Assembly: GCA_964389595.1 (NCBI GenBank) | Contig: CAYMEL010000002.1 | Span: 20,278 to 84,277, forward strand | Reading direction: 5' to 3' | From: an uncultured Chlorobium sp. | GTDB lineage: Bacteria > Bacteroidota > Chlorobiia > Chlorobiales > Chlorobiaceae | Length of the DNA: 64,000 nt | Shown: in pieces, positions 1 through 64,000 of the stretch | How positions within the stretch are numbered: position 1 is the stretch's first letter | How the letters are laid out: every line of letters starts with the position of its first letter | Program-made: the position numbers and the translations under genes | Notes under the pieces: model-generated | Databases searched by the model: none | What the model was told of the DNA's origin: nothing | Seen by the model: only the letters and a program-made list of their open reading frames with translations

Positions 1-279
1 CCGAGACTTTGCGTGTACAGAAGTTTGTCGCAGATTTATGCACAGTTGGTCGATGATGGGAATGGTTCCACTCTTCTGGCTGTTTCCAGCATGTCAAAAG
101 CAAACAAGGAGCAGAAAGGTTCTAAAACCGAAATCAGCCGTGCTGTCGGGAAGCAGATAGGTGAAAAAGCTGTTGAAAAGGGGATAACCAAAGTGGTGTT
201 CGACCGAAACGGGTTCAGGTATCACGGCAGAGTACAGGCTCTTGCGGAAGGTGCCAGAGAAGCCGGACTGGTCTTTTAA
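1..279 (+). CDS. rplR: 50S ribosomal protein L18 (5'-truncated by window edge)
   Basis: Open frame from base 1 (PRLCVYRSL...[28 protein letters not shown]); position in spc operon. Confidence 0.97.
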
Positions 280-300
280 AACAATACAAAGAAAGTGTTC

Positions 301-819
301 ATGTCGAAGAAAACTGCGAAAAATATCAGACCTGGTGAGTTAAACCTGAAAGAGAAGCTCGTTCATATCAACAGAACCGCTAAAGTAGTCAAAGGTGGTA
401 AGAGGTTCGGATTCAATGCTATCGTTGTTGTCGGTGACAAGGAAGGACATGTCGGTTACGGACTCGGCAAAGCAAATGAGGTTCAGGATGCGATTGCCAA
501 GGGTGTAGAGGACGGTAAAAAGAACGTTATCAAGGTTCCGATTGTCAAAGGCACTATTCCGCATCAGATCGTAGCGAAGTACGGTTCAGCGAAGGTGATG
601 ATGAAACCGGCGACACCGGGAACAGGTTTGATCGCAGGCGGTGCTGTTCGCGCCGTGCTCGAAATGGCAGGTGTACATGATATTCTGGCCAAGTCGCTGG
701 GATCGTCCAATCCGCATAATGTGGTAAAAGCTGCGATCAGGGGTCTTGAGAGTATTTCCGATGCCTATGATGTCGCTGAAAGACGTTCAAAAAGTTTGAA
801 AGAGGTTTTTGAAAGCTAA
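301..819 (+). CDS. rpsE: 30S ribosomal protein S5
   Basis: [31 protein letters not shown] motif; ATG at 301. Confidence 0.98.
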
Positions 820-835
820 AAAGAGCGTGTGAATA

Positions 836-1021
836 ATGAGTGAGAAAAAGATAACCATCACCCAGGTACGCAGCGTTATAGGTTGCACGAAAAAACAGAA
901 GGCAACCATCAAGGCGCTGGGACTTGGTAGACCGAACTATACAGTTGAAAAGCCCGATAATCCCTGCACAAGAGGCCAGGTAAGGGTCGTTCAGCATTTG
1001 GTGAAAGTCGAAGAGCAGTAA
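836..1021 (+). CDS. rpmD: 50S ribosomal protein L30
   Basis: KITITQVRSVIG...IKALGL...VQHLVKVE; between rpsE and rplO. Confidence 0.96.
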   Translation: MSEKKITITQVRSVIGCTKKQKATIKALGLGRPNYTVEKPDNPCTRGQVRVVQHLVKVEEQ

Positions 1022-1056
1022 GAGTTTCAATAATTGCAAGTCAGGGATTGAAGAAA

Positions 1057-1596
1057 ATGGATTTAAGTTCACTACGTCCGGCAAAAGGCGCGGTAAAGAA
1101 CAGGAAACGAATTGGCCGGGGCCCGGGATCGGGGAACGGAACAACTGCAGGGAAGGGTAACAAAGGACAGCAGTCGAGAAGCGGTTATTCACGTCCAATA
1201 TCCGAGGGCGGTCAGATGCCAATCTACAGAAGATTGCCGAAGTTCGGGTTTACCAAGCCAAACAGAAAAAACGTTATATCGGTAAATCTGTCGCAAATCG
1301 CGACCTGGATTGAAAATAAAAAAGCGTCACCCGAAAAGATCACCATTGAAGATCTGAAAAAGCTTTGCAGTGCAAGCCGTTCCGATTATTTCAAGATTCT
1401 CGGGAACGGGGAGCTGAAATCACCGGTACAAATAACAGCGCATTTTGTCAGCAAGGCCGCAGAAGAAAAGATCCGGAAGGCAGGTGGGACCATTACTCTG
1501 GCTTCGCGTACACTTCTCGAAGCTGAAAGACTCAAGGATCTTCCGCTTGATGAGGCGCTCTTGAAGCCTAAGGCTCGTGTGAAAAAGACAAAATAA
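1057..1596 (+). CDS. rplO: 50S ribosomal protein L15
   Basis: RIGRGPGSGNGTTAGKGNKGQQSR, EGGQMPIYRRLPKFGF; ATG at 1057; ~30-aa C-terminal extension. Confidence 0.97.
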   Translation: MDLSSLRPAKGAVKNRKRIGRGPGSGNGTTAGKGNKGQQSRSGYSRPISEGGQMPIYRRLPKFGFTKPNRKNVISVNLSQIATWIENKKASPEKITIEDLKKLCSASRSDYFKILGNGELKSPVQITAHFVSKAAEEKIRKAGGTITLASRTLLEAERLKDLPLDEALLKPKARVKKTK

Positions 1597-1626
1597 TAAA
1601 AGTCCTGAAACGCTCATTGATCACTT

Positions 1627-2952
1627 ATGAAGCTGACTGAGAGCCTCCAGAATATCAATAAAATACCTGAATTGCGGCAGCGGATTCTCTATACGCTGCT
1701 GCTCTTGTTTATTTACAGAATCGGTTCCCATATAACGCTGCCAGGTGTCGATGCATCGGTTATATCGGGCGCATCACAATCTCATGCCAGCGACCTGTTC
1801 GGCCTGTTTGATCTTTTTGTCGGTGGTGCGTTTGCCAGAGCATCGATATTCTCGCTGGGAATCATGCCGTATATTTCTGCGGCAATTATCGTTCAGCTGC
1901 TTGGCGCAGTGACGCCGTATTTCCAGAAACTTCAGAAAGAAGGGGAAGAGGGTCGGCAGAAGATAAACCAGTATACGCGCTACGGTACATTGGTGATTGC
2001 CTCGCTGCAGGCGTGGGGTGTCAGTGTCAGTCTTGCAAGCCCGGCTTCATTCGGACGGGTTGTCGTTCCGGATCCTGGCATTTTCTTCATGTTCTCCACG
2101 GTTTTAATTCTCACGGCAAGTACGCTCTTTATCATGTGGCTGGGGGAAAAAATTACAGAGAGCGGCATAGGCAATGGTATATCACTGATCATTATGATCG
2201 GTATTCTCGCGGCTTTTCCACAGTCGCTTATTGCAGAAATACAGTCTGTATCGCTCGGGAGCAAGAACTGGATAGTAGAAACCGTCATCCTTGCGCTGAT
2301 GGTGGTGATTGTTGCGGCTGTTGTCGTGCTGACTGTCGGTACGCGGCGCATTCCCGTGCAGCATGCCAAAAGGGTAGTCGGCCGTAAAATGTATGGAGGT
2401 GGAACCCAGTACATTCCGATGAGAGTCAATACCGCAGGGGTTATGCCGATTATTTTCGCGCAGTCTATCATGTTCCTTCCAAGCACGTTTGTTTCTTTCT
2501 TCCCCGAAAGCGAGGTGATGCAGAATGTTGCCAATGTCTTTGCTTATGATTCATGGTGGTATGCTATCATGTTCGGCTCTATGATTGTCTTTTTTACCTA
2601 TTTCTATACTGCAATAGCGTTCAATCCGAAAGAGGTCGCGGACACTATGCGCAGACAGGGTGGTTTTATACCGGGAGTCCGCCCGGGAAAAAGCACGGCT
2701 GATTTTATAGACAATATTTTAACGAGGATAACACTTCCCGGTGCCATATCTCTGGCATTCATCGCTGTTCTCCCGACCTTTCTGACGAAGTTTGCCAACG
2801 TTACTCCGGGCTTTGCACAGTTTTTCGGCGGTACAAGCCTTCTTATTATTGTTGGTGTCGGGCTTGATACGCTCCAGCAGATTGAGAGTCATTTGCTGAT
2901 GCGCCATTATGACGGTTTTATGAAATCGGGCAAAGTGCGCGGGCGAAGGTAG
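1627..2952 (+). CDS. secY: preprotein translocase subunit SecY
   Basis: Multi-TM protein; SIFSLGIMPYISA, GIGNGISLII, FGGTSLLIIVGV motifs. Confidence 0.98.
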   Translation: MKLTESLQNINKIPELRQRILYTLLLLFIYRIGSHITLPGVDASVISGASQSHASDLFGLFDLFVGGAFARASIFSLGIMPYISAAIIVQLLGAVTPYFQKLQKEGEEGRQKINQYTRYGTLVIASLQAWGVSVSLASPASFGRVVVPDPGIFFMFSTVLILTASTLFIMWLGEKITESGIGNGISLIIMIGILAAFPQSLIAEIQSVSLGSKNWIVETVILALMVVIVAAVVVLTVGTRRIPVQHAKRVVGRKMYGGGTQYIPMRVNTAGVMPIIFAQSIMFLPSTFVSFFPESEVMQNVANVFAYDSWWYAIMFGSMIVFFTYFYTAIAFNPKEVADTMRRQGGFIPGVRPGKSTADFIDNILTRITLPGAISLAFIAVLPTFLTKFANVTPGFAQFFGGTSLLIIVGVGLDTLQQIESHLLMRHYDGFMKSGKVRGRR

Positions 2953-2972
2953 CGCTCCTGCTGAATGAATCT

Positions 2973-3749
2973 ATGATCACGATAAAGAGCCAAAGGGAAA
3001 TCGATTTGATGAGGGCATCGGGAGCCATTGTCGCTCAGGTTCTCGACATGATTGAGCATGAGATACAAGAGGGAATGAATACCCTCGAACTGGACCGTAT
3101 GGCAGAAAGCTATATACGCGATCATGGTGGTATCCCGAGTTTTCTCAATTACGCGCCCAAGGGTGATCCGAATGTAACCCCTTATCCGGCGACGCTCTGT
3201 GTTTCCATAAACGAAGAAGTTGTACACGGGGTTCCGAGCGAGAAAAAGGTGATCCGCGAAGGAGATATTGTTTCTGTGGATTGCGGTGTCTTTAAAGGCG
3301 GGTATCACGGAGACGCTGCACGGACCTATATGATCGGTGAGGTTGATGCGAAAGTTCAGGAACTGGTCGAGGTTACCAGAGAGTGCCTTGACAGAGGGAT
3401 TGCAAACGCGATTGCCGGAAACCGGCTGCATGATATATCGGCTGCTGTCGAGGAGCATGCACGTTCCTTCGGGTTCAGTGTTATTGAAAACATGGTTGGT
3501 CACGGTATCGGCAGCGAACTGCACGAGGAGCCGCCTGTTCCGAATTACGGAAGGAGAAAAACCGGCATCAGGCTGAGAGAGGGAATGGCTCTTGCTATCG
3601 AGCCGATGATCGCAATGGGACGTTCGAGAAACGCTGTATCCCGAAATAATAACTGGGTGGCGGTGACCGAGGATGGTAAACCGTCGGCACATTTTGAGCA
3701 TACGATAGTTGTGAGAAAGGAAAAGGCCGAAATCATGACGCTCTCTTAA
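2973..3749 (+). CDS. map: methionine aminopeptidase type I
   Basis: SINEEVVHGVP, GHGIG..HEEP, AIEPMI, SAHFEHT metal-ligand motifs. Confidence 0.97.
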   Translation: MITIKSQREIDLMRASGAIVAQVLDMIEHEIQEGMNTLELDRMAESYIRDHGGIPSFLNYAPKGDPNVTPYPATLCVSINEEVVHGVPSEKKVIREGDIVSVDCGVFKGGYHGDAARTYMIGEVDAKVQELVEVTRECLDRGIANAIAGNRLHDISAAVEEHARSFGFSVIENMVGHGIGSELHEEPPVPNYGRRKTGIRLREGMALAIEPMIAMGRSRNAVSRNNNWVAVTEDGKPSAHFEHTIVVRKEKAEIMTLS

Positions 3750-3801
3750 CGCAAGTCGGGATCTGTTGTGATTCTGAACTGAAAAAAAGGAGTTTATACC
3801 A

Positions 3802-4020
3802 TTGGCAAAAGAAGATTCGATTGAGGTTGAAGGTGAAATTCTCGAAGCGCTGCCTAACGCTCAATTCAAGGTGAAGCTCGAGAATGGCCTGGAGATACTG
3901 GCTCATGTATCCGGGAAAATCAGAATGCACTATATCAGGATTCTCCCCGGTGATAAGGTGAAGGTTCAGATTTCTCCCTATGACCTTTCGAAAGGAAGAA
4001 TAACATACAGGTACAAGTAG
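3802..4020 (+). CDS. infA: translation initiation factor IF-1
   Basis: [22 protein letters not shown]; TTG start after AGGAG. Confidence 0.98.
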
Positions 4021-4057
4021 GACGGGAATACAGTGAGTTTTTAAATCCGGTCTGTTG

Positions 4058-4087
4058 TTGATTATTTTATTGAAATTTTGTTATATT
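4058..4087 (+). promoter_or_regulatory. candidate sigma70 promoter of rpmJ-alpha operon
   Basis: TTGATT (4058-63), 18-nt spacer, TG-n-TATATT (4079-87) in an AT-rich gap upstream of rpmJ. Confidence 0.45.
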
Positions 4088-4138
4088 GTAGGCCTTTTCT
4101 GTTTTGATGGCCGATAATATTCATAGTAGGGGTTAACC

Positions 4139-4255
4139 ATGAAAGTGTATTCATCTATTAAAAAACGTTGCGAGCACTGCCGCATTATCAGACGCAGGGG
4201 AAAAAGGTTTGTGATCTGCAAAGTGAACCCGAGTCATAAACAGCGTCAGGGTTGA
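4139..4255 (+). CDS. rpmJ: 50S ribosomal protein L36 (Zn-ribbon type; absent from ORF track)
   Basis: Hand translation [38 protein letters not shown]; between infA and rpsM. Confidence 0.97.
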
Positions 4256-4292
4256 TAAGGCGAAACAAGAATAACGAATTACAAAGAAAACT

Positions 4293-4670
4293 ATGAGGAT
4301 TGCTGGGGTAAATTTGCCGCTAAACAAGCATGCTGTGATTGCCTTGACACATATTTACGGCATCGGAAGAACATCGGCTAAAAATATACTTGAACGGGCA
4401 GGCATCGATCCCGCCAGAAAAGTTTCCGAGCTGAACGATGACGAGGCTCATACCATCAGGGAAATTATTGCCGAGGATTATATCGTTGAAGGTCAGGCAA
4501 GAGGTGAACAGCAGTTATCTCTGAAGCGTTTGATGGATATCGGCTGTTACAGGGGACTTCGCCACAGACGCTCGCTGCCGGTAAGAGGTCAGCGTACACA
4601 GACAAACGCGAGAACCCGGAAAGGAAGACGTAAAACTGTCGCAGGCAAGAAGAAGGCGGTCAAGAAGTAA
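4293..4670 (+). CDS. rpsM: 30S ribosomal protein S13
   Basis: [31 protein letters not shown]. Confidence 0.98.
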
Positions 4671-4719
4671 AAGTCAGTAGTTGACGAGCTAACACAGATA
4701 CCAAAGATTGTAAAGATAC

Positions 4720-5103
4720 ATGGCTACAACAAGCAGGAAAAAAAAGAAGGTAAAAGTTACTCCTGAAGGTACGGTGCATATCAAAGCGTCGTTCAATAAT
4801 GTCTTGGTAACCATAACCGATATGCAGGGAAACACGGTTTCCTGGTCAAGCGCCGGAAAAAACGGCTTCAAGGGTTCAAAGAAAAATACTCCATATGCAT
4901 CACAGGTGACGTCGGAAGCGGCGGCAAAAGAAGCCTACGACCTTGGTATGCGCTATGTGCATGTACTTATTAAAGGTCCCGGTTCAGGAAGGGATGCAGC
5001 AATCAGGGCTCTTCAGGGGGCAGGACTGGAAGTGCGTTCGATCAAGGACATAACGCCGTTGCCGCATAATGGCTGCAGGCCGCCAAAGCGCAGAAGGGTC
5101 TGA
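4720..5103 (+). CDS. rpsK: 30S ribosomal protein S11
   Basis: [33 protein letters not shown]. Confidence 0.98.
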
Positions 5104-5147
5104 TCACCATTTTTCCAACAAGAATATTTCAATGAGTTTAATTTGCT

Positions 5148-5759
5148 ATGGCAAGATTCAGAGGTTCGATCACGAAAGTATCAAGAAGATTAGGGGTTGC
5201 TCTTTCGCCTAAAGCTGAAAAATATCTTGAACGGCGTCCATATGCACCGGGTGAGCACGGGCAGTCGAGAAGAGGCAAGGTTTCGGAATATGCTCTCCAG
5301 CTTCGCGAAAAACAGAAAATGAAGTATCTCTACGGCGTGCTCGAAAAGCAGTTCCGTAACTATTACAAAAAAGCGGTGTCCCAGCGTGGTGTTACCGGTG
5401 ATAACCTGGTGAAGCTTCTCGAACGACGTCTTGACAATGTTGTTTTCAGGGCGGGATTCTCTCCTTCGAGAGCCGGCGCGAGACAGCTTGTGACGCATGG
5501 CCATCTTCTGATTAACGGAAAAAAAGTCAATATCCCGTCATATTTGATGAAACCGGGCGATGCAATAGAGTTCAGGCAGAAAAGCCGGAACATGGATGCT
5601 GTTGCAGACTCGCTCAATAAAGCTCCGGAATCACGCATACCTTCATGGATCCAGGTCGACAAGGCGCATAAGAAAGCGGTATTTCTGACTGTACCTGAGC
5701 GGGAAGAAGTACAGGAGCCGTTTAATGAACAGCTTGTTGTTGAGTTGTACTCCAAGTGA
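5148..5759 (+). CDS. rpsD: 30S ribosomal protein S4
   Basis: [33 protein letters not shown]. Confidence 0.98.
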
Positions 5760-5788
5760 TTTTAATGAAACTATAAGGTATAAAGACC

Positions 5789-6775
5789 ATGATATACCAA
5801 ATGCAGATGCCGGAGAAAATCGATGTCGACGAAGGGACGCATAATGACAGAAACGGCACCTTTACAGCCCAGCCTCTCGAGAGAGGGTATGGTGTTACGC
5901 TTGGCAATGCAATGCGCAGGGTTCTCCTTGCATCTCTGCCCGGAGCGGCTATTACCGGGGTTAAGATTGACGGCGTCTTCCATGAATTCTCAGCAATCGA
6001 CGGGGTACGTGAAGATGTTCCCGAAATCATACTGAACCTTAAAAAGGTTCGTTTCAAATCATCCAATAAAAGAAGCTGCAAAACATCACTGACCATAGAG
6101 GGACCTGCTGATGTAACCGCCGCTGATATTGTTGCTCACGAAGGTGAGTTCGAGGTGCTGAACAAGGATCTCCATCTTGCGACGGTGAACGAGGGTGCGA
6201 AACTCAGTATGGACGTTTATATCGGCCGTGGCAGAGGATATGTGCCGGCAGAAGAGAATCGAGGTGAAGGTATGCCGATCGGGTTTATAGCGCTCGACGC
6301 GATCTTTACTCCGATCAAGAACGTCAAGTTTTCAGTTGAGAATACCAGGGTTGGCCAGAGAACCGATTACGAGAAAATGATTCTCGATGTCGAGACCGAC
6401 GGTTCAATTTCGCCTGACGATTCAATCAGTCTTGCAGGAAAGATTATCAACGATCATGTTGCGCTCTTTGCCAATTTCTCTCCGACCGAAGAGGAGTTTA
6501 CCGAGGAAGAGTACAAGCAGCAGGATGACGAGTTCGAGAACATGCGCAAGCTCCTGCAAACCCGAATCGAGGACCTTGATTTGTCCGTTCGCTCTCATAA
6601 CTGTTTGAGGCTTGCCGAAATCGAAACGCTCGGCGATCTGGTTTCCCGAAAAGAAGAAGAACTGCTCACTTACAAGAACTTCGGTAAAAAGTCCCTGACG
6701 GAACTGAGGGAGCAACTGGAAAAATTTGACCTGAAATTTGGTATGGATATAACCAAATATCAGATGAAAGGATAA
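5789..6775 (+). CDS. rpoA: RNA polymerase subunit alpha
   Basis: [19 protein letters not shown]; alpha-[12 protein letters not shown]...NFGKKSL. Confidence 0.98.
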
Positions 6776-6820
6776 GGACGTAAACAGATTTTATTGAATT
6801 ATTGAGAAAGGCATTTCGTT

Positions 6821-7336
6821 ATGCGTAAAGTTAAGCCGGCAAGAAAACTTGGAAGAACAGCAACCCATAGAAAAGCAACGCTTGCTAATCTATCGACACA
6901 GCTGTTGCTGCATAAACGTATAGAAACCACTGAGGCCAAGGCTAAAGAGGCAAGCAAGTACGTTGAAAAAATTATTACAAAGGCAAAAGACGGTACGGTC
7001 CACGCTCAGCGTATCATCTTCAGGAAAATCCGCGACAAGGCTGCCGTTCGCGAGCTTTTCGAAGATATTGTCGGCAAGGTTGCCGACCGGAACGGCGGCT
7101 ATACAAGAGTCGTCAAGCTCGCGCCTCGTTACGGAGATGCCGCTAAAATGGCTGTACTTGAACTGGTCGATTATACCGAAGCTCCCGCTGACGCTCCGAA
7201 ACAGGCCAAACAGGATCGTTCGAAACGTGTGCGCGGCTCCAAAAAGGCTGTTGTACAACAAGAGGCTGAAACAGCTACTCCTGCAGAAACCGAGAAGGCA
7301 GCTTCTGAAGAAACTGCAGCACCTGAAGAAAAGTAA
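6821..7336 (+). CDS. rplQ: 50S ribosomal protein L17 with low-complexity C-terminal tail
   Basis: [31 protein letters not shown]; A/E/K/P-rich tail. Confidence 0.97.
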
Positions 7337-7392
7337 AGTAACGACTGCTTTTCCCTTCCACAGGAAAGGAAAACGACGGGACATCGTCTTTG

Positions 7393-7422
7393 AGCACACT
7401 GGACAGCCAGTGTGCTTTTTTT
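7393..7422 (+). terminator. intrinsic terminator of the alpha operon
   Basis: AGCACACTGG-ACAG-CCAGTGTGCT 10-bp stem followed by a T run. Confidence 0.85.
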
Positions 7423-7477
7423 ATGTCTGAACCGGGCAGTTGCCTGAACGTTCAGTTGAGGTTAGGGGTGTTCGGGC

Positions 7478-8137
7478 TCAGCGGGTTGCGATGACAACAT
7501 ACTTGTGCTCAAAGCAGGGATCGAAACTGTCGATCGGCACAAGTTCGACATCATTGGGAAAACCGTTGTTTTTTTTCGCGCTGTCGAGTGCGGTTTTGAC
7601 CTCTTTTTCAAGATTTCCGCCTTTCAGGCATATGAGCGATCCTGAAGGACGCAAAAGACCTTCGGCATAACTGCACAGTCGTTCAAGCGGTGCGACCTGA
7701 CGGCTGAGGACAGTATCGAAAGCAACCCCCTTGAGCTCTTCCGCCCGTACTTTTTTTGCATGTGCATTGTTCAGTCCGATGGCCGCTATCATTTCCTGAC
7801 AAGCCTTGATTTTCTTGCCGGTTGCATCTATGAGTAAAAAAGGGGTTTCAGGAAACGCAATTGCGAGAGGAATGCCGGGCAGGCCTCCTCCTGTTCCGAT
7901 ATCAAGCACTTTTTCGCCTGCCTTGAAAGGGTGGATCAGGCCGATGAGGAGCGAGTGGAAAATATGCCGGATCAAAAGAGGCGCCTGTTCCTTCCGGCTG
8001 ACGAGATTAAGCGTCCTGTTCAGGGATTCAAGAAGCTCGGCATACTGCTCGAGCCGGGCAAGCTGCGTTTCATTCAGCAGAAGTCCCTTTTCGGCACTAA
8101 GTTGTTGTATCCTTTCTATATCGGTCACAGACACCAT
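7478..8137 (-). CDS. rsmG: 16S rRNA m7G527 methyltransferase RsmG/GidB
   Basis: LNLVS, RHIFHSL, LDIGTGGGLPGIPLAI, CLKG. Confidence 0.93.
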   Translation of the reverse strand: MVSVTDIERIQQLSAEKGLLLNETQLARLEQYAELLESLNRTLNLVSRKEQAPLLIRHIFHSLLIGLIHPFKAGEKVLDIGTGGGLPGIPLAIAFPETPFLLIDATGKKIKACQEMIAAIGLNNAHAKKVRAEELKGVAFDTVLSRQVAPLERLCSYAEGLLRPSGSLICLKGGNLEKEVKTALDSAKKNNGFPNDVELVPIDSFDPCFEHKYVVIATR

Positions 8138-8253
8138 TACATGACTTCTTGAAGGCAGCAGGTTGCGGTTTTGATCCTCTAAACAATAAATTACTTATAA
8201 TGTATTAATTGTTACGATGAAGGGAGAACGAAATTATAATAACCCCATCCAAG

Positions 8254-9369
8254 ATGCAGCTTCCTGTAGAGCACCTCTACGCAGTTATTATGGCTGGCGG
8301 AACGGGCGGTATGATATTGTGGCCTTATTCGAGAAAGAAAAAGCCCAAGCAGTTTATCGATGTTTTCGACAGCGGAGCAATGGTAGAGTCAACTATCGAT
8401 CTCATCAAGTCTTTGCTGCCACCGGAAAATATCTACGTAGTGACAAACGCAACGGGAGAAGAGATGATGCGCCGTTCGCTGCCGTGGTTTCCGGCCGACA
8501 ATATCCTGGTTGAACCTGTTGCAAGAGATACCGCTCCCTGTATTGCGCTGGCTACCGCATATATCAGTAGAAAAGATCCTGAAGCAGTCATGGTGGCGGT
8601 TCCGGCAGATCTCCTGGTGCTTGACAAACGTTCCTTTGGTGAGATTCTCGGTGCCGGCGTTGCTGTTGCCGAGGACAAAAAAACAATTATAACGATAGGA
8701 ATTACTCCTGACCGTCCCGAGCCGGAGTACGGTTATATCCAGGTTGACAAACTCCGGGCTGCTGAGGACTGCCTGCCGGACAGTACCGTCCCGATGTTCA
8801 CCGTCAGAGCATTTGCGGAAAAACCGGACAGCAGGACAGCGCAGGAGTTTATCGACAGCGGAGACTTTTACTGGAACAGCGGTATTCTCATCTGGCATAT
8901 CGATGTTATCCGCCGGGAGTTTGAGCGTTCCATGCCCGATCTCTCCAAGGATTTACAAAGCATTTACGATGCTATCGGTACGGATCGGGAGCGTTCAGTC
9001 ATAGAGGATGTTTATAGCTGGCTGCATCCGGTGTCGATCGCTTACGGTATTATGGAAAAAGCCGAGTCGGTTTGCATGCTTGCCGGAAATTTCGGATGGA
9101 CAGACCTCGGGAATTGGGACGATGTGTTGAAGATTGACAGAAAAGGAGCTGAGATTCCTGAAGGCGCCCATTTCAATCTCGTGCAGGTGGATTCGTCAAA
9201 CAATTTTGTCAAGAAAGAAGGCAAAAAGGCTGTTGCCATCGTGGGGCTTGAAAATATTATTGTTATCGATACCGAAGACGCTCTTCTGATCTGCAGAAAG
9301 GGGGAGTCGCAGAATGTGCGAAAGGTTGTGGACATTCTGCGTCGTGAAGGCCTCGAGGATTATCTTTGA
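8254..9369 (+). CDS. mannose-1-phosphate guanylyltransferase-like protein (divergent motifs)
   Basis: LWPYSR..KPKQF, EP..RDTAPCI, FAEKP, WNSG, WTDLGNW; signature loop atypical. Confidence 0.8.
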   Translation: MQLPVEHLYAVIMAGGTGGMILWPYSRKKKPKQFIDVFDSGAMVESTIDLIKSLLPPENIYVVTNATGEEMMRRSLPWFPADNILVEPVARDTAPCIALATAYISRKDPEAVMVAVPADLLVLDKRSFGEILGAGVAVAEDKKTIITIGITPDRPEPEYGYIQVDKLRAAEDCLPDSTVPMFTVRAFAEKPDSRTAQEFIDSGDFYWNSGILIWHIDVIRREFERSMPDLSKDLQSIYDAIGTDRERSVIEDVYSWLHPVSIAYGIMEKAESVCMLAGNFGWTDLGNWDDVLKIDRKGAEIPEGAHFNLVQVDSSNNFVKKEGKKAVAIVGLENIIVIDTEDALLICRKGESQNVRKVVDILRREGLEDYL

Positions 9370-10811
9370 GCGATACTCCATTCTGTGCCATCTTTGGTGT
9401 CTTTTAGAATGATCCCCGAATCCGCCAGCCTGTCACGGATACGGTCACTGAGGGCGAAATCCTTGTTCTGCCGTGCCTGTTTCCGCATGTCGAGCAGAAT
9501 TGAAACGATGTCGCCTATCATCTCCTTCCCCGTTTCCCTGGCGGTGTTATCTTCCCTGTCATCTATTCTGATAATGCCGAGAACGTCATGTCCGCAGGAT
9601 TCAAAGATTCTTCTGCACTCGTTCAAGGAGTTTTCCGAGAGACCTTCTTTGCTGTTCAGCGCAGCATTGACAGCTCTTGCAAGGTCAAAGAGCACTGAAA
9701 TTGCAATCGGTGTATTGAAGTCGTCGTTCATGGCATCGGCAAACCGCTCTTCATATGCCGCAACATCGAGTTCTCCACTGCCTGGAGCAGCATTTCCAAC
9801 GGCGCGCCATGTTTCCTGGAGTTTTTCAAGTCCTGATTGTGACGCGGTAATCGCCGCCTCTGAAAAATCAAGAGGAGAACGGTAATGGGATTGCAGAATG
9901 AAGAACCGGATGACTATCGGCGGAACGCTGTGAAAAAGATCCTTCAGGTTAACCGAGTTTTTCAATGATTTTCCCATTTTCGTGCCGTCAACCGTAACCA
10001 TGTTATTGTGCATCCAGTAGCGGACATACGGCTTTCCTGTCGCTGCTTCCGACTGCGCAATTTCGCATTCATGATGGGGGAATTTGTTTTCCATGCCACC
10101 CCCATGAATATCGATTGTTTCGCCCAGGTATTTCATGGCCATGGCTGAACATTCGGCATGCCAACCCGGATAACCGGTGCTCCATGGTGAATCCCATTTC
10201 ATGATGTGACCGGGTTCCGCTTTTTTCCAAAGCGCAAAATCAGCGGAGTGCTTCTTTTCGCTTCTCGATTCAACCCTGCCTCCCGATTGCTGGGCTTCCT
10301 GATCGGTTCTTCCCGAGAGTTTGCCGTAGCCGGAAAAAGAGGATACCGAGAAATACACGTTACCGTTTACCTCATACGCATGACCCTTTTCTATAAGGGT
10401 TTTAATCAACGCGATCTGTTCCGGAATGTGTCCCGTCGCGGTAGGTGCGATATTCGGTCTCTCGACGCCTAACCGGTCCATGTCTTCGTAGTAACTTCGT
10501 GTATAGTGCTGGGCAATTTCCATGGGGTCGGTTTGTTCGAGGCGCGCCTGCTTGGCGATTTTGTCTTCACCCTCGTCAGCGTCATCTGTCAGATGCCCGA
10601 CATCGGTGATGTTCTGGATGTACTTGACGGCATAGCCGAGATGCCGCAGCCATTTTACAACAACATCGAACGAGACATAACTTTTAGCATGACCCAGATG
10701 GGCGTGCCCGTAAACCGTGGGTCCGCAGACGTAGACCGTGGCAACCCCGGGGTGAAAAGGTTTGAACTCTTCTTTCTTTCGGCTGAGTGAATTGTACAGG
10801 TGCAAGGACAT
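9360..10811 (-). CDS. cysS: cysteine--tRNA ligase
   Basis: YVCGPTVY, HLGH, PGWHAECSAM, DIHGGG..FPHHECE, KMGKS; 10-nt 3' overlap with upstream convergent gene. Confidence 0.97.
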   Translation of the reverse strand: MSLHLYNSLSRKKEEFKPFHPGVATVYVCGPTVYGHAHLGHAKSYVSFDVVVKWLRHLGYAVKYIQNITDVGHLTDDADEGEDKIAKQARLEQTDPMEIAQHYTRSYYEDMDRLGVERPNIAPTATGHIPEQIALIKTLIEKGHAYEVNGNVYFSVSSFSGYGKLSGRTDQEAQQSGGRVESRSEKKHSADFALWKKAEPGHIMKWDSPWSTGYPGWHAECSAMAMKYLGETIDIHGGGMENKFPHHECEIAQSEAATGKPYVRYWMHNNMVTVDGTKMGKSLKNSVNLKDLFHSVPPIVIRFFILQSHYRSPLDFSEAAITASQSGLEKLQETWRAVGNAAPGSGELDVAAYEERFADAMNDDFNTPIAISVLFDLARAVNAALNSKEGLSENSLNECRRIFESCGHDVLGIIRIDDREDNTARETGKEMIGDIVSILLDMRKQARQNKDFALSDRIRDRLADSGIILKDTKDGTEWSIAQR

Positions 10812-11014
10812 GGTTGGTATATATTTCTATACGGTGTCGTTGTGGCTTAGGAACAAGTTAAACATTTGGGTTTTTGGCGCAAGGTGTTTAGCTTCCTCAT
10901 TCAGCTTTTACCCTGTCGAGCAACTTCCAATTGCTGCTCACGGGCCTTTCTTTGACCTAAACTGAGCGTTTCAACAAATGCTCCATAATAGTGAGTTTAT
11001 TAATAATAACAACC

Positions 11015-11023
11015 TGTTATACT
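11015..11023 (+). promoter_or_regulatory. extended -10 element upstream of the structured RNA/engB
   Basis: TG-T-TATACT at 11015-11023. Confidence 0.4.
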
Positions 11024-11061
11024 GTTTTTGTATTGTAAATTATTCCTCACCTTTCAGGCGT

Positions 11062-11236
11062 GCATGAAAACCGATTTAGAGCTGCATTTGTTGAAACCCT
11101 TCGGGATTGTCGATCATACCAGATCTGCTTCGTTACAGAGAACTTGCGGTAGATCACTACAGCGGCATTCCCTGTGCCTCACATCTCCGGTATGCTCGAC
11201 AATCGCTCAATTTAGCTTTGATTCAGGTTTTAATGC
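11062..11236 (+). ncRNA. rod-shaped structured RNA, 6S RNA (SsrS)-like candidate
   Basis: Hand-folded ~175-nt hairpin: closing stem 11062-83/11214-36, asymmetric bubble, perfect 9-bp and 6-bp helices 11105-13/11196-204 and 11115-20/11189-94; G-U bias and a cUUCGg loop favour the + strand. Confidence 0.6.
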
Positions 11237-11242
11237 TCTGAC

Positions 11243-13142
<1,900 letters not shown>

Positions 13143-13162
13143 CCACAAAGAATGGAGGCGCA

Positions 13163-13465
13163 ATGGCTTTAATGGATATCACGGTTATACCGCTCGATAA
13201 AGGTTCGGCCGGACTCAGTGCCGGAGTTGCGCAGTTACAGGAGATTCTCCGGGAAAGCGGCCTTGATCATAAGCTGCATGATATGGGTACCACCGTTTCG
13301 GGTTCTTCGAGGGAGCTTTTTGCGCTTGCGGAGCAGCTGCATGAGCATCTTTTTTCAGCGGGAACACAGCGAGTCTATACGGTTATGAAGATCGACGATC
13401 GCCGTGACAAGGATGTCGGAATTGGTGACAAAGTTGCTTCGGTTGAGCGTGAAATAGGGCGCTGA
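13163..13465 (+). CDS. MTH1187/YkoF family thiamine-binding protein (DUF77)
   Basis: DITVIPL, MGTTVSG, RVYTVMKIDDRRDK pattern; 100 aa. Confidence 0.85.
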   Translation: MALMDITVIPLDKGSAGLSAGVAQLQEILRESGLDHKLHDMGTTVSGSSRELFALAEQLHEHLFSAGTQRVYTVMKIDDRRDKDVGIGDKVASVEREIGR

Positions 13466-13598
13466 GGAGAGTACAGGATTAATAAAAAATATTCTTATCT
13501 TCCTTTCTTTAGTTTTCAGTTGGGCGGTACAGAATCTCAGCCGTAATCCCTCCACGTAGGGATGGCAGGCGGCAGTAAATATCAGGAGGAAGGAGTTC

Positions 13599-14870
13599 AT
13601 GGCGTCAGTTCCGGGCACAACTCAGATAATCAAAGAAGACAACGTTACCCACAGCTTTTGCGGCCTTGCCAGTGTCGGCTGGCTGTATCAGAAAATCAGG
13701 GACAGTTTTTTCCTGATCCTCGGTACCCATACCTGCGCACATTTTCTCCAGAACGCTCTCGGTATGATGATTTTCGCAAAACCCCGTTTCGGTATTGCGC
13801 TGATGGAAGAGGGCGACCTCTCTCGACAGGACCCGAAACTCGATGACGTTATTGCTGAAATCAGGAGAGACCATCATCCTTCGGTTATTTTTCTTCTTTC
13901 CTCCTGTACACCGGAAGTCATGAAAGTCGATTTCAAGGGGCTTGCGCATTCGCTGAGCACTCCTGAAGTTCCGGTGCTTTTCGTACCGGCGAGCGGTCTT
14001 GTTTACAACTTTACACAGGCCGAGGATTCAGTGCTTCAGGCAATGATACCTTTCTGTCCGGAAGCGCCTGCCGGTGATAAAAGCGTTGTTTTCGTCGGTT
14101 CGGTCAACGACTCTATTGCTGAAGATCTTCGTTCGGAAGCTGAAGAGCTCGGTATCAAGGTAGGAGGGTTCCTTCCTGAAAACCGCTTCGATCAACTGCC
14201 AGCCATTGGGCCTGACACCGTCCTCGCCCCGATACAGCCATATCTTTCAAGGGTTGTGTCCAGGCTCAACCGTGAACGGGGATCGAAAGTGCTGCGGTCT
14301 CTCTTTCCCTTCGGACCTTCGGGAACACGGATATTCTGGGAAGACCTTGCATCGATGTTCGATATAACGGTGGACCTGAAAGAAAGAGAAGAGGCGGCAT
14401 GGGAAAGGATTTCCGAGCAGGTTGACCAGTTGAAAGGCAAGAGGGTGTTTTTGACGGCAGATACCATGATGGAACTTCCTCTGGCGCGTTTTCTGAAAAA
14501 CGTCGGGGCAGAAGTCATTGAATGCAGCAGCGCATACATCAACAAGAAATTCCACGCTCGTGAACTCGAGGCACTTGAAGGCGTAAGGGTGGTCGAGCAG
14601 CCTAACTTCCATCGCCAGTTGCAGGATATCAAGCAAGAGAAACCCGATCTGATCGTCACCTCTCTCATGACGGCCAATCCATTTGTGGGGAACGGGTTTG
14701 TCGTCAAGTGGAGCATGGAGTTCACCCTTATGCCGATTCACAGCTGGTCGGGTGTTTTCACGCTCGCGAACCTCTTCGTTTCTCCGCTTCAGCGCCGGAG
14801 CAAACTGCCGGAGTTTGACGAATCGGTGTGGCTGAAGGGTGTGATGCCGAGTGCGGAGCAGCAGAGTTAA
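13599..14870 (+). CDS. bchN: dark-operative protochlorophyllide reductase subunit N
   Basis: [24 protein letters not shown] cluster ligands. Confidence 0.96.
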
Positions 14871-14955
14871 GGGTTTGGAGGACCAAACCTCCGGTTAGAG
14901 CATATAAAGGTGCCCTGAAAGAATTGCAATCAATATATAAAGAGGATTACAAAGC

Positions 14956-16548
14956 ATGCGTTTAGCTTTCTGGCTCTATGAGGGAACAGCGCTTCACGGG
15001 ATAAGCCGCGTCACGAACAGCATGAAAGACGTCCATACAGTTTATCATGCCCCTCAGGGAGACGATTACATAACCGCAACCTATACCATGCTGGAAAGAA
15101 CGCCGGAATTTCCCGCTCTTTCCATCAGTGTTGTCAGAGGTCAGGATCTGGCTCGTGGCGTGTCCCGCCTGCCCAGCACTCTGGAGCAGGTTGAAGAACA
15201 TTATCATCCTGAAATCATCGTTGTTGCGCCAAGCTGCAGTACCGCGCTCCTTCAGGAAGATCTCGGCCAGCTTTCCAGGCATTCGGGGGTCGATCCTGAA
15301 AAGATTATTGTTCACGATGTCAACCCGTTCAGGGTGCAGGAGCATGAATCGGCTGAAGGGTTGTTTACCAAACTGGTCGAACAGTACTCCCTCGAACAGA
15401 GTATGACCGAAAAACCGAGCGTCAACCTGCTGGGGTTCACCTCGCTCGGGTTTCACCTGCGTTCGGACCTTACCAGTCTTCGCAGGATTCTCAAAACGCT
15501 CGGTGTCGAGGTAAACGTTGTAGCTCCGTGGGGAGCAGGCCTTGAAGATATCAGAAATCTGCCGGCAGCATGGCTGAACGTCGTGCCTTACCATGAAATG
15601 GGGCCGGGTGCTGCGCATAGCCTTCGGGAAAAGTTCGGTATGCCGTCTTTACAAGGCACACCTCTTGGCGTCCAGCCAACGCTTGACTGGATCGGGGAGC
15701 TTCTTGAGAAACTCAATGTTGTCGCTGAAGAAAAAGGGTTACCCGCCCTTGAAATGCCGCCTTTGACCGATTTCTCACTTGACGGGCTCAGCGCGCCGAG
15801 CGGTGTTCCCTGGTTCGCCCGTACGGCCGATATGGAAAGTTTCAGCGGAAAAAGGGCGTTTGTTTTCGGGGATGCCTCGCATACCGTCGGTATGGTCAAA
15901 TTCCTCAAGGACGAACTTGGAATGCAGATTATCGGTGCGGGGACCTATCTCGAGCAGCATGCTGACTGGATTCGTCAGCAACTCGAGGGGTATCTGCCGG
16001 AACCGCTTATGGTAACGGACAAGTTCCAGGAGGTGTCGAAAAAAATCGAGGATGAGATGCCCGAACTGGTCTGCGGTACGCAGATGGAACGGCACAGTTG
16101 CCGGAAGCTCGATGTTCCCTGCATGGTCATATCGACACCGACACATATAGAGAACCATCTTATCGGTTACTATCCGGTTCTCGGTTTCGAAGGCGCCGAT
16201 GTGCTTGCCGACCGGGTATATACCTCCTGCAAGCTTGGTCTGGAAAAACATCTTATCGATTTTTTCGGAGACGCAGGGCTCGAATACGAGGAAGAAGCGT
16301 CGGAAGGGGGATCGAACGGTCAGCCGGGGGCTCCTGCAGAAAGCGATGAAGGAGGCATGGAGACCGGAGCAGAAGCCGGCGAAGACGGAATGCCCTGGAG
16401 TGCGGATGCTGAAAAAATGCTCAAAAAAGTTCCGTTTTTCGTTCGAAAAAAGGTTCGTAAGAATACTGAGAATTTTGCCCGTGAAAACGGTGAGACAGAC
16501 ATAACCGCCGAGGTTTTCAAAAGAGCCAAAGAAGCTCTGGGCGGGTAA
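14956..16548 (+). CDS. bchB: dark-operative protochlorophyllide reductase subunit B
   Basis: [26 protein letters not shown]-terminal PCP_red domain ([10 protein letters not shown]). Confidence 0.97.
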
Positions 16549-16589
16549 GCAGGTAGTATATTGTTAATATTTAACATTGCGTTGTCACC

Positions 16590-17417
16590 ATGAGTTTAAT
16601 CCTTGCTGTTTATGGAAAGGGAGGTATTGGCAAGAGTACAACCACCGCGAATATTTCAGCAGCACTTGCTTTAAAAGGCGCGAAAGTCCTGCAGATAGGT
16701 TGTGATCCCAAGCACGACAGCACCTTTCCCCTCACCGGGATGCTGCAGAAAACCGTTATCGAAGCGCTTGAAGAAGTTGATTTTCACCATGAGGAGTTGA
16801 CTGAAGAAGATATCATACAGACCGGTTTTGGCGGCGTTGACGCATTAGAAGCCGGAGGCCCTCCCGCTGGAAGCGGATGCGGCGGGTATGTTGTTGGCGA
16901 AGCCGTGAAGCTTCTTCAGGAACTCGGTGTCTATGACCGTTACGACGTGATTCTTTTCGACGTACTGGGCGACGTGGTTTGCGGCGGTTTCAGCGCGCCG
17001 TTGACCTATGCCGACTACGCGGTGATTATCGCAACCAATGACTTTGACAGTATCTTTGCGGCTAACCGCCTCTGTATGGCCATAGAACAGAAAAGCACGC
17101 GTTACAAGGTGCAGCTGGCCGGTATTGTCGCCAACCGTGTAGACTATGCGAAAGGCGGCGGCACCAATATGCTCGAGCAGTTTGCCGACAAGGTAGGTAC
17201 CAAGCTCCTTGCACGGGTTCCCTATCACGAATTGATCCGCAAGAGCCGTTTTGCCGGAAAGACCATGTTCCAGATGGAAGACGGATCGGACAAAGATGAG
17301 TGCGTCAAGCCGTACAACGAGATTGCCGACTTCCTGCTTTCCAGGGAACCTTCGGCTTCCGTTCCTGCGCCGATCGGCGACAGGGAGATCTTCGACATTG
17401 TCGGAGGGTGGCAGTAG
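16590..17417 (+). CDS. bchL: dark-operative protochlorophyllide reductase Fe protein
   Basis: [38 protein letters not shown]. Confidence 0.97.
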
Positions 17418-17422
17418 GAAGA

Positions 17423-17450
17423 CAGTCGGCAGTATTCAGTCGGCAGTAGG
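17423..17450. repeat. four imperfect 7-nt tandem units (CAGT-NNN)
   Basis: CAGTCGG CAGTATT CAGTCGG CAGTAGG just after the bchL stop. Confidence 0.7.
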
Positions 17451-17536
17451 TTGAAGCGCTCTCGCGCCTGTTGAGTTGTTGAATCCTCCGATGGCTCGAC
17501 ACCGGATGTTCAAAGATCAATGAATAAGAGAAATAC

Positions 17537-17567
17537 AAGGCAGCTTTCGGGCTGCCTTTTGTTTTTT
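17537..17567 (+). terminator. intrinsic terminator after bchNBL
   Basis: AAGGCAGC-TTTCGG-GCTGCCTT then TTGTTTTTT. Confidence 0.75.
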
Positions 17568-17659
17568 CCGGTTTTGATCTACAACTTACACAATACCGCT
17601 TTCGCAAAGTATCCACATGGATCTGAGTATCTGGAACAGTAACCTTTGAGGATTGCCCG

Positions 17660-18352
17660 ATGAAACCGACACTTGCATTTGACGTGTATGGAACCCTCAT
17701 CGACACGCACGGTCTTGTATCGAAAATCCGGAAAACTGCCGGTGACAAAGCAGAAGACTTTTCCCGAATCTGGCGGGAAAAACAGCTCGAGTACTCGTTC
17801 CGCAGGGGGTTGATGCAGACCTATGAATCGTTTGGGGTTTGTACGTGCGAAGCGCTTGATTACACCTGTGCTTTTTGTAAGGTTCCTCTTACTGCAAGGC
17901 AGAAGGATGACCTGCTTGAACGCTACCGCACGCTGCCGGCCTTCGGTGACGTGGAAAAGAGCCTGAACGCACTCAAAGCATCAGGATTTCGCCTTTATGC
18001 CTTTTCCAACGGCAGTGCGGAAGCTGTCGGGGCGCTCCTTTCGGCAGCAGGCGTCAGGGAACTGTTTCTGGATGTTGTCAGCGTTGAAGAACTGCAGTCA
18101 TTCAAGCCCGATCCGGCGGTGTACGATCATTTTCTCGAGCGGTCGGGCGCAAAAGGCGGCAGCGCATGGCTCATTTCATGTAACCCTTTCGATGTGATAG
18201 GGGCCATATCGGCAGGCATGCAAGCGGTTTGGGTCAAACGTTCACCCGATGCGATCTTCGATCCCTGGGGGATCGAGCCGACGCTTACCGTATCGAGCCT
18301 TACCGAACTTGAAGAAAGCATTTCGGTTCACCTTGCCGTGGAAGGAGGCTAA
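17660..18352 (+). CDS. haloacid dehalogenase type II (HAD superfamily)
   Basis: FDVYGTLID, WREKQLEYSF, SNG, FKPDPAVY, SCNPFD. Confidence 0.88.
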   Translation: MKPTLAFDVYGTLIDTHGLVSKIRKTAGDKAEDFSRIWREKQLEYSFRRGLMQTYESFGVCTCEALDYTCAFCKVPLTARQKDDLLERYRTLPAFGDVEKSLNALKASGFRLYAFSNGSAEAVGALLSAAGVRELFLDVVSVEELQSFKPDPAVYDHFLERSGAKGGSAWLISCNPFDVIGAISAGMQAVWVKRSPDAIFDPWGIEPTLTVSSLTELEESISVHLAVEGG

Positions 18353-18501
18353 TGTTGGATGTTTATTCAAGGTGCTCGCGACACTTAGTAGAGGTGGTTT
18401 CAGGTGTAATTCACTTGGGTGCATGGATGTTAAAACGATAGTGCGTGAAATGATGGTTTTAGTATGAAAAAAAGCAGTGTTTAAGGAAAAAGGGAATTGA
18501 G

Positions 18502-18699
18502 ATGAGTAATAAAGAAATTCTTGAGCAGGCCATGGCGCTTAAGCCTGAAGAGCGGCTTATGATTGTTGAGGGGTTATTGAAAAGCCTTGACGAACCAGAT
18601 CGGAAGATTGACGAAATATGGGCTGAAGAAGCTGAAAAACGACTGAAAGCATACAGGGAGGGGCGCCTTGAAGGCATTCCTATGGAGGAGATTTTGTAA
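18502..18699 (+). CDS. addiction module antitoxin (TIGR02574-like)
   Basis: AMALKPEERLMIVEGLLKSLD...WAEEAEKRL..YREG pattern; precedes a RelE-like gene. Confidence 0.85.
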   Translation: MSNKEILEQAMALKPEERLMIVEGLLKSLDEPDRKIDEIWAEEAEKRLKAYREGRLEGIPMEEIL

Positions 18700-18705
18700 G
18701 GGTCA

Positions 18706-19002
18706 ATGGTCAAGGTTATTTTTTCAAGATATGCGAAGCTCGAATTGAACGATGCAACAAATTTCTATGAGCTTGAGTTTGAAGGTCTTGGGCAGGTTTT
18801 CAAAGAGGAGGTTAGTAAATCAATAAAAAGAATCACACAATATCCTGAAGCATGGTCAGTAGAGCGAGGTGATATAAGAAAATGTTTGCTCTATAAGTTT
18901 CCTTACAAGCTTCTCTATTCTATAGAGAAGGATCACATATTTATTATTGCTGTTGCGCATCGACACCGAAAACCTGATTATTGGATTGATAGGGAAAAAT
19001 AA
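18706..19002 (+). CDS. RelE/ParE family toxin
   Basis: AKLELNDA..FYE, IRKCLLYKFPYKLLY, IIAVAHRHRKPDYW. Confidence 0.88.
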   Translation: MVKVIFSRYAKLELNDATNFYELEFEGLGQVFKEEVSKSIKRITQYPEAWSVERGDIRKCLLYKFPYKLLYSIEKDHIFIIAVAHRHRKPDYWIDREK

Positions 19003-19027
19003 TTCCATGATAAAGCTATCAATAGCA

Positions 19028-19269
19028 AGGCCAGTCGAAGAGGCTGCCTTTGCTGATATGAGCAAATTCACAGCTGGAAAGTCTGAATTATGTTTTAAAA
19101 AGCAGAGTTATTTATGAACTACAAGGAATCAAAAGACGGTGAAGTAAAGGCAGTTGAACTGAGTACTAAGAGTCATGAGCTGATTGAAGAAAGTCGTGTG
19201 TTGTTAAAAATTCTTGCGCTGAGTTCGTTGTCAATTGAACAAGGAAAGTATAGGCCAGTCGAAGAGGCT
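19028..19269. repeat. 18-bp perfect direct repeat AGGCCAGTCGAAGAGGCT
   Basis: Copies at 19028-19045 and 19252-19269. Confidence 0.9.
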
Positions 19270-19302
19270 TTTGCTTTGCTCAAATCCTCATTGAAAACAT
19301 GA
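19114..19302 (+). pseudogene. N-terminally truncated Phd/YefM-type antitoxin remnant
   Basis: DGEVKAV and LLKILALSSLSIEQGKYRPVEEAF resemble the C-terminal half of Phd-family antitoxins; DNA-binding N-terminus and cognate toxin absent. Confidence 0.5.
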
Positions 19303-19856
19303 GTCCTGCAAAAGTTTACAGAAACCAGCTTGGAAAGCTTACCGACCTTCCCAACATCGGGCCCTCAATTGCTGCTGACCTTCGCCTTTTGGGTATCGAG
19401 AAACCCGACGATCTTGCCGGCCGGTCTCCATTGGAGCTGTATCACATGCTGTCATCCATAAAAGGGATGCGTCAGGACCCCTGCCTTCTCGACGTTTTTA
19501 TTTCCATAACCCGTTTCATGGAAGGCGAAGAGCCTCGCCCGTGGTGGCATTATACTGCGGAACGAAAGAGATGTTTGGAGTCGAAAAATATGGTACGCAA
19601 CAGGTCGTTGACCGATTTGAAAAATATCGGGAAGACAATAGCAGCAAGACTCAGTGAGGCAGGCATACATACCGAAGAGGCATTGCGGGCGACCGGGCCG
19701 GTCGAGGCGCATAGAAAGATCAGGGAAAACCACCCCGATGAAACACACCCGTTATGCTACTACCTGTATTCGTTTGAGGGCGCGTTAAATGACAAGCACT
19801 GGGATGCTATAGGTGAGGAGCGAAAACGTGAGCTTAAACGGGCAATTGGCGATTAG
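19299..19856 (+). CDS. double HhH protein: Cdd1-like domain fused to TfoX/Sxy C-terminal-like domain
   Basis: LTDLPNIGPSIAADL...QDPCLLDVF...WWHYT and LTDLKNIGKTIAARL...CYYLYSFEGAL...HW. Confidence 0.7.
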   Translation: MSPAKVYRNQLGKLTDLPNIGPSIAADLRLLGIEKPDDLAGRSPLELYHMLSSIKGMRQDPCLLDVFISITRFMEGEEPRPWWHYTAERKRCLESKNMVRNRSLTDLKNIGKTIAARLSEAGIHTEEALRATGPVEAHRKIRENHPDETHPLCYYLYSFEGALNDKHWDAIGEERKRELKRAIGD

Positions 19857-19986
19857 CATCTCTGGCCATTGCAAAGCTTCTGCTGATGAATTCCCGCAAG
19901 CTGCGGACCGCAAAGCCCAATGCAAGAAAGGGGCAGAATTTTCCTGAATGGGATGGGTGGCGCGACCGGGGTGTTATTATAAAAGT

Positions 19987-20061
19987 TAAAATAAGGATCA
20001 GGCTTATTTTAGGATAAGCGGTTATCCTAAAATAACGGCGAGGCAGGCCCCGGGCCTGCCT
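19987..20061. terminator. stacked inverted repeats between convergent genes (probable bidirectional terminator zone)
   Basis: Perfect 14-bp IR 20004-17/20022-35; GC-rich 9-bp IR 20041-49/20053-61; alternative 9-bp IR 19987-95/20003-11. Confidence 0.55.
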
Positions 20062-20081
20062 TGTCTGTTTTCAGGCGGGTA

Positions 20082-20654
20082 TCAGATATGGCAGGTGTAG
20101 CGGCAGGTTACGTTTCGGCTTTCTCCGGTGATCGAAGCGTCGATTTTGGTGTCGGGATTGACCAGTTCCTTGAGCAGTTTGGTGAACGTGCCGAGGTAGA
20201 AGTTGCCGACAACCGGTATGGTCGGGTGGGTGACCTTGACGGTGATAACCGGTTTTTTGCCGGTGGTGTAACTGAAGTCTCCGCTGCCGACAAAGGTCCA
20301 GGCGTTTTTGCCGATAGCCAGGAACAGCAGCTTGAAAGCAAGGCCCGGCGGCAGCGGTTTGAGCAGCGTCTGGAAAAATCCGGGGATTCTCACTTTTAGG
20401 AGATACGCTGCGGTACGCTGGCCTGAATCGTTGAGCAGTTCTGCGAGCACGCCGGTATCGAGTTCCTTGCCAAGCGACGTGACCAGACTGTGAAACTTTT
20501 CTTCCTCAACCATTTCCGACGGCAGATTGCCGATAAGGTATCCCTGGCCCGCGACGGTCAGACGGGCATCAGCTTCCGCCTTGCCGTATTTCGCTTCGAG
20601 AGCGGCTACGGTTTGAATGATGGAGTTTGGGCCGATTTTAGCAGGAGCTGTCAT
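20082..20654 (-). CDS. bchJ: BchJ (V4R-domain bacteriochlorophyll biosynthesis protein)
   Basis: AKIGPNSIIQ, SGQRTAAYLLKVRIP, AIGKNAWTFVGSG; ATG at 20654. Confidence 0.9.
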   Translation of the reverse strand: MTAPAKIGPNSIIQTVAALEAKYGKAEADARLTVAGQGYLIGNLPSEMVEEEKFHSLVTSLGKELDTGVLAELLNDSGQRTAAYLLKVRIPGFFQTLLKPLPPGLAFKLLFLAIGKNAWTFVGSGDFSYTTGKKPVITVKVTHPTIPVVGNFYLGTFTKLLKELVNPDTKIDASITGESRNVTCRYTCHI

Positions 20655-20738
20655 GTGAATAATGCCGTTTAATTCGTTAAATAATTGTGTGAAAATACAT
20701 AGAGTGGGGCTCACGACCAACAGTGGCCGTCGAGAGCT

Positions 20739-22442
20739 TTATTGTCCGGTGTCAGGTGGAAAAGTGATGTTGACGTTTTCCGTAGCCCAGCCTTTTCTGA
20801 CGGTGACCGTATCGCGGTTGACGGCAAAAAGGTCGGCAGGTTCGAAGGGGTGGATAGTACCGGGATTCCACGGCAGTTCATACTGTTGCCCTTGCGTTTT
20901 TCGGGGGATAAACGCCCTCACGGTGTACTTGCCGGGAGCGAGTTCATCGATGGAGTACTCGGCAGGGTCGGCGCCTGTTCGCTGGACGACCGTTTTTCGG
21001 GGCAGCCGGCTTATCGAATCGAGCGCTTCGACGACGACTGTTCCGCTGCCTCCCGATACGGTTCCTGTGATGGAACCGAAATCGCCTGAATCGGCCACGG
21101 TGAATATGGATGTCGCAAGTGTATCGGATGCTCTTTCCCCGCCAAGGCCGATAAGGCTTGCCAGTTGTACATCAACGCGATAAGTATTGCCGTTCTTGAA
21201 CGATGGATCGGTTTGCAGTGTGTAGCGCCTGTTGTCCACAGGGGTGATCGTGAAGGCGAGAGGAGAGGTTTTTTCTCCATTGACCCGGTAGAGTCTGGCG
21301 GCTTGCCTGAGCGATTTCTCTGCAACCGGTATGTTGAAGGCTATATCGACCGTTCTTCCCCTTTCGGGATAAGTGGGTTTGAGAAACGCTGTTTGTGCGT
21401 TGTTTTTCGGGAGCAGTTCGCTGAGGGTCAGGGTTTCTTTCAGCTTTTTGTCAGCACCCCTGCAAGCTGTTGGTGCCGGATGCCCGTTATAGCTGATACG
21501 GTAGCCTGATTTCGGATCGAGCGTGCCGGTAATGACCCGGTAAGTGGCGGTACTGCGAGTGTTTTTCTCGGTGTAAAAGCCCTTTAGAGGCAGTAAAGAG
21601 TTGCTCAGCGTATCGGTTATAGACAACTGCCCGATGTCAAACTCGCCGACCGGAATGCTTCGGTCGAAGCTGATTGCCAGGATGTTGTCGGCAGGCGAAG
21701 AGCAGTAAACCGGTTTGGGCGCAACCCGTGGTGCCGCCAGTATGAAAAGGTTGTCCAGCGTACCGGTCCTGACAAGCTTTCGATGGCCTCCTCCTGAAGA
21801 TTCCGTATCAGGATTCAGTCGCTTGTCTCCGTTCTTGTCCTGAAAGCAGAGTAGCCGGTAGTTTCCTTCTGCAAGGTATTCGAATGTGAATGTCCCGTTC
21901 CGACCGGTCTGAACGATGTAATCCGGTTCCTTGTTCAGCGGGTTGAGGGGAAGGGTGTCGTTACCCGTCAGTGCGTAGGCAAGGACAATCGCACGCGAAG
22001 AAGGTCGGCTGTCGTTCGAAAAAACCTGCCCCCCGATACTGCCGCGGTTTATTTTCTCTCCGGTTGAAAACGCGTAAGTGTAGCTGTGCTCGAGTTCATT
22101 GCCCCGGCTGCTTCTCAGCGATGCATTGAGGGTGATCGTATAGGTTTTGTTTATGCCCAGCGGTTTTGTGAAAAAAATCTCCGCTTTTGTGCCACCCGCT
22201 CTCAGGGTATAGTCCGGGATTGTCGGAGAAAATACCAGAGCTTTTCTCAATGACCATGCCGGAACATAGCGGTTGAAGGTGAGAACGATTTTTTGAGGTG
22301 AGACATTGACTGAAGATGGAGGCGGATCCACAGAGAGGATTTCCAGGGGGACGGTATCCTCGGGTCCACCTTTCGGCGGCCGGTCGACTGCGCATGCCGC
22401 AAGGAAAAGGAGCAGGCTGAAAAGAAGCGGTAGCGGTTTCAT
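20739..22442 (-). CDS. lipoprotein with bacterial Ig-like (Big_5-type) domains
   Basis: Lipobox LAAC, PPKGGPED, YTYAFSTG..I..G.I.G pattern. Confidence 0.7.
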   Translation of the reverse strand: MKPLPLLFSLLLFLAACAVDRPPKGGPEDTVPLEILSVDPPPSSVNVSPQKIVLTFNRYVPAWSLRKALVFSPTIPDYTLRAGGTKAEIFFTKPLGINKTYTITLNASLRSSRGNELEHSYTYAFSTGEKINRGSIGGQVFSNDSRPSSRAIVLAYALTGNDTLPLNPLNKEPDYIVQTGRNGTFTFEYLAEGNYRLLCFQDKNGDKRLNPDTESSGGGHRKLVRTGTLDNLFILAAPRVAPKPVYCSSPADNILAISFDRSIPVGEFDIGQLSITDTLSNSLLPLKGFYTEKNTRSTATYRVITGTLDPKSGYRISYNGHPAPTACRGADKKLKETLTLSELLPKNNAQTAFLKPTYPERGRTVDIAFNIPVAEKSLRQAARLYRVNGEKTSPLAFTITPVDNRRYTLQTDPSFKNGNTYRVDVQLASLIGLGGERASDTLATSIFTVADSGDFGSITGTVSGGSGTVVVEALDSISRLPRKTVVQRTGADPAEYSIDELAPGKYTVRAFIPRKTQGQQYELPWNPGTIHPFEPADLFAVNRDTVTVRKGWATENVNITFPPDTGQ

Positions 22443-22563
22443 TGACAGACAGGCTGATAGCCTGACCCGGATTGTAAATCAGCGTATAAATTCGTAAATT
22501 AAAAAGCTAAGAAGTTCTATGAAAATATTTTGAGAAAAAAATAACAGATTGTTTACGATATAG

Positions 22564-24042
22564 ATGACCAGAAGCACTTGCAAAGTTCTTTATGTGTCTG
22601 GTGAAATTTCTCCATTTGTAAGGATCAGTTCTCTCGCCGATTTCATGGCGTCCTTTCCTCAGGCCATGGAAGATGAAGGCTGTGAAGCACGCATAATGAT
22701 GCCTAAATACGGGGTGATCAATGATCGCAAATTTCGCCTTCACGATGTCCTTCGGCTTTCAGATATTAAAGTTCCCCTGAAAGACAAGACCGATTTGCTT
22801 CACGTAAAGGTTACGGCTCTCCCGTCAAGCAAGATACAGACCTATTTTCTCTATAACGAAAAGTATTTCAAGCGTAACGGTCTTTTTGTCGACATGGCCC
22901 AGGGAGATAATTTCAAGGGCAGTGCCGAAAGGGTGATATTTTTCAATCTCGGTATTCTTGAAACCCTGCAAAGACTTGGCTGGAGACCCGATATCATTCA
23001 TTTTCATGACTGGTATGCGAGTCTTGTTCCCCTGTTACTGAAAACAGTTTATGCCGATAACGCCTTTTTCAAAGGGATAAAAACGGTATTGACCCTTCAC
23101 AATGCACATCTCCAGGGTGTTTTTCCGCTCAAGCCCTTCAAGAAACTGCTGCCTGAAGCCATGATCGACGGGTTGCATACTGAAGGTGATGAGATGGTCA
23201 ACATGCTGTTCACCGGTATGGAGCATGCCGACAGCATCGCAACGACGTCATCGAGGTATGCCGGGCTCATAAGCGCCGATACAGAAGCAACTCATGGTGT
23301 CAACAAGATCCTTGCTTCACGGGGAAATCATCTGGAAGGTATTCTGAACGGGCTCGATACCAAGCAGTGGAATCCCTCTTCGGACAAGCTTATCAAAAAG
23401 AAATTCGATACAGACAGGCTCGAAGAGAAGCTCGAAAACAAGAAGTACCTGCTTGAAGAGCTGAAGATGTCCTTTGACGAGGATGTTCCCCTTATCGGGG
23501 CTATGGTGAATTTTGATCGTTTTCAGGGAATCGAGCTTGTGCTCGACGCGCTGGACAAGCTGATGAAACTCGATGTACGGGTGGTTCTTTCCGGTTCGGG
23601 CAACAAGGATATCCAGAAAAAGCTGCAGGATGCCGCCGAGAAATACGGGGAAAAGCTCGGGCTTAATTTTGAGTTTACCGATGCGTTTTTCCATCAGATA
23701 ATGGCTTCTGCCGATATGCTGCTTATGCCGGGCCGGCTGGAATCATGCGGCATGATGCAGTTTTTCGCGATGCGCTACGGAGCTCTTCCGATTGTTTACG
23801 GCGGTGGGGGGATTGCAGAAACCGTTGACGAGATCGACACGGACCATGGCGGTTCGGGTTTTGTGTTTGATGAATACACTTCTGACGCACTTGTGCGGAA
23901 GATCGACGAGGCGCTTTCGGTCTATCGGGATCGGGATCGATGGGCCAGGCTCGTGACGGATGCCATGGAAAGGAATATGACCTGGAAGAAGTCAGCTGAG
24001 AAGTATGCCGGAATCTACCTCGATCTGCTTGAACGTCCATGA
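22564..24042 (+). CDS. glycogen/starch synthase family GT-B protein with degenerate catalytic motifs
   Basis: PDIIHFHDW, LTLHN, GILNGLD, ESCG..Q..AMRYG; KTGGL replaced by RISSL. Confidence 0.8.
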   Translation: MTRSTCKVLYVSGEISPFVRISSLADFMASFPQAMEDEGCEARIMMPKYGVINDRKFRLHDVLRLSDIKVPLKDKTDLLHVKVTALPSSKIQTYFLYNEKYFKRNGLFVDMAQGDNFKGSAERVIFFNLGILETLQRLGWRPDIIHFHDWYASLVPLLLKTVYADNAFFKGIKTVLTLHNAHLQGVFPLKPFKKLLPEAMIDGLHTEGDEMVNMLFTGMEHADSIATTSSRYAGLISADTEATHGVNKILASRGNHLEGILNGLDTKQWNPSSDKLIKKKFDTDRLEEKLENKKYLLEELKMSFDEDVPLIGAMVNFDRFQGIELVLDALDKLMKLDVRVVLSGSGNKDIQKKLQDAAEKYGEKLGLNFEFTDAFFHQIMASADMLLMPGRLESCGMMQFFAMRYGALPIVYGGGGIAETVDEIDTDHGGSGFVFDEYTSDALVRKIDEALSVYRDRDRWARLVTDAMERNMTWKKSAEKYAGIYLDLLERP

Positions 24043-24049
24043 GGGTACG

Positions 24050-24646
24050 GTGAGAAAGGTAAAGGTATTGTTTCTTGACCGGGATGGCACGATCAACCGC
24101 GATATAGGTACCTACGTCACGACGAGGGAACAGTTCAGGCTGATTGACGGGGCAGACAAGGCAATAGCTCTTGCAAAGCAGGCAGGCTATCAAATTGTCA
24201 TCATCACCAATCAGGCAGGTATTGCCAAAGGTATCGTCAGCGAGGAGCAGGTTGAGGATATTCATCGATATCTGAACGAACTGCTCGCCGAGAGTGACAC
24301 TTCTTTTGACCATAGTTATTACTGTCCTACCCATCCGGACTATCCCCATCCCGAATATGACCGTTTTGCATGGTGCAGAAAGCCCGAAACCGGGATGGTT
24401 GACCGGGCGGTTGCAGATTATCTTTCCCTGGGGTATGAAGTCGACAAGTCGCAGTCGTTTTTTATCGGCGACAAGACGGTTGATGTCGAGTGCGGCTTAC
24501 GTGCAGGCCTTCGTCCCATTCTTGTCAGGACGGGTCATGGAGAAGAGGCGCTCTGCCGTGAAAAGGGAATTGTCCCTGAATTCGTCGCGGACAACCTTTA
24601 CCAGGCGATAACGGAGCATGTCTTGGGGCAGTGCAGTGACAGGTAA
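24050..24646 (+). CDS. gmhB: D,D-heptose 1,7-bisphosphate phosphatase (HAD IIIA)
   Basis: FLDRDGTIN, ITNQAGI, YCPTHP..CRKP..GM, IGDK..D; GTG at 24050 with GAGGG RBS. Confidence 0.85.
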   Translation: MRKVKVLFLDRDGTINRDIGTYVTTREQFRLIDGADKAIALAKQAGYQIVIITNQAGIAKGIVSEEQVEDIHRYLNELLAESDTSFDHSYYCPTHPDYPHPEYDRFAWCRKPETGMVDRAVADYLSLGYEVDKSQSFFIGDKTVDVECGLRAGLRPILVRTGHGEEALCREKGIVPEFVADNLYQAITEHVLGQCSDR

Positions 24647-24663
24647 CAAGTGACCGGTAACAT
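24636..24663. repeat. four imperfect 7-nt tandem units (GTRAC-NN)
   Basis: GTGACAG GTAACAA GTGACCG GTAACAT spanning the gmhB stop. Confidence 0.7.
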
Positions 24664-24669
24664 CAGGTT

Positions 24670-25818
24670 TTGGGTTTGCATTGCTATGTACACATTCCTT
24701 TCTGCAGGGAACGATGCAGTTACTGTGATTTTTTCCTCGTAACGAGACAGGATCTGCAGGACCGTTTTTTTGCTGCGCTTCATGAAGAAACCGCCCAAAG
24801 GTTTCCTGATGATGGAGGGAGCACCGTTTCCTCAATTCATTTCGGGGGCGGAACCCCGTCTTTGGTTCCCGTTTACTTTCTGGAAGAATGGCTCGGAACG
24901 CTTTCAAGGCATGCTACGCTGAGTGACAGCGTAGAGATCACCCTTGAAGCGAACCCTGAGGATCTGACCCCTGAAAAACTTTTTGAACTTGCTGCTCTGG
25001 GTGTGAACCGGCTCAGTATCGGAGTGCAGTCTTTTATTCCTGAAAAGTTACGGGCACTGGGGCGTTTGCATACTGCCGGGGAGGCTTTGCGTGTGACAGA
25101 CAGGGCACTGCACCTGATTGGTAATGTCAGTGTCGACCTTATCTGCGGTGCCGAAGGGGAGTCTCCCGGGGTCTGGGAGCGGGACCTGGGTACATTTGTA
25201 TCCAGCGGCGTACCGCATGTATCGGTTTACATGCTTACCCTTGAGAAAAAGACACGGCTTGAAAGTCTCGCAAGAAGGGGATTGGTGTCTCTGCCCGATG
25301 AGAGTGTCCAGGCTGTCATGTATATGAAGGCATGTGAACTGCTTGAAGCTGAAGGGTTTGAACATTATGAGGTTTCGAATTTTTCAAAACCGGGATTCTT
25401 TTCCCGTTATAATCTGGGATGCTGGCAAAGGGAATCGTATCTTGGTTTCGGTCCCTCCGCGCACAGTTTTGTTGTTTCTGGAAGTCGTGAAGTGCGAAGT
25501 GCGAACGTCAGCAGCCTGATACGCTATATGGCGTCTCCGCGGCAGGCTCAGGAGCATCGTGAAGTGCTCTCTCCGGAAGAGCAGATCGATGAGATGATTT
25601 TTCTTTCCCTGCGGCTTTCAGCCGGATTAGGATGCGAGGATCTGCTGCGTTTTCATAAAGGAAACCGCGATGTGCTCCAAAGAGTGGAGCGCTTGAAGGA
25701 GCAGGGTTTGCTTGAAGTTCGTGACTCTGTCTTAAAGGTTTCAAGCAGAGGGTTTCTGTTTGCAGACAAAATTGCAGAAGACCTGCTGCCCGCAGGAACA
25801 AGTCGGCAGGAAAAATGA
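24670..25818 (+). CDS. hemW: radical SAM heme chaperone HemW
   Basis: YVHIPFCRERCSYCDF, HFGGGTPS, RLSIGVQSF, HYEVSNF, GFGPSAHS. Confidence 0.88.
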   Translation: MGLHCYVHIPFCRERCSYCDFFLVTRQDLQDRFFAALHEETAQRFPDDGGSTVSSIHFGGGTPSLVPVYFLEEWLGTLSRHATLSDSVEITLEANPEDLTPEKLFELAALGVNRLSIGVQSFIPEKLRALGRLHTAGEALRVTDRALHLIGNVSVDLICGAEGESPGVWERDLGTFVSSGVPHVSVYMLTLEKKTRLESLARRGLVSLPDESVQAVMYMKACELLEAEGFEHYEVSNFSKPGFFSRYNLGCWQRESYLGFGPSAHSFVVSGSREVRSANVSSLIRYMASPRQAQEHREVLSPEEQIDEMIFLSLRLSAGLGCEDLLRFHKGNRDVLQRVERLKEQGLLEVRDSVLKVSSRGFLFADKIAEDLLPAGTSRQEK

Positions 25819-25841
25819 CTAATGACTATTTACTACTGAAT
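25814..25841. repeat. imperfect 7-nt tandem units (AATGACT type)
   Basis: AATGACT AATGACT ATTTACT ACTGAAT spanning the hemW stop. Confidence 0.6.
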
Positions 25842-25913
25842 ATTGGGTAAGGGGTGATAAACCTGTTATTAGAGTTGCTGTCGAGCCGACCGGCTGTCCG
25901 GCAATTATAAAAG

Positions 25914-28547
25914 ATGCCTATGGATCACAAGAGGATACATACCGGTATTGCCGTGGCGCTGTTTCTGTTTACCGAAGCCGTCTATCTGATGACCATGGCT
26001 CCCACCCTCTCTTTCTGGGATTGCGGCGAGTTTATCGCCACATCGTATACCCTCGGTGTTCCACATCCTCCGGGTGCTCCTCTTTTTCTTCTTGTCGGCC
26101 GGTTCTTTTCCATGGTTCCTTTTTTTGAGGATATCGGCGCCAGGGTCAATCTGCTGAGCACCTTGTCTGCTTCGGCTACCGTACTGCTCACCTATCTGAT
26201 CATTCATCGACTGATTGCCATCTATCGGAAGAGCGATCCCCGTTCATGGAGTGGTTCCGAGCGGCTCTCGGCCTATGGCGGAGCGATTGTGGGGGCGCTT
26301 GCGCTTGCATTTTCCGACAGCTTCTGGTTCAATGCGGTTGAAACAGAAGTGTATGCACCATCACTTTTTTTTACCGCACTTGTTGTCTGGTTTACTCTGC
26401 GGTGGTTTGAAGATGACCCGCGAGAGGGGAGCGAGCGCTGGCTGATGGCTGCGATGTATGTTATCGGCCTGTCGATAGGAGTACATCTCCTGAGTATTCT
26501 GGCGATTTTTGCTGTTATCATGGTGTACTACTATAAAAAGCACGAATTTTCTGTTCCTTCGTTTCTGTTGATGATGGGTGCTGCGTCGGCGGCTTTTCTG
26601 CTGGTGTATATCGGCGTTATCAAAGGAGTGCCGATCCTTCTGCAGATGACCTCATGGTGGGGGATCGCTCTGCTTCTCGGTGGAATACTCTATGCGGTGC
26701 ATTACGCTCATGTGAATCGGCATAGACTCTTGCATACGGTAAGCATGTCGCTGTTTCTCCTGATTGTCGGTTACACGTCATACGCACTGATCTACGTTCG
26801 CGCCAACGCTTCGCCATCCATAAACGAGAACAATCCTTCAACAGGAGAGGCCTTTTTTGCCTATCTGAACCGTGAACAGTATGGTGACTTTCCTTTGTGG
26901 CCCAGGCGCTGGTCGCAGGATCCGGTGCACCAGTTTTTTTACCAGCAGTACGGAAGCGACCCGGACTATTTTTTCCGTTACCAGTTGGAGCACATGTATT
27001 TGCGGTATTTCAAATGGCAGTTCATCGGTCGTGAAAATGATGGCGAAGGGGCGGGAGCCGACTGGTCGCAGCTCTGGGGTGTCCCTTTTCTTGTGGGTCT
27101 TTTCGGGGCTTTCTCGCATTTCCGCCGTGACTGGAAAATGAGCTCGGTTATCACTGCGCTTTTTATTCTTACCGGAGCGGCTCTCGTTATTTATCTCAAC
27201 CAGACGGAACCGCAGCCAAGAGAGCGTGACTATAGCTATACGGGAAGCTTTTTTGCGTTTGCCGTCTGGATCGGTATAGGTGCGGAAAACCTTATCAGGT
27301 TTATTCGTAAAGGATTTGCCGATACGCAGCTGAAGAACATTTTGTCTGTCATCGTTTTCGGCGTACTGTTGCTTGCGGTGGACGGCAGGATGCTCTATGC
27401 CAATTACCATACCCACGATCGGTCGGGCAACTATGTGCCCTGGGACTGGGCGTGGAACATGTTGCAGAGCTGCGGGAAGGATGCCATTTTGTTTACCAAC
27501 GGCGATAACGATACCTTTCCGCTCTGGTACTTGCAAGAGGTAGAGGGAATAAGGACCGATGTACGGGTTGTCAATCTCAGTCTTGCCAATACCGGTTGGT
27601 ACCTCGACCAGTTGAAGAACACTTCTCCCAACGGGGCAAAAAAAATAGCTATGAGCCTCAGCGACAGAGAACTCAGAGAGATCAGCTATGTTGCCATACA
27701 GCCTGTCGAAGTCGAGCTTTCTGCCGGTTCTGCAAGAGAGGCACTTGTAAAAGAATATGATGCAATAGGGCTCGATGTTCCTGATGGGCTTGTCGATACC
27801 CTTCGATGGCAGATTATGCCGACAGTTACCTATCGTGGTCAGGGTTTTCTAAGGCCCCAGGACATAGCTGTCTATGAAATCCTGATGAACAATTTCACGA
27901 CACGCCCGATTTATTTCGCCATTACGGTAGGTCGTGACAACCTGCTCGGTCTTGACAGCTATCTTCGCCTTGACGGTCTTGCATACAGGATTGTTCCTGT
28001 AAAAAGCGGTGAAGAGAGTAATTTTGTGGATCCGGCAAGGCTCTGGACAAACCTCTGCAGTGTGTTCCGTTACCGCAACCTCAACGATCCGAAGGTCTAC
28101 CTCGAGGAGACATCGCGCCGCCTGAGCGGAAGCTACAAACCTTTGTTTACCAGCCTTGCTGCCAGGCTTGCGGAAAAACCTGAAAGGAAAATCATGGTCA
28201 GGGGCGAAAGTGGTGAAGCCCGCAGGGTAGCAGGGAGGGAACTTGCTCTTGAAGCGCTTGACAGGTCGCAGGAATTTCTGCCGCTGAAGCTGTTCGGGCT
28301 CGAACCGGGGATTGCCGCATCGGTTGTCTCGCTTTATGTTTCTCTGGGTGAAAAGGAGAAAGCCGGTCCGTATATTGAGTATCTCGAAAAAGCAGCCCGG
28401 GTAAAAACCTTGCGTGAATCTCCCGAGGTTCATTATGCGCTCGCGCTTGTGTTGCGTGAGATCGGGCGGATCGAAGAGTCGGAAAAAATTATGGATCGGC
28501 TGTTCAGGGAGATTGATGAGAACAGGATTGAATTACCGAATCAATAA
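25914..28547 (+). CDS. DUF2723 / TMEM260-like integral membrane glycosyltransferase candidate
   Basis: FWDCGEFIA, PHPPGAP, SFWFNAVETEVYA, RERDYSY, FTNGDNDTFPLWY. Confidence 0.85.
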   Translation: MPMDHKRIHTGIAVALFLFTEAVYLMTMAPTLSFWDCGEFIATSYTLGVPHPPGAPLFLLVGRFFSMVPFFEDIGARVNLLSTLSASATVLLTYLIIHRLIAIYRKSDPRSWSGSERLSAYGGAIVGALALAFSDSFWFNAVETEVYAPSLFFTALVVWFTLRWFEDDPREGSERWLMAAMYVIGLSIGVHLLSILAIFAVIMVYYYKKHEFSVPSFLLMMGAASAAFLLVYIGVIKGVPILLQMTSWWGIALLLGGILYAVHYAHVNRHRLLHTVSMSLFLLIVGYTSYALIYVRANASPSINENNPSTGEAFFAYLNREQYGDFPLWPRRWSQDPVHQFFYQQYGSDPDYFFRYQLEHMYLRYFKWQFIGRENDGEGAGADWSQLWGVPFLVGLFGAFSHFRRDWKMSSVITALFILTGAALVIYLNQTEPQPRERDYSYTGSFFAFAVWIGIGAENLIRFIRKGFADTQLKNILSVIVFGVLLLAVDGRMLYANYHTHDRSGNYVPWDWAWNMLQSCGKDAILFTNGDNDTFPLWYLQEVEGIRTDVRVVNLSLANTGWYLDQLKNTSPNGAKKIAMSLSDRELREISYVAIQPVEVELSAGSAREALVKEYDAIGLDVPDGLVDTLRWQIMPTVTYRGQGFLRPQDIAVYEILMNNFTTRPIYFAITVGRDNLLGLDSYLRLDGLAYRIVPVKSGEESNFVDPARLWTNLCSVFRYRNLNDPKVYLEETSRRLSGSYKPLFTSLAARLAEKPERKIMVRGESGEARRVAGRELALEALDRSQEFLPLKLFGLEPGIAASVVSLYVSLGEKEKAGPYIEYLEKAARVKTLRESPEVHYALALVLREIGRIEESEKIMDRLFREIDENRIELPNQ

Positions 28548-28555
28548 AACAACTA

Positions 28556-29356
28556 TTGATGGAACGTTGTATACATTCGACAGCAGTAGTCGGGCAGAAT
28601 GCTGAAATCGGCGAAGGAGTTGCAATAGGACCTTATGCGGTTATCGAAGACGATGTCGTTATCGGGGATAACACTCAAATCGGCCCCCATGTACAGATTG
28701 CAGATGGTGCGCGTTTGGGGCGGAATTGCAAGGTATTTGCCGGAGCAGTCCTCTCCAGCGTCCCCCAGGACCTTAAGTTCGAGGGTGAAAAAACATACCT
28801 GCGTGTCGGTGATCGAACGGTTATCAGGGAGTATGTTACCCTGAACAGGGGAACCAAAGCAAACGGTGAAACTTTGGTCGGCTCTGACAATTTTATTATG
28901 GCCTATGTTCATGCGGGCCATGACTGCATCATAGGGAATCATGTCATTATCGCCAATTCAGTTCAGTTCGGCGGTCATTGCAAGGTTGAGGATTATGCTG
29001 TTGTAGGCGGACTTGCCGGTGTGCACCAGTTTGTGCGTATCGGCAAGTACGCGATGGTCGGAGGAATATCCAGGGCTTCACTCGATGTTCCTCCTTATGT
29101 GATGGCTGGAGGCCATGAGAGCTTCCGTTTTGAAGGGCTGAATCTTGTGGGGCTTAAACGAAGAGGGTTTTCTTCCGATCAGATCAATATGATCCGGCAT
29201 GTTTACAGAATAATTTTCCAGTCGGGTCTGCTCTTGAACAACGCGCTGGAAAAAGTGCAGAATGAATGTGAAAGGACAGCCGAAGTTGAGGAAATCTTGC
29301 GCTTTTTTGACACAAGCTCTGCAAAAAGGAAGTATATCAGGCCTTTTAAATCCTGA
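28556..29356 (+). CDS. lpxA: UDP-N-acetylglucosamine acyltransferase
   Basis: Hexapeptide repeats, PQDLKF, HAGHDC, HQFVRIG, GLKRRGF. Confidence 0.95.
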   Translation: MMERCIHSTAVVGQNAEIGEGVAIGPYAVIEDDVVIGDNTQIGPHVQIADGARLGRNCKVFAGAVLSSVPQDLKFEGEKTYLRVGDRTVIREYVTLNRGTKANGETLVGSDNFIMAYVHAGHDCIIGNHVIIANSVQFGGHCKVEDYAVVGGLAGVHQFVRIGKYAMVGGISRASLDVPPYVMAGGHESFRFEGLNLVGLKRRGFSSDQINMIRHVYRIIFQSGLLLNNALEKVQNECERTAEVEEILRFFDTSSAKRKYIRPFKS

Positions 29357-29393
29357 GGTGTAAAATCAGGCAAGTGTGCGGAGGGAGAAACCT

Positions 29394-30386
29394 ATGATAC
29401 GCTGGGCGATTGGGGTGGATCTTGGTGGAACGGCTGTCAAGGTTGCCGTGGTTGACGAGCATGGGCATGTTCTCGATCATGAACGGCATCCTACCAGGAT
29501 TGATGCCGGACCGGAAGGTATTGTCGAGCATATCGCTTCGCTTGTCATCATGATGTACAGCCGTTTTTGTGATGCCCTTCGACAGGAGCAGTTCGCTGGG
29601 GTAGGGCTTGGTGCACCCGGGGCGGTCGACAGCAGGGAAGGCACCCTGAGTTATCCTCCCAACTTGCCGGGATGGAAGCAGTATCCGCTGAAAAATCGGT
29701 TGCGGCACTCTCTTGCCGGTAAGCGTGATCTGGACTGGCTGCTGATTCTCGAGAACGATGCAAACATTGCCGCTTGCGGAGAGGCTGTTTTCGGGGCCGG
29801 ACGCAGGTTTGAAGATTTTATGATGATTACTCTCGGAACAGGTGTCGGCGGTGGAATCATCCTGAACAGGAAGCTTTACAGGGGAGCCCGCGGTACGGCG
29901 GGTGAAATCGGTTACATGACGATTGATTACAGTGGAAAGAGCGTCCACGCCGGTGTTCGTGGTACGGTTGAGAGTCTGATCGGAAAGAAAAGCATTGTTG
30001 CTCTGGGAATCGAGAGGTACCGGGCACATTCCGGTCAGGCCCGTTCCGAAGCGTTTCATGGTGAAGCGTTGCGTGACCTGTCGCCGAGAACCCTTGAAAA
30101 AGCGGCGAACCACGGTGACCCGGTCGCCATAGAGGTCTGGAACAGGATCGGTGCAATTTTAGGGGTCGGGCTTGCCGGTGTTGTCGCTCTCATGGATATC
30201 CGTAAATTTGTTATCGGTGGGGGCATTTCCGGTGCAGGGGAACTCATATTTTCTCCGGCGTTCGAACAACTCAAGGCGTCGACGCTTCCGTCAATGCACG
30301 AAGGTTTGGAAATTGTTCCGGCAGCGTTGGGTAACCGCGCTGGCGTGTATGGCGCGGCAGCACGGTGTTTTTCCTCGATAGAATGA
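29394..30386 (+). CDS. ROK family sugar kinase (glucokinase-like)
   Basis: GVDLGGT, ENDAN, TLGTGVGGG, GEIGY. Confidence 0.9.
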   Translation: MIRWAIGVDLGGTAVKVAVVDEHGHVLDHERHPTRIDAGPEGIVEHIASLVIMMYSRFCDALRQEQFAGVGLGAPGAVDSREGTLSYPPNLPGWKQYPLKNRLRHSLAGKRDLDWLLILENDANIAACGEAVFGAGRRFEDFMMITLGTGVGGGIILNRKLYRGARGTAGEIGYMTIDYSGKSVHAGVRGTVESLIGKKSIVALGIERYRAHSGQARSEAFHGEALRDLSPRTLEKAANHGDPVAIEVWNRIGAILGVGLAGVVALMDIRKFVIGGGISGAGELIFSPAFEQLKASTLPSMHEGLEIVPAALGNRAGVYGAAARCFSSIE

Positions 30387-30396
30387 GAAGGAAGCA

Positions 30397-31083
30397 ATGC
30401 TTGATGAAATTCTCCATCTTTTCTATCCGAGAGTATGCGCGGGATGTGCTGCGCTGCTTGTGGATAGCGAACAGGAAATCTGCCGCACATGTCTTGCCTC
30501 TTTCGACAGGTTTCCTGACGCTGATGCAGCAGATTTCGCGGTACAAGAGGTGTTCAGGCGTAACTGTCCGGAAGGAGAATGTCCCCAAAAAGCCTGGGTG
30601 CTCTACCGTTTCCATAAAGGCGATCGGCTTCAGAAAGTTATTCATTCGATGAAGTATGGAGGAGAGTACCGGCTCGGGAAAGTATTCGGAGGATTACTCG
30701 CAGAAATGATCGCTGGAAGCACAGTCGAAATACCCTATGATTGTATTGTCCCTGTTCCGCTTCACCGCATGAAAGGAATAGAGCGAACCTACAATCAGTC
30801 TGCAGTTATTGCGCGGTGTATGGGCAGGGTTCTCGGAAAAAAAGTGGGGGCAGATCTTGTGGTTCGTGAAAGACACACCCGTTCCCAGGCCGGACTGTCG
30901 CCCGGTGAAAGAAAGGTGAACGTGCACGATGCTTTCGCTCCATCAGGTAAACGTGTTCCTGAAAATATTCTGCTTGTTGACGATGTTCTCACGACCGGAT
31001 CAACGGTTGCCGCTGTGATGCACTCCCTCAGGTCTGCAGGAGCGCGGCATATCTCTCTTGCAACCGTAGCGCTTGCTGCCTGA
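30397..31083 (+). CDS. ComF family phosphoribosyltransferase-like protein
   Basis: N-terminal CxxC..CxxC, VPVPLH, YNQS, LLVDDVLTTGST. Confidence 0.9.
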   Translation: MLDEILHLFYPRVCAGCAALLVDSEQEICRTCLASFDRFPDADAADFAVQEVFRRNCPEGECPQKAWVLYRFHKGDRLQKVIHSMKYGGEYRLGKVFGGLLAEMIAGSTVEIPYDCIVPVPLHRMKGIERTYNQSAVIARCMGRVLGKKVGADLVVRERHTRSQAGLSPGERKVNVHDAFAPSGKRVPENILLVDDVLTTGSTVAAVMHSLRSAGARHISLATVALAA

Positions 31084-31101
31084 AACGCTCTGGACCAGGG
31101 T

Positions 31102-31851
31102 ATGGATCTTTTTTACACACCTTCCAACCGGATAGACCTTCCAGGGGGAACCCTTTCTGTTGAAGGAGATGAATTCTTTCATATGACAAAAGTGCTCAGA
31201 AAGAAGGAGGGCGATGAGGTTTATCTTACCGACGGTCAGGGTTTGTCGATTAAAGCGGCCATCGGAACGGTCGGCAAAGGTGTCCTGACGGCTTCGATTA
31301 TTGCATCCGAACAGGTGTCTTCACCGTCAACCAGGGTGACGGTCGCCATATCGCTTCTGAAATCATCGCAGCGTTTTGATTTTTTTCTTGAAAAAGCAAC
31401 TGAACTCGGTGTGACCGCGATTGTGCCGATGATAACGGACAGGACAGTCTCACTCCCGAAAGAAGGAAAAGTTGAAAATAAGCTTCAACGCTGGCGGAAA
31501 GTTCTGGTTTCGGCTTCGCGCCAGACAAAAAGGTATCATCTTCCTTCTCTTTCGACGCCGTTGCTTTTTGAGGAGGTTCTCGGTCTCGAAGGGTACGATA
31601 TGAAATTTCTGCCTTATGAATCATCCGGAACAAAACCGTGCGGGGCATCGTTTACAGGAAAAAATGTGTTGTTTATCATTGGAGGTGAAGGAGGGTTCAG
31701 AGAAGAAGAGGTATGCCGTGCCGGTGAAGCGGGTTTTTCTGAAATATCATTCGGCCGCTCGATTCTCCGTTCGGAAACGGCTGGTGTTTTCGCTGTCGCC
31801 ATGGTCCGTTCTCAGGTCCTCATGAATGAACTGCCGGATAAATGGATGTAA
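31102..31851 (+). CDS. rsmE: 16S rRNA m3U1498 methyltransferase RsmE
   Basis: HMTKVLR, EKATELGV, IGGEGGF, ILRSETA. Confidence 0.93.
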   Translation: MDLFYTPSNRIDLPGGTLSVEGDEFFHMTKVLRKKEGDEVYLTDGQGLSIKAAIGTVGKGVLTASIIASEQVSSPSTRVTVAISLLKSSQRFDFFLEKATELGVTAIVPMITDRTVSLPKEGKVENKLQRWRKVLVSASRQTKRYHLPSLSTPLLFEEVLGLEGYDMKFLPYESSGTKPCGASFTGKNVLFIIGGEGGFREEEVCRAGEAGFSEISFGRSILRSETAGVFAVAMVRSQVLMNELPDKWM

Positions 31852-31860
31852 GGCTCAGCT

Positions 31861-32967
31861 ATGCAAAAAACGATTCTCAACAATATCATACTTCTGGTTT
31901 TCGTCCTGGTGATCTCGGCCATATTTTTGTCGATGGTCTACAACTTTCTCATGGTCATTCTGCTTGCCGCGATCTTTGCCGGACTTGCAATGCCCTTATA
32001 TCGCTGGTTTGAAAACCTTTTCAGGGGAAAGAAAAACCTGAGTTCGGCAATGACGCTCTTCTCGATAGCGGTCATCCTGATTTTCCCTCTGCTGGCCCTT
32101 CTTGGTATCGTCGCGGCTCAGGCAATCAAGGTAAGCCGTTCGGTAGGACCGTGGATTGAAGATCGTCTTCAGGAACCGACTGCCCTGCCTGATATAGTAG
32201 AATCGTTTCCTTACTCGGAAACAATTATCGAATACAGCGACGAGATCCTGCAGCGTATTGGCGAACTTGTCGGCAAGATGAGCGCTCTCCTTTTTGAGAA
32301 CATTTCGTCTTTTACCCTCTCTACCGTTCAGACGCTGTTCATGATGTTTGTGTTTTTATACACCATGTTTTTTTTCCTCAGGGACGGGAGAGAGTTTCTC
32401 GAAAAAATTCTTTACTACCTGCCCCTCAGTGAAAGCGACCAGTCGAGGATGCTCGAAAAGTTTACCTCCGTCACGGGTGCGACCATCAGAGGTACTTTTG
32501 TTATAGGTATTATCCAGGGAACCCTCGCCGGCGTTGCTTTGGGGGTTGCAGGTATTGACAGTGCCGTTTTCTGGGGGGCGGTCATGACGGTGCTTTCGAT
32601 CATTCCGGTCATCGGCTCGGGGCTCGTGTGGTTTCCGGCGGTTATTTATCTCTATGCGACCGGTGAGTATGTGACAGCGACCGGTTTGCTGCTGTTTTGC
32701 GGCCTGCTTGTCGGCAGCATCGATAATCTTTTGCGGCCTATACTTGTCGGAAGAGATACCAAAATGCATGAGCTTCTGATCTTTTTCGGTACGTTCGGGG
32801 GGATCAGCCTTTTCGGTATCGCCGGATTTATTGTCGGGCCGGTGATTGCCGCTCTCTTTATCACGGTCTGGGAGATATATGGCGAAACGTTCAAAGAGTA
32901 TCTCAAATCGCTGAAAAATCCGGACCCCTGTGATGACTCGTTAAGAAACCAGGAACCCGAGGCTTGA
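31861..32967 (+). CDS. AI-2E family transporter
   Basis: Multi-TM; IDNLLRPILVG, FGIAGFIVGPVIAAL. Confidence 0.9.
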   Translation: MQKTILNNIILLVFVLVISAIFLSMVYNFLMVILLAAIFAGLAMPLYRWFENLFRGKKNLSSAMTLFSIAVILIFPLLALLGIVAAQAIKVSRSVGPWIEDRLQEPTALPDIVESFPYSETIIEYSDEILQRIGELVGKMSALLFENISSFTLSTVQTLFMMFVFLYTMFFFLRDGREFLEKILYYLPLSESDQSRMLEKFTSVTGATIRGTFVIGIIQGTLAGVALGVAGIDSAVFWGAVMTVLSIIPVIGSGLVWFPAVIYLYATGEYVTATGLLLFCGLLVGSIDNLLRPILVGRDTKMHELLIFFGTFGGISLFGIAGFIVGPVIAALFITVWEIYGETFKEYLKSLKNPDPCDDSLRNQEPEA

Positions 32968-33058
32968 GGGCTTTTGCATGACTGCTTTGGCTTTTCTTAC
33001 ATTGACATTGATACGGAGCCCGGATGTCCCTGCTGCTTTTGATAGATTCTGAAAACCG

Positions 33059-34075
33059 ATGATGCCTTATAGAGTAATGTATATAGCTGCTATGCCACGA
33101 GCGTTTACCCCTCTACTTTTTCTTCTTTTTCTGTTGTCCGTTCCTCTTTCTTCTAACGCGGAAACAGCGGCAAAGCCTGACAGCCTTAATATCGAACAGG
33201 AGGTCAACTCGTACATCGTCAAGGATATGATCACCTCGAGGGTGCTTATGTCAAAGAATACATCGCAACGTATACAGCCTGCCAGCCTCACAAAAATCCT
33301 CACGGCAATCATTGCGATAGAAAGCGGAAAACTCGGCAGTGTCGTGACCATTCCTGAGGAGGCGACTGCAGTTGAGCCAACCAAGGCAGGGTTTGATCCG
33401 GGTGAGAAGCTCCGTTTGGTTGATCTTGTCAAGGCGTCTATGGTCCGCTCAAGCAATGATGCTGCGTTTGCCATTGCTCATTATCTTGGCGGAAGCGTTA
33501 GAGGTTTTGCCGGCATGATGAACCGGAAAGCAAGGGAAATCGGCATGAAACATTCGCATTTCACCAATCCGGCGGGCTATGACAGGGATACCTATGCGGG
33601 GCATTACTCGACAGCGGACGACTTGTTGTCGCTCACCGAGTATGCTATCGGCAACGAAATTTTTAACCGTATCGCTTCTCTGGATTCCGTATCGTTCTAC
33701 GAGCAGGAAACAAAGAAAAAGTACTCCCTGAAGTCAAGCAATAAACTTCTTGAAACCTATCCTTATGCTGTCGGCATCAAAACCGGTTATACCCTCAAGG
33801 CTGGTAGATGCCTTATTGCAAGGGCGAAAAAGAAGGACATGGATATGGTGCTCGTGATGCTCAAGGCGGGGAAAAAGCGCTGGGAGCTTGCAGAGAAAAT
33901 GTTTGAACAGGCGTTTGAAGACAGCGAGCGCAAGAATGTTTCAAATCGCTTACCCGCAACCACTCAACAGTATTGCCGGCCATTCATGCCGCCCCGTGAA
34001 TTCCGAACATCTGTTTCACGGGGACGTGGCATCCATACTCTATCGAGCAAACCAGCCATTATTCATTCACTCTGA
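33059..34075 (+). CDS. D-alanyl-D-alanine carboxypeptidase (peptidase S11)
   Basis: ASLTK, SSND, IKTGY catalytic motifs; signal-peptide-like N-terminus. Confidence 0.9.
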
Positions 34076-34484
34076 CGGCGTCTTCGGTCGAGAAGAAGAA
34101 TGAGGATTCGATCTGAGCGTTTTCGTCCGAGTCGGAACCGTGGACAATGTTTTCGCCTTTGCTGTCGGCATAGAGTTTTCTGATTGTTCCCTCCGCAGCT
34201 TCAGCTGGGTCTGTCGCGCCGATCAATGTGCGGAAATCTTCAACCGCATTTTCTTTTTCAAGAATCATGGGGACACATGGTCCTGAGGACATGAATTCGA
34301 CAAGTTCCCCGTAGAAAGGCCTTTCACGATGAACGGCGTAAAATGCGCCGGCCGTTTCTGTTGTCAGTTTTGTTTTTTTCATGGCGACGATACGAAAACC
34401 TGCACGCTCGATCTTGTCGATTACCGCTCCGATAAGCTGCTTGCGAACACAGTCAGGTTTGAGAATGGTGAGTGTTCTGTTCAT
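34059..34484 (-). CDS. ndk: nucleoside diphosphate kinase
   Basis: [20 protein letters not shown]. Confidence 0.97.
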
Positions 34485-34592
34485 CGTGGTGTTTATTTTG
34501 TTGATAGATTACACTATTGAAATACTCTTTTCGATACCGGCAAATACGTGTGCGAAAATACGTAATGTCGTCTGAATATGAAAGGGTGAAAC

Positions 34593-35918
34593 TCAGTTGC
34601 CGTTGTTTTCCCCATTGTTGAAGATCACCAGTATTTTTCCTACCCGCTGTCCGTCCATTTTAATCACCTTGAAAAGCAGATCCTGCCATTCAAGGGTGTC
34701 CATGACCGAGGGGACTTTTTCGAGCTTTGTCATGAGAAAGCCGCCCATGGTATCGTATCGTGGGTCTTCCTCATCGAGAAAGTTGTCGAGATCAAATTCG
34801 GTGATGAAATCGTCTACCGGAAGCAGGCCGTCGATAATCCATGTTCGCTGGCTTCTTCGCACTATTTTTTTTGTTCCTTCAAGATCGTCGGCCGGAATAT
34901 CACCGACAATACTTTCAAGAACGTCGGTAAGGGTAATTGCTCCCTGTACGAATCCCTGTTCATCAATGACAAGAGCGAGGTGCGCCCTGTTTTCCTTGAA
35001 AAGTTCGAGTACCTGAAATGCCGGAACGGATTCCGGGACAAACAGCGGAGGCTTCATCGAGTTGCGGATGGTTGCTTTCAGGTTGCCCGGCTCGAGCAAT
35101 TGCTTGTTGACGAGGTCGAGTGAACGAACAACTCCTCTGAGGCTGTCGAGACTTCCTTCAGCAACCGGAAAACGTGAGCGTCCGCTTGCCTGCATTTTTG
35201 AAATCAATTCGTCTTCGGGAGCATTGAGGTCGAGCCATTCGATCTCGCTTTTCGGCGTCATCATGGAACTTGCCCGTTTGTCGCTCAACCGGAAAATTCT
35301 TGAAACCATTTCGTATTCGACAGATTCGAAAACGCCTTTCTTCGCACCCTGTTTTATCATGAGCATAACTTCTTCATCGCTGACAAGCGGCTTTTCGATA
35401 TTTTTTATGCCGATGATTTTAAGGATGATATTTGTCGAACCGTTGATAAGGTTGACTATCGGTGCGCTGATCCGGCAGATGATATCGATAGACCGTGCAA
35501 TTTTAAGCGCGATCTGTTCAGGATGCTGCAGGGCGATTTTTTTTGGGGCAAGCTCGCCTATGATAAGGGTGATATAGGTTACTCCCACCACAACCAGTCC
35601 AAGGGCAAGTTCCTGACTGTATGGTTTAAGGACATCGATGCCGGAGAGAAGTTCCGACACGGGGCCGGAAAAGCTTACGCCACTGAACGCTCCAGCCAGT
35701 GTTGCGATGAGCGTGATGCCTACCTGTATGGCAGAAAGAAATTTGCCGGGGTTGTCAAGCAGTTCGAGAACAAGTGATGCCTTGGTTACACCTGCATCAC
35801 GCAACTCATGTAATTTGGTTTCCCTTGAAGAGATGATTGCAAACTCGGCCATTGAAAAAAAGCCGTTGGCCAAAATCAGGGCGAATAAGATAAAGAGTTC
35901 GATTATGTCGGAATCCAT
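34593..35918 (-). CDS. HlyC/CorC (CNNM-CBS-CorC) family membrane protein
   Basis: ANGFFSMAEFAI, QVGIT, GELAPK, tandem CBS, CorC domain. Confidence 0.9.
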   Translation of the reverse strand: MDSDIIELFILFALILANGFFSMAEFAIISSRETKLHELRDAGVTKASLVLELLDNPGKFLSAIQVGITLIATLAGAFSGVSFSGPVSELLSGIDVLKPYSQELALGLVVVGVTYITLIIGELAPKKIALQHPEQIALKIARSIDIICRISAPIVNLINGSTNIILKIIGIKNIEKPLVSDEEVMLMIKQGAKKGVFESVEYEMVSRIFRLSDKRASSMMTPKSEIEWLDLNAPEDELISKMQASGRSRFPVAEGSLDSLRGVVRSLDLVNKQLLEPGNLKATIRNSMKPPLFVPESVPAFQVLELFKENRAHLALVIDEQGFVQGAITLTDVLESIVGDIPADDLEGTKKIVRRSQRTWIIDGLLPVDDFITEFDLDNFLDEEDPRYDTMGGFLMTKLEKVPSVMDTLEWQDLLFKVIKMDGQRVGKILVIFNNGENNGN

Positions 35919-36020
35919 ATTGTTGGCACGAATGTGCCTGAAAATAAAAAAGTCGAAAGTTTATGCTGCAACTGTATTAGCCTGATATTTCATGAATACG
36001 GCCTTGTTCAAGGGGGCCGC

Positions 36021-36072
36021 AATATCAGGGTCTGAATACTTGTAAAAATATCAGGGTCTGAATACTTGTAAA
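36021..36072. repeat. perfect 26-bp tandem duplication
   Basis: AATATCAGGGTCTGAATACTTGTAAA at 36021-46 and 36047-72. Confidence 0.95.
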
Positions 36073-36155
36073 TAATGTATTAATTTCAAAAGATAGGTAA
36101 AAAATCCCCAACAGAAACAGCTCTCTGCCGGAGGAACTCGATTTATTGTCATAAC

Positions 36156-36205
36156 TCCCGATTGCGCGGGGATGCAAGACAAACGGTATCCCGATTATAT
36201 CGGAA
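36156..36205. repeat. two TCCCGA-N5-TCGGGA-like palindromes
   Basis: TCCCGATTGCGCGGGGA (36156-72) and TCCCGATTATATCGGAA (36189-205). Confidence 0.55.
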
Positions 36206-36399
36206 TCAACGATGCAATTGTTCCATCTCTTGGCCTGGGTTCAGTGTGTAGTTTTAGCGCTTAAAAAAAGGTGGAGCGAAGGTATCTGCAGTTGCAAGCT
36301 TGTGAATCGTTGTTCATCAATGAAATTATGGCTAAACTGAAGTCATTCCACGAGCGATAAACCTGGAGAATAGAGATAAATAATAGAACCGTAAACATC

Positions 36400-38502
36400 G
36401 TGCGGCTTCTTGTTTTTTTTGCGATGGCTCTTGTTGTTGCGGCATGCGGGAAACAGGAGCAGGATCACTCAGTCGAAGAGGCGGCGGCATTCTATAAACA
36501 GGCGGCAGAACATGCAGGCAATCATGAATACCGGACAGCTCTGGAGCTTCTCCAGAAAGGACTTGCGCTGGATACGCTTGGGGGATTCTCGTCAAGAGCG
36601 GCAGATGCCTTGAACCGGAAGAGGGTAATAGAGTCGATGACCGGAGAGTATTTCGAGGCTCTTGCTTCTCACGGGATAATCGAGCAACGGTGCAGGGGAA
36701 TGTTGCCGGAAGCCGCCGAAGCTCGGCGTATTCGGTCGAAGGCGGCTCTTTTTGCCGAACTCGGCAAGTTTGTCGAAGCGGAAAAGACATTGATGGGCGC
36801 CAAAGCGTTGAGTGTTCAGGATTCTCTGGAGCTTGCCCGATACATGAGTTTTGCGGGAAACAATGAAAAAGCTTTTTACCTCTACAGCACGTTAAGCAAG
36901 AGCGCAGACCCAGCCCTTGCATTAGAGGCGTATACCGGATTGCTTGGGCTGAGTCTCGGTACTGCCCCCGGTCAGGCGGAAGATCCGTCGGTCTATACCT
37001 ACAGGATTGTCGGGCTTGCCAGAAAGCTTGTGGGTGAAGGACGTAAGGGTCAGGAAAGAACGGAGGCACGTGCTCTGCGCAGTGCGGCACTATGGCTCGA
37101 GCTGTTTCCTGCTCATGCCAAAGATGCCAGCTATCTTTTCTTCAAGGCTCTTCTGCGCGCACGCGCTGCAGGCGACGAGAGACTTGTCCAGTTACTGGAT
37201 TTTGAGTCCAACGCAGTGCTTGCACAGAAAGAGGAAGTATATGCCCGTACTCTTGATTATTTCGAAAGAAACAATATGCAGCTTGCACGGATGGCGGCCC
37301 TGTTGAAACAAGGCATCGGTACTGAATCGAATGACGATGCGAGAATAAAGGCTTTGAAAAAAGGGTTGAGTATCTACCGGTACCAGGTATCTCCCTTTCC
37401 CGGACAGGCAATGCAGAACCTTGTCGATCGTTCAACCGGAGAACTGACGGAATTGCTTTTAAGCAAAGGCCGCTACGCCGAGGCGTTTGAAAGCGATGAA
37501 CTCAGAAAGCTCTCTGTTCTGAGAACGGCACTTCAGCAAGGTTATGATTCTTTTGTGCTGCCCAAAGAGCATAAACAGCTCGAACGTGAAGTTATAACGC
37601 TGAGCAGGGAATTGAATGCGTTATTGCAGCGACAGATGAACAATTTCCAAACAGGGCGCGGATACCAGGATCATGCGGCAACAATCGAGGCGGTCAACAG
37701 GAAACGGGGGAAGCTCTATGAAAAACTGGGAGAGGTGCGTGATATTTCTCCGCTGTTTGCCGAACGGCTCGTTATGTCACCCGTGACTCTGCGAACTGTT
37801 CAGGAAAAACTCGATGAAGGCCATGCGGTTATGAAACTTATCGAAGGGCGAAACTGGTGTACGGTTTTTCTTGTAGAGAACAGCTACGTTGACGTTTCCA
37901 GAAGAAAAGTCAACGGTACGCTTTTTCAATCCAGGTTAAAACTTTTCAGGGAACATCTTGCAGCGAATGATCAAGGTGGTTCCACAATGATTGCAAATGA
38001 TTTCGAAAGGTTATGGCTCACGAATCTTCTCTTGAAGCCTTACCGGGGGCGTTTGCGTGACATAAACCGTTTGACGGTTCTCGCAGACGAACCGTTTCCT
38101 GCCCATTTGCTTGGAAACAACCGTTTTCTCGTGCGTGATTTTCCGGTCTCGTGGATGTATTCGGCCAATGAGCTGGTGAGGCAGAATTCCCAAAAAGAAA
38201 GCCACACTGTTGAAGAACCGTTTACACTTTTCGAGGCAGACAGGTATCGGGAGGCTCTTGAGAAAAAACTTTATTTTCCGCATCAGGCGGTTTTTCTGCT
38301 GTGGAAAAATTTTTCGACTTCAGAAAAAGAAGAGCTCAGGGTGCTGCTTGCCTTATCCCTGCAGCAGGGGGGCGACCCTTCCGTCGTTCTGCATCAACTG
38401 GCACAAAATTCCGGAGCCGACAGTGACCAATGGATGTATTTTTCTGAATACGGCGTAACAATGAGTGAAAAAAATGGTGGTATCACTGTTGAGAGGGAGT
38501 AA
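36400..38502 (+). CDS. TPR-containing lipoprotein with degenerate CHAT-like C-terminal domain
   Basis: Lipobox VAAC16; helical TPR-like repeats; CHAT-like flanking segments; no HG or SAC motif. Confidence 0.6.
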   Translation: MRLLVFFAMALVVAACGKQEQDHSVEEAAAFYKQAAEHAGNHEYRTALELLQKGLALDTLGGFSSRAADALNRKRVIESMTGEYFEALASHGIIEQRCRGMLPEAAEARRIRSKAALFAELGKFVEAEKTLMGAKALSVQDSLELARYMSFAGNNEKAFYLYSTLSKSADPALALEAYTGLLGLSLGTAPGQAEDPSVYTYRIVGLARKLVGEGRKGQERTEARALRSAALWLELFPAHAKDASYLFFKALLRARAAGDERLVQLLDFESNAVLAQKEEVYARTLDYFERNNMQLARMAALLKQGIGTESNDDARIKALKKGLSIYRYQVSPFPGQAMQNLVDRSTGELTELLLSKGRYAEAFESDELRKLSVLRTALQQGYDSFVLPKEHKQLEREVITLSRELNALLQRQMNNFQTGRGYQDHAATIEAVNRKRGKLYEKLGEVRDISPLFAERLVMSPVTLRTVQEKLDEGHAVMKLIEGRNWCTVFLVENSYVDVSRRKVNGTLFQSRLKLFREHLAANDQGGSTMIANDFERLWLTNLLLKPYRGRLRDINRLTVLADEPFPAHLLGNNRFLVRDFPVSWMYSANELVRQNSQKESHTVEEPFTLFEADRYREALEKKLYFPHQAVFLLWKNFSTSEKEELRVLLALSLQQGGDPSVVLHQLAQNSGADSDQWMYFSEYGVTMSEKNGGITVERE

Positions 38503-38648
38503 AAAAATGAGCTGACGTGCCGGTTCGTGGTGTAGAAATATATTGTTAATTCAATTGTCATGAAGGCTTAATTTTTGTAAACTATATGAATTGAGCGTTT
38601 TGGAAGGATCGTAGGGGTTTAAAGGATGGCATAAATTACGCGTATGTC

Positions 38649-39557
38649 ATGGCGGATGAAGTAACATTTGGTTCGGCCGGCGACTTGCTGGTACGAAAAC
38701 TCATTCAGGCCAGAAAAGAACGGGGACTTTCTCTCGAAGAGGTCAGTGACGAAACGAGAATAAAGAAAGACCACCTGGAAAAAATCGAGGCGGGCAATTT
38801 GACAATTTTGCCCTCTGCCTATGTTTATGCTTTTTTGAAAGAGTATGCGCAGGCGCTCGATATCAACGATGCCGAGCTCCTGGAGAGTTGCAGAGATGAG
38901 CTCAGTATTCCTACCGATCCGAAAATCAAGCAGGACATTGAAGCGTTTGAAGAGGAGACGGCCAGCTCGAAAGGGGATCGTTTTTCCGGCATGTTCGATG
39001 CGGTTGCCAATGCCAGATCGGTAAATTCCACTGCCTTGCTTGCAGGCGCTGCAGCCTTGATTGTTCTTATCCTGCTTGCAGTTTCTTATTTTGTTTTTTC
39101 AGAAAAGCCACCCGATGAGCCGGGGGTTACTCAACAGGAGGTTGAGGCACCTGTGCCGGTTGCAGAGGTTCAGCCTGAGCTTGCAGAAGAAGTGCCGGAC
39201 CCGGTTGCAGTAGAAGACACGCTTGCCGTGCCTGCGGCTGAAAGTGTTCCCGTTCTTGCTGTCAAGCAGGAAGAGTGGGCGAAAGATGTTTCGTTTCTGC
39301 CTGAGTCTTCAACCTCTCCCTACCGGAAAATACTTATTGTTCGTATTACCAATGATCTCAGCTGGGTAAAGATTATCGCCGATGACGGTGACATGGTCTA
39401 TCCGGGCGGCCAGTTCAAAGCAGGAGAGGTTCTGCGTTACGAGGCGAAAAGGAAATTCTGGGTAAACATAAGCCGACCCCCGTATGTTGAGCTTTACCTG
39501 AATGGTGAAAAAGTTCCGCCTCTGAGTAAAAGAACTATTGTGCTTGGTGAAGAGTAG
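38649..39557 (+). CDS. RodZ-like protein (XRE HTH, TM, DUF4115)
   Basis: ARKERGLSLEEVSDETRIK..LEKIEAG...YA..L, one TM, SWVKI..D and YLNG C-terminal domain. Confidence 0.85.
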   Translation: MADEVTFGSAGDLLVRKLIQARKERGLSLEEVSDETRIKKDHLEKIEAGNLTILPSAYVYAFLKEYAQALDINDAELLESCRDELSIPTDPKIKQDIEAFEEETASSKGDRFSGMFDAVANARSVNSTALLAGAAALIVLILLAVSYFVFSEKPPDEPGVTQQEVEAPVPVAEVQPELAEEVPDPVAVEDTLAVPAAESVPVLAVKQEEWAKDVSFLPESSTSPYRKILIVRITNDLSWVKIIADDGDMVYPGGQFKAGEVLRYEAKRKFWVNISRPPYVELYLNGEKVPPLSKRTIVLGEE

Positions 39558-39748
39558 TTTCTTTCCCGCCGTTTATTCCGGTTTTCATGTTTTCTCTTTC
39601 CGCTTCCTGTTATGTTATTTTCTCATTTTTCAGCATGGACGTTAAAATCGGGAATTTATTGTCCGGTTTAGGTATTCCTTTTCCATGTTTGGTTATATAG
39701 TTGGTTTTTATCGTTGATACGTAACATTTGAATTGTTCAACAGAAAGT

Positions 39749-40675
39749 ATGAAAATTTATGCCAATCTGACGGAGACCACAGGCGGCACCCCGCTTGTCG
39801 CGATACAGCGCATGAAGGAACCTGATGGTGCTGAGATTATCGCTAAGCTCGAATCGTTTAACCCGCTTTCAAGTGTGAAAGACCGTATTGGGGTCGCCAT
39901 GATTGAAGCGGCAGAGCGAAAGGGCATGATTTCTGCCGAGACAACAATTGTTGAACCGACGAGCGGGAACACCGGTATTGCCTTGGCCTTTGCCTGTGCG
40001 GCAAAGGGCTATAAACTGATTCTTACCATGCCGGATACCATGAGTATCGAACGGCGAAGGCTTCTGAAGATATTCGGAGCCGAACTGGTGCTGACTGATG
40101 GCGCGTCAGGTATGAAAGGCGCAATAGAGGAGGCAGAACTACTGGCTGAGGAAATTCCGGGCAGTATCATCCTCCAGCAGTTCAGTAATCCTGCCAATCC
40201 CGAAGTACATCGCAGGACGACAGCCGAGGAGATATGGGCGGATACCGACGGGACGGTCGATGTTTTTGTGGCCGGAGTCGGCACAGGCGGTACAGTGACC
40301 GGGGTCGGTGAAGTGCTGAAGCAGCGGAATCCGGAAATAAAGATTATTGCGGTCGAACCCGAAGATTCCCCGGTTATTTCAGGCGGACAGCCCGGTCCTC
40401 ACAAGATACAGGGAATAGGCGCGGGATTTATTCCCGGTAATCTCAATACCGGGGTAATCGATGAAGTGGTCCGGGTAAAAAACGAAGATGCAGGCGATTG
40501 TGCAAGGAAGCTTGCGGAAATGGAAGGTATTCTCTGTGGAATATCTTCAGGAGCAGCCATGTGGGCAGCATACCAGGTGGGCAAACGTCCCGGTATGCAG
40601 GGAAAAAAAATTGTTGTACTTTTGCCAGACACAGGAGAACGCTATCTTTCAACCTGGCTGTTTGCCGAAGAGTAA
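39749..40675 (+). CDS. cysK: cysteine synthase A
   Basis: [44 protein letters not shown]. Confidence 0.95.
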
Positions 40676-40729
40676 GTGCAGGGGGCAATCCGCCCGGTTT
40701 TACAATTACTTAGAACGTGATATCGGATT

Positions 40730-41935
40730 ATGGAAACAAAACGGGTATATCTTGATCACAATGCCACGACACCGCTTCACCCGGAGGTGAAAAAAGAGAT
40801 GGTCGAGGCAATGGAAATGTTTGGAAACCCATCCAGTATGCATGCCTTCGGAAGGGAAGCCAGAGCGAATGTTGAACATGCGAGGCAGGTCGTGGCGGAT
40901 TTCATCGGGGCGCACGAAGATGAAATTGTTTTTGTCGGGAGCGGTTCGGAGGCTAACAATACCGTGCTGTCCCTGTTTGCCTGTGCATCCAATCTTTGCT
41001 TGCCGGGTTTCAAGGCAAGAACATCCATTATCACAACGAGAATTGAGCACCCGTGTGTCCTGGAGACCTCCGAGTGCCTGGCTCATAAGGGGACAACAGT
41101 CAGGTTTCTCGATGTCGACCGGTATGGGAGAATCGACATGGATCAGCTCAAAGAGTACCTGACCGATGATGTCGGTCTGGTTTCGGTCATGACGGCGAAT
41201 AACGAGATCGGTACGATCCAGGATATTGCCGGGATTACAAAGATGGCACATGAAAACGGTTCGCTCATGCATACCGATGCGGTTCAGGCTATCGGCAAGA
41301 TGCGAATGGATGTCAATGAGCTTGGCATAGACTTTCTTACCATGAGCGCGCATAAAATTTACGGTCCGAAAGGTATCGGAGCGCTCTATGTGCGTAAGGG
41401 AACCCCTTACTGCCCGTTTATCCGCGGAGGGCATCAGGAGAAAGGCAGACGGGCAGGAACGGAGAATACTCTTGGAATCATCGGGTTGGCCAAAGCAATT
41501 GAGATGCGTGATGCGGAGATGGATGACGAGGCAAAAAGGCTTGCCGGCATGAAGCAGACTCTGATAGACGGCATAGAAGAGTCGATTGAGGATGTTGCAT
41601 TCAACGGTCATCCGACCTTGAGTATGACCAATACGGTGAATGTATCGTTTCCGGGAGCGGAAGGCGAAGCTATACTGCTTTATCTCGATCTTCAGGGAAT
41701 AGCGGTTTCCACCGGTTCAGCCTGTGCATCGGGATCGCTCGATCCATCCCATGTCCTGCTGGCGACCGGTTCCAGCCCCGAACGTGCCCATGGTTCGATC
41801 CGTATCAGCATGGGCAGGGAAACAACCATGGAGGAGATCAACTATATGCTCGATGTCCTGCCTGGAATAATAGCAAGAATAAGAAGTATGTCAACAGCTT
41901 ATATAAGAGGAGGAGAACATGTTGCAACCAAGTGA
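40730..41935 (+). CDS. cysteine desulfurase NifS/IscS
   Basis: YLDHNATT, HTDAVQ, SAHKIYGPKG, RAGTEN, STGSACASG. Confidence 0.95.
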   Translation: METKRVYLDHNATTPLHPEVKKEMVEAMEMFGNPSSMHAFGREARANVEHARQVVADFIGAHEDEIVFVGSGSEANNTVLSLFACASNLCLPGFKARTSIITTRIEHPCVLETSECLAHKGTTVRFLDVDRYGRIDMDQLKEYLTDDVGLVSVMTANNEIGTIQDIAGITKMAHENGSLMHTDAVQAIGKMRMDVNELGIDFLTMSAHKIYGPKGIGALYVRKGTPYCPFIRGGHQEKGRRAGTENTLGIIGLAKAIEMRDAEMDDEAKRLAGMKQTLIDGIEESIEDVAFNGHPTLSMTNTVNVSFPGAEGEAILLYLDLQGIAVSTGSACASGSLDPSHVLLATGSSPERAHGSIRISMGRETTMEEINYMLDVLPGIIARIRSMSTAYIRGGEHVATK

Positions 41936-42530
41936 GTGGGTGTATACCGATACATTGAAGGAGCACTTCATGAACCCGAAGAACATTCTTCAGGGTGAAA
42001 ACACCGATGAATTCGACGGAATAGGTATGGAGGGTAACCTTTCCTGTGGCGACCAGATGATGGTTGTCATCAAGGTGGACAAGGAAAAAGAGGTTATCAC
42101 CGACTGTCAGTGGAAAACCTACGGCTGCGCAAGTGCCATCGCCAGTACGTCGATTCTTTCAGAGATGGTTAAAGGGATGACGCTGGACCAGGCTTTCGAT
42201 GTTTCACCGAAAGATGTCACAAAAGAACTCGGAGGACTTCCTGAAAACAAAATCCATTGTTCCGTGCTCGGCGACAAAGCGCTTCGGGCTGCTATCAACA
42301 ATTATTTCGAACGGAACGGAATGGATGATCGTATCCGCAAGGAAAAGGCTAAAACGATATGTCAGTGCATGAACGTCACCGATGCAGAAATAGAAGAGAA
42401 TATTCTTGAAGGGGCACGAACCTTTTATGAGCTGCAGGAGCACACCAAGCTCGGAACGGTTTGCGGGCAGTGCAAGGAAGAAGTGGAAGAGCTGATCGAA
42501 AAATACAAGCACCTCCATTTCGGCGAATAA
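41919..42530 (+). CDS. two-domain NifU-type Fe-S scaffold (IscU + BFD-like [2Fe-2S])
   Basis: SCGDQM, YGCASAIAS, KIHCS; CQC...CGQC; no C-terminal Nfu domain. Confidence 0.9.
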   Translation: MLQPSEWVYTDTLKEHFMNPKNILQGENTDEFDGIGMEGNLSCGDQMMVVIKVDKEKEVITDCQWKTYGCASAIASTSILSEMVKGMTLDQAFDVSPKDVTKELGGLPENKIHCSVLGDKALRAAINNYFERNGMDDRIRKEKAKTICQCMNVTDAEIEENILEGARTFYELQEHTKLGTVCGQCKEEVEELIEKYKHLHFGE

Positions 42531-42558
42531 CGATAGCCGCACAGTCGTTTTCATTGTG

Positions 42559-42594
42559 AAAAGCAGGCATAGTATCATATGCCTGCTTTTTTTT
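42559..42594 (+). terminator. intrinsic terminator after nifU-like gene
   Basis: AAAAGCAGGCATA-GTATCA-TATGCCTGCTTTT plus T run. Confidence 0.85.
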
Positions 42595-42861
42595 CTCTTT
42601 TGCGATAGCCTTTATTTATGCGGGCGGCTTCTATCATTCGTTTTTCCCGGGCAGTTTCTTCACTTCGTTAGAGCAGGGAGTTGTTAATAATTCGGAGAGA
42701 AAATCCTGCCGGGATTTATGGTAATCCTTTGAAAAATATACTGCTCCGTGTACTATGTAATGAATGGAAGCACGGCAAATTTTTCATTCCGACAGCGTCG
42801 GACGAACTGAATTGACATGTTTCTGCAAAGAGATCAAGAAGATTGGAGCGCTGCATAATCG

Positions 42862-44181
42862 ATGACAAAAAAGGTGCACATACGAACCTTCGGCTGCCAG
42901 ATGAATCAGGCCGATACGGAAATTATCGTTTCTCTTCTGCAGGATGAGGGGTACGTGATGACCGATTCCGAAGACAGCGCCGACCTTGTAATACTCAATA
43001 CCTGCGCGGTAAGGGAAAACGCGGTCGAGAAAATCATGAACATGCTGGATAACCTGAAAGGAAAAAGGCGGGCGCGGCCGGACCTGCTAATCGGCGTTAT
43101 CGGTTGTGTTCCCCAGTACTACCGCGAGAAAATGTTCAAAATGACTGACGGTATCGACTTTCTTGCAGGGCCGGATACCTACCGCCAGCTTCCGCTGCTT
43201 ATTGAAAACGCAGAACAGGGCATACGTGGAGCGAATATTGCATTTCTACCAGAAGAGACCTATGACGGTATCGAGCCCGTTCGTACAGGTTCGATCAGTG
43301 CGTTTGTTCCTGTTATGCGCGGGTGCAACAACCGCTGTGCGTTTTGTGTCGTACCCTTTACAAGGGGGAAAGAGCGAAGCCGGCCGATCGAGTCCGTTAT
43401 CGGCGAGGTTCGGCAACTTGTCGGCAAGGGGTACCGGGAGATAACCCTGCTCGGCCAGAACGTCAATTCCTATTTCGACAAGGATGCCGGATGCGGTTTT
43501 TCCGAACTGCTGGAAAAGGCTGCGCAGGTTGCCCGTGGAGTGCGAATAAGGTTCACAACATCGCATCCCAAGGATATTTCGGAAACACTCGTTCGTGCCA
43601 TTGCTGCGCAGGAAAATATCTGCAATACCATTCATCTGCCGGTGCAGTCCGGTTCGACAAGTATGCTGAAACTGATGCAGAGGGGGCACACCAGGGAAGC
43701 ATATCTTGAAAAGATCGCGATGATTCGCCGCTGTATCCCGGACGTTACGATCTCGACCGACCTGATTGCCGGTTTCTGCGGTGAAACCGAAGAGGACCAT
43801 CAGGAAACGTTGAGCCTGATGGAAGAAGTCCGCTTTGATTTTTCCTACATGTTCTATTACTCGGTGCGCCCCGGAACCTATGCCGCCAGGCATCTGCCGG
43901 ACGATGTTCCGGATGCGGTAAAAAAACGCCGACTTGAAGAGATTATCGCCTTGCAGAACAGAATTTCAGGGGAGCACTATGCAGCAGAAATCGGAAATAC
44001 TGTAGAGGTGCTTGTCGAGACGGAGAGCAAACGGTCCGACAAGATGCTTATGGGCAGGACCGCTTCAAACCGGGTTGTTGTGTTTGAGCGCAATGGTTTT
44101 CTTCCGGGTGACCTGGTTCATGTACGCATTGCATCTTCGACATCGGCGACCCTCATCGGAACGCCAGCCGGTTCTTTCTGA
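42862..44181 (+). CDS. miaB: tRNA methylthiotransferase MiaB
   Basis: TFGCQMN, NTCAVRE, RGCNNRCAFCVVP, HLPVQSGS, TRAM domain. Confidence 0.96.
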   Translation: MTKKVHIRTFGCQMNQADTEIIVSLLQDEGYVMTDSEDSADLVILNTCAVRENAVEKIMNMLDNLKGKRRARPDLLIGVIGCVPQYYREKMFKMTDGIDFLAGPDTYRQLPLLIENAEQGIRGANIAFLPEETYDGIEPVRTGSISAFVPVMRGCNNRCAFCVVPFTRGKERSRPIESVIGEVRQLVGKGYREITLLGQNVNSYFDKDAGCGFSELLEKAAQVARGVRIRFTTSHPKDISETLVRAIAAQENICNTIHLPVQSGSTSMLKLMQRGHTREAYLEKIAMIRRCIPDVTISTDLIAGFCGETEEDHQETLSLMEEVRFDFSYMFYYSVRPGTYAARHLPDDVPDAVKKRRLEEIIALQNRISGEHYAAEIGNTVEVLVETESKRSDKMLMGRTASNRVVVFERNGFLPGDLVHVRIASSTSATLIGTPAGSF

Positions 44182-44277
44182 GCTTTTTTATGTTGCAGTA
44201 TATTTGTAAATTAGCTTTTTGCACGTGAGTATCTTGATCAACACAGCGCTCTTCAATGGGCGAACTTCAGCAGTATA

Positions 44278-45285
44278 ATGTCAGTTACCGCCAATCGTAG
44301 TTTGAGTATAACCGATAAGATCCGGGCGCATCTTGAAATTCTCGATCCGGTAACATGGATCAGTGTTTTCCCATATCTTGCCGGCGGCGTTATGGTTTCC
44401 GGTGCCATGCAGCCGACGCTTCACGATTATCTTCTTCTTCTCGCTCTTTTTTTAATGTTCGGTCCTCTTGGTACAGGGTTCAGCCAGTCGATCAACGATT
44501 ATTATGACCTTGAACTCGACAGGGTAAACGAACCCACCCGGCCCGTTCCATCGGGCAGGTTGACGGAAAATGAGGCATTGTGGAACAGCGTTGTGGTGTT
44601 TCTGCTGGCTCTCGGGATAGGGATTTTCCTCGGATTCTATATCGGGGGGACTCGAGGGATGATTATTCTTGGCTCCATAGTAGCGGGTTTGATAATAGGG
44701 TATATTTATTCTGCGCCACCGTTCAAGCTGAAGAAGAATATTCTCACATCGGCGCCGGCCGTAGGGTTTTATTATGGCTTTATAACCTGGTTTTCAGCCA
44801 ATGCACTGTTCAGCGACATTCGCCCTGAAGTCTACTGGCTTGCCGGTCTTAACTTCTTTATGGCGGTTGCTTTGATTATTCTCAACGATTTCAAATCGGC
44901 AGAAGGTGACAGGAAAGGCGGGTTGAAGTCGTTGACCGTGATGATAGGTTCCAAGGCTACATTTCTGGTGTCTTTCATTATTATCGATCTGGTTTTTCTT
45001 GTTTTTGCATGGCTGGAGTTTCGTTGGGGTCTTTACCCGCTGGTTCTGCTGATGCTGGGGGGGCTCTTACTGAATATCATTCTGCAGATAAGACTGTATC
45101 GGGATCCGGCGAGCGGACTTTCCATAGCAAATACCGTTGTGGAGGACGGGTTCGGCAACGCGATCGGCCAGAGTGAGGTTATCGAGCATAAGGCCTTTCT
45201 GCAATTTCAGGTTGCAAATAATATTTTATTCCTGTTCAATAATCTCATTGCAGCCGGTGCCATTGGAATACAGTACATGAATTGA
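44278..45285 (+). CDS. bchK: chlorosome bacteriochlorophyll synthase BchK-like, copy 1 (UbiA family)
   Basis: LDPVTW, SQSINDYYD.ELD..NEP.RP.PSGR, ILNDFKS.EGD; neighbours prenyl kinase and cruC-like genes. Confidence 0.75.
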   Translation: MSVTANRSLSITDKIRAHLEILDPVTWISVFPYLAGGVMVSGAMQPTLHDYLLLLALFLMFGPLGTGFSQSINDYYDLELDRVNEPTRPVPSGRLTENEALWNSVVVFLLALGIGIFLGFYIGGTRGMIILGSIVAGLIIGYIYSAPPFKLKKNILTSAPAVGFYYGFITWFSANALFSDIRPEVYWLAGLNFFMAVALIILNDFKSAEGDRKGGLKSLTVMIGSKATFLVSFIIIDLVFLVFAWLEFRWGLYPLVLLMLGGLLLNIILQIRLYRDPASGLSIANTVVEDGFGNAIGQSEVIEHKAFLQFQVANNILFLFNNLIAAGAIGIQYMN

Positions 45286-45477
45286 TGTACTTGAACGTTG
45301 TTTTTAAGAAAAACCGTTTGGTTTACCGTTGCAGGGCGTAATGGTTTTTTTAATGATACAGGATGTATAAATTCCTTTCTCTTGGCAAAGGGCTTTTCCG
45401 CGCTACCGGGGCGCTGTGCACCGGAACCATGTCCTTTGCAGTCATGTTTTGAATAGAGAACGTATTAAAGTAGTCTC

Positions 45478-46488
45478 ATGTCAGTTGTTGCAAACAAACG
45501 ATTAAGTTTTACGGATAAGGTAAGGGCTCACCTGGAAATTCTCGATCCGGTGACCTGGATCAGTGTTTTTCCCCCATTGGCAGGAGGTGTCATGGCTTCA
45601 GGGGCCATGCAGCCTACATTGCATGATTATATGCTGCTTCTCGGGATTTTTTTGATGTTCGGACCATTGGGTACCGGATTCAGCCAGTCCATCAACGATT
45701 ATTTTGATCTCGAACTGGACAAAATCAACGAACCTACAAGGCCGATTCCTTCAGGCAGACTGACTGAAAAAGAGGCTGTGTGGAACAGTGTTGTGGTTGC
45801 TCTTTTTGCCCTTGCAATTGGATTTTTATTTTGGTTGCATATCGGCGGTACAAGGGGGCTGATTATCGTTTCTTCGATAATCGCGGGCTTGATTGTTGCC
45901 TATATCTACTCCGCCCCCCCTCTCAAGCTGAAGAAAAACATTCTGACCTCTGCTCCGGCTGTAGGTTTTTCTTACAGTATGATTACCTTTTTTTCAGCCA
46001 ACGCACTGTTCAGTGATATTCGTCCGGAAGTCTACTGGCTGGCCGGACTCAACTTCTTTATGGCGATGGCGCTGATCATTCTCAACGATTTCAAGTCTGC
46101 CAAGGGGGACAAGGAAGGTGGTTTGAAATCACTCACGGTCATGATCGGTGCCAGGGGTACGTTTCTGGTGTCTTTCATTATTATCGATCTGGTTTTTCTT
46201 GTGTTTGCATGGCTCGAGTACCAATGGGGTTTTTATTACCTGGTTATTTTGATGCTTGGTGGACTACTAATGAACCTCATCCTTCAGGTCAAACTTCTCA
46301 ATGATCCCAAAAGCGGGGTGGGATTTATGGAAAGCGCGGTTGATGATGTTTTCGGCAATACGATCGGGCAAAGTGATGTTTCCGAACATAAAGCGTATCT
46401 GAGGTTTCAGCTTGCAAACAATGTCCTGTTTTTATCCAATAACCTGTTTGCTGCCGGTGCAATCGGTATGAAGTATATGCACGGATAA
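45478..46488 (+). CDS. bchK: chlorosome bacteriochlorophyll synthase BchK-like, copy 2
   Basis: Same motifs; collinear with copy 1 at a 1200-nt offset. Confidence 0.75.
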   Translation: MSVVANKRLSFTDKVRAHLEILDPVTWISVFPPLAGGVMASGAMQPTLHDYMLLLGIFLMFGPLGTGFSQSINDYFDLELDKINEPTRPIPSGRLTEKEAVWNSVVVALFALAIGFLFWLHIGGTRGLIIVSSIIAGLIVAYIYSAPPLKLKKNILTSAPAVGFSYSMITFFSANALFSDIRPEVYWLAGLNFFMAMALIILNDFKSAKGDKEGGLKSLTVMIGARGTFLVSFIIIDLVFLVFAWLEYQWGFYYLVILMLGGLLMNLILQVKLLNDPKSGVGFMESAVDDVFGNTIGQSDVSEHKAYLRFQLANNVLFLSNNLFAAGAIGMKYMHG

Positions 46489-46516
46489 TTTTCGAATAAA
46501 CGTTCAGGAGTTGTTT

Positions 46517-47230
46517 ATGGGGACAATCGAGACGACATTTTTTGGCTGGCCGGTTCTCTGGCACAATGTTTTTATTACATTTCTGACTTTTTTCTACGTT
46601 TTCAGTGTGCCTCCCCTTATGGATTATCTCGTGACGAACCACAACCTTTCACGGGATATCAGCCGTAAAATAACGCACATCTGCGCCGGTTCTGTCATCA
46701 TCTTTCTTCCTCTTTTTCAGGATGGCCACTGGAGTCAGTATCTGAATGTTTCCGTGTATGTTGTCTGGGCGCTGCTTTTTCTCCAGAAGGGTTTTTTTGC
46801 GGCTGATGACGATCAGGCCATTAAAACCATGACGCGGACAGGCGATAAACGTGAACTCTTGAAAGGCACACTCTATTTTGTAATCGTGGGGATTGTCTGT
46901 GGAACAGTTTACTATAAGCAGTTTCCCGGTGTGCTGGCAATGGCGGTTCTCGGCTGGGGTGACGGACTTGCTCCGATTATCGGCATGAAGCTCGGCAAAA
47001 TGAAATACAAGGTCTTGTGTGAGAAAACCGTCGAGGGCAGCCTTGCATTTTTCGCAGGCAGCGTTCTGGCCGGAATGTTTTTTGTCTGGCTGATTGTTCC
47101 CGAAGCATTCGACCTTACAACCATTCTCCTCGTTGCGCTCGCCGCGACAATTGTCGAGGGAGTGAGCCCGAAGGAAGTTGACAATATTTTTATTCCCATC
47201 ACGGTAATAGCACTTGTTTTCCTTCTTTAA
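46517..47230 (+). CDS. CTP-dependent phytol/farnesol (polyprenol) kinase, VTE5/dolichol kinase-like
   Basis: SRKITHI, GWGDGLAPIIG, KTVEGS, DNIFIP; ATG 46517 with AGGAG. Confidence 0.85.
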   Translation: MGTIETTFFGWPVLWHNVFITFLTFFYVFSVPPLMDYLVTNHNLSRDISRKITHICAGSVIIFLPLFQDGHWSQYLNVSVYVVWALLFLQKGFFAADDDQAIKTMTRTGDKRELLKGTLYFVIVGIVCGTVYYKQFPGVLAMAVLGWGDGLAPIIGMKLGKMKYKVLCEKTVEGSLAFFAGSVLAGMFFVWLIVPEAFDLTTILLVALAATIVEGVSPKEVDNIFIPITVIALVFLL

Positions 47231-47255
47231 GTGAAGGGACAAAACTTGCGTATGC

Positions 47256-47990
47256 ATGTCGAAAAGCTTCTTTGTCAGCGATATTCATTTTGGACTGCAG
47301 TCGGTTCATGAAGAGAATATCAAGCAGTCGCGTTTCGAAAAGCTCTGCGGTGTCGTGGCCCAGGAAGGAAAAGCGCTCTACATGGTAGGCGATATACTCG
47401 ACTACTGGATGGAGTTTCATCATGTCATTCCGAAATACTTCGACGGATTTCTCTGCCGGCTCAGGGCGCTTGTCCATAAAGGCGTCGAGGTTCACTATTA
47501 CGCAGGTAATCATGATTTCTCTCTCGGTGGCTATTTTAAAGAGAGCCTCGGGGTGGAAACATGGTACGGTATGCGGGAAGTTGTTATCGACGGCAAACGC
47601 TTTATCATTACCCACGGCGACGGGCTTGATAAAAGCGATAGAGGATATCGGCTGTTTGTCAAACTGGTCCGAAACCGCTTCAATGTCTCCCTGCTGTCGA
47701 ACCTTCAGCCCGATCTCGCTATTGCCATTATGCGCACATTTTCACGGCTCAGCCGCAAACATGGTTCGTCGGATATGCAGGGTGAGGCTGATTTTTTGCT
47801 GCAGCATGCCGATGCTATGGCCGGTGAAAAAGATTTTGACTATTTTGTCTGCGGCCACAGTCATGTACAGGGCCGGAAAACACTGTCCAATGCGCACAGC
47901 GAGTATATTAATCTCGGGACATGGATCGACGGGATTTATCCCTATGGGGTGTTTGAGGAGGGGGAGTTTTCCCTGAAGCAACTACTTTAG
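47256..47990 (+). CDS. lpxH: UDP-2,3-diacylglucosamine diphosphatase
   Basis: SDIH, GDILD, GNHD, THGD, GHSH, NLG.W metallophosphoesterase motifs. Confidence 0.85.
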   Translation: MSKSFFVSDIHFGLQSVHEENIKQSRFEKLCGVVAQEGKALYMVGDILDYWMEFHHVIPKYFDGFLCRLRALVHKGVEVHYYAGNHDFSLGGYFKESLGVETWYGMREVVIDGKRFIITHGDGLDKSDRGYRLFVKLVRNRFNVSLLSNLQPDLAIAIMRTFSRLSRKHGSSDMQGEADFLLQHADAMAGEKDFDYFVCGHSHVQGRKTLSNAHSEYINLGTWIDGIYPYGVFEEGEFSLKQLL

Positions 47991-48008
47991 GACTCCGTTT
48001 GCCTTGTA

Positions 48009-48025
48009 TCCCGATTGCATCGGGA
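48009..48025. repeat. TCCCGA-N5-TCGGGA palindrome
   Basis: TCCCGATTGCATCGGGA in the lpxH-hisG gap. Confidence 0.6.
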
Positions 48026-48090
48026 CTCATGACAATAAATAAATAAAGGTGCCTTTTCGATAACTTGTTTAACAACAGAAAGAACTTACA

Positions 48091-48975
48091 ATGAGTGAAA
48101 CTGAAAGGATTTTGAAATTGGGCTTGCCGAAGGGAAGTTTGCAGGACTCAACGATAGATTTGTTTGCAAAAGCCGGATTTCATTTTTCCGTAAAAAGTCG
48201 TTCTTACTTTCCTTCAATCGAAGATGACGAGCTGGAAGCGATTCTTATCCGCGCCCAGGAGATGGCACATTATGTCGAGCTGGGCGCTTTCGATGTAGGG
48301 CTTACCGGGAAAGACTGGATCATAGAGACCGATGCCGATGTTGTTGAAGTATCAGATCTGGTTTACTCCAAAGCCTCGATGCGTCCTGTCCGATGGGTGC
48401 TGGCTGTTCCCGAGAGTTCGCCGATACACTCGGTACGGGACCTTGAAGGGAAGCATATCTCAACCGAAGTTGTCAATATTGCCAAAAAGTACCTCGACGA
48501 GAACAAGGTCAGTGCCCATGTTGAATTCAGCTGGGGAGCGACCGAGGTCAAGCCGCCCGAACTGGCCGACGCCATTGTAGAGGTGACGGAAACCGGCAGT
48601 TCGCTTCGCGCCAACAAGCTTCGAATCGTCGATGTCCTGCTTGAATCCAATACGAAACTGATCGCCAATAAAGATTCCTGGAACGATCCATGGAAAAGGG
48701 AGAAAATCGAAAACATGGCGATGCTTCTGCAGGGCGCCATCAACGCACAGGGCAAGGTCGGTCTGAAAATGAATGCTCCCAAGTCTTCCCTCAAAAAAAT
48801 CACACAGCTTATACCGGCACTTCGGCAGCCAACTGTTTCACATCTTGCCGACGATAACTGGGTTGCGCTCGAAGTGATCGTCGAGGAGAAAGTGGTACGT
48901 TCGGTCATCCCCGACCTGAAACGGGCGGGTGCAGAGGGTATTTTCGAGTACGATATAAGCAAGCTTATAGACTGA
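48091..48975 (+). CDS. hisG: ATP phosphoribosyltransferase (long form)
   Basis: [38 protein letters not shown]-terminal regulatory domain. Confidence 0.96.
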
Positions 48976-48997
48976 GGACGCCTTTCTTCATTTGTTC

Positions 48998-49073
48998 GCG
49001 TTCCGATAGCTGCGTTGGTCCCGACAAGTCGGGACACGCTACCAATGGAAACGGAACGCTATCCGCTTTTTTT
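48998..49073. repeat. nested hairpin containing GTCCCGAC-AA-GTCGGGAC, followed by T run
   Basis: Outer arms GCGTTCCG 48998-49005 / CGGAACGC 49052-59; inner arms 49018-25 / 49028-35. Confidence 0.6.
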
Positions 49074-49075
49074 AT

Positions 49076-49118
49076 TATAGGACCTGTAAGTCTCCTATAG
49101 GTCCCATAGGTCTTATAT
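49076..49118. repeat. imperfect 9-nt tandem units (YNTARGWCY)
   Basis: TATAGGACC TGTAAGTCT cc TATAGGTCC CATAGGTCT TATAT. Confidence 0.7.
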
Positions 49119-49152
49119 ATTAAGATTGTATGCTTGTTAAAATGCGCAAGGT

Positions 49153-50310
49153 ATGTTGCTCACCTACCAGCTTATAATCCTTTGCTGCCTCCTGGTATTC
49201 CTGGCAATACTGCTCCTGAACCTGAAGGAACTGCCGGTGCTGCCACCGGTTTCCGACGAGGCCGAACAGCCAAAGGTTTCCGTGCTGGTTCCCGCTCGTA
49301 ATGAGGAGAACAATATAGAGCGCTGTATAACCTCTCTCCTGCAGCAGGATTATGCCAATTATGAACTGATTGTTCTGAATGATGGTTCGACCGACCGTAC
49401 AGGAGAAATCCTCGAGAGGCTGCAGCAGGAAGACAAGCGGTCACTTCTCCGGATACTGGACGGTAAGCCGCTTCCGGAAGGCTGGCATGGCAAGGCATGG
49501 GCCTGCAATCAGTTGGGAAAAGCTGCCAGAGGCGAGTTCCTTGTTTTTACCGATGCCGACACCTTTCATTCATCTGACAGTCTTTCGCGCTCCGTTGCGG
49601 CCATGCGCCAAAGCGGTGCGGATATGCTCTCCATGACTCCCCGCCAGGAGATGCATTCATTCTGGGAAAAGCTCATCGTTCCATTGATCTATTTCATTCT
49701 TCTCTGCTATCTTCCCCTGAAACTAGTCTCTGCGACACCTGCACCTTCGCTTTGTTTCGCGAACGGTCAGTTCCTGATGTTCCGCCGCAGGATGTACAGG
49801 GAAATAGGCGGCCATAAAGCGGTGAGCCGCGATCTTGTCGAGGATGTATGGTTGTGCAAGGCAGTCAAGCGAAACGCCGGCAAGGTATTGAGCTACAACG
49901 GGATGGAGACGGTGAGCTGCCGGATGTACAGGAACTTTTCCGAGGTCTGGCAGGGTTTTTCGAAAAACCTTTTTGCAGGTCTTGGATACAGCACACCCCT
50001 TTTATTGATCCTGATGATTATCACGGTGCTTGTCTATATTGCTCCCTACGGCTTTCTCGTCAGCGCCTTCATCAGGGCCGATTTTTCACTCGCTTTATTC
50101 TGGCTGCCTCTGATGCAAATTTTCATTGCGCTTCTATGCAGGTTGTTGATTGCGCAAAGGTTCCAGCAGTCTATGCCTGAAGCGCTGCTGCATGTCTTTT
50201 CACAGATGGCACTCCTCGGCATCGCCGCGAACTCCTTTTTCCTGGTTACCTTCGGCAAGGGATCGCAATGGAAAGGGCGGAGGTATAACTTTTCGGGGAA
50301 GGGTGCATAG
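49153..50310 (+). CDS. cruC: GT2 glycosyltransferase, carotenoid (hydroxychlorobactene) glucosyltransferase CruC-like
   Basis: VSVLVPARNEE, NDGSTD, GWHGKAWAC, TDAD, ANGQ, VEDV, WQGFSKN; photopigment neighbourhood. Confidence 0.75.
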   Translation: MLLTYQLIILCCLLVFLAILLLNLKELPVLPPVSDEAEQPKVSVLVPARNEENNIERCITSLLQQDYANYELIVLNDGSTDRTGEILERLQQEDKRSLLRILDGKPLPEGWHGKAWACNQLGKAARGEFLVFTDADTFHSSDSLSRSVAAMRQSGADMLSMTPRQEMHSFWEKLIVPLIYFILLCYLPLKLVSATPAPSLCFANGQFLMFRRRMYREIGGHKAVSRDLVEDVWLCKAVKRNAGKVLSYNGMETVSCRMYRNFSEVWQGFSKNLFAGLGYSTPLLLILMIITVLVYIAPYGFLVSAFIRADFSLALFWLPLMQIFIALLCRLLIAQRFQQSMPEALLHVFSQMALLGIAANSFFLVTFGKGSQWKGRRYNFSGKGA

Positions 50311-50332
50311 TAGGGCAGGCTTTTTTGATTAT

Positions 50333-50355
50333 ATTGTACAAAAGGATTGTACGAT
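50333..50355. promoter_or_regulatory. candidate antitoxin operator (two TGTAC(A/G) cores)
   Basis: ATTGTACA (50333-40) and ATTGTACG (50346-53), 13 bp apart, upstream of the Phd/YefM-like gene. Confidence 0.4.
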
Positions 50356-50389
50356 TTGTGCTGAATCTGAAAAGGTTGCAAGAAAAACC

Positions 50390-50623
50390 ATGGGAACGAT
50401 AGCTGTCAGTGAATTGCGGGCTAATCTCAGAAAAGTGATGCGGCGTGTCGAACGTGGTGAAACACTTGATATCACTTCGATGGGAAAGGTGGTGGCGCGT
50501 CTTGTTCCGCCGGAAGACAAGCAGCGGGAATCGAGAAAAAAACTGAAGGAAATAGCACGAACGGCATCACTGCATGATGTTCTCTCTCCTCTCGGCGAAG
50601 AGTGGGAGGCAAACAAGCAATGA
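50390..50623 (+). CDS. Phd/YefM family antitoxin
   Basis: IAVSELRANL..VMRRVERGETLDITSMGKVVARLVP; ATG 50390; ATGA overlap with toxin. Confidence 0.88.
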   Translation: MGTIAVSELRANLRKVMRRVERGETLDITSMGKVVARLVPPEDKQRESRKKLKEIARTASLHDVLSPLGEEWEANKQ

Positions 50624-51015
50624 TCACTCTCGATACGCATGTGATTCTCTGGGATGCCTTGCAGCCGCAGATGCTCAGCAAAAAAGCAAGGGAAGCGATA
50701 GAAAAAGCAAATCAAACAGACGGTCTTTTATTCTGTTCGATCTCCCTGTGGGAAATAGCGATGCTGATCAGGAAAAAAAGGATTGAGGTCAACGTTCCCT
50801 ACAGAGATCTTGTTCAGCTCCTCTTATCGTGCAACAAGTATCTGTTTCAGGAAATAACTCCTGAAATAGCCGAGCTGTCAACAACTCTGCCCGACACGAT
50901 CAACAGCGATCCCGCCGACAGGATCATAGCAGCCTCATCCCTCATCACAAAAACCCCACTGGTAACAGCCGACGAGAACCTCCGCAAGTCGGAGTTGTTG
51001 CAAACGATCTGGTGA
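50620..51015 (+). CDS. VapC/PIN family toxin
   Basis: LDTHVILW, SISLWEIA, DPADRIIAA, LVTAD. Confidence 0.9.
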   Translation: MITLDTHVILWDALQPQMLSKKAREAIEKANQTDGLLFCSISLWEIAMLIRKKRIEVNVPYRDLVQLLLSCNKYLFQEITPEIAELSTTLPDTINSDPADRIIAASSLITKTPLVTADENLRKSELLQTIW

Positions 51016-51144
51016 ATAAGCCCTATCGGTCTAATCCTCCTCATGTATAATAACCGTATTTTCAGTAAGTTATAGCATACTAAGGAGTTCCTGACCATTA
51101 GTAATTTCTGCCTATGGCCGGAAAAGACGGGTAAAAAAAATGTT

Positions 51145-51608
51145 TCCAGAGAAAGGGAAATAGCCGAGGAGGTGATCGGTGACTGGAACATTGTCAACAG
51201 CGATGAAAGAAAACTGACGCTTGAAGCTGTTGTGTGGGAATCGCATTCTGCCCCGGAATCCGGTGACAGGATACAGGGAGTTTTGAATAAACAGATCGTC
51301 GATGCATGTGACGCAGCAATCGGGATTTTCCGGACAAGGATTGGAACCGATACCGGTGTTGCCCCTGGAGGTGCTGTGGAAGAGATCGAGCGTCTCGAGA
51401 AAATGGGCAAACCGGTCATGATCTATTTTTCGTTAGATAAGCTTCACCATGACGTTGATATCGAACAGCTTCAACAAGTAAGGCATTCAAAGCCAGGAGA
51501 CAGTGCAAGGGAGATTATCTCGGCGAATACAAGAATTCTGAAGATTTTCAAAAGAAGTTGACCCACCATCTCGGGGTACAAGTGCAACGGTGGTTTCCGG
51601 AATGCTGA
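51145..51608 (+). pseudogene. DUF4062-like gene, 5'-truncated and frameshifted near 51483
   Basis: VSREREIAEEVIGDWN...WESH...INKQIVD.CD..IGIF.TRIGT.TG...GAVEEIE; a -1 shift restores AFKARRQCKGDYLGEYKNSEDFQKKL...* (stop 51606-08). Confidence 0.6.
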
Positions 51609-51623
51609 ATAGAAGAGAATAAT

Positions 51624-51706
51624 GGACGAAAAGGACATAAGTGACATAAGGTAAGAGGGTAATATGTCTTTTTTCTTTTTCGTCCTTTAAGTCCTTTTTG
51701 TCATTT
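51624..51706. repeat. inverted arms built from 9-nt periodic units
   Basis: GAC at 51625/51634/51643 and GTC at 51682/51691/51700. Confidence 0.75.
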
Positions 51707-51718
51707 AAGGAGATTGTT

Positions 51719-52288
51719 TTGACTGAAGGTTTTATTCCGCCGCATGGGGGTTACAAGGAATTGCTTTCTTACAAGAAAGCACAAATTGTCTATGATGCCA
51801 CGGTTCGTTTCTGCGAGCGGTATATTCGGACAGGCGACCGTACCTATGACCAGATGGTTCAGGCTGCACGGTCAGGGAAGCAGAACATTATCGAGGGGAG
51901 CCAGGCTTCAGGAACTTCGAAGAAAATGGAAATAAAGCTGACCAGCGTGGCAAGAGCAAGTCTCGAAGAGCTGCTTGAAGATTATCGTGATTATTTGCGG
52001 TTAAGAGGGCTGGAAGAGTGGTCTCTCGATCATCCTTACACTAAAAGGCTGCGTGAATTGAACAAGCGGCCTGATGCTGACTATGAGACCTTTCGAAAAG
52101 GTATCGAGCATTCAGATCCGGCTATTGCGGCTAATGTCATTATAGGACTGATCAAAGTAACAGCTTACCTCCTCGACCGCCAATTGAAGCAACTCGAGAA
52201 AGCATTTGTTGAAGAGGGAGGATTGAGTGAACGTATGGTCGGTGCTCGTCTGAAAGAACGCTCAAAAAAGAAAAGACTTGAGCCATAA
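51719..52288 (+). CDS. four-helix-bundle protein (23S rRNA IVP / Avd-like fold) with TIGR04258-type suffix domain
   Basis: GFIPPHGGY..L.SY, DRTYDQMVQAARSGKQNIIEG, VARASLEELLEDY, EEGGLSERM; TTG 51719 with AAGGAG RBS. Confidence 0.85.
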   Translation: MTEGFIPPHGGYKELLSYKKAQIVYDATVRFCERYIRTGDRTYDQMVQAARSGKQNIIEGSQASGTSKKMEIKLTSVARASLEELLEDYRDYLRLRGLEEWSLDHPYTKRLRELNKRPDADYETFRKGIEHSDPAIAANVIIGLIKVTAYLLDRQLKQLEKAFVEEGGLSERMVGARLKERSKKKRLEP

Positions 52289-52482
52289 TCAAATATCAGG
52301 CTTGGCAAAGTTGTAATCATATTTAATTGTTCCTTGCGGAACTGGCAGTTTGTATGCAAAACCAAAAATCTTGCTGAATAAACAGTATCCCTCAAACAAT
52401 CCGTCTTTTTTTTTATTTTTAGGACTTACTGTGCAAGGCTGCGTTTTTTTCAACCATAGAAATTCAAATCTTCATTACCGTC

Positions 52483-53433
52483 ATGGGTCTTTTATCAAAA
52501 TTGTTCGGAAAGAAGGAGGAAGAACTGAAACTTCCCCAGGTCAGGGAGGATGAAGCGCTGATCAGGACACTCAAAGGGCACGAAGACCGGGTACTCGGGG
52601 TTCGGTTCAGTCCTGACGGCAAGAAGCTGGTAAGCGGCAGTTTTGATGAAAAAGTCATGCTGTGGGATATTGAAAGCGGCAATGCGCTGCACACGTTGTC
52701 AGGTCATACGACCTGGGTCAAGTGCGTTGACTACAGTCCCCTTGGGGACAAGGTTGCCAGCGGCAGTATCGACAGCACCGTGAGGGTCTGGGACGTTGAA
52801 ACCGGCGCATGCCTGCACGAGTGCAAGGGTCACGATACCGAGGTACGCATGGTTGCCTTCAGTCCCGACGGCAAAACCGTTGCGAGCTGTTCCCGCGATA
52901 CCACGATCAAGCTCTGGGACGTCGAGTCGGGTAAGGAGATAAAGACGCTAACCGGTCATATTTCCTATATAGAGTGTGTTGCTTTCAGCAGCGACGGGAA
53001 AAAACTGGTCAGCTGCGGTGAAGAACCGGTAGTTCGGGTCTGGGATGTCGAGAGCGGAAAAAATACGGCGAAGTATACAACGCGCGACAGGCACTCCTAT
53101 TCCGTCAGTTTCAGCCCGGACGATTCCTTGATCATACTCTGCGGGCGCGACGCGATGGTCAAGATTCTCGATGCGGCCAGCGGTGAAATAAAGCATATCA
53201 TGGAAGGGCACGAAGACGGTGTACGCAGCGTCCGGTTCAGCCCTGACGGTAAAAAAGCCGCAAGCGTTGCAAACGACGAATCGGTTCGTTTGTGGGACGT
53301 GGAAACCGGCAAGCAGATTCATGCCTACCGGGGCCACGTGCACGAAGTGCAGTCGGTCGATATTTCTCCCGACGGCAGCATGATCGTCAGCGGCAGCGAC
53401 GATCACAAGATCAAGCTGTGGAGGGTGAAGTAG
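52483..53433 (+). CDS. WD40-repeat beta-propeller protein
   Basis: Seven GH...FSPDG...SGS.D..V.LWD repeats. Confidence 0.93.
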   Translation: MGLLSKLFGKKEEELKLPQVREDEALIRTLKGHEDRVLGVRFSPDGKKLVSGSFDEKVMLWDIESGNALHTLSGHTTWVKCVDYSPLGDKVASGSIDSTVRVWDVETGACLHECKGHDTEVRMVAFSPDGKTVASCSRDTTIKLWDVESGKEIKTLTGHISYIECVAFSSDGKKLVSCGEEPVVRVWDVESGKNTAKYTTRDRHSYSVSFSPDDSLIILCGRDAMVKILDAASGEIKHIMEGHEDGVRSVRFSPDGKKAASVANDESVRLWDVETGKQIHAYRGHVHEVQSVDISPDGSMIVSGSDDHKIKLWRVK

Positions 53434-53450
53434 CCTGACGCTGCAGCCTG

Positions 53451-53894
53451 TTACGAAAATAACTTTTTGGCCATGCCAAGCAAGCCGTCGAGTCCGCCTG
53501 CATTGTCGATGAGGTTTTCGAGCAGCGACCCTTCCGGACTGGCCTTGTCGACCATTTCAGGAAGCGCATCGGCAATGGCGGTTTCCGCACTTTTTTCGGA
53601 GAGTCCCAGCATGGATGCAAAATCGGCAATCTTGTCCGAGCCGAGAAGGTTCTTGATGGCGTCGCCGGAAATCGAGGCATTTTTTCCGTTTCCAAGCCAT
53701 GACGCTGCAATATCGTCAAGCCCTGATTCTTTCATTTTTCCAAGCAGCGAGCCGAGATCGAGTTTTCCTTCCTTGCCGCCGAAAAGGCTGCCGAGCGCAG
53801 ATGACAACTGACCGGTGTCGAGAGAGGTTGTTGCATCGTCACTGTTGTTCCGGATGACTGACGCACCTAGTTCAAGCAGATCTTTGATATCCAT
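53451..53894 (-). CDS. YidB/DUF937 family protein
   Basis: SGLDDIAASWLGNGKN..IS, LPEMVDKASPEG. Confidence 0.85.
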   Translation of the reverse strand: MDIKDLLELGASVIRNNSDDATTSLDTGQLSSALGSLFGGKEGKLDLGSLLGKMKESGLDDIAASWLGNGKNASISGDAIKNLLGSDKIADFASMLGLSEKSAETAIADALPEMVDKASPEGSLLENLIDNAGGLDGLLGMAKKLFS

Positions 53895-53972
53895 TGGTGT
53901 GTTTGTATCAGGTTGTAAAAATAAGCCTGGAAGAGCAATAAATATACTCCCGTTTCAATATAGTTCTCCTTC

Positions 53973-54410
53973 ATGAAGAGTAAAACCGGGCCACGCCGAC
54001 TTCACCATTCAGGCACCATAACCGTCGATGATTCCGAAATCGAGATCGAGGCTGTCCGCTCACAGGGGGCAGGCGGACAGAACGTCAACAAGGTTGCTAC
54101 GGCGATCCATCTGCGGTTCGATATACACGCTTCATCGCTGCCGGAGTTCTGTAAGAAGAGGTTGCTGGCACTGCATGATAAACGAATTACCAGGGAAGGC
54201 GTTATCGTCATAAAAGCCCAGGAGCACCGTTCGCAGCAGAAAAACCGGCAGGAAGCCCTGGAGAGGCTGCAGGCGATGGTTACGCAGGCCGTGGCGGTCC
54301 GCAAAACAAGAAAAGCGACACGTCCGACACTTGTGTCCAGAAAAAAACGGATGGAAGACAAGGCGCACAAGAGCGTGGTTAAGAGAATGCGCAAAAAAGT
54401 CGATGAATAG
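53973..54410 (+). CDS. arfB: alternative ribosome-rescue peptidyl-tRNA hydrolase ArfB
   Basis: RSQGAGGQNVNKV (GGQ), RSQQKNR, basic C-tail. Confidence 0.93.
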   Translation: MKSKTGPRRLHHSGTITVDDSEIEIEAVRSQGAGGQNVNKVATAIHLRFDIHASSLPEFCKKRLLALHDKRITREGVIVIKAQEHRSQQKNRQEALERLQAMVTQAVAVRKTRKATRPTLVSRKKRMEDKAHKSVVKRMRKKVDE

Positions 54411-54438
54411 AACCCGGCTCTGTTATAGAAATGGTTTT

Positions 54439-55563
54439 CTATGGGGTGTGGACCGGTTCGAGACGCAAGAGCCGACCGTTTCTGCTGTCTGTCAACAGGT
54501 AAAGATGCCCGTCAGGACCGACGCGGACATCGCGGATCCTTTCTCCAAGGTCTTTCAGCAGGATTTCCTGACTGACAACCTTTTCATTCTGCAGGACGAT
54601 TCGTCTGAGATGTCTCTGCACCAGCGCTCCGATAAAGATATTGTTTTTCCACTCGGGAAAAACGGAGCCGGTATAAAATGCCATGCCTGAAGGGGCTATA
54701 GAGGGTGCCCAGTAGACGACGGGTTGCTCCATGCCGGGGGCCGACGTTTTCTCGGAAATGACAGCTCCACTGTAATCGATGCCGTAAGTTATTGTCGGCC
54801 ACCCGTAATTTTTTCCGGGCTTGAGTATGTTGAGTTCGTCGCCGCCTTTCGGACCATGCTCGTGAGACCAGATTTCCGAGGTTTCAGGATGAACGGCAAT
54901 GCCCTGTACATTGCGGTTGCCGTATGTGTAAAGCTCCGGACGGAAGCCTGTGCGGTTGATGAACGGGTTGTCTTGAGGAATGGTGCCGTCACGATTGAGG
55001 CGGATAACCGAACCGAGATGATTCGAGGGTTTCTGTGCCTCATGCATCAGGCCTTTCTCGCCCAGCGTGATAATCAGTGAACTATCGGGCGCAACAAGGA
55101 GGCGTGAACCGAAATGTCTGCTGCTCGATGTTTTCGGCTGCGCCTTGAAAATTATACGCAGGTCACTCAACGACGATCCTTCCAGAACTGCCCGGGCGAC
55201 CTCTGTACCGTAGCCTTGCGGGGACTTGGCAACAAAAGAAAAATAAATGGTCCGGTTTGTTTCGAACCGAGGATCCGCAATGACATCGAGCAGGCCGCCC
55301 TGGCCAAGGGATGCTATCTCAGGGAGGCCCTTTACGACCTTATAACTGCCATCTTTTTCGAACACCAACAATCTACCGCTTCTTTCGGTAACCAGAAATT
55401 TTCCGTCGGGAAGAAATGCCATAGACCACGGATGGTCGAGGTTGGCGACAACGGTTACGACGTTGAAATTTTCCGATGTGTCGGGCTGCTCTCGATGTTC
55501 CTCTGCGCATGCTGTTACATGAACGCTGAAAATCAGGCTGAGAAGTATTCTAGAGAAAAACAT
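54439..55563 (-). CDS. PQQ-dependent sugar dehydrogenase (GSDH family)
   Basis: PWSMAFLPDG, GQGGLLDV, HFGSRL, YGNRNVQG, EHGPKGGDELN. Confidence 0.9.
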   Translation of the reverse strand: MFFSRILLSLIFSVHVTACAEEHREQPDTSENFNVVTVVANLDHPWSMAFLPDGKFLVTERSGRLLVFEKDGSYKVVKGLPEIASLGQGGLLDVIADPRFETNRTIYFSFVAKSPQGYGTEVARAVLEGSSLSDLRIIFKAQPKTSSSRHFGSRLLVAPDSSLIITLGEKGLMHEAQKPSNHLGSVIRLNRDGTIPQDNPFINRTGFRPELYTYGNRNVQGIAVHPETSEIWSHEHGPKGGDELNILKPGKNYGWPTITYGIDYSGAVISEKTSAPGMEQPVVYWAPSIAPSGMAFYTGSVFPEWKNNIFIGALVQRHLRRIVLQNEKVVSQEILLKDLGERIRDVRVGPDGHLYLLTDSRNGRLLRLEPVHTP

Positions 55564-55648
55564 AATCCAACTCTTTTGCCGGGGAGGCCGTATTTTTCAA
55601 AGACAACGAATCCCGAACAGGAAAGGTTGCAGTAAGGAGAAGGGATAC

Positions 55649-55683
55649 AAAAAAAGGCGGCAATAATGGCGCCGCCTTTTTTT
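55649..55683. terminator. bidirectional intrinsic terminator downstream of the M23 gene
   Basis: A7-GGCGGC...GCCGCC-T7. Confidence 0.8.
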
Positions 55684-55699
55684 GTGGATGAGAGATGGC

Positions 55700-57064
55700 T
55701 CAGTTCAAAGCAGGGGCATTATCGGGTGTGGTATTTGGAAGCCCGGCAACAAGAACATCGCGGTTTTCAAGCTGCATGCGGAAAACCGATATCTGGGCGA
55801 GAAAGTTGTCCATTTCGGCCTTGGACAGCTCCTTTGTTTTACAGGCTGACCTGAGGGCAACGAGAGGGTTTTTAAGTTTTCCACGATGCATGACTCTGAA
55901 ATCCAGATGAGGGCCTGTCGAACGCCCGGTTGAACCGACGTAACCGATAACCTGTCCTTGTTTTACTCTGCTGCCGTACCTTGCGTTTGAACTGAAACGG
56001 CTCAGGTGCAGGTATTTGGTGCGGTAACCGTTTGCGTGAGAGATGGATACCATGTTGCCCGCGGCGCCTTTTCTGCCACGAAACACAATCTTTCCGTCAG
56101 CTACAGCATAGACCGGTGTCCCTCTTGGAGCGGCAAAGTCAACTCCTCCATGGAAATGGCGTCTTCTCAGTATTGGATGGGTTCTGTAACCGAAACGGCT
56201 CGACACTCTCGAATAGTTGCAGGGATTGATAAAGAAAGAACTGATGAGCGACCGGCCTTTTTCATCATAATAGCCTGTGTTTCCTTTTGAATCTGTGAAC
56301 CGGTAAGCCGTTGATGGGGCATTACCTATGAAGATCTCGGCCGCAAGTATGTTACCGATACCGACAAATTCATTATCGATCCATTGTTCTTCAAAAAGAA
56401 TATTAAATGTCGTTCCCGGTTGAATGTCGCGCCTGAAGTCGACCTTGTGGGTAAAGAGCTTCTGGAGCTGACTGATCAGCGCATAACGGTTGCTTTTCAG
56501 GAGTTCAGCTGAAATTGTCGATGATACTGTGCCCGAAAGAGCTGCAACCCTGTTCTGGTATTCAAATTTTTCCTGCCAGATGTTGAATTTTGCCGATTCC
56601 GCTTCTTTTTCTACGTGCAGTATGCTCGAGGGAGATTGTTGATAGGTAAAACAGAGAAAATTGCCTTCAGGGTCTTTTTCTACAAGGTATGACTTGCCGG
56701 GTCTAAAGTTTTTTATGGAAAAGCTTTCTTTGAGCTGTGATGCAATCTTGTGCACCTCTGCAGGGGTGAGGCCTTCGCCGGTAAGGATACTGTAGAGAGA
56801 CTCTCCCCTCTGGATGGTGGCTTCGTAAAAGGTGTTTGAAAACGTCGGCTCTTCGTTTTCTACAAATATCTCTTCGCTTGCTTTTGCTATACCCGGTTCA
56901 TAGTCTGAAATGTAGGACTGTGACGATGTCGAAAAAAATACCTGGGATAATCCCATTACGGCGATTAATGCTGATACTGCAAGTATTCCTCTTCGTTGTT
57001 TTTCGTTGACTTTTTCGGTAAACCATTCCCAGCTTTCTGTGAGGTTTTTTTTAACATTCATCAT
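55700..57064 (-). CDS. M23 family murein endopeptidase with N-terminal TM
   Basis: HGGVDFAAPRGTPV, YLHLS, STGPHLDF (HxxxD / HxH). Confidence 0.92.
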   Translation of the reverse strand: MMNVKKNLTESWEWFTEKVNEKQRRGILAVSALIAVMGLSQVFFSTSSQSYISDYEPGIAKASEEIFVENEEPTFSNTFYEATIQRGESLYSILTGEGLTPAEVHKIASQLKESFSIKNFRPGKSYLVEKDPEGNFLCFTYQQSPSSILHVEKEAESAKFNIWQEKFEYQNRVAALSGTVSSTISAELLKSNRYALISQLQKLFTHKVDFRRDIQPGTTFNILFEEQWIDNEFVGIGNILAAEIFIGNAPSTAYRFTDSKGNTGYYDEKGRSLISSFFINPCNYSRVSSRFGYRTHPILRRRHFHGGVDFAAPRGTPVYAVADGKIVFRGRKGAAGNMVSISHANGYRTKYLHLSRFSSNARYGSRVKQGQVIGYVGSTGRSTGPHLDFRVMHRGKLKNPLVALRSACKTKELSKAEMDNFLAQISVFRMQLENRDVLVAGLPNTTPDNAPALN

Positions 57065-57304
57065 GGTCTATCCTCGATTGTTTGTTCATTCGTTCACTGA
57101 ATACACAGATGCTAATGGCAAATCTTCGATTGTGCTGACAAACTTGCCCCGCGGGCACTTTTGCCTGTGATGTCAGGATGATCCTTGTTGGTACATCTTT
57201 TTTGGTAGGGAATTTATAAATTTAAAAAGTAAAAAGATAAATCACAATAAAAGCGGGAAATGATATCCGTTATTCTGAAGAAAAATACGCTGAATGAGGG
57301 CTTT

Positions 57305-57325
57305 TTATGACTTTTCAAGTCATAA
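57305..57325. promoter_or_regulatory. 21-bp operator-like palindrome
   Basis: TTATGACTT-TTC-AAGTCATAA in the divergent M23/MgtC gap. Confidence 0.4.
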
Positions 57326-57411
57326 GTATTGTGATTACATTAAAAAAAGTGCTTTAAAAGAGTTTGCCCATGAGTGTTCGAGATGCCTGGGTATGAAGGA
57401 ATACTGTTGCT

Positions 57412-58671
57412 ATGGAACTCGAAGTCTGGCAAATACTGGGTATTTCCCTTGGCATAGGGCTTCTTGTCGGTCTTCAGCGTGAATGGTCGAAAGCCGAAGG
57501 GGCCGGGATTCGTACATACCCGATGATAACGGTTTTCGGTACCGTTTGCGCAATGCTTGCCGAGCGGTATGGTGGCGGCATCCTGTTTGCAGGAATGCTT
57601 GCAACAGGAGCGATGATGGTTGTGATGAAAATCTTAATGAACCTCAACCTCGCTGATTCCGAGCATCCGCATGCAGGCCTGACTACCGGCATAGCGGCGT
57701 TATTGATGTTTACCGTAGGGGCGATGCTTGCGACCGGTATTGTTGTTCCTGCAATAGCCATAGGCGGTGGTGTAGCGGTGCTGCTGCAGTGGAAAAAGCC
57801 TCTACACGGTTTTGTGCAACGGATCGGAAAGCAGGATATCCAGGCGATATTCCGGCTTGTGCTGATCGCCATGGTTGTACTGCCCGTTTTGCCGGATAAA
57901 AATTTCGGGCCTTTCGGGGTGTTAAATCCCTCGCATATCTGGCTTATGGTTGTATTTATTGTCGGTATCAGTGTCGGTAGTTTTTTGGTTGCCAAGTTCG
58001 TGGGGGCAAAAGCCGGGACATTGCTCGGTGGTATTCTGGGCGGTCTTATTTCGAGCACGGCCACGACGATCAGTTACGCGCGCAGGTCGAAGACGGTGCC
58101 GGGGACGTCTTCTCTTGCGGCTATGGTTATCATGATCGCATCGGCCATTGTCTTTGTTCGTGTCGGATTTGAAATTGCTGTCGTAGCGCCGGGGATCCTT
58201 CCGGACGTTCTCCCGCAGTTTGCTCTCATGTGTTTCTTTATGGCGATGATTGCGTCAACGGCCTGGTTTTTTGCCGGAGGGGAGAGGGGGGAACTCCCTG
58301 AAACGGAAGATCCGTCGGATCTCGGAGCTGCGGTTGCCTTCGGTGCTTTGTATGCTTTTGTTCTTGTTGCCGTGGCTGCAGCGAAAGAATTTTTTGGCGA
58401 CCAGGGGCTCTATGTTGTCGCCGCCTTGTCGGGACTCACTGATATGGATGCCATAACGCTCTCGACCGCAAGGCTGATAGAGGCGGAAAGGCTCGATATA
58501 GATACCGGCTGGAGGATGATGATGGTCGGGGCGATGTCGAATATCCTTTTTAAGGCCGGTGCTGTTGCCATCCTGGGCAACAGCAGGCTTTTCTATCGCG
58601 TTGCTTTGCTTTTCGGGATTGTGCTTGCCGGCGGGGCTGCGTTGGTACTGTTCTGGCCGAAGGTCGGATAG
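57412..58671 (+). CDS. MgtC/SapB family membrane protein with DUF4010
   Basis: LLVGLQRE, AGIRTY, GLTT, GGLISSTATT, SGLTDMDAI. Confidence 0.88.
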   Translation: MELEVWQILGISLGIGLLVGLQREWSKAEGAGIRTYPMITVFGTVCAMLAERYGGGILFAGMLATGAMMVVMKILMNLNLADSEHPHAGLTTGIAALLMFTVGAMLATGIVVPAIAIGGGVAVLLQWKKPLHGFVQRIGKQDIQAIFRLVLIAMVVLPVLPDKNFGPFGVLNPSHIWLMVVFIVGISVGSFLVAKFVGAKAGTLLGGILGGLISSTATTISYARRSKTVPGTSSLAAMVIMIASAIVFVRVGFEIAVVAPGILPDVLPQFALMCFFMAMIASTAWFFAGGERGELPETEDPSDLGAAVAFGALYAFVLVAVAAAKEFFGDQGLYVVAALSGLTDMDAITLSTARLIEAERLDIDTGWRMMMVGAMSNILFKAGAVAILGNSRLFYRVALLFGIVLAGGAALVLFWPKVG

Positions 58672-58674
58672 CTC

Positions 58675-58702
58675 ATTGACTAATGACTATAGAATAATGA
58701 AT
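58675..58702. repeat. four imperfect 7-nt tandem units (AATGAMT type)
   Basis: ATTGACT AATGACT ATAGAAT AATGAAT just after the stop at 58671. Confidence 0.65.
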
Positions 58703-58807
58703 AATGGGGGCTGGTGAATAGTGGAGAGATGATGAGAAGAGCCATCTGAATTATTATGATGTTGTTTTACTTTTTCCTTTTGAATTTTGACTTAAAAGAA
58801 GAGAGCT

Positions 58808-59731
58808 ATGTTAAAAACCAATGAAAAGAACCTTGTTGAATTTTTGTTGCAGTGCCAGCCCGGACCGCCCAAGACAAGGGGAAGCTGGAGCGTCGATCAT
58901 CGCGGAAAGCCGTTTCTCCTGCCTTCCATAGGAGGAATTACGCTGAACGTTCAGGCAGGCGACAGCGCGTTCGGTTGGACCGGGGACCATGTGGAGCCCG
59001 GAGTCAGCTGTACCGCAGATACACACAAGCCGTTCGACCACCCGAACAATGCCCTCCAGATTTATTCATGCGTCGGTAACACCGCGACGGTTATTTCGGG
59101 TGAGGCGAAAGGCGAAAAAGGGGTCGTACTCGGCCACCACGGCGGCTCCGAGCATGTTATCGTCGATTTTCCACAGGAAGTGAAGCAAAAGCTTACTTAC
59201 AGTGACACCATTATGGTACATGCGAAGGGTCAGGGATTAAAACTGCTCGACTATTCCGATATAGCTCTCTTCAACCTTGCTCCCGATCTGCTGAAAAAAA
59301 TGAAGATCAGAAAAGCTGCCGAAAGCATGCTCGAGGTTCCGGTTACAACGGTTGTCCCTGCTGTCTGCATGGGATCAGGGGTCGGGGCTTCGCATGTTGC
59401 CAAAGGCGATTACGATATCATGACGAGTGACGATGAAACGGTCACGAAGTATGGGCTTGACAACATGCGGTTCGGGGATTTTGTCGCTCTTCTCGACCAC
59501 GATAACCGTTTCGGCAGAGCGTATCGTCAGGGCGCGGTTTCCATCGGCGTTGTTGTGCACAGCGATTGCCTGGTTGCCGGGCACGGACCGGGAGTGACGA
59601 CTCTGATGACCTCTGCGAGCCCTCTTCTGAAGCCGGTGATAGATGCCGGAGCGAATATTGCAGATCTGTTGGGTATTGGTACAGCACGGAAAGCATCAAA
59701 CAAGAAAAGCAGGAAAAGAAAAAGCGGGTAG
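58808..59731 (+). CDS. DUF4438-like conserved protein
   Basis: [38 protein letters not shown]. Confidence 0.75.
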
Positions 59732-59873
59732 TTTGTCTCCGGCACGCGCACCGGAATTTTTCCTCAGTGCTTTTTGTTGATTTTTTTTGCGTACACAATT
59801 CTCTGTAAAAGTACTTTGAGTGGCGTTATGTTTCATTGCTTTATGTAACAATAATTGTAAGGGAGGGAGAATC

Positions 59874-60290
59874 ATGCCTATAAAACTCTACGGACGCGAT
59901 CCGCTTAAGATGTTTGAAAATGTTTTCAGTGAAACGATGACTCCTTTTTTTTCATCCATGGCGCCTTCGTTCAGGGTTGATGTGAGTGAAGATGAAACAA
60001 CACTGTACATCGATGCCGATATGCCGGGTGTTAAAAAAGAGGATGTCAAAATCAGTATGGATGAAGAAGTTCTTACGATAAGTGCGGAAAGAACGCATGA
60101 AGAGGAGGAGAAACAGAAGGATTACCACAGGATCGAGCGTTCATACGGCAGCATGAGCAGAAGCTTTACCGTTGGTGAGAATGTTGATGTCGAGAACATC
60201 GAGGCAAAATACGACAATGGTGTTCTTCGGATCGTTTTGCCAAAAAAAGAGCCTGTCGAAAAGCCAAAGAAAGAGATCGATGTGAAGTAA
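59874..60290 (+). CDS. Hsp20/alpha-crystallin small heat shock protein
   Basis: DMPGVKKEDVKI, RIERSYGSMSRSF, AKYDNGVLRI; ATG 59874. Confidence 0.95.
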   Translation: MPIKLYGRDPLKMFENVFSETMTPFFSSMAPSFRVDVSEDETTLYIDADMPGVKKEDVKISMDEEVLTISAERTHEEEEKQKDYHRIERSYGSMSRSFTVGENVDVENIEAKYDNGVLRIVLPKKEPVEKPKKEIDVK

Positions 60291-60297
60291 CAACAAC

Positions 60298-60328
60298 AAA
60301 AAACCCTCCGGATGAGGAGGGTTTTTTT
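60298..60328. terminator. bidirectional terminator between hsp20 and bchE
   Basis: AAAAAACCCTCC-GGATGA-GGAGGGTTTTTT. Confidence 0.85.
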
Positions 60329-60357
60329 ATTAAAGGTTTTTTTCAGATGGAAGATCT

Positions 60358-61998
60358 TCAACAGTTTCGGACTGTCGATGAGTTCCTGTCCTTGATGGTG
60401 CTTTCATCGAACTCATCCCAGTCATGCTCGTCATGTTCGCGCTGATAACCGGCTTCCTTCAGGCCAAAACTCATATCGGCAACCATTTCAGGCCGCTTTT
60501 CCTTGAGGTTTTTCACCTCTTCCTGAGTGAGAATCCTTGATTTATCGAACCCGAGGTCGATCTCGACTTTGCGGTTCTTGGTTTTGACACGATCGATATC
60601 GTAGAACCTCTTTGTGAGGGTTGTCTGCGCAAACGCTTTCAGACAGCCGAGCATGTATTTACGGACATAGGGATCCTTGATCCATGGGTAACCGAAAAAT
60701 GTTTTTCGGGCGTAAAAACGTCCGTATGATTTCAGCACGCCTTTCAGAACGTCTTCGCGTTCCATGTTATCGGGTTTGATGATCGGGGAGACGAAGTTAT
60801 AGCGCGAGTAGTCGCGTACTTCAACCCTGTCACCAAGCTCCTTGAAAAGATCGGAGAACGGCCATGGCGTGTAAATGGTCCAGTTGGCCATATCGGGGTC
60901 CCAGTCTTTGCAGAGCTGATAGGTTTCCTCGATGGTTTCCGGCGTTTCATGTTCAAGACCCATCACAAACTGCGCTTCGGCCACAATGCCGTTTTTCTGC
61001 AGCAGCTTGATGGCGTATTTGTTCTCCTCGATGGTTGTTTCTTTACGGAAACGGTTGAGGTTCATCTGGCTGGCAGCTTCCGTACCGAGCGATACGTGAA
61101 CAAGGCCGGCTTTTCGGAAGAAGGGCAGCAAGTCTGCATCACGCATGATATCGGTCACCCTGGTGTTGATGCCCCAGGTTACATCGAGCTTCCTGTCGAT
61201 AAGTTCCTGACAGAGCGAGACGAATTTCTGTTTGTTGATTGTCGGCTCTTCGTCGGCAAGAATAAAGAACCCGACGTTGTATTTCTTGACCAGTATTTCG
61301 ATTTCATCGACAAAATGCTTCGGGCTTCTTGCTCTGTAACGGCGCCAGAACTGCCATTGTGAACAGAAAGTACAGGTGAATGGACAGCCGCGTGCGAAGT
61401 TAGGGACCGCAAGGCGGCAACCAAGGGGTGTGTAAATATACTGGTCCCAGTCATAGAGACTCCAGTCGGGCGTCAGGTCGTCGAGATCTTCGATTACCGG
61501 ATGAGCCGGTGTGGCGTGGACTTCTCCATCGTCATTGATATAGGCGATACCGGTGATGTTCTCACGCTCTTTCAGGTCGGTGCCTGCATCGATGGCCTTG
61601 ATGATGTTGACGGCAACCTCTTCTCCTTCACCGCGAATGACGTAATCGGTCTCGGGAGCTTCCGAGAGAACCTGAGGGTACATGAAGGTCGAATGAATGC
61701 CGCCCATGATCGTTCTGATCTTCGGATCGACTTTCTTTGCGATCTTCATGATATCCTGAGCCTTGAAGATGGAGGGGGTGATATTGGTTGTCATGACCAC
61801 GTCCGGCTTGTTTTTCCGGATGATCTCCTCAATGGTTTCATCCGGCAGATCCTCGGCCATGGCATCAACAAATCGAATTTGAGTAAAGCCTGCTTTTTTC
61901 AGTGCACCGCCGATGTATGCGACCCAGCTTGGTGTCCAGTTTCCGGCGATTTCGGCTCCTCCAGAGTGATAATTTGGCTGAACCATCAAAATTTTCAT
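60358..61998 (-). CDS. bchE: anaerobic Mg-protoporphyrin IX monomethyl ester cyclase
   Basis: QPNYHSGGAEIAGNW, B12-binding region, RGCPFTCTFCSQW. Confidence 0.96.
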   Translation of the reverse strand: MKILMVQPNYHSGGAEIAGNWTPSWVAYIGGALKKAGFTQIRFVDAMAEDLPDETIEEIIRKNKPDVVMTTNITPSIFKAQDIMKIAKKVDPKIRTIMGGIHSTFMYPQVLSEAPETDYVIRGEGEEVAVNIIKAIDAGTDLKERENITGIAYINDDGEVHATPAHPVIEDLDDLTPDWSLYDWDQYIYTPLGCRLAVPNFARGCPFTCTFCSQWQFWRRYRARSPKHFVDEIEILVKKYNVGFFILADEEPTINKQKFVSLCQELIDRKLDVTWGINTRVTDIMRDADLLPFFRKAGLVHVSLGTEAASQMNLNRFRKETTIEENKYAIKLLQKNGIVAEAQFVMGLEHETPETIEETYQLCKDWDPDMANWTIYTPWPFSDLFKELGDRVEVRDYSRYNFVSPIIKPDNMEREDVLKGVLKSYGRFYARKTFFGYPWIKDPYVRKYMLGCLKAFAQTTLTKRFYDIDRVKTKNRKVEIDLGFDKSRILTQEEVKNLKEKRPEMVADMSFGLKEAGYQREHDEHDWDEFDESTIKDRNSSTVRNC

Positions 61999-62142
61999 CG
62001 GTATCCACCCTCCTGATAGGTTTGTTAAAAGCTCTTCAGCTTGTCCGGCAACGATTGAGAGAAAAGGTCGTTTTGGTTCCGAAAGTCTAAAGAACGCCTA
62101 ATTTACAATTAATTTCTCAAAGTAACAGTATAGCGCTGGATA

Positions 62143-62844
62143 TTACTTCCTTTCAGCGTGCATGAGCATGGTATGATAAAACCCGAAACTTATTTTCTGT
62201 CTGTTTTTTACAATCATTCCGGTTTCCTCCATCGCCCGGTTCATATTTTCATCCGTGATCATCTGGATCGTTGTTCTGCGTTCTTTTTTCGGGAAAAATC
62301 CTCCTATCCAGTGCTGTAACGCGAGAATCCTGTTGTAAGGAGCATAGGTGAAAATAATCGGGCCTTTCGTAAGGTTGGACAGGTTTTTGAATGCTTCTAT
62401 GAATCCATCAGCAGGATAATGAATGAGTACATCGAAACAGACGACAGCGTCATAGATCCCTTTTACCGCTTCAATGGTATTCACTTCGAAATCTATCTGG
62501 TCTTCGACACCTTTGGCTTTGGCTTCTTCGCGTGATTTGTTCACCATCTGTGCAGCAATATCAACGGCTTTGACGTTGTAACCATTCCCTGCAAGGCGGA
62601 TGCTGAAAAGGCCGGTGCCGCATCCTGCATCCAGAATTGTCGAATTTTCGGGCAGATTGAGCTGCTGAAGCCACTCGTAGGCTTTATCCATCATAACGGC
62701 ATGACCCTCTCTGACCGTCGTTCGAACGGTTGAAAGCTTTTCGTTTCCGTAAATTGATGACCAGCGATTGAATCCGTTTCCGTTAAAATAGGAACGGAGC
62801 ATTTTCTGATGCTCTTCAGCATTGAATGATGATGTATTGCTCAT
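62143..62844 (-). CDS. bchM: Mg-protoporphyrin IX methyltransferase
   Basis: [32 protein letters not shown]. Confidence 0.95.
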
Positions 62845-62891
62845 GCTGTTTGTCGTGATTGAATAGGTTAGGTTTCGGATTCTCTTTTCTC

Positions 62892-64000
62892 TTAAGGTTC
62901 GCTTTGTACTCCTTCCATATGACTTTCCAGCTCGGAATAGAGCTCCTGTAATTCCTCGAGGGTTTCGCCGTCAGTTTGCCAGAAGCCTCTCGAATGTGCT
63001 TCGAGAAGACGTCTTGTCATCGACATGGTGGCATGCGGATTAAGCGTTTTCAGTTTTTCAAGCATCTCCCTGTCCTGCAGGTAGGTCTCGTTGAACTGCG
63101 TGTAGGTCCAGTCCTTCACCGCCGAAGCGGTTGCGCTCCACCCATAGGTGTTACTGAGATGTGACTCGATTTCGCGAACCCCTTCGTAACCATGTTCGAG
63201 CATGGATTCATACCACTTGGGGTTCAGAAGCTTGGTCCTTGCTTCCAGTGCTACTTTACTCTCGAGAGAGCTGATTTTCTGCTTTTTACCGAAACCGTTG
63301 ATATCTCCGACCATGACTTTCGGTTTTGTGCGGCTGACCTGTTCGACCGATTTGGAGAGGCCGCCAAGATACTCGTAATAATGGTCGATATCCGATATGC
63401 CTATCTCGTAACTGTCAATGTTCTGATACGTCAGTGTAACATTGCGCAAGGCAGAAGTTAATATTTCCGGTGATTCTTCCCATGCCCCTTCTCTGCCGAA
63501 CGCGAAACTTTTTCGGTTTATAAAGGTTTCGGACAGCTCATTGTCGGTTTCCCAGCTGCTGCTTTCGACAAGATGGTTCACATTGGCGCCGTAGCTGCCG
63601 GGTGCGTTCGAAAAGATCCTGTTCGTCGCTTTTTCAAAGGAGACTCCTTCTTCCTGAACTTGCCGTAACACGTTTTTTCGAATGAAGTTGACGGATTCCG
63701 GTTCGTCCAGGGCTGCAGCAAGGCGAACTGCCTTGTCCAGCATGGTTATCTGGTGGGACAGCAGGTCCCGGAATATGCCGCTGACCGTGATGACGACATC
63801 GATACGGGGTCTTTCCAGTTCATCCTGCGAAATAAGTTCAACGTCGCTTATTTTACCCATCTCGTCGGTTTTCGGTCGGGCTCCGATAAGCGCAAGAGCC
63901 TGTGCGACGCCTTCACCGTCGCTTTTGATGTTGTCGGTTCCCCAGAGCACAATCGCTATGGATTCCGGAAACGTGCCGCTCTCTTCCCGGTAGCGGTCAA
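62892..64000 (-). CDS. bchH: magnesium chelatase H subunit (5' part beyond window)
   Basis: Frame open to the edge ([15 protein letters not shown]), [19 protein letters not shown]; adjacent to bchM-bchE; paralogue identity (H vs S/T) inferred from context. Confidence 0.85.

Follow-up and report, generated by a model that had tools for sequence, protein, structure and literature searches.

A 64-kb stretch of DNA from an uncultured Chlorobium sp. (the window) carries a gene for a small four-helix-bundle protein directly behind two inverted arms built of 9-nt units. The question raised by this locus is whether the gene and the periodic hairpin form a cognate pair, as a sequence-only reading had proposed. 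The S23p/IVP/Avd-like four-helix-bundle proteins form a very large family whose function, outside DGRs, has been obscure ever since the discovery of rRNA intervening sequences; an explanation is likewise lacking for the short 7-9-nt tandem arrays seen between bacterial genes.

All features of the locus lie on the forward strand. The left arm (51621-51651) consists of the units AATGGACGA, AAAGGACAT and AAGTGACAT (51621-51647), with the consensus AARGGACNN, followed by AAGG. A loop or spacer of 28 nt (51652-51679), poorly conserved between orthologues, separates it from the right arm (51680-51706), which contains the inverted units TC-GTCCTTT, AA-GTCCTTT and TT-GTCATTT (TRF period 9, 51682-51709). 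With GAC at 51625, 51634 and 51643 and GTC at 51682, 51691 and 51700, the exact 9-nt spacing of three triplets per arm described from the letters alone is confirmed, as is the end of the hairpin at the ribosome-binding site of the TTG start at 51719. This Shine-Dalgarno-like AAGGAG (51707-51712) abuts the right arm and looks like the beginning of another AAGGAC unit. The gene (51719-52288) encodes a four-helix-bundle 'suffix' protein of 189 aa and is followed by a 3' tail of about 97 nt (52289-52385), found only at gene-bearing sites. A block common to nearly all genomes of the genus, the upstream region of a WD40 gene, begins at about 52386. The arms had been expected to pair in several registers, and they are able to do so in any register, as 7-bp segments with 2x2 mismatches; however, this holds for the 7-nt cores only, since the two spacer bases of each unit are unpaired and the arms form no true palindrome. 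In the window the pattern GACn6GACn6GAC occurs in two places only, the two arms, against an expectation of 0.38. Because 6 of 100 shuffles reach two matches, this count alone is marginal.

The encoded protein passes the cut-offs of both TIGR04258 (72.8 bits, cut-off 40) and TIGR02436 (27.3 bits, cut-off 24), and scores 23.1 bits against Pfam PF05635 (23S_rRNA_IVP), under the gathering score of 33.8. The best fold matches of its AF2 model, built on 73 homologues with a pLDDT of 89.5, were the S23p-family structures 2gsc (Xcc0516; probability 1.00, TM 0.77 on the target) and 2rld (BT_0352), so the proposed relationship to 23S rRNA intervening-sequence proteins stands. The top matches are S23p proteins, Avd is absent among the fold matches listed, and a PDB sequence search with the protein found nothing. 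No catalytic or recombinase domain is recognisable in the protein, family searches matching four-helix-bundle models only. The TTG start was confirmed by alignment with orthologues that start at ATG, and dN/dS values of 0.04-0.07 against the orthologues indicate a functional, strongly conserved protein. The remark that neither rRNA nor a reverse transcriptase is nearby was also correct: no rRNA occurs within the 64-kb window and no RVT_1 match in the whole genome, which is 99.8% complete. Rfam has no match in the hairpin region or anywhere else in the window, and because of this and the lack of a reverse transcriptase in the genome the gene is neither an rRNA intervening-sequence ORF nor a DGR Avd.

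Some relatives have an additional domain. A paralogue in genome G021 (L031, G021:C1:341214-341822) has a topoisomerase-type zinc ribbon at its C terminus (PF01396, 38.6 bits), a pointer to a role in handling nucleic acids. Suffix proteins fused to or trailed by a topoisomerase-type C4 zinc ribbon are found at L031 and L043, and probably at L025, L039 and L040; arrays of GATCnGACn-type units are located near L025, L039 and L040 and also inside the L031 ORF.

Nonamer arrays beside TIGR04258 genes

One genome per species was scanned for homologues, which yielded at least 581 relatives. The flanks of the best 80 loci were searched for period-9 inverted arrays; their proteins share 54-76% identity, and their hosts belong to 14 phyla, including Verrucomicrobiota, Planctomycetota, Acidobacteriota, Bacteroidota, Ignavibacteriota, Thermodesulfobacteriota and Pseudomonadota. 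Within 250 nt of the gene ends of these best 80 of at least 581 loci, 116 strict GAC/GTC period-9 arrays were counted (3.00 per kb), compared with 10 in 361 kb of the farther flanks of the same loci (0.028 per kb). The density of strict arrays is therefore about 107 times higher beside the gene, a strongly positive outcome for the idea that homologues should be accompanied by such arrays. A strict array is present at 56 of the 80 loci and absent at 24.

The unit consensus A-A-R-G-G-A-C-N-N is found in both arms across the loci, usually in three or four units. In the layouts seen most often, a closed hairpin lies immediately 5' of the gene, as it does in the window, or the gene has a closed hairpin on either side, or the two arms enclose the gene; this last arrangement is found at 4-7 of the 80 loci. 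In closed hairpins the purine-rich AARGGAC arm comes first in 32 cases and second in one, an asymmetry identical on both strands. In 23 upstream hairpins of other loci, 0-69 nt separate the end of the right arm from the point where the protein match begins; in 21 of the 23 this gap does not exceed 42 nt. Type I restriction-modification operons contain about 14 of the 80 loci, and three of the 80 adjoin cas4-like genes, in agreement with the reported occurrence of the family in cas loci (PMC3936711).

The genome under study (G000) has three TIGR04258 paralogues and seven plain TIGR02436 genes. All three TIGR04258 paralogues have period-9 GGAC/GTCC arms, in three different layouts: both arms lie 5' of the gene in the window copy, the gene stands between the arms, one per side, in the copy on contig C128, and within the ORF of the copy on contig C84 both arms are in frame, in the loop that joins the bundle to the suffix helix. 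The latter (C84:6471-7112, L003) sits in a type I restriction locus. In the clade of L003, L026, L029, L041 and L042 a GTGGAC-type nonamer hairpin is translated in frame, for example as DGQSGQDGPDGKG...STSSTESTS. A looser pattern search of the whole 2.1-Mb genome found two closed nonamer hairpins, the window copy and the one inside the C84 paralogue, both thus at TIGR04258 genes, and no orphan closed nonamer hairpin.

The arrays found with the seven plain TIGR02436 genes have period 7 (once period 8) and a different sequence in each copy. A TRF array of period 7-9 lies within 200 nt of nine of the ten four-helix-bundle genes, a density of 1.51 per kb compared with 0.163 per kb genome-wide (about 9-fold). 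On a simple inverted-repeat score, two of the ten exceed the 99th percentile of random intervals and five the 95th; the statement that all four-helix-bundle genes are enclosed by hairpins was dropped as overstated, since the score is clearly above random for two to five of the ten only. Two of the heptamer-armed TIGR02436 genes, C104:434-757 and C15:8998-9321 (L006 and L008), are located in type I restriction loci, with imperfect direct repeats on either side that derive from the coding end of the neighbour: the start of an hsdR-like gene (PSEHKTVQ) is duplicated with an identical 24-nt core, and the end of an hsdM-like gene (KLKEIDR) with 18 of 21 nt matching. These repeats look like cassettes brought with donor flanks, or like unusually long target duplications.

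The proposed pair had further been suggested as an explanation of orphan 7- and 9-nt arrays at gene ends. For the many orphan 7-nt arrays this was not borne out, as only 12 of the 350 tandem arrays of period 6-9 in this genome are near four-helix-bundle genes; several are at contig ends. Examples have the units GACTATT, GACTACT, CAGTTGG and GACTGCC, and such arrays lie at 25805-25850 and 58670-58800 of the window. An orphan period-9 array at about 49075-49125, between hisG and a glycosyltransferase gene, reads ...TATAGGACC TGTAAGTCT CCTATAGGT CCCATAGGT CTTATATA... and is of the ATAGGAC/GTCCTAT type, which in relatives (L036, L038) is found bracketing a second TIGR04258 clade.

In order to compare the arrays with the descent of the proteins, the unit variant, AAR-GGAC or CAA-GGAC versus ATR-GGAC (A or T at position 2), was mapped on a tree of 82 proteins. 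It requires 7 changes, versus 21.3 with shuffled labels, and none of 1000 shuffles reached 7. Host phylum requires 33 changes over 69 rows and 14 phyla. The unit variant therefore follows the protein clade and not the host phylum, and gene and arrays have moved together, also across phyla. Residues that separate A-type from T-type protein clades gather at positions 100-147, a comparison without statistical power because it comprises only three independent contrasts.

At the level of whole genomes, the strict closed-hairpin pattern was found in 13 of 21 gene-bearing and none of 20 gene-less genomes among 41 relatives, and in 13 of 32 gene-bearing and 3 of 169 gene-less genomes in a phylum sample of 201 (p = 1.5e-9). 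These comparisons show that the arrays are associated specifically, almost exclusively, with the TIGR04258 gene family in many phyla. The same package of gene and repeats recurs in at least 14 bacterial phyla; therefore the protein probably recognises these repeats as its own sites, and the two probably travel together as one horizontally transferred unit. The reading preferred here, at slightly better than even odds (about 0.55), is that the hairpin and the TIGR04258 gene constitute one co-inherited module, with the family-specific AARGGACNN arrays as predicted binding sites, which would spread horizontally.

Gain and loss of the cassette and gene-less hairpins

Of 19 genomes of the genus, 18 have the WD40 gene (52483-53433) that lies downstream of the window gene, and in G018 and G016 its immediate upstream neighbour is the glycosyltransferase gene (49153-50310 in the window). 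In the window these two genes are separated by a Phd/VapC pair, a frameshifted ORF, the hairpin and the four-helix-bundle gene. The pair (50378-51015) comprises a Phd-family antitoxin (TIGR01552) and a PIN-domain VapC toxin. The ORF at 51172-51607 matches no family, is apparently frameshifted near its 3' end and stops just before the left arm; it is missing at the G005 locus and partial in G015. Homology to the G013 and G005 loci starts at 51625, the first GAC of the left arm.

Between flanking blocks common to both genomes, G013 has 783 nt, comprising hairpin, gene and tail, where G009 has 17 nt. The junctions show at most an A-rich repeat of 5-7 nt, and neither a clean target duplication nor a recombinase was found. 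Remnants of the gene at this site are present in G015 (left arm and gene start), G007, G017, G002, G004 and probably G008. The expected pairs of filled and empty sites thus exist within the genus, and the comparison of these genomes shows the unit of hairpin, gene and tail of about 97 nt to be present, absent or decaying at one chromosomal site. The filled and short sites and the remnants therefore show that the cassette is gained and lost as a unit, with loss being frequent. A second locus, in G007 and G011, has an orthologue between two near-identical hairpins, the second of which is followed by a duplicated gene start. No empty version of this site was found; what follows the outer-membrane-protein gene is different in each genome, with no solo hairpin.

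Hairpins without a gene bear directly on the main rival to a cognate module, namely that the nonamer hairpins are independent small elements, either MITE/REP-like or bidirectional RNA-end or terminator hairpins, beside which the gene landed as a passenger, its protein not reading them. Copies of this kind are found in G022 and G024, with 6-9 gene-less hairpins of mixed unit variants located after gene ends or between converging genes, as this rival would have it. Viewed as MITE-like candidates, they differ from each other and have no clear target duplications. G085 has 11 matches to the closed-hairpin pattern. One relative, G199, a 2.7-Mb genome of the same family, has 17 strict-pattern matches, which amount to about a dozen ATGGAC-type closed nonamer hairpins; a TIGR04258-type gene was not detectable in it even by a profile search with 73 sequences. 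Hairpins can therefore outlast the gene or exist without it. The gene can stand within the hairpin or next to it, or can itself contain the hairpin; this variation in layout fits independent elements as well, and so does the G007/G011 arrangement of a double hairpin and a duplicated gene start, as expected from recombination at a pre-existing hairpin. Set against this are the tracking of protein clade by unit variant across phyla, the location of both closed hairpins of the present genome at paralogues, with no orphan, and the near absence of hairpins from gene-less genomes (3 of 169). The core motif is, moreover, conserved in 14 phyla, unlike the prediction for a host-specific terminator or MITE. 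Independent hairpins are thus regarded as an unlikely explanation, the co-inherited module being preferred.

Three nonamer hairpins of G024 (C6:582, C10:147 and C11:146) share a left flank of about 110 nt, with C11 differing in the last 10 nt or so. Because the flank is shared and two of the hairpins are about 145 nt from a contig end, the trio is part of a larger, assembly-breaking repeated element.

Conservation of the array motif

Selection on the arrays was examined by pairwise comparison of the hairpins of G000, G013 and G005, with six units each. The genes of G013 and G005 are intact and their proteins 90-93% identical to the window protein, while 47-56% of synonymous sites have changed (pS 0.47-0.56). 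Unit positions 1, 2, 5, 6 and 7 show no differences in 90 pairwise comparisons; positions 3, 4, 8 and 9 show 27 in 72, about the neutral level. It follows from this contrast that the AA..GAC motif is conserved in both arms.

Complementarity of unit positions 1-4 was compared between registers in 40 hairpins. It amounts to 0.74 in the paired register and to 0.72 and 0.71 in unpaired registers, the cross-locus control being 0.51. Because the values are equal in paired and unpaired registers, the complementarity beyond the consensus results from homogenisation of the units and not from base-pair covariation; register-specific covariation was not found in the 40 hairpins. Complementarity of the spacer bases is at chance (0.29 versus 0.26). 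Mismatches of the G:T type (31) are as frequent as those of the A:C type (32), so there is no G:U excess, and therefore nothing that points to the sense RNA in particular. A selected base-paired stem was accordingly dropped as a candidate, complementarity being the same across registers. These comparisons show that the core bases of the array are maintained by selection, which in the aligned sequences acts on the motif and not on specific base pairs. The resulting picture is that of a run of identical 7-nt sites with two free bases between them. On the preferred explanation the arrays are cis-sites maintained for their sequence, most probably as binding sites of the protein encoded next to them. 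For the proposed cognate pair this means that co-inheritance and selection on the array at the sequence level speak for it, whereas the pairing of the hairpin itself shows no sign of selection.

The same data bear on the possibility that the hairpin is an RNA structure with no cognate protein, the stem serving, as in 23S rRNA intervening sequences, for RNase III processing or for stabilisation of mRNA 5'/3' ends, so that the cassette transcript is freed and protected from read-through transcripts. [quoted passage not shown] The predicted RNA fold of the window hairpin is stable (-29.8 kcal/mol, z = -2.9), with none of 200 shuffles as good. Closed hairpins lie in the presumed 5' leader at the short distances given above (0-69 nt, at most 42 nt in 21 of 23), often occur after the stop codon as well, and in the window no promoter-like site separates hairpin and gene; a scan for promoter and terminator consensus sequences found nothing convincing in or near the hairpin. 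An element acting through structure alone would not, however, preserve the same 7-mer across phyla, and such a role accords poorly with the missing register-specific covariation, the 2x2 mismatches every 9 nt and the lack of a G:U over A:C excess on the sense strand. Selection is seen on the AA..GAC bases and not on pairing, position 4 being free and often mismatched. An RNA-only role is therefore considered improbable, somewhat more so than independent hairpins. Functionless arrays produced by neutral slippage or chance, for which the marginal count within the window and the 350 arrays of period 6-9 in this genome could be cited, are for practical purposes refuted by the 107-fold enrichment, the conservation contrast (0/90 versus 27/72), the 32:1 orientation and the tracking of protein clade.

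A candidate module and comparable known systems

In the co-inherited module preferred here, the encoded protein would form an Avd/S23p-like ring, probably reading one unit per protomer. Protein bound to the left arm (as RNA) or to both arms (as DNA) may feed back on the expression of the gene itself, because the closed hairpin abuts the start codon and ribosome-binding site; autoregulation is a reasonable guess for the local role of the hairpin. The module would spread horizontally, probably via recombination at such hairpins and not by an enzyme of its own. A more ambitious version is put forward tentatively, as doubtful in its full extent. It holds that TIGR04258 proteins are sequence-specific readers of AARGGAC arrays with a clade 'code' (AAR-, ATR-, CAA- or GTG-GAC), and that they belong to a selfish, recombinase-less module. 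This module would cross at least 14 phyla via hairpins, seed gene-less hairpins, and be a free-living sister of the ORF-bearing rRNA intervening sequences.

The best reading of its affinities is that the module is related to ORF-bearing 23S rRNA intervening sequences. With those of Coxiella burnetii and Leptospira (PMC4990558) it shares the protein superfamily (four-helix bundle, PF05635/TIGR02436), a small ORF with inverted arms made partly of short tandem repeats, and a patchy distribution with ORFs prone to decay. Intervening sequences are inserted in helix 25 or 45 of the rRNA, whereas the window element is outside rRNA, with a toxin-antitoxin pair and a WD40 gene as neighbours. The repeat period is 9 here and 7 there, and the AARGGAC core is conserved across phyla here. 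The window protein, of 189 aa, has the TIGR04258 suffix architecture, and its ORF is located outside the stem, both arms being upstream, in contrast to the intervening-sequence ORF, which the arms enclose.

By analogy, the best precedent for a protein-hairpin pair is Avd with its stem-loop. In the Bordetella phage DGR, all five protomers of pentameric Avd grip an 11-bp RNA stem-loop, with flipped-out bases between the protomers (bioRxiv 10.1101/2023.10.23.563531). The two proteins have related, S23p-like folds, and the imperfect RNA stem-loop bound by Avd is encoded near its own gene (bioRxiv 10.1101/2023.10.23.563531). Unlike avd, the window gene is not beside a DGR reverse transcriptase, in a genome with no RVT_1 match and no template or variable repeat, and its putative site is a periodic array, whereas that of Avd is a single 11-bp stem.

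Systems of REP/REPIN and RAYT resemble the present one in a low-copy gene flanked by its own hairpin-forming repeats, and in ORF-less copies scattered in some genomes, which almost always have the gene. The window protein, however, is no HUH/Y1 transposase and lacks any known catalytic motif, and the orphan copies vary in sequence and are missing from this genome. Short operator repeats read by small oligomeric proteins are known from the omega heptads of pSM19035, the ParR/parC iterons and TRAP on GAG repeats. Their units of 7-11 nt form direct or inverted runs of about 3-5 beside the regulator gene, with a conserved core and free spacers. The nonamer arrays share with them the short units near their own gene, the conserved core and the free spacer bases, binding being putative here. 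They differ in that the proteins of those systems have other folds (ribbon-helix-helix, TRAP), and in the lack of a partition or attenuation context.

A search of the literature found nothing on TIGR04258, nor on nonamer arrays accompanying TIGR04258 genes; heptamer-bearing rRNA intervening sequences and unexplained heptamer repeats are already in print (PMC4990558, PMC4692102). From the locus and its relatives comes a concrete hypothesis open to experiment, with one subfamily, one 7-nt core every 9 nt, and known selected positions. If the predicted binding is true, a function would be assigned to the family, the pair would represent a protein-repeat module of a new type, mobile between phyla, and the protein would offer a compact means of programmable array binding.
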